A stretch of 17,197 nucleotides of DNA, the filler included, from Kondoa subrosea (lineage: Eukaryota), in the NCBI GenBank assembly GCA_039545335.1. It is 10 parts of 10 records of this genome, joined end to end, with 100 filler letters (N's around TTAATTAATTAA, not from the genome) between each part and the next. Parts side by side here need not be neighbours in the genome. Positions count along the whole stretch, not along the records: positions 11,996 to 13,484 come from BCIN01000024.1; 9 more parts are not named here. The stretch is one strand, 5' to 3'. The translations under genes and the position numbers were made by a program. Below the pieces are notes generated by a model. It was given only the letters and a program-made list of their open reading frames with translations, was not told the DNA's origin and did no database searches. This document shows, piece after piece, positions 1-17,197 of the stretch (positions are counted from its first letter, which is position 1; every line of letters starts with the position of its first letter).

Positions 1-87
1 AAAATGCAAATAGTATGCCTATATACACAATGTAAGCTATGAAGCCATTACGAAACCATGAGGAGAAATGATGTAACACGGGATGTC

Positions 88-1777
88 TTAAATAGGGCTA
101 GCCATCAAACCGGTAGGTCNGCCAGAAGGTGATGTACTGGTCAGCTGAATTATAGGCGGAGGGGGCATGCAAAGCTTGGACAGATCTTTTTCGATTGCCG
201 CAGTGTGAGGTGATTGGGGTGCAGGTTGTGTGAAATAAGGGTGCAGCAATGCTCGCTTGGCGCTAATACGAGACGGTGGATCATACTTCATGATTCGCTG
301 TGTAGAGCAACTCAGCATGACGATAGACAAAGTTCAACGGATCTTACATTAAAGAGGTCAAGTCCGTTAGAATCAAGGTTTGTCAGAATATCGTTGACTT
401 TGCCTGGTTTCCAGTGCGGGAAAACGGGTTGATAATCTGATAAAGGCTTGTCAGCTAGAGTTTCAGCAATGAAAGCTCGCACTAACCAGGTAGCTGCGTT
501 AGACCGGGCCACATTGCTTCTGTCGGTGTTCCAAAGGTTCTGCCCAGTCATCTTAGCGAACCCTAGCACACTGCCACTAATGAGACGCACTGGAAAGTCT
601 TGAGCAACTGTCCTATCTCAGAGTCACCAGCGAGTAAAGGACACCCTGTGACCCTTTGGAGAACAATGAGCTCTCAGAGATCTAATTGATCGGAGCCAAT
701 CTCACATTTCAGCAAAAATAGCGCCACAAGACCACATGTCGATCGAAGATGCGTAATGTCGAGTGCCCAGAAGAACTTCCGGGCCTCGATACCAAAGAGT
801 GACAATCTAAAACCGCTTCAAATGTCAGAATATGTTTTGCATGACATCTGGCTTGAACAAACCTCATGAGTGTAGGTTCTTAAAGGAATTCCAAAGCATC
901 TCGCCAGACCGAAATCAGCAATCTTTAATGTTCCGGTCGAGTCAATGAGCTGTGGTAAACCATGTCAGCGGTGCGAACATCCACGCAGACGAAGAAGCGC
1001 ACCAAGTTTTGAGGTTTCTACCGCAGCGCAAGTCAGTCAATAGTCAAGTCAAGATTAGTCATACGCACTAAATCTCGATGCAAAATACGCCTTTGATGTA
1101 TGAACAGGCAGCCCAGCAGCAGCTGATACATGAATTTCTGCAGAGCAAAGGTGTCAATCACAGGGCCAGTACGGTTGTCGCCCCTCGAGCCATACCTTTG
1201 CAAGGTCTGCAGGCAACGCTCGATGCTGAAAGATGGATGAACGATTGTTGGCATCGGCTACTAGAGGTGTCAGAGATGCCGCTTTCCTCTCTCCGACAAT
1301 GTCCATGTATTTCTTGAGGTCCATGTCCAAGAATTCGCAGACCAACACCAATTTCGAATCAGAGTGAATAACGTCCAATAGTCTTTGAAGTAGAGTAAGC
1401 GCTAATCTTCAAAGAGATCACATGAGCATACCGAACGATATTCTGACCTCCATCGACGATGCCCATAGCCGCATTCTCGTCTGCAATACTGCAACATTCC
1501 TTCAAAAGCGAAATTTCCCTCACAGCTGTCGACGGAACACCTTCATCTACTTCCTCCAGCCTGATCTTCTTCAAAGCGACAATTCGACCGGTAGGAATGT
1601 GCTTGGCTTTCGTGACGACTCCATAAGTGCCTGTTTGTAGAAATCTTGTTTAGTTTTCAACGCTGCTCGAGCGCGTATTACAGACCTTCGCCAATCTTTT
1701 CCTGTGTATGTTCTGCATCAGCTGCGCCTTATTGCGTTGAAGAAACAGGAACATACCATTCGAGTATAGGCATCCAT
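88..1777 (-). CDS. CDK1: Cyclin-dependent kinase, CDK1/Cdc2/Cdc28 family, divergent (PSTAVRE); complete, 12 exons
   Basis: Manual splicing at GT-AG introns gives [22 protein letters not shown]...[27 protein letters not shown]...[29 protein letters not shown]...|KFMYQLL...[55 protein letters not shown]...[60 protein letters not shown]...|[22 protein letters not shown]...stop. ATG at 1777-1775, TAA at 90-88; short exons at 1757-1777, 1686-1701 and 1003-1017. The family call is firm; strict orthology to CDK1 is less so. Confidence 0.93.
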
Positions 1778-1977
1778 TTCAAGCGCGTCTTTCCAAAGGA
1801 GTGTGATAAGGCAATAAGACACAAGGCAGTCAAGTGAAGCGCAGTGATAGAGAAAAGAAAACGAGTGTGGTGAAGCAAGAATAAGCTGTTGAAAGAGCTA
1901 GATTCAGAAAATCTGTAATGTCGTCGCGTGGATTCTCGCTCACTGGCAGACTTCTTTGGCTCCTGATTCGCAGTCGT

Positions 1978-2007
1978 TGCGTGTATACAGCGTGCGTGTA
2001 TACAGCG
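1978..2007. repeat. Perfect 15-bp tandem duplication in a divergent intergenic region
   Basis: TGCGTGTATACAGCG twice (1978-1992, 1993-2007), each copy containing the palindrome TGTATACA; lies between the CDK ATG (1777, -) and an ATG at 2118 (+). Confidence 0.9.
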
Positions 2008-2117
2008 ATAATGCGAAATCAAGAGGCGTGAACGAGAGTGGCAGAATTGGAATGAGAACGGTAGCTCCCAAACCGCGAGCAGTGAGCTTTACTGAAAGAG
2101 AGCGATTCTCAAAAGCA

Positions 2118-2290
2118 ATGCCTTCAACTCCTCCAGAGACCAAGAAGGCACGAATAGAGCACAAGCATGNCCTTCCATTCCGCTACGCTTTCGCAGCAAT
2201 CTCATTTCTTGCAATGACCGCTTTTCTTATTCAGCACTACCTCAATACAAGTCCCATAGATTCTGCAAGTAGTGTTTGTCAAGCTTGTCA
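2118..2290 (+). CDS. 5' fragment of a hypothetical protein with one hydrophobic segment, truncated at contig end
   Basis: MPSTPPETKKARIEHKHXLPFRYAFAAISFLAMTAFLIQHYLNTSP... is open to the contig end; YAFAAISFLAMTAFLI could be a membrane anchor. No family recognised. Confidence 0.4.
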
Positions 2291-2390
2291 NNNNNNNNNN
2301 NNNNNNNNNNNNNNNNNNNNNNNNNNNNNNNNNNTTAATTAATTAANNNNNNNNNNNNNNNNNNNNNNNNNNNNNNNNNNNNNNNNNNNN
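2291..2390. other. Artificial contig spacer
   Basis: 44 N + TTAATTAATTAA (stops in all six frames) + 44 N. Confidence 0.99.
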
Positions 2391-3021
2391 GTGCCCTATA
2401 TGGCATTGCTCTACAAAACCAAAAGACATGGAATAGAGATTATACATCCCGCTTCATTTGATCATATTGGTCTACTGGCCCAATGATTCGACGTCAAGCA
2501 AGGTCCATAGCTTGCGGAGGTATTGAGCTTGTCGGAGGTCTTGGCGGAGTACAGCAAAAGATACCTCGCTTCCTCTGCAAGTCTTCACATGCCTAGCAAT
2601 GAAGCCTGGTACATGCTTTTGCAATACCGGTTCCTCTCACCTCGCGTCCCGAGTGAGCCCCTACCCAGTGCCTGCTCTTCATAGACAGCGCTGATCGGCC
2701 CTGCAGTCCTTACATGACCCACAATAAGGCGCAATACATGCATCTCCATTGCAATATTGGTTCCACTCAACTCGAGTGAGTATTCTCTGCGCCTGCTCAA
2801 GCAAAGCATGACAGCGCTGACAAAGGCTCCCGTACGATCAGCCGTCCTTTTGTAGTCTGCGCTCAAAAGTGCTACAGTGTAGTCGAAGCTTTTGTTCGCT
2901 CGACCAGGCAGAAGAGGATGGCTATCTGCGGGTCAATCAACCTCTAACGCTCGGTGGTTCTGCCTCTCGCTTCTGCTCGTCCAGTACAGTCGTATTCGAG
3001 CAAGGTGAGAGCAGACCACAG

Positions 3022-4489
3022 ATGAAGGTTGATCAGCACTTACTCTGTGCAAGCAGCTATCAAGATCTTCAGAAACGCATCTTCGCGGTCTTAGAAATCT
3101 TATCTGTCTTGCACAGTACGTATGTGCTGCAGGCACGATTACATAGAAAAGCTGATTGGAGAACAGTTCTTTGCACTTCAATCAGCTCAGTCCCTATATC
3201 ATTTCAAAGTCTATTCAGTGAAGATACCTTTCGATCTAAGCTCAGTGCTGTTGACCCAGCTGTTACGCCTGGGGAACGCGCGGACTATCTGGTGCAATGC
3301 CGTGTTTGGATTGCCTCTGAGCGTGCCCAACCGCCAAGAGCTCAACAAGGAACTTTGGATGCACTCATCGAATCAAGTCTTGCTACCAAACTTTCCGAAC
3401 AAGATTTTCTGGCCGAATTATCATCGCTCACTCCAGCACCGTCTGATGCCCAAGTTCAAGCCAGTCTGGCCTTTTATCGAGTCATGTTTGCAGGAGCCCG
3501 TGCTGCTAATGGAGAAGCGGGCGGATCAGGTGGTTCAGGTGGAGAAGGGTCAAGCGGAGCGGACGCAGAACTCTTCCTTCGCGATATTCAAGCCAACTTG
3601 GCTGCAATGCAAGCNCAACAAAACATGGACTTTCTTTCCCAGCTCAAATCGTTTGGCTCAAGCGAAGAGAAGGGAGTTCCTTCAGCCGTACAAACCTTTT
3701 TACCTCATCTGGCTACGCTCGGTCAAAACAACGGGGATCCTCACATCCAAAAAACAATCAGCATTGTGCGAGCCTTTTCCCTCGTCACTCAATTGAGTTA
3801 TTCAGCAATGCAAAGCTCAACCTTGCCGCGACGGTCTACCCGATCCTCTCTGGAAAACTGTGTGCCTCGATCAATATATGGATCTTGAGAAAGTCAATGC
3901 TGCCATCCAGCCCGGTGCAGCCATTCAAGAACTTCCAACAAAACTCTCAGAAGATCTCTCGGTCATCAAGTCGGGTTCATTTACTGCTAAGCGTACGCTC
4001 CGGACCGAGAGCGATTGGAACCGATGCTGGTCAGCTTTGGAGCATGCGATTACCATGGTCTTCCCTCATCGCAAAACTGATTTGGTCAACTATCGTATAC
4101 ACATTGAGAGCATTTTTCGCACTTCCTCCTCTGGCCAACACGATCTTCGTGCCATATCGGTCGATCGGCTCCATCGATCCAAGTCGATAGGAGCAAGTTC
4201 CGATTGGATGAATACACTCATCTCCAACTTCAGCTCTGGCACGTTAGCATGTGTGATAACTCGGCTTCTTCCTCCTTTGGATAGTACCTCTTCTTCCTCT
4301 GCTTCTTCGGCCAAGCGGTATAAAGCAGAAGCTGATCCAGCCTTGCAAATTTGTGACAACTACAATTTGCGGGAGTGCGCTAGCCCTTGTCGATACAAAC
4401 GAAAACATGTCTGCTCCGGCTGCGGAAAGGAGCATGCAGCTCAATCCGANCCCGCTTGTCTCGAAATTGCAAGAAAGGCTCAGATTTAA
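3022..4489 (+). mobile_element. Gag-like ORF resembling fungal tyrosine-recombinase (DIRS/Ngaro-type) retrotransposons, frameshifted near 3780-3800
   Basis: Long intronless coding stretch in an intron-dense genome. Contains LWKTVCLDQYMDLEKV and WSALEHAITMVFPHRKTDLVNYRIHIESIF and ends in the Cys/His cluster ICDNYNLRECASPCRYKRKHVCSGCGKEHAAQSXPAC, which resembles ORF1 of such elements from my recall. No RT, RNase H or YR domain is present before the contig ends. Start uncertain. Confidence 0.55.
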
Positions 4490-4657
4490 ATTGGAAAGGG
4501 AGAAAGCAATCTTGGCATCAACTCGAGCCTCTGAAGAAATTGTCTCGCTGGCTTCAGATAGTATGAACGAGATGCAACGAGATTCTCGGTTGGCTTCGGT
4601 GAAACGATGAAAGGAGATTCTCGATTGGCTTTGAAGTCAGCTACAGCCAACAACTAC

Positions 4658-4757
4658 NNNNNNNNNNNNNNNNNNNNNNNNNNNNNNNNNNNNNNNNNNN
4701 NTTAATTAATTAANNNNNNNNNNNNNNNNNNNNNNNNNNNNNNNNNNNNNNNNNNNN
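4658..4757. other. Artificial contig spacer
   Basis: 44 N + TTAATTAATTAA + 44 N. Confidence 0.99.
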
Positions 4758-5531
4758 GGTTTCTAGTGCACTGTACAACGTAACAGTCTACCCATCAGCC
4801 ATAAGACTGAAGAGATGTTGTGTCATGCGTACCTATGTTCATATGGTAATGAATTACACCATGTTGATCGAAGATTATGCTGTTCGCGAATCGGCCTAGT
4901 TAAGTACACATTGTACAACATGTCCAACTCTCACGAACCTGAAGATTGTATACAAAGGAAGAATGTAAAGAAGAATCCGCTCCTAGGGTATGGAAAAGCC
5001 AAATCTCTTTTGGTTTGATGAGAGCGCGAATATGAAGTATATTGACCTGTCAGATTCCAGTGACGCGTATCAGATACATTCTGATGCAGTCACTCTGGGA
5101 CTGACCAGTATGCACTGCTTCCTGACTAGAATTGCAGGTACAGCATTTGGGATAGCGGAATCGATTTTCCTCCAAATCTCTAGCCTGTCGTCCAACCTAA
5201 CCTATTAATCAGCCTTACACTAAGTAAGAGTAGACTATCGACCGACCTGCGACCCATGTTTTGCGAATAATTCACCCTCTTTGGATACGCCTTCAATAAA
5301 TCGCATGTTGCTCTGGGGTGATGAGCAGTACATCGCAACGAAGGTTTGCTTGACGAGACAGGAGAGCGAAAAGGAGTTCATGTAAAGAGAAGAGGCCATG
5401 CTGCGACTTAAAAAATATTTGCTACTGATGCGAAATCTAACTGAGCCGGAACTGTACGTTTTAGGAGGATCAGAAATCAAAAATTGGGGCACAGACGGTA
5501 CTAACAGCAGGTCGTCTCTGTATCTTGACAT
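4758..5531 (-). CDS. MRS2: Mrs2/Lpe10 (CorA family) Mg2+ channel, N-terminal half, spliced; start uncertain (ATG 5531 or 5399)
   Basis: Spliced translation ...ELFAKHGSQ|(ARDL)RKIDSAIPNAVPAILVRKQCIL|VNILHIRALIKPKEIWLFHTLGADSSLHSSFVYNLQ|HNLRSTWCNSLPYEHS|ALET matches the Mrs2 pattern HGLxPRDLRKID...ILVR...LVNLLHIRALIK...LPYEFRALE. One extra G at about 5172-5173 breaks ARDL-RKID if the acceptor at 5185 is used. Confidence 0.85.
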
Positions 5532-5568
5532 GGCCTTGCACGAGACCTTCCCAAGCTCTGTTCCTTCT

Positions 5569-6586
5569 TTAGCGAACCGGTATATCCTCTGGCCAATCTT
5601 TGAGCAATCTCCTCCTCCTGTTCCACCTTCGATCCTGCATGACTGCCATTCTGGTGCTCGTACTACCTAACCCAACTTTCCTTAATCTAGCTAATCTCCT
5701 CAATCCGAATGTAGCCACCAGAAGTGAGAAGATCATAGCACCACCAGTGATGAAGTAGAAAGCAGATTCATGTGTTTCCATTTGAGTAGCCAACTGTACG
5801 TTTTTCGTCGAAGATAGCATTAGCGAGAAAAGCTAATGCGTCCCAATGAAAACGCACGTTCATCCCAAATAGACCTGCTACTAAAGCACCTGAAGCTAAT
5901 CCCATAGTACCGATTGAGACTTTGAGATCTAGTACGAGCAAAGCGTTACGTGAAGAATCGAGAATCAGTTCTATAACTTCTTTTGTTTGAGCTACATTGG
6001 ACTATAAGGATCCCAGCAAAAATACATCAGCCTTTATGCTGAAGAACTTTTGGTTGGGACTTACAGCTAAAGCATCTACTTCATTCACACATTCTTCGAT
6101 CTGTTTGCTGTAAGATTCAAGAAGCATTTCTACTTCTGCATGATCCGTTCCCAAGTCCATCGAGCGAGGAGTAGTAAGGTATAAACCATCCAGATCATCA
6201 TCTGTACGTTGGTTTACATCAATCTCACGACAGAGAATGANGAACACTCAACGCACCTTGCTGTAAGAGTTCATCAATAGCTTCTTGTACTAATCCAGCT
6301 CGTCTGTGAGTTACCGGGCAAATTGTAAGGAGCGAACGTCGCAAAGAAATGCCTTAACCCACTTTTGAAAGACTGCCAATTTCCTAGTATATTGCAACAA
6401 AGATCTTAATTTCGAAGGAACTGTACATTTCCATGGAATCCGTATCAGTTGAACACTGATACCAGATCCTGCGGACGTACCTATGTTGGATTCCAAATCC
6501 TCCAATAAATCTAGCACCAAAGATCTGACATTGACTAAATCATCCTCCAAAGCTTTTGATGCTGATGCAAGAACGGTTTCTAGTGC
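5569..6586 (-). CDS. MRS2: Mrs2/Lpe10 (CorA family) Mg2+ channel, C-terminal half, spliced
   Basis: ALETVLASASKALEDDL...LEDLESNI|VPSKLRSLLQYTRKLAVFQK|RAGLVQEAIDELLQQ|DDDLDGLYLT...DHAEVEMLLESYSKQIEECVNEV...|SNVAQTKEVIELILDSSRNALLVLDLKVSIGTMGLASGALVAGLFGMN|LATQMETHESAFYFITGG...LRRLARLRKV...stop at 5569. The GMN signature and both TM helices are intact. Confidence 0.93.
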
Positions 6587-6686
6587 NNNNNNNNNNNNNN
6601 NNNNNNNNNNNNNNNNNNNNNNNNNNNNNNTTAATTAATTAANNNNNNNNNNNNNNNNNNNNNNNNNNNNNNNNNNNNNNNNNNNN
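6587..6686. other. Artificial contig spacer
   Basis: 44 N + TTAATTAATTAA + 44 N. Confidence 0.99.
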
Positions 6687-8430
6687 CGGATGAGATGTTG
6701 TACAATGCATCGTGCCGTTAGAACTTACACGCTCGCGATCGAGGAGGCTACACCCATTGACGAGCTGCGAGACATGCTCATCGATTCTGCCATGCTAGAA
6801 GAAGCAGAGCTGGCTGATGCGGCTGCAGATGAAGAGGCAGCACCTGGAGCGCTTGTTCTAAGCAACAAGATCAGTAACGGACGAAGAATGCGGCCCAAAA
6901 TATCTTACACAGCGGGTGCACTAGTAGCTGGCGCAGAGGAAGCAGCAGCAGCGCCCCCTGCAGCACCGGAAACAATGTCGTCTTCCACGTCCTGCAAGAG
7001 CTCATCTTCTTCTGCATCTTCTTCATCATCCTCGTCTTCCTCATCCTCATATACAGTACGAAAAATGTACGGCTCGTGGAGTTGCAAAGGCAAAAGTGGT
7101 TGAAAAGAGGTAGTATGCTCATCTTCTTCAGCTTCGGAAAGCTCAATTCGATTAATGGCTGATCGATCCTGCAGAGGTGACGAGGATCTCCTAGTTGATC
7201 GAGTCACAGGCGCATAAGGAGCTGGAGCGGGAACATTTTGGCCACGCAAGCGCAAAACTGATCGTCGACCAACAACTCGATTGTAAGGCGAAACGGTAGA
7301 GTTTCGATTTAGGTTGGCCATAGCTTTCGCTTTGGTTGTTTTGGTTTTCACCTTCTTTTTTGGTACGTTCAAGTTGATTTGACGCAAGTTGATCAATTCA
7401 GCTCTCAAAGTTTGCTCTTCTTTTTCGTCCAAATCCTCAGCTTGCAACTTCATGTATTCGATCTTCTCCATCAGGCGATGAACTCGATGATTGAGCGCGA
7501 GCAAAGTGCTTTTAACCGACGGATCTAACAAGCCGAGTAGATTCTGATGAAGAGACTGAGGTGGAAGAAACGTCAAAGAGTAAGGCTCATCTTCTTCGCC
7601 AAAGTCGTCAGAAGTCGAAGTGCTGGAAGACTGGGTACGCGTATAAGCAATAATTTCATGATTCTCTTGAGAAGATGATGCAAGCTGATCCTTTGTGCTC
7701 GATAAATGAGTCGAGCGCTGAGAAGCTGGACTAGCCGGTGGAGTAGAAATCAAGCAGGACTCAACAATCGTCTGACCCAGTTCAAGATGACCGCAGATGT
7801 CTGTGAGCAAACCGAAAGATTCCTCTTCGATAGATCGATCCGATTCAATTGGGTTCTGAATGTCGCGCTGCAAAGTACGAGCCAACCAGACTTTTGTTTC
7901 TGGTGCGACAAAGTATTCCTGTTGGAAAAGTAAGTCTGTCGAATGTCAAACAAAATAATATCGACAGACCTTGGTGGCCAGAATAGTTGCCATTTCGCCA
8001 GAAAGCTTTCGAGCTACTCACGAAAGAGCCATCAGCAACATTCATATAAAGACAGCGACATACCAGCTGATTTCTAGCAGACCAAGTCTCGAATATGCTA
8101 GCGAAACAGCAAAGGAACACTCACAAGCTTTTCGATCTTACTGTAGGCAAACCACTGTGCATAAGTGCGAGGAAGCAAGTCTTTGAGCATAGGATTGACA
8201 AAGCGGGTGAACAGGTTGAGCAATTCAGATTTCGTTGAGCAAGCGAGCCAGTTTAGGCCTTCTTCAACGTGTTCTTGTCGAAAGTCACCATTCACAATTC
8301 TTCGACATTGAATCGTACAAATGTAGAAGCTCTAGATTTCTCAGCTACAGGCGAGGGTGTCCTGCGATCTTCGTCGTCGCTATCGGGAGCCAATGGCCAT
8401 TCACCTGCGGCCATAGATGCCGCGACTGAT
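6687..8430 (-). CDS. Spliced hypothetical protein (coiled-coil, basic, acidic and Ser/Ala-rich segments), partial
   Basis: Exons join in frame: ...AQWFAYSKIEKL|KSA (10-nt exon 8064-8073)|ARKLSGEMATILATK|EYFVAPETKVWLARTLQRDIQ..., then the long ORF to about 6908, then after another GT-AG intron TSAPGAASSSAAASASSASSSMAESM... One frameshift near 8297 (GAAGAATTGTGA). No family recognised. Confidence 0.65.
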
Positions 8431-8447
8431 ACATGTGTTAGCCATGC

Positions 8448-8547
8448 NNNNNNNNNNNNNNNNNNNNNNNNNNNNNNNNNNNNNNNNNNNNTTAATTAAT
8501 TAANNNNNNNNNNNNNNNNNNNNNNNNNNNNNNNNNNNNNNNNNNNN
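8448..8547. other. Artificial contig spacer
   Basis: 44 N + TTAATTAATTAA + 44 N. Confidence 0.99.
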
Positions 8548-9168
8548 TGAATTACCGGTTGCATGGACATAAGGCTTGAAGCTAGAGCAGGAAGATCAGG
8601 AATTGGTACCGAATGCGAGAGAAGCAACTAACCCAGGATTCTTGGAGTAAGATTCCAATTCTCCAGTTGAGCCTTCCCAGAAGAGCTTCACTTGAGATCC
8701 AGCAGCAACCTTCAAGACTTGAGGCGCAGCGTTTGCACTTGACGGTCCACAAGCCATAGCTCTGGATGAGTATTTCAGATTTACTATCTTCAGGTCCTAA
8801 CGAGGGAGACCCACGATCGATCGCCAAACTCTGATGGGACGAGGAAAGCACGACCTTTGGATTCATCTGACCCATAGCCAACACGAGTGACAGTTTGAGC
8901 CTGTACAATCCCGAATGCTCTTGCTAAANATCTAAGAAGCGCACAGAGGAGTCTTGACATACATTCTCAGGTGCTCCAGAGTAATACACATTTGGTCCTG
9001 AGCGCATTGCATAAGATCGATGATCAAAGCGCGCAATTTAGCTGGTCAAAGTGACACACCTTTGTTATCCTGACCATTGTAGGAGACATGGTTGATTTGA
9101 CCATGAGCTGAAACCTGAGTGATCACTAAGAAAACTGAAAGAAGCAGAGCACAGCTCGTTCTAGACAT
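8548..9168 (-). CDS. Secreted lytic polysaccharide monooxygenase, AA9 (GH61)-like; 5' part, 3' truncated
   Basis: Signal peptide MSRTSCALLLSVFLVITQVSA, then His1: HGQINHVSYNGQDNK|GPNVYYSGAPEN|AQTVTRVGYG...FGDRS|AMACGPSSANAAPQVLKVAAGSQVKLFWEGSTG...NPG|FKPYVHATG. The N-terminal His, the AC-G...VAAG..V...W block and a second His fit the AA9 histidine brace; four GT-AG introns splice in frame. Confidence 0.85.
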
Positions 9169-9590
9169 TATTGTTGATTTTTGTGTGTAACGTGAATCTG
9201 GGAAAGAGCGGATACAGGGTCGGTCGTGAATGAAGAGCAACCGCAGAGAAACGAGAAACGTATGGACACGGCACAGGAGAAGGGCGACGGCTGTTCAGAG
9301 GAAGAAGCAAACTCAATGCCAAGGAAACGCGAGGTGCATGCGCAAAGTGTCTCAAAATCCCAAAGCTGCTATTCGGACAGAGACTGTACTGGCTTTATGC
9401 ACGAAATGATTAACAAACACTATTACAATCCAAAAAAAGCGTGAATCCAAAATATCATCAAATAGCTTTCAAGAGGTCCAATGTCAGCCCTTCCTTTGTT
9501 CGTCTAGATAAGATAAGTGCAAGAAAAGTATGTGGTGAGATTGCGAAATGGCTGAGAAACAGAAATTGAGAAGTAAAGGTATCGCGTTGA

Positions 9591-10298
9591 TCAACTGAGT
9601 GAAGCGGAAGAAAGACTTCTTCGATCGCTTGTCAATCGACCTTGTTCGTCCGTCGTGCTTGTAGCTTTCATTGCTCGACCAATGACCGTCTTCGCACTGA
9701 GCAAAGAATGCCTTGATGTACTTGGTCGAAGCGTTCGAGTGCTTGGTACGGAATTCGTTCGGTTTGCGGCTTTGCCTCCACCTAAATTCAATATCGATGG
9801 CTTCTTCTTGATGAACGGAGAAGGTAANCTGTCTTCATCTTCCATATTGTATCTAGGTGGTGCAGTTGCGGTGCGACTTGCAGCAGCTGGTCTAGGAGGT
9901 AGAGGAATAGCTGCAGGCGCTGCTGCTAGTCTGTCTTCTGATGATGCTCTAGCTGAAGCGAAGGCTACTGCTGCTGTACGTTTCGTCGGACTTGCAGGAC
10001 ATGAAGCAGGTTCTTCTATCAAAGGTGGAGAAGACTGTTCGCTTCGAGGAGGGAAGAAGCTGTAGACTGAATGAGCGCTGAGAGGAGATCGTTGTGATTC
10101 GATAGTAGAGGGAGATGATCGTAAGCTGTCTTTGNAAGAAGNGTGGAAGAGTTGTCTTGCAGTTGGTGGTTTCTGAGTATTGAGATTGTACATAGACTTT
10201 GAAGCGATCATTCTTCGACGGTTTTCTGAAGAGGGTGGGCAAGATCGTTCGGCAGAACCCATGTTTTGTGATGCGCGAGTGAGGTATTGCTGCTGTTG
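9591..10298 (-). CDS. C-terminal Ser/Pro-rich tail of a protein, probably a NimA/Nek-family kinase; 5' truncated
   Basis: Open from the contig edge to the stop at 9591. The motif PPRYNMEDEDXLPSPFIKK resembles the DExLPSPFLK-type C-terminal motif I recall from fungal NimA kinases. The kinase domain is not in the window. Confidence 0.5.
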   Translation of the reverse strand, partial: QQQQYLTRASQNMGSAERSCPPSSENRRRMIASKSMYNLNTQKPPTARQLFHXSXKDSLRSSPSTIESQRSPLSAHSVYSFFPPRSEQSSPPLIEEPASCPASPTKRTAAVAFASARASSEDRLAAAPAAIPLPPRPAAASRTATAPPRYNMEDEDXLPSPFIKKKPSILNLGGGKAANRTNSVPSTRTLRPSTSRHSLLSAKTVIGRAMKATSTTDEQGRLTSDRRSLSSASLS

Positions 10299-10398
10299 NN
10301 NNNNNNNNNNNNNNNNNNNNNNNNNNNNNNNNNNNNNNNNNNTTAATTAATTAANNNNNNNNNNNNNNNNNNNNNNNNNNNNNNNNNNNNNNNNNNNN
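10299..10398. other. Artificial contig spacer
   Basis: 44 N + TTAATTAATTAA + 44 N. Confidence 0.99.
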
Positions 10399-11895
10399 AA
10401 GCCTGAAGCTTCTGCTCTGTACATCGAACAAACTCCTGAACGCAAAGTAAGCTCTTCCATAGCATCCGCTCGGTTTCAACTTATGTACTTGCAAATTTCA
10501 GGTCGCTGCTCAGATTGAGTTCTACCTCAGTGATCACAACCTTCCCTTTGACAAATTCCTCTTCGAAACAACTCAAGGAACTCTCGCTTCCGATGTACAA
10601 ACTTCTGCACCAGGAACAGGCTGGATTGCATTGACGACTTTACTTTCCTTCAAACGAATGAAACCTTTCCAAGAACTTGGTCTCGCCAAAGTAGCTCAAG
10701 CAGTTCGAGATTATTCTTCTGATTTAATGGAAGTCAACCCTGAAGGAACCAAAGTGAAAAGAACGAGACCGATTGCTGCTTTACCTTACGGAGAAGTTTT
10801 GAATCGTTCGATTTATGCTAAAGGATTTCCTTCTGAGAATGAGGTTGATGATTTGCAAGAAAAGCTGGAAAACTGGTTCAGACAGTTCGGTAGAGTGAAT
10901 CAAGTTAGAATGAGGAGAGAAGGCGGAAACGCTACAGAAGGTGCTAGCAGCAGAACTTTCAAGGTCAGTCAGGCACTTTACCTTAAGGCGATATATGACT
11001 GAGATGGGATCCACCTGACAGGGCTCAGTCTTTTGTGAATTCGCTACACCCGAAATCGCGAAATCTTTCGTTGCAATTGAACCCAAACCAACTTTCCCTC
11101 TTATCATGACTGAACCTATCATTTCAATGATGAAGTGAGTGTTCCTCATGATCAAGTGGAATTGTCTCTCATCAATGACCGCAGGCAAGATTTCATGGAC
11201 ATGAAAGTGAAGGAAAAGGGCATTGATACAAGCAAGCGTCCGTCAAAAGAAGAAGAACAGCGTAAACCCAATTCATTCAATGCCTTCAAGGTCTTGAGGG
11301 AAGCAAAGTACAGCAAAGATAACAAAGACCGTCCTGCAGGTCGACATGACAGAAGAGATGACAATCGAGAACGTCGACCAAAAACGGCTGAAGATATTCC
11401 CGAATCAGAATTGGAAGTCAAGTACTCTGGAGAGTCATACAAGATTGATCGAGAAGGCAATGTCGTTGATCCGGAAAGCATCAAATTCAAGTCTGACATG
11501 ATTTTGACTTTTACTGGCGTTGGCGATGGATCTGTAAACTATTCTGCTTTCAAACAATCGATTTTCGATAACATTGGACCTGCTTTTGTCAAGTTGCCGC
11601 ATGAGGCGAAAGAAGGCACTTGCGCATTCAAAGAAACTCTTTCGGATGAGAAGTTGACTAAATTGCAAGATTTGAAGATCAAATTGGGTGATGCTGAAGA
11701 ACCATTAACATGGACGAGGATGTCAGGTTAGCTTTCCTGCCTTGAGGGCTTGGCGTACGGTGTGCTTACAAGGTTTTTATTGATAGGCGAAGATGAANGT
11801 GCATATCATGTCGCACAGGCCAACTTCTTTGGACAAAAAAGCATCGATGAGAAGCTAGGTCGAGGCAAAGACAAAAGTGGATCAAGAGGAGGTCG
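10399..11895 (+). CDS. LHP1: La protein (Lhp1/Sla1): La motif, RRM1 and a second C-terminal RRM; partial at both ends
   Basis: KPEASALYIEQTPERK|VAAQIEFYLSDHNLPFDKFLF...GWIALTTLLSFKRMKPF...LMEVNPEGTKVKRTRP (La motif); NRSIYAKGFP...FGRVNQVRMRR...FK|GSVFCEFAT (RRM1); ILTFTGVG...AFKQSI...FVKL...GTCAF...LTWTRMS|GEDEXAY (RRM2-like). Introns at about 10447-10501, 10963-11020, 11135-11184 and 11727-11786. Confidence 0.92.
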
Positions 11896-11995
11896 NNNNN
11901 NNNNNNNNNNNNNNNNNNNNNNNNNNNNNNNNNNNNNNNTTAATTAATTAANNNNNNNNNNNNNNNNNNNNNNNNNNNNNNNNNNNNNNNNNNNN
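11896..11995. other. Artificial contig spacer
   Basis: 44 N + TTAATTAATTAA + 44 N. Confidence 0.99.
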
Positions 11996-12427
11996 AAGTA
12001 CAGCATTGCAGTACAATTTGTGGTGCAGAGGCTTGCTACTTTGTACAGCTGGGTGCGAAAGCAATGTAAACATGCTCGTTCACAACTTAAAGACGAGCAG
12101 CTCTCTTGTCTAGAATCATCCACTGCCCTGTCTTATAGCAGCTCTCCTATGGAAACAGCTATGAAATTCCTGGCAGCAATCCCATCGCGATCCTCTTCCT
12201 CCCTGGACACATGGAGTAAGTGCAATTGTTTGCATTGCTGAAACTCCTTGGCTAATCCTGTCGAGCTCTCAACAGGTCACTCGATCGATCAGATGGGAGA
12301 GCCAGGACAGACGTGAAGGGGCCCGTCGTGAGCGGAAGCAACCACATCCGTTCTGCATGGTGCTCTCCCTTCTGAGATAGATCTGGGAACAAAGACTGGC
12401 TAATCCAGGTCTCCCGAGATCTCCATA

Positions 12428-12509
12428 TGGACGACATGGACAACTGGACGACATGAACGATTGGACAACTATGGACGACTGGACAACTGGACGACTGGAC
12501 GACTACGAC
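12428..12509. repeat. Short tandem repeat, unit TGGAC(G/A)AC, about 9 copies
   Basis: tggacgac-a-tggacaac-tggacgac-a-tgaacgat-tggacaac-ta-tggacgac-tggacaac-tggacgac-tggacgac-tacgac. Confidence 0.9.
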
Positions 12510-12697
12510 ACAGCAAGGGGAACAAGCTCTCTTCTCGGCNAAGGGAAGCGCTGCTCTCTTCTCAGTAACCCTTCTGCTTGTTCTTTTCTAGCTTTGTTCC
12601 TTCTCGGACAGACGTCTGCATATGGTAACAGAGATATAGCATAACCAAAAAGACGCAAGAGCAAAGCAGTCGTTCTATCAAATCCTACCATGACTGC

Positions 12698-13222
12698 TTA
12701 TTCACGAGTAAACTGAGTGTGATGATAGCTGATCAGCTCACTGCGCGTATACCTGATGTGGAATCGAGTGGAAGTTGAAGACAGAAAGCCAGACATTGAA
12801 ATGCCCCTTGACCTCGAACGAAGATTCAGCGTCGATATCTTGGCCACTGGTACATCACGTGCTATCTCTGGCTGTGCTGTGTATGCGCAATAAATGAAGA
12901 CTGCAGACAGGTCGAATTCGCTGTCGTTGCAGGAGTCTATTGAACTTTCAGCTCCTGAAGAACATCGTTGGAACTCAGACTATGCGCAACGAAGATACAA
13001 TGACCGTTGCTGTTGACTACTGCTGAGAACTTGGGCTTTGCTTTTATTTCCCACCACTGCCTGCGAATTCTTGACTCTGACCAAATGATGCTTCTGATGC
13101 AATTCATATCAATGGCTAGCTCGATTAGATGTATCCTTTTGAACCTCTCACCCTGAATCGCCGAGCATCTTTCGTTTCCCGAGCTGGTCTTGCATGACAT
13201 TTTCTGAACGTTTCTCATCCAT
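12698..13222 (-). CDS. Possible small spliced hypothetical gene
   Basis: The ATG at 13222 can be joined through two GT-AG introns to a TAA at 12700-12698 (MDEKRSENV...DSG|SIIWSE...VNSN|GAESSIDSC...FTRE). The second donor (GTCATT) is weak and no domain is recognised. Confidence 0.25.
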
Positions 13223-13327
13223 CAATCAATACCTATCTCTAACTATCTATGTCGGGACTCATCTGTAATCGTAACATGACCCTGTCCACAACCCATTACG
13301 TGCAACACCCCCATGCAAAAAAGTAGC

Positions 13328-13332
13328 AAAAA
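13328..13332 (-). terminator. Oligo-T tract (Pol III terminator-like) directly after the tRNA
   Basis: TTTTT immediately follows G73; a T6 run lies a few bases further downstream. Confidence 0.6.
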
Positions 13333-13484
13333 CGACCACCCATAGGATTGAACTACTGGAAGGATGTCAGGTATGAAACCACTTTGTGTGCAGACAGGTA
13401 ACTCACTGGACCTCCCGATTAACAGTCGGACGCTCTAACCAGCTCTGAAAGAGGATATGGGTTAGGGATGCGCTAGAAAGAAAA
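13333..13484 (-). tRNA. tRNA-Asn(GTT), 5'-truncated, interrupted by spliceosomal-type introns (exons 13407-13444 and 13333-13355)
   Basis: Joined exons read AGCTGGTTA GAGC G TCCGA CTGTTAA TCGGG AGGTC CA|TAG TTCAATC CTATG GGTGGTC G: D loop, D-stem 3' strand, anticodon arm (GTT at 13423-13421), 5-nt variable loop, perfect T arm, 7-nt acceptor strand and G73. The insert 13356-13406 is GTGAGT...CTGAC...CCAG. The upstream 13445-13484 ends CTAAC...pyrimidine tract...CAG. Confidence 0.88.
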
Positions 13485-13584
13485 NNNNNNNNNNNNNNNN
13501 NNNNNNNNNNNNNNNNNNNNNNNNNNNNTTAATTAATTAANNNNNNNNNNNNNNNNNNNNNNNNNNNNNNNNNNNNNNNNNNNN
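13485..13584. other. Artificial contig spacer
   Basis: 44 N + TTAATTAATTAA + 44 N. Confidence 0.99.
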
Positions 13585-13805
13585 GCTGGGACCTCTTCTG
13601 TAAGTTCGCTGTTCGCTGTCCATCTTGTGACCGCTTGATTGAGATGCATGTGTTCAGGATGGAAAATCGGTTCATGCGATGTCTACCGGTAAGAAGAACA
13701 GCCAGGCTATGGATGTCGATTCTCGAGCTGGGACCTCTTCTGTAAGTTCGCTGTTCGCTGTCCATCTTGTGACCGCATGANTNAGATGCATGCGTTCAGG
13801 GTGGA
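13585..13805 (+). repeat. 142-bp-period tandem repeat (84-nt exon + 58-nt intron)
   Basis: GCTGGGACCTCTTCTGTAAGTTCGCTGTTCGCTGTCCATCTTGTGACCGC...GTTCAGG occurs at 13585 and at 13727. Confidence 0.9.
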
Positions 13806-14293
13806 CAGTCTAGTAAAGCCANTCAAGTCGATGAAAAGGAGGCTCGATCTTTAAGTGTACGTCAAAACTTTCGCTTTCGTCGCAGAACCTGTACTTACCA
13901 GCTGCCTCAGGTGCAGCCTGGTTAGTCGCTCGATATGCGCTGGGACTGCGCTTAATGCAGTGTACAGANAAGGGTTCCGTGACTTTGGACCAGTTGGGCA
14001 CAATGATGACGAAGTTCAGCGCTGAACTCCGTAGGCGTTCTCTTCTGCGCTTTGATGATCGATGCTGATGAGCTGTTAGACCTCATTCGCGACGAAATGA
14101 ACAACATTCGCGACGAAATGAAGAACGAAATGAACAACATTCGCGACGAAATGAACAACATTCGCGACGAAATGAAGAACATTCGGACTGAATTGAAGGC
14201 CGAGATTCAAGCAGCGTCAGTTCTCTCATTTAGTGGGTTCTTCGCAAACTTATTAATCTATGCAGTCGTTGTACCTGCAAGCAGGCTGCATAA
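13585..14293 (+). CDS. 3' part of a spliced gene for a low-complexity protein with a heptad-repeat coiled coil
   Basis: Six GT-AG introns splice in frame: AGTSS|DGKSVHAMSTGKKNSQAMDVDSRAGTSS|GGQSSKAXQVDEKEARSLS|VQP|XKGSVTLDQLGTMMTKFSAEL|HLIRDEMNNIRDEMKNEMNNIRDEMNNIRDEMKNIRTELKAEIQA|ARCTCKQAA, with TAA at 14291-14293. Confidence 0.7.
14084..14185 (+). repeat. 21-bp coding tandem repeat (IRDEM[N/K]N heptads)
   Basis: CATTCGCGACGAAATGAA(C/G)AA four times, with one 12-bp partial unit in the middle. Confidence 0.92.
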
Positions 14294-14701
14294 GCATTAG
14301 TACGTACCTATCGCAACTCAACAGATCTTCATTGCTGACCAAATGCTTGCTCAACCTTCAGTCCTATATGTCTCTTTCATGCTTGTAATATCACAACATG
14401 GTTTCTTATATTTATATACCCACATGCAAAGATGATCCTCTCTCAGAAGTTGTACAAANCTCCTTGACGATGCACTGCTCTGAAGTGCTACTTTGAACTA
14501 TCTCTTTCTTTGAATCTCAGTTTGGCTTAAGACAGCGATATCCAGCACAACCAGTGTCAGACTCCGTACGTTCTTCGCTACATTTGCTGCACGTGTACAG
14601 TAGCTCATCGCAAGGGATCCGGCGAAGACGTTTATCAATGACAAATCAAACTGTCCGTCAAGATGATAATAGCGAAATGCTAGCAAGCAAGCTGAAGGAA
14701 C

Positions 14702-14841
14702 AAGCCCGTTGCAGATGCAACAGTATCTACAGAAAAAGCAGAAGAAAAGCCTGAAGCTTCTGCTCTGTACATCGAACAAACTCCTGAACGCAAAGTAAGC
14801 TCTTCCATAGCATCCGCTCGGTTTCAACTTATGTACTTGCA
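14702..14841 (+). CDS. LHP1: 5' portion of the La gene, continued in the contig starting at 10399; start codon unresolved
   Basis: KPVADATVSTEKAEEKPEASALYIEQTPERK then GTAAGC; 14747-14841 is identical to 10399-10493. The frame is closed upstream at about 14693, so the start needs a frameshift correction or another exon. Confidence 0.8.
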
Positions 14842-14941
14842 NNNNNNNNNNNNNNNNNNNNNNNNNNNNNNNNNNNNNNNNNNNNTTAATTAATTAANNN
14901 NNNNNNNNNNNNNNNNNNNNNNNNNNNNNNNNNNNNNNNNN
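14842..14941. other. Artificial contig spacer
   Basis: 44 N + TTAATTAATTAA + 44 N. Confidence 0.99.
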
Positions 14942-15322
14942 GAATGTTTGAAGTCTCTAGCAAAGCTTAAAGATAAAGATTTGCGATTATTGCTTCGAAA
15001 CCTTGTTCAGGCCTGGGAACAGCTTCCGATCGTGCCCGACAGGGAAGAGCGCTCATTTTGGGACATCTTGGCTGCTAAAGAAGAAGAAAGCCGCAAAGCA
15101 GCATCAAAGAAGAAACACACCGTAGAAGGCACATTCTCACTGCAAAGTCTGCGGTCAGTTATAGAAGAGGCGATGGATGAAGAGGAGTTGGAGTTGGTTC
15201 CTGCTAAAGACGATGAATACTTACACAAGAAAGATGAACTTGCCATTCTACTGAAGAAATTCAAGAAAGATATTTCTAGGTGGTCAGATCGGGTCCCAGC
15301 CGAGCTTGAGAAACGGGTATGA
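14942..15322 (+). CDS. Fragment of a charged, helical hypothetical protein
   Basis: Open from the contig edge (ECLKSLAKLKDKDLRLLLRNLVQAWEQLP...DRVPAELEKR), ending at a stop or a possible GTATGA donor. I could not splice downstream exons reliably. Confidence 0.5.
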   Translation, partial: ECLKSLAKLKDKDLRLLLRNLVQAWEQLPIVPDREERSFWDILAAKEEESRKAASKKKHTVEGTFSLQSLRSVIEEAMDEEELELVPAKDDEYLHKKDELAILLKKFKKDISRWSDRVPAELEKRV

Positions 15323-16041
15323 GTGGAATAGAGAGCTTGGCCTCGCGCTTCTGAGAAAGCAATGAGTCTCTGCACACAACAAGCTCAAAATTGCCAGAAA
15401 GATCTGACAGAACGAATTGCAAAGACATTACAGCTGTAAATTGATTGTTTTGCAGTGTACCAATACATGTTAATAGCAAGGACCCATTTTTGACCAGAAA
15501 GCTTTCCTTTGCCAAAAAAAAAATGATACATGAGTAGTTCAAGTAGCCTTGGATATCCCTTTGCTTGAAAACGATCGCTTGCTCGCTGCAGGGACGCAAC
15601 CTTCCCGACTGCTGATGTTCCTTTGCAGATATTGCCGACAGAACCGGAGACGGCCTCATTCTGGAATACCGGAAAGTGGAAAACGACGCGAGAAGAAGGT
15701 GACACATTTGGCAAAAGCAAACTCCAATCTCCCAATTCGTCGGGTTGAGCTGAAATTTAGGGTAGCGAAAAGTCATCCGCGGGAATGCGCAAATTTCTGC
15801 GAGAGTAGACGCCTTGAGGACGAGCATCTCTTCGCCTTTGTATGTCACTAGTAGCTGCAACGCCTCAACAGCTGAGTAATCTTGGGACATAGCCCTTTTG
15901 CTCACTGCACTGAAACGGTCTTGTTGACTTGCCAATATGCTTCCTCGCTCGTGTCTGCTTGCAGATCATGAAGCGTAGCCTCCAAAGCGCGTCGTCAAAC
16001 GTTGCAGATTCATGTGATCATGTGTTCATACGGTTTCTCAC

Positions 16042-16141
16042 NNNNNNNNNNNNNNNNNNNNNNNNNNNNNNNNNNNNNNNNNNNNTTAATTAATTAANNN
16101 NNNNNNNNNNNNNNNNNNNNNNNNNNNNNNNNNNNNNNNNN
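16042..16141. other. Artificial contig spacer
   Basis: 44 N + TTAATTAATTAA + 44 N. Confidence 0.99.
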
Positions 16142-16623
16142 ACTTGATGCAAATCGCCTGCTTCTGACAAGGTAGGGTAACGCATGAGTGAGTCGTCTGA
16201 CTGAGCAAATCTCGCTCTCTGTTGCTCTGACATATCTGGCGTGCTTTGCGATGTATTGTAAGCGTCTGCTGAAGTGCTTTGGTCACCAAATATTTCTGCT
16301 GGCCATTGACTGGCTATGTCTGAAGAACCGCCAGAGGGATTGATGCGATGATGAGGCACAAAACCTGCATCGCCATTGTCCTCATTTGAGGATTTTGAGC
16401 GAGAGCTCAATGATCTGCGTTTGATTTGAGGCAGATCCAGGTCACTACCAGCTGCTGACACAGGGCTTCCATCCCTTCGAGCGCTTGACAGGCCTTCCGG
16501 ACTATCGTAGTAGGTGCTGACGAACTGGCTTGCTGTAGTTTGCGTGGACAGGCGAGAATCGTTAGCTGAGGGTATAAGCAACGCGGACAGGTTTCGCTGT
16601 TGCTGCTTGTCGTCAGTGGTCAT
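16142..16623 (-). CDS. N-terminal Ser-rich, probably disordered region of an unidentified protein; 3' truncated
   Basis: ATG at 16623, open for about 160 codons to the contig edge (MTTDDKQQQRNLSALLIPSANDSRLSTQTTASQFVSTYYDSPEG...). Confidence 0.6.
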
Positions 16624-16867
16624 ACTCGTGTCTATGGTATATGAGCTCGTCCAGCGGCTTCAATGATATCGCATGGCTGNAGGCGGACAACTCTCGCGAA
16701 TTATGACCGCCGAGGTCCCATTCTGCCAGTCTACATCTCGCTGCCAGAGCAAAGCATTGATCGACTGAAGGATTAGTATCGAACGACATGTGTACAATGG
16801 ATATAGGAAGATCGAAATATACAAGAAGTGAATGCTAAGCAACAAGATCGCACTGAGGGGTGCTGAA

Positions 16868-17197
16868 TCAACCAGAGCACCTATGGACGAGAGCGAATTA
16901 GCCAAATCATGGTGGAACAGCATAAGAAATACTCACATCATGCATGCTATGGCAGTCAAGAAGCGTAGACATGAGCGAACGGAGCTGCTACTGAAGAGGG
17001 TATGACATACCCTCTTTATTTTCCAAGCTGCACATCAATTTCTCGTTCTCGAGATCTCTCGCCTCTTTTCGCTTCATAGCTTCTTCAAACGAAAGTTCTT
17101 CATCGTTGGCGGCGGGCGAGACAGCAGCCGGAGGTAGAGAAGGATCTTTGCGAACTGGTTGAATAGGTGCAAGTCCATCGCGAGCTCTGAGCGCAGG
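16868..17197 (-). CDS. RNR1: Ribonucleotide reductase large subunit, 3' end
   Basis: SFEEAMKRKEARDLENEKLMCSLENKE|ACM (10-nt exon 16937-16946)|MCSG-stop (TGA 16870-16868). CSLENKEACMMCSG is the characteristic C-terminus of eukaryotic R1, carrying the redox CxxC. The upstream linker has likely 1-bp indel errors. Confidence 0.88.

Follow-up and report, generated by a model that had tools for sequence, protein, structure and literature searches.

The locus described here raises the question of whether a nuclear tRNA gene can carry introns of the kind that interrupt mRNA genes. Nuclear tRNA introns normally lie at position 37/38 and are cut by the SEN/TSEN endonuclease, after which a ligase acts. 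The window analysed is a DNA stretch of 17,197 nucleotides in which 10 short contigs are chained by N44-TTAATTAATTAA-N44 linkers, and it comes from a poorly sampled fungus, probably a basidiomycete. On one of these contigs (11996-13484), the minus strand carries what is read here, with a probability of roughly one half, as a real nuclear tRNA-Asn(GTT) gene of which the 3' two-thirds are visible and which has mRNA-type (U2-type GT-AG) introns. The first-pass annotation had remarked that such introns are not known as an established feature of tRNA genes. Full-text literature searches (subscription journals and bioRxiv supplements aside) likewise returned no report of spliceosomal introns in tRNAs.

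The tRNA body and its T-stem insert

A tRNA-Asn(GTT) gene had been proposed at 13333..13444. All of the elements listed for it are in place (Table 1), but the gene is not complete, as only positions 14-73 are present and positions 1-13 are absent. The missing parts, namely the 5' acceptor strand, positions 8-9, and the 5' strand of the D stem, are absent from the whole window, and the contig ends 40 nt upstream of A14. What is visible has the features of a tRNA. The D loop AGCTGGTTA and the following GAGC are canonical, with the GCTC of the D-stem 5' strand lying outside the contig. The anticodon arm combines a 5-bp stem with a 7-nt loop in which T33, the anticodon GTT, and a purine at position 37 are found. 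This loop, CTGTTAA, runs through without a break, in agreement with the earlier statement that there is no intron at 37/38. A B-box-like AGTTCAATCC is found in exon 3, and runs of five and six T follow G73. Such T runs after a tRNA gene are the terminator signal of Pol III.

Table 1. Features of the tRNA-Asn(GTT) locus, in positions of the window
Feature	Position	Strand	Remark
Putative D-loop (first) intron, visible part	13484-13443	-	3' 42 nt, cut by contig end; placed by comparison with canonical N7-TA-GCTC-AG[C/T]-TGGTTAG genes
Branch-site-like CTAAC	13465-13461	-	In the putative D-loop intron, 18-20 nt before the acceptor
A14 and G15	13444-13443	-	Exonic if the upstream AG is used
D loop AGCTGGTTA	13444-13436	-	
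Candidate exon 2	13442-13407	-	D loop from C16, D-stem 3' strand, G26, anticodon arm, variable loop, C49 A50
D-stem 3' strand GAGC	13435-13432	-	
Anticodon arm TCCGA-CTGTTAA-TCGGG	13430-13414	-	
Anticodon GTT (Asn)	13423-13421	-	In loop CTGTTAA, no 37/38 insert
Variable loop AGGTC	13413-13409	-	
C49 A50 of the T stem	13408-13407	-	
T-stem insert, spliceosomal type	13406-13356	-	51 nt, at tRNA positions 50/51, GTGAGT...CTGAC...CAG
5' splice-site consensus GTGAGT	13406-13401	-	
Branch-site consensus CTGAC	13370-13366	-	Branch A 12 nt before the acceptor
Acceptor CAG of the T-stem insert	13358-13356	-	
Candidate exon 3	13355-13333	-	T51-G53, TTCAATC, CTATG, GGTGGTC, G73
TAG-TTCAATC-CTATG	13355-13341	-	T51 A52 G53, T loop, T-stem 3' strand
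Acceptor 3' strand GGTGGTC	13340-13334	-	
Discriminator G73	13333	-	
T5 run	13332-13328	-	Directly after G73, Pol III-terminator-like
Second T6 run	13322-13317	-	Pol III-terminator-like

The identity of the tRNA can be judged from uninterrupted genes. A stretch of 33 nt (13441-13409) is identical to 30 metagenome loci, all of which (30/30) are uninterrupted tRNA-Asn genes of other organisms with the same anticodon arm, so the interruption is specific to this organism. After excision, the locus and its paralog (described below) agree at each of the 42 columns in which 22 distinct uninterrupted tRNA-Asn genes show no variation; 33 of these columns were fixed by the search pattern, and the nine independent ones are matched 9/9 by each copy. 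Standard tools do not recognise the locus, as ARAGORN reported 0 tRNA genes in the window and Rfam no tRNA, either at the gathering threshold or at E<=10. When a hypothetical complementary 5' exon was supplied, ARAGORN called the spliced form tRNA-Asn(GTT) and rejected the unspliced form. A covariance model (R1) built from 22 canonical genes gave a 38-bit match at 13454-13378, which was set aside as being driven by the identical body. The alternative cloverleaf of this model, CCTCTTT/AAAGTGG, was likewise rejected as chance pairing, since 25% of shuffles reach six of seven pairs.

The insert of 51 nt between positions 50 and 51 was recovered as first described, together with its GTGAGT, CTGAC, and CAG. 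Its exact excision from GT to AG gives the T arm CATAG-TTCAATC-CTATG, in which all 5 bp of the stem are Watson-Crick pairs. The arm (5-bp stem, TTCRANY loop, G53-C61) forms only when the insert is removed and is not found in the genomic sequence. The splice junction is not strictly unique, because a legal stem, then with one G.U pair, also results when the excision is shifted by 1 nt (AG...CA). The spliced junction expected from the GT...AG excision is ...GGAGGTCCA/TAGTTCAATCC..., or in a longer form ...GGGAGGTCCA/TAGTTCAATCC... (a slash marks the junction here and below).

The insert can be compared directly with mRNA introns of the same window. Nine introns were verified in a CDK gene (49, 58, 51, 53, 56, 52, 51, 50, and 50 nt), and their removal leaves a single clean frame of 357 aa. 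With its 51 nt against their 49-58 nt, the T-stem insert is indistinguishable from them in size and signals, as had been claimed. It has the features of a U2-type intron, that is, GT/AG ends with a GTRAGT donor, a CTRAY branch site, and a length typical of the organism. The window contains six occurrences of a strict pattern of all three signals, where shuffles give 1.7, and the T-stem insert is among the six. An acceptor signature, defined as a CTRAY whose branch A precedes an AG by 10-25 nt, was counted at 145 of 30,824 positions of the stretch (0.47%) and at four of the nine verified CDK acceptors; it is present at the T-stem insert, on the D-loop side of the same locus, and on the D-loop side of the paralog. 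The splice signals of the T-stem insert are more than chance. In addition, the T-stem insert and the D-loop insert of the paralog have the 10-mer CTGACATCCT in common (p about 0.0025 against shuffles), while the T-stem insert and the D-loop insert of its own locus gave p 0.92 and the two D-loop inserts p 0.08. Part of the 10-mer, CTGACAT, also occurs in two of the nine CDK introns (862-807 and 1002-950). These comparisons give a weak hint of a common origin of the three inserts.

The D-loop side and the second copy

The sequence upstream of the D loop looks like the 3' end of an intron. It contains CTAAC, is rich in pyrimidines, and ends in CAG/AG; there is no GT in the visible 42 nt. The acceptor could lie after 13445, with the exon starting at A14, or after 13443, with the exon starting at C16. 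The paralog fits only the latter. A second intron apparently lies in the D loop; its most consistent location is between positions 15 and 16, and the junction expected under this intron reading is ...GCTCAG/CTGGTTAG.... The visible part of the putative intron starts with TTTT. An A box split by a D-loop intron, together with TTTT, could weaken or stop Pol III.

Searches for the 5' exon were negative within their respective scopes. The strings G[AG]CC[AG]CC-NN-GCTC and TRGCTCAGGT occur 0 times in the window, a 5' acceptor strand complementary to GGTGGTC is found neither in the contig nor elsewhere in the stretch, and the contig end at 13484 overlaps no other contig of the window. Motif scans of the stretch for other split tRNA pieces found none. 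A 43-mer specific to the locus had 0 matches in a collection of genome contigs, and a degenerate pattern of the tRNA-Asn body with a donor at 51 had 0 matches in viral contigs.

A second tRNA-Asn locus was found in the assembly graph of the DNA runs, where it shares a 33-nt node (13409-13441) with the first. The depth of this node (463) corresponds to the sum of the locus (about 287-305) and the paralog (about 135-158). The T arm on the 3' side of the paralog, GTTAG-TTCAAAC-CTAAC, is uninterrupted and leads into TTGAATC-G-TTTTT; this side is a single 60-nt unitig that is present in one of the two runs. On its 5' side (...TTTCTGACATCCTCTGAAG/TTGGTTAGAGCG), the similarity to tRNA stops at the same site of the D loop, behind an intron-like 3' end, CTGAC...GAAG. 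The GAAG acceptor is plausible, because AAG acceptors are used in two of the nine CDK introns. The two copies differ at 11 positions, all of them in stems or in variable loop positions. Two T-stem pairs are fully compensatory between the copies (49:65, C-G vs G-C; 50:64, A-T vs T-A), and these pairs span the insert.

Only two unitigs, both unbranched (73 nt and 1171 nt), lead from the shared node toward the 5' end of the tRNA. Consequently, no locus with this body runs into the canonical 5' part TAGCTCAG in the graph. With regard to the question of the first-pass annotation, whether an uninterrupted tRNA-Asn gene exists, there is a paralog with an intact T arm but no fully canonical copy of this body in the graph. 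The graph search covered sequences with 90% likeness to the tRNA body, so tRNA-Asn genes with a different body lie outside it, and an intact isodecoder of that kind may be present elsewhere in the genome. The insert itself lies inside a single unbranched unitig of 1443 nt with a depth of 287 and 0 differences, and in one of 1446 nt in the second run. Both runs are from one sample, probably the source of the assembly, and are not an independent confirmation. The depth of the locus contig is twice that of the long contigs, and its graph path splits at exactly 13484, within the putative first intron. One copy or both could be missing the 5' exon.

Explanations weighed against each other

The explanation that we put forward is a tRNA-Asn(GTT) gene in which a complete 51-nt intron splits the T stem at 50/51 and a second intron splits the D loop. 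The case for introns at the sequence level is strengthened by the second intron end in the D loop, by the paralog of like arrangement, and by the lack of a canonical copy in the graph. From this anatomy we infer a 5' exon as well as the transcription, splicing, and function of the gene. It would be transcribed, probably by Pol III, judging by an unbroken B-box-like motif and by the T5 and T6 runs behind the discriminator. The spliceosome would recognise GTGAGT, CTGAC, and CAG, and the inserts would be removed as lariats, as in the case of the U6 intron of fission yeast. The T and D arms could fold only after splicing, after which RNase P, RNase Z, and the CCA-adding enzyme would finish the tRNA. 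As regards the T-stem intron, the locus is not needed for the supply of tRNA-Asn, because the paralog has no insert in its T stem. A wider claim, which is tentative and somewhat less probable than the explanation itself, is that every tRNA-Asn(GTT) gene of the lineage has at least one spliceosomal intron, always in the D loop and here also in the T stem.

It is unlikely, in our judgement, that the locus is a dead copy. In that case, an intron-like sequence, such as an introner-type element or an intron that was reverse-spliced and then returned to DNA, would have entered the T stem of a once-normal tRNA-Asn gene; the gene would no longer be matured, and the paralog or other genes would provide the tRNA-Asn. 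The uninterrupted T arm of the paralog agrees with such a history, as does the position of the locus in a segment of two-fold depth. The 5-nt sequence TCCAG, which is directly repeated at either end of the insert (13410-13406, 13360-13356), could be the footprint of an insertion. The 10-mer CTGACATCCT common to the paralog insert hints at moved intron sequence, but it is mostly extended branch-site consensus. Moreover, the exons are undecayed (9/9 independent invariants, a Watson-Crick T stem, G73, and T5/T6), the splice signals of the insert are better than average, and the paralog is also interrupted in its D loop, so tRNA-Asn splicing would still be needed. Rather improbable is the idea that both copies are 5'-truncated tRNA-derived remnants without positions 1-15, whether parts of repeats or duplicated segments or tRNA-like 3' modules, and that the upstream CTRAY...AG is due to chance or belongs to the acceptors of unrelated Pol II transcripts. 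A 5' exon found in neither contig nor stretch, a contig of two-fold depth with a path fork 40 nt upstream of the tRNA part, and the failure of tRNA finders and Rfam to match the locus would all suit remnants. Nevertheless, both loci, whose T stems and acceptor strands are not the same, lose similarity at the same D-loop site, behind a signature found at less than 1% of positions. Where the copies differ, no conserved position is affected, and the T-stem changes compensate each other, which is unexpected for neutral remnants; G73 followed by T5 is kept in both. The graph contains no uninterrupted gene of this body, yet a tRNA-Asn(GTT) is required.

Introns in the D and T arms are known from systems that depend on a bulge-helix-bulge (BHB), as described in PMC3978253, and the GT-AG ends could be coincidental in an endonuclease-type intron at a non-canonical position. 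The BHB was taken as two 3-nt bulges with a 4-bp helix between them at the exon-intron junctions. A relaxed test was passed in one of 16 registers, but this register is weak (A-U and G-U pairs, flanking helices of 1-2 bp), and 12.5% of shuffled inserts pass as well. For the excision shifted by 1 nt (AG...CA), which also leaves a legal T stem, none of the 16 registers passes, and the minimum-free-energy fold has no BHB. With no convincing motif in either the registers or the fold, the BHB intron was rejected. The spliceosomal signals and the local intron length would also have no role in such an intron, and the insert is at 50/51, whereas the fungal tRNA endonuclease is known for cleavage at 37/38. 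We regard this explanation as very improbable. A permuted tRNA gene was rejected as well. The 433 nt downstream contain no TRGCNC motif, the 3' half ends in T runs, and the downstream 7-mer that pairs best with the acceptor strand does so with four G.U pairs and has no TA-GCTC behind it; a distant 5' locus of a split tRNA elsewhere in the genome is conceivable. An assembly artefact, in which the insert was mis-assembled or sequences were falsely joined across the repeated tRNA body, is the hardest to credit. The assembly is of low contiguity, with unitig-like contigs, and the tRNA body is a repeat node of the graph. However, the insert and both flanking exons lie in one unbranched unitig with 0 differences in each of the two runs (1443 and 1446 nt), and the depths pair 287 with 305 and 158 with 135 across a 33-nt node that is shorter than a read.

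Known systems and possible significance

The usual account of the introns in U6 genes is that they arose through reverse splicing into the RNA at the catalytic centre of the spliceosome. This origin is not directly applicable to tRNA-Asn, because the tRNA is not a component of the spliceosome. The mRNA-type introns in the U6 snRNA genes of fungi, Schizosaccharomyces pombe among them, are the nearest precedent (Tani and Ohshima 1989, 1991; Canzler et al. 2016, as cited in PMC5855946). They resemble the present case in being short (~50 nt), mRNA-like GT-AG introns in a structured, Pol III-type fungal RNA, at a position that bears no relation to an endonuclease motif. The host in the U6 case, unlike here, is an snRNA of the spliceosome; the host at the present locus is a tRNA, apparently with two putative introns. 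The same source reports spliceosomal introns for Rhodotorula hasegawae (snRNA genes U1, U2, and U5) and for ascomycete rDNA (PMC5855946), and tRNAs are absent from the 2018 list of spliceosomal introns in non-coding RNAs, as given there. These cases show that intron gain is not limited to mRNAs. They are similar in that the spliceosomal introns reside in fungal genes for non-coding RNAs, those of basidiomycete yeasts among them, and different in that the hosts are Pol II or Pol I transcripts.

Among tRNA genes themselves, non-canonical introns that depend on the BHB, along with split and permuted genes, are known from Archaea, Cyanidioschyzon merolae, and nucleomorphs, according to PMC3978253. 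Like the present locus, such genes have interruptions in the D and T arms, may have several of them in one gene, and are missed by standard finders. They differ in their need for a BHB and the tRNA splicing endonuclease; here, there are GT-AG ends, a branch site, and no 5' half downstream. The introns at 37/38 resemble the present inserts in being intervening sequences of a nuclear tRNA gene that have to be removed before function. In contrast, the present inserts are located at 50/51 and at about 15/16, carry other signals, and presumably require other machinery.

If the proposed gene is confirmed, the spliceosome could act on tRNA precursors, probably Pol III transcripts that are unable to fold before splicing, and translation capacity would be tied to splicing. 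If all tRNA-Asn(GTT) genes were interrupted, the reading of AAC and AAU codons, and with it all translation, would depend on the spliceosome. There would be a third, so far undescribed pathway of tRNA splicing beside the endonuclease/ligase route and organellar self-splicing. It would also mean that a hidden class of tRNA genes is invisible to tRNAscan-SE, ARAGORN, and Rfam; with such a blind spot in standard tRNA annotation, isoacceptors that are apparently missing from fungi may be hidden in this way. A gene with two introns and a paralog with one would, in addition, provide a natural system for the study of intron gain in very short structured genes.

The taxonomic placement is approximate, as the best named relatives of the CDK are diverse Basidiomycota, with ~58% identity. 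A Pfam search with seven ORFs of the locus contig assigned no family, no matches were found for an ORF of 313 aa, and one with a La domain had one weak match.

The tRNA-Asn gene and its T-stem insert

In the first-pass annotation, a tRNA-Asn(GTT) gene was described that has a spliceosomal-type intron in the T stem and no intron at 37/38. Every feature that it named is present at its coordinates on the minus strand, but the gene is incomplete within the window, which had been overlooked. The contig that carries our copy (11996-13484) ends 40 nt upstream of A14, and tRNA positions 1-13 (acceptor 5' strand, T8 A9, D-stem 5' strand) are absent from this contig and from the rest of the window. For this reason, ARAGORN found no tRNA genes in the window, and no Rfam tRNA match was obtained there at the gathering threshold nor at E≤10. 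After the addition of a hypothetical 5' exon (acceptor-strand complement plus TA-GCTC), ARAGORN recognized both the spliced form and the paralog, a second locus in the assembly graph, as tRNA-Asn(GTT) and rejected the unspliced form. This acceptance shows only the tRNA-grade quality of the parts present.

Parts of the tRNA-Asn(GTT) gene found in the window, listed in the direction of the gene
Feature	Position	Strand	Sequence or remark
Upstream stretch, to contig end	13484-13445	-	TTTTCTTTCTAGCGCATCCCTAACCCATATCCTCTTTCAG
D loop	13444-13436	-	AGCTGGTTA
GAGC, G	13435-13431	-	
Anticodon arm TCCGA CTGTTAA TCGGG, anticodon GTT	13430-13414	-	
Variable loop AGGTC	13413-13409	-	
CA	13408-13407	-	
51-nt insert GTGAGT…CTGAC…TCCAG	13406-13356	-	
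TAG TTCAATC CTATG	13355-13341	-	
GGTGGTC, G	13340-13333	-	then TTTTT, GCTAC, TTTTTT

As had been described, exact GT…AG removal of the insert between positions 50 and 51 (the T insert) gives a Watson-Crick T stem, CATAG/CTATG, right after the 5-nt variable loop. When all possible excisions were enumerated, one alternative was found: an AG…CA excision, shifted by 1 nt, whose T stem CGTAG/CTATG includes a single G·U pair.

Local mRNA introns were represented by a CDK-like kinase gene on contig 1 (window 91-1631, minus strand), mapped via the homologous metatranscriptome proteins P0002 and P0003. Once nine GT-AG introns are removed, a single uninterrupted frame of 357 aa is obtained, whose product shares 97% identity with P0002 and 80% with P0003. 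The nine introns are 49, 58, 51, 53, 56, 52, 51, 50, and 50 nt long. Their donors are GTATGC, GTATGG, GTGCGT, GTGCGC, GTTTGT, GTGAGA, GTGCGT, GTTAGT, and GTAAGA, and their acceptors are CAG (five), TAG (two), and AAG (two). The T insert (51 nt; GTGAGT, CTGAC, CAG) lies mid-range among these introns, and its signals are better than average. An acceptor signature was defined as an AG that follows, at a distance of 10-25 nt, the branch A of a CTRAY motif. It is present at 145 of the 30824 positions in the window (0.47%); the T-insert acceptor carries it, as do four of the nine verified CDK acceptors. The strict donor-branch-acceptor pattern was found six times in the window versus 1.7 times in shuffles. 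In its sequence features, the T insert is shown to be equivalent to local mRNA introns.

The T insert is bordered by two copies of the 5-nt direct repeat TCCAG (13410-13406 and 13360-13356, minus strand); the first copy straddles the exon-intron junction, and the second forms the final five bases of the insert. The repeat could be an insertion footprint or could have arisen by chance. The T insert (13370-13361) and the paralog's D-loop insert have a 10-mer, CTGACATCCT, in common (p about 0.0025). Since CTGACAT is also found in two of the nine CDK introns (862-807 and 1002-950), the shared 10-mer is only a weak hint that the inserts are related. The occurrence of CTGACAT in the T insert, the paralog's D-loop insert, and these two introns suggests that the organism uses a longer branch-site consensus.

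The CDK gene also has a lineage-specific insertion, shared only with the metatranscriptome proteins P0002, P0003, and P0006. Its closest named homologues come from diverse Basidiomycota at an identity of about 58%, so the organism is placed only roughly.

The D-loop boundary and the paralog

Metagenome contigs were scanned with the 33-nt body (13441-13409), the shared tRNA-Asn core, which gave a comparison set of 30 loci. All 30 are ordinary uninterrupted tRNA-Asn(GTT) genes by ARAGORN and have the layout N7-TA-GCTC-AG[C/T]-TGGTTAGAGCG…. Our copy matches this canonical template from A14 G15 C16 on, and the preceding …CCCTAACCCATATCCTCTTTCAG differs from TAGCTC. Before the D loop stand CTAAC, which resembles a branch site, then a pyrimidine tract and CAG/AG, and the acceptor signature is present. 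The visible 42 nt of this putative D-loop insert contain no GT, and any donor would therefore be past the contig end; as local introns measure 49-58 nt, it would be expected only about 7-16 nt further on. On marine contigs, many of the uninterrupted metagenome genes occur close to other tRNA genes, in dense groups of 2-6 (L005-L013, L017-L019, L022, L025), an arrangement characteristic of large viruses or organelle-like genomes.

On the minus strand, the paralog reads TAAAATCACGTTTCTGACATCCTCTGAAG/TTGGTTAGAGCG TCCGA CTGTTAA TCGGG AGGTC GTTAG TTCAAAC CTAAC TTGAATC G TTTTT. Here too, the tRNA similarity breaks off within the D loop; CTGAC…GAAG stands before it and is another match to the acceptor signature. 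Its 3' side is a single 60-nt unitig present in one of the two runs. Only one reading fits both copies, namely a putative intron that separates positions 15 and 16, with …GCTCAG as the end of exon 1.

The graph data come from two DNA runs on a single sample, from which the assembly was probably made, and are thus not independent of that assembly. In both runs, a single unbranched unitig (1443 nt in the first, 1446 nt in the second) spans the T insert and its two flanking exons and shows no differences; therefore, the insert did not arise through scaffolding. The 33-nt node (13409-13441; depth 463) is common to our locus (287-305) and the second locus (135-158). Only two unitigs leave this node toward the tRNA 5' end, both unbranched onward (73 nt and 1171 nt), and consequently no locus with the 33-nt body runs into the canonical TAGCTCAG. 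As to whether an uninterrupted tRNA-Asn exists, the graph contains no canonical copy with the 33-nt body (a check that covers only loci with this body), and the T arm of the paralog is free of the insert. The k-mer depth of contig 11996-13484 is 287, about twice that of long contigs of the same runs (about 143), and at 13484 its path splits between a 21.7-kb contig and one of 405 nt. For these reasons, the tRNA-bearing segment is probably present in two genomic copies or collapsed from two haplotypes. None of the seven ORFs of this contig has a Pfam match.

After excision, our copy and the paralog match at every one of the 42 alignment columns without variation in a set of 22 distinct canonical genes (the 30 loci minus eight exact duplicates dropped before alignment); 33 of these columns were fixed by the search pattern, and the nine independent ones (A14, G15, G53, T54, T55, C56, A58, C61, G73) agree in both copies. 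The two copies differ 11 times, namely at position 16, at T-loop 59, at five acceptor positions, and at four T-stem positions. The T-stem differences amount to two pair exchanges, each fully compensatory: C49-G65 in our copy against G49-C65 in the paralog, and A50-T64 against T50-A64. In our copy, both pairs span the T insert.

Alternatives and the proposed maturation route

All known disrupted tRNA genes are based on the bulge-helix-bulge (BHB) motif, according to one source (PMC3978253). For the T insert, one of 16 registers passes a relaxed BHB test, with weak pairs only, and 12.5% of shuffled inserts also pass; no register passes under the shifted AG…CA excision, and the MFE fold does not contain a BHB. 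As for a permuted gene, a scan of the 433 nt downstream gave no 5' half, and T5 and T6 runs close the 3' half. An alternative cloverleaf gives a 38-bit match to a covariance model built for this analysis, which rests on the identical body and on pairing reached by 25% of shuffles.

The analysis established the DNA anatomy, the lack of a convincing BHB, a paralog with a matching D-loop arrangement and compensatory stem changes, and the lack of a canonical copy with the 33-nt body. A real tRNA-Asn gene with mRNA-type introns would be the best explanation, to which we assign about an even chance (roughly 50%). According to this mechanism, the 5' exon would lie just upstream of the contig end. The gene would be transcribed, likely by Pol III, because there is an intact B-box-like AGTTCAATCC and T runs directly follow G73 (T5/T6 in our copy, T5 in the paralog). 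Both inserts would be removed by the spliceosome, and the ligated RNA would then fold and be processed as any pre-tRNA. The weightiest point against the mechanism is that the 5' exon was not found in the window; further points are the split A box, TTTT at the contig edge, and the fork inside the putative first intron. The earlier interpretation is partly supported: the match to mRNA introns holds, and removal by the spliceosome is something that we infer.

A precedent is the mRNA-type intron in the U6 snRNA of fission yeast, which is also a Pol III transcript. [quoted passage not shown] Introns of this type are known in small non-coding RNA genes, and what would be new here is the tRNA host. 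Full-text searches of openly accessible papers turned up no account of a tRNA gene with a spliceosomal intron. A U6 review lists mRNA-type introns in U6, U2, U5, U1, and rRNA genes, not in tRNA genes, and gives a normal A-B box spacing of 30-90 bp (PMC5855946). Another source distinguishes three intron classes in eukaryotes (PMC12530127). If confirmed by RNA evidence, the arrangement would represent a new tRNA splicing route.

Other features of the window

Rather than one chromosome piece, the window is a series of ten contigs, each 1.1-2.3 kb long, joined by N44-TTAATTAATTAA-N44 linkers. Contig 13585-14841 ends with the same 95 nt with which contig 10399-11895 begins; therefore, these two contigs are genomic neighbours. 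At 5011-5086 on the plus strand, the SNORD49 model gives a weak match of C/D-box snoRNA type, with recognisable TGATGA and CTGA boxes; its score (20.8 bits, E 0.46) falls short of the gathering score. A gene for a La-domain protein (Pfam La, E 3e-14) is located at 10463-11731 on the plus strand, and its product has a single detectable relative, at 30% identity, in a collection of 5.8 billion proteins.

Follow-up and report, generated by a model that had tools for sequence, protein, structure and literature searches.

Putative spliceosomal-type introns in a tRNA-Asn(GTT) gene of the fungus Kondoa subrosea

Here we describe a nuclear tRNA-Asn(GTT) gene of Kondoa subrosea that appears to be interrupted in two places by introns of the mRNA type. 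At its centre is a 40-nt stretch at the very end of a contig (13445..13484, minus strand) which we judge, with modest confidence on the better side of even, to be the 3' portion of a short intron of the spliceosomal type (GT-AG, U2-type). This upstream intron would interrupt the fungal tRNA-Asn(GTT) in its D loop, after position 13 or 15, and another of the same kind, 51 nt long, would lie in the T stem of this gene (50/51). That the gene holds one mRNA-type intron, the T-stem insert, is hard to doubt from its signals; that the tRNA-Asn genes with this core, possibly all of them in this fungus, are split by one or two true spliceosomal introns is a more tentative proposition, to which we give slightly less than an even chance. 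A reading with two introns accounts for most of the facts with one idea, and its main rival is a 5'-truncated tRNA-Asn fragment at the edge of a duplicated segment.

Results

The contig and its end

The window, by which we mean the whole stretch of 17,197 bases that was analysed, consists of ten small contigs ordered by falling size. The same artificial, non-biological linker (44 N, TTAATTAATTAA, 44 N) stands at every join, so contigs that lie side by side in the window are not genomic neighbours. The tRNA-bearing contig occupies 11996..13484 and is followed by one such linker (13485..13584, no strand), whose N's begin at 13485; position 13484 is accordingly a true contig end, 40 nt upstream of A14 on the tRNA strand, and the contig ends inside the element of interest, as had been claimed. 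It is a small unplaced piece of 1.49 kb with single N's inside. A Pfam search of its seven open frames returned no family at a meaningful E-value, and neither coding nor other gene signal was found in the 1.3 kb downstream of the tRNA body.

The only repeat found in this otherwise non-coding contig is an imperfect 8-nt microsatellite, TGGACGAC, in about nine copies at 12428-12504. Elsewhere in the window, the contig starting at 13585 holds a repeat of about 140 nt within 13585-13800, in which a stretch of about 60 nt beginning GCTGGGACCTC occurs at about 13590 and again at about 13728; Tandem Repeats Finder did not report it. At 14084-14197, tandem repeats of 21 and 33 nt lie in an open frame and encode a repeated IRDEMNN-like peptide.

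The tRNA-Asn(GTT) body

Read on the minus strand, 13444..13333 is a tRNA-Asn(GTT) from A14 to G73 interrupted by a 51-nt insert. Its first piece, 38 nt covering tRNA positions 14-50 (13407..13444, minus strand), was identified from its sequence, a comparison of cores and a covariance model. The piece begins AGCTGGTTAGAGC at 13444 and comprises the D loop (AGCTGGTTA) and the 3' strand of the D stem (GAGC), a five-pair anticodon stem whose uninterrupted loop, CTGTTAA, holds the anticodon GTT, then the variable loop (AGGTC) and the opening two bases of the T stem. The second piece, 23 nt covering positions 51-73 (13333..13355, minus strand), completes the T stem and adds the T loop (TTCAATC), the 3' acceptor strand (GGTGGTC) and the discriminator base, G73. 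Directly after the discriminator, on the same strand, come runs of five T (13332..13328) and six T (13322..13317), which together make 13317..13332 resemble a Pol III terminator; Pol III terminates at such T runs.

To place this body within its family, public metagenome contigs were scanned for the exact 33-nt core (positions 17-48), which yielded 30 loci with 22 distinct sequences. The core of the window gene is thus identical to that of 30/30 metagenome tRNA-Asn(GTT) genes, all of which are ordinary uninterrupted genes; neither the D loop nor the T stem carries an insert in any of the 30. The 22 sequences do not vary at T8, A9, G10, C11, T12, A14, G15 or G73, and at least 90% of them have C13. 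Every one of the 30 genes reads TAGCTYAG where the window gene diverges. Downstream of that point the window gene retains the G53-C61 pair, the T loop and G73, with no decay over all 60 tRNA positions past the upstream break.

A covariance model built from the 22 distinct sequences gives a single strong match in the window, at the tRNA locus (38.2 bits, E 1e-10). This alignment flags three D-stem pairs as non-standard, leaves three D-arm model positions unaligned and pushes the T arm wrongly into the 51-nt insert; when the last tRNA piece is aligned on its own, model positions 52-64 fall on 13355..13343. ARAGORN found no tRNA in the whole window or in the contigs taken separately, and Rfam gave nothing at the gathering threshold and nothing at E up to 10 on 13200-13484. 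Both misses are expected, since the gene is split and truncated. The window holds no further copy of the core, just chance matches of 9-13 nt.

The T-stem insert and the introns of local protein genes

The insert between tRNA positions 50 and 51 (13356..13406, minus strand; 51 nt) starts with GTGAGT, carries CTGAC at 13370..13366 and ends in CAG. Its removal leaves a perfectly paired T stem of 5 bp (7 bp in the fold), and its boundaries cannot be shifted, because the base preceding it differs from its last base and the base following it from its first. GTRAGT occurs at 0.053% of N-free positions on both strands of the window, and the chance rates of start and end multiply to about 8e-7. That this tRNA gene has a first intron here had already been proposed, and the insert proves to be a very good spliceosomal look-alike. 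It is stronger evidence than the upstream break, and it is complete within the contig. Nor is it a recent multi-copy element, given that its contig has no extra branching or depth.

Two protein genes in the window provide the local standard. A La-protein (Lhp1-like) gene at 10399-11896 (plus strand) and a CDK (Cdc2/Cdc28-like) gene at 900-1800 (minus strand) each have many introns of 50-58 nt. Among those of the La gene, whose exon limits are backed by tblastn of homologues, are introns at 10447-10501 (plus strand, 55 nt, from GTAAGC to CAG), 10964-11021 (plus strand, 58 nt, starting GTCAGT, with CTGAC just before the final AG and ending in CAG) and 11135-11184 (plus strand, 50 nt, from GTGAGT to CAG). 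The CDK introns, read by eye, measure about 53-58 nt, start with GTATGT, GTCTGT or GTGCGT, have branch sites of the CTGAC/TTGAC type and end in YAG. Overall, introns of local protein genes are 50-58 nt long, with GTRNGY-type donors, CTGAC-, TTGAC- or CTAAC-like branch sites and YAG ends. Measured against them, the candidate intron in the T stem is typical in length and signals.

The La exon at 10466-11002 also speaks to the identity of the host. It has 66 matches, of which all the named ones are fungal, the best at 40-49% identity, and they include Malassezia, Ustilago, Agaricomycetes, Wallemia and Mortierellomycota. No relative closer than these La matches of 40-49% was found. A second protein that was searched gave no match, and a protein atlas was uninformative on the taxon. 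Elsewhere in the window, a long open frame at 2950-3612 (plus strand), part of a frame of 355 codons, is without a homologue among 8,000 scored candidates of 388-2000 residues, and its product may be a lineage-specific protein.

Intervening sequences in tRNA genes need not be of the mRNA type, and the two breaks could instead mark an intron removed by the tRNA endonuclease from a bulge-helix-bulge, or half of a tRNA gene that is permuted or split, as known from red and green algae and archaea. The D loop is one of the known places at which such genes are broken. Non-canonical introns and permuted tRNA genes are on record in Cyanidioschyzon merolae and others, where, in the passages of PMC3978253 that treat them, breaks lie outside 37/38 and there is sometimes more than one to a gene, as would be the case here. 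Those breaks, as described there, are marked by a bulge-helix-bulge at which the tRNA endonuclease cuts; in its minimum-energy fold the present precursor has no bulge-helix-bulge at the T-stem junctions, the insert does not lie at 37/38, and GTGAGT, CTRAC and YAG are not features of such introns. The host, moreover, is a fungus by its La protein. As for a permuted gene, G73 is followed by T runs and unrelated sequence, and the predicted 5' part was not found in the contig or the window. We therefore consider an endonuclease-type or permuted gene very improbable. If the T-stem insert is an mRNA-type intron, as we prefer, a gene that has kept it along with a terminator and a body perfect in all other respects would be expected to possess a 5' part as well, and the one place left for this is beyond an intervening sequence.

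The upstream break

It had been claimed that tRNA similarity stops at A14 and that a branch point, a pyrimidine tract and a 3' splice-like site stand where the D stem and the acceptor strand should be; both observations are borne out. A14, G15 and C16 match the family, and two of the six positions 8-13 do so (the window has TT at 8-9 and TCAG at 10-13). No contiguous 5' strand of the D stem or the acceptor was found upstream of A14 within 40 nt, where the best register, by hand, pairs 4/7 with the acceptor strand. In their place, the minus strand above A14 reads CTAAC (13465..13461), a tract (13460..13446) with pyrimidines at 13 of its 15 positions, and CAG (13447..13445). The branch A of CTAAC lies 17 nt ahead of the G in CAG, in keeping with the branch-site consensus (CTRAY, 6-35 nt), and a pyrimidine tract and YAG are found right at the tRNA boundary, which could shift by two bases (CAGAG). 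At the contig edge, the tRNA strand has a run of at least four T (TTTT, 13484..13481).

Chance rates were counted at 30,290 N-free positions of the window, both strands included. YAG with CTRAC ahead of it at -35..-6 is found at 0.15% of them and AG with CTRAC ahead of it at 0.28%; to the upstream break 0.15% applies, roughly doubling once a choice of two junctions is admitted. The splice-like 3' end is thus rare by chance, as the earlier argument on a second such signal at a tRNA boundary had it, and its signals are like those of the protein-gene introns in the window. At least 40 nt of the putative intron are visible (13445..13484, minus strand), as delimited from the sequence, the chance rate and a re-assembled contig described below. 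With local introns of 50-58 nt, a donor 10-20 nt beyond the edge would fit, in agreement with the expectation that it would lie just past the end of the contig. A search of the window for the predicted first exon gave one match with three mismatches, in another contig, and 28 of 200 shuffles did equally well, so that this match is not credible.

The claim that the junction falls exactly at 13/14 is not secure. CAG does stand directly before A14 in the window copy, and the first AG after the branch site there gives 13/14 (CAG, then AGC); in a second copy, described below, a 13/14 junction would end in GA, so that the exact position claimed fails there. Since the sequence reads CAG-AG-C, 15/16 is as possible as 13/14 in the window copy, and 15/16 ends in AG in both copies. 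A putative exon 1 ending in GCTCAG with the junction at 15/16 fits both copies, provided that they hold the same intron.

Three ways of restoring a D-stem 5' strand in the adjoining sequence were considered and rejected. A weaker covariance alignment (25.1 bits) lets TTTC stand for the D-stem strand at the cost of one mismatch, a single G-U pair and 2 extra nt in the D loop; acceptor pairing is then 4/7 here, and the equivalent reading of the second copy gives 2/7. Reading TAGCGC at 13475..13470 as positions 8-13 leaves the preceding bases unpaired with the acceptor strand (by hand). Lastly, the CCTC shared by both copies could form the D-stem strand if the D loop were enlarged in each, in which case the acceptor of the second copy pairs at 2/7 (by hand).

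Read graph and second copy

Two DNA-type sequencing runs from one sample were examined as contigs of a separate k-mer assembly; these runs are perhaps the source of the published assembly and hence not independent of it. A 73-nt re-assembled contig covers 13412-13484 with zero differences in both runs, at depths of 305 and 125, and the junction is accordingly not an assembler chimera. In the resulting graph, two paths enter the tRNA core, which is a shared node, and two leave it. On its 3' side, one path is the window's own contig with the insert, and along the other, a 60-nt contig, position 48 runs straight into a normal T arm, GTTAG/CTAAC, followed by the acceptor strand TTGAATC, G and five T. 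On its 5' side, one path is the window sequence and the other a 1,171-nt contig that keeps A14, G15 and T16; upstream of these the 1,171-nt contig is non-tRNA and shows CTGAC, an ATCCTCT tract as in the window copy, and GAAG directly before T16. Both 5' paths out of the core are therefore non-tRNA upstream of A14 and have intron-like motifs there. The 1,171-nt contig belongs to the second copy of the core, whose 3' acceptor strand would be TTGAATC provided that the contigs are paired correctly.

The T stems differ between the two 3' paths (CATAG/CTATG in the window vs GTTAG/CTAAC) by compensated changes at 49-65 and 50-64, and in the window copy these compensated pairs span the insert. At its other end the 60-nt contig meets a branch or a dead end in the graph; its T arm may also occur in another context, and uninterrupted tRNA-Asn genes with a different core may exist.

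Beyond the contig edge, two contigs, of 21,668 nt and 405 nt, open with the bases 13455-13484 and continue past 13484, so that the read graph forks exactly at 13484/13485, where the original contig ends. The window contig has a depth of 287 vs 144 and 148 for the 21,668-nt and 405-nt contigs, and although depth is not a copy number, there is a hint here of a two-copy segment whose copies diverge at 13485. Because of the fork, at most one of the continuations need carry exon 1; it resembles the edge of a duplicated segment, and at least one copy may be without exon 1.

These data bear directly on whether the break could be an assembly or cloning artefact, that is, a chimeric contig end. The contig is small and unplaced, has single N's and ends at a linker, all of which would suit such an origin; the 73-nt contig nevertheless crosses 13412-13484 without differences in two read sets, albeit of one sample and perhaps those of the assembly itself. 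An assembler error is excluded by the separate k-mer assembly, and at such high depth a rare chimeric clone is unlikely. The original prediction had named a chimeric contig end as a possible refutation, and together the re-assembled contig and a second copy broken behind CTGAC and ATCCTCT leave that explanation scarcely credible.

A weightier alternative is that a rearrangement or duplication edge removed positions 1-13, leaving a 5'-truncated tRNA-Asn fragment at a locus that makes no tRNA, with CTAAC...CAG a chance look-alike. The absence of the 5' strand within 40 nt, the unplaced 1.49-kb contig without a coding match, a depth about twice that of the flanking 21.7-kb contig (287 vs 144, depth not being a copy number), a graph fork of the kind seen at repeat edges and the failure of ARAGORN and Rfam to detect a tRNA are all as this explanation would have them. 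Here, as in 5'-truncated tRNA pseudogenes and tRNA-derived repeats, similarity starts in mid-molecule, within what looks like a low-copy repeat at the end of a contig. What sets the present locus apart from them is that the break coincides with the splice-like signal, expected by chance at 0.15%, that a second copy with other flanking sequence shows this too, that 60 positions past the break are undecayed with a core identical in 30/30 canonical genes, and that the terminator is kept. Truncation also leaves the mRNA-type insert in the T stem and the compensated T-stem changes unexplained. On balance we hold a truncated fragment to be unlikely, with enough in its favour to be taken seriously, and the upstream CTAAC...CAG element is very probably neither a chance look-alike nor a chimera.

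The splice signals could also be real and the tRNA no longer one: former tRNA segments would then serve as exons in a Pol II transcript, either non-coding or untranslated, whose upstream exon might be something other than a tRNA 5' part. Good local splice signals at both breaks agree with this, and Pol II would be a better match than Pol III for a split A box and for the terminal T run of the contig; if longer than four, that T run could stop Pol III inside the putative intron. Against such a transcript stand the T5 and T6 runs directly after G73, a perfectly conserved tRNA body with T-stem pairs compensated between copies, and the lack of coding or other gene signal in the 1.3 kb downstream. 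We regard it as improbable, and return to an intron-bearing tRNA-Asn gene as the preferred reading.

Discussion

If a tRNA-Asn gene with two introns is what this locus represents, the missing parts can be predicted. A first exon of 13-15 nt (the acceptor 5' strand, T8 R9, GCTC and perhaps AG) and a GT donor would lie beyond the contig edge, with the donor about 10-20 nt past it in at least one of the two continuations. In DNA, the A box would be split and the B box whole. The precursor would be spliced by the spliceosome, as is the Pol III-made U6 precursor in fission yeast, and RNase P, RNase Z and CCA addition would then trim the spliced tRNA-Asn precursor.

The closest likeness is to the U6 genes of fungi. 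[quoted passage not shown] Like U6 in S. pombe and many yeasts, the present case would be a short, normally Pol III-transcribed non-coding gene with one or more short introns; by the same part of that account, U6 introns have a canonical 5' splice site, branch site and 3' splice site, are otherwise unconserved, and occur in some paralogs and not in others. Unlike U6, the host here is a tRNA and not a component of the spliceosome, and the case is known from DNA sequence, with its putative 5' exon outside the contig. As a tRNA is no part of the spliceosome, the origin proposed for U6 introns, in which reverse splicing hits an RNA that occupies the active site, cannot be carried over directly.

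Other structured RNAs widen the comparison. Spliceosomal introns occur in U1, U2 and U5 of Rhodotorula hasegawae and in ascomycete rRNA genes (Takahashi 1993/1996 and Bhattacharya 2000, as cited in the same part of PMC5855946). The tRNA-Asn case would resemble them in that fungal spliceosomal introns settle in genes for abundant structured RNAs, some of them off the catalytic centre, and would differ in that the U1, U2, U5 and rRNA hosts are transcribed by Pol II or Pol I. Section 14 of PMC5855946 does not name tRNA genes. In the portion of PMC10275265 on the subject, tRNA splicing by endonuclease and ligase is contrasted with spliceosomal splicing. The canonical tRNA intron at 37/38 treated there is likewise an intervening sequence in a nuclear tRNA gene; the present putative introns differ from it in their positions (13-15 and 50/51), in their signals and in leaving the anticodon loop uninterrupted.

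A full-text literature search found no paper on spliceosomal introns in tRNA genes, within a scope that lay mostly outside subscription journals, and a term search of PMC8007984 and PMC13578239 turned up nothing relevant. If true, these would be the first tRNA genes with mRNA-type introns on record, as far as that search extended.

The locus also bears on annotation: if the reading is true, it would show that tRNA gene sets can be under-counted, ARAGORN and Rfam having both missed it. For the biology of this fungus the consequences, if the reading is true, would go further. Production of an essential tRNA would need the spliceosome. The split A box would pose a promoter question, in that these genes would depend either on Pol II or on a Pol III that makes do with the B box. 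The list of genes with mRNA-type introns (U6, U1, U2, U5 and rRNA) would be extended to the most abundant Pol III product, and tRNA introns, removed by endonuclease and ligase and located at 37/38 in eukaryotes, and mRNA introns would no longer be separate worlds.
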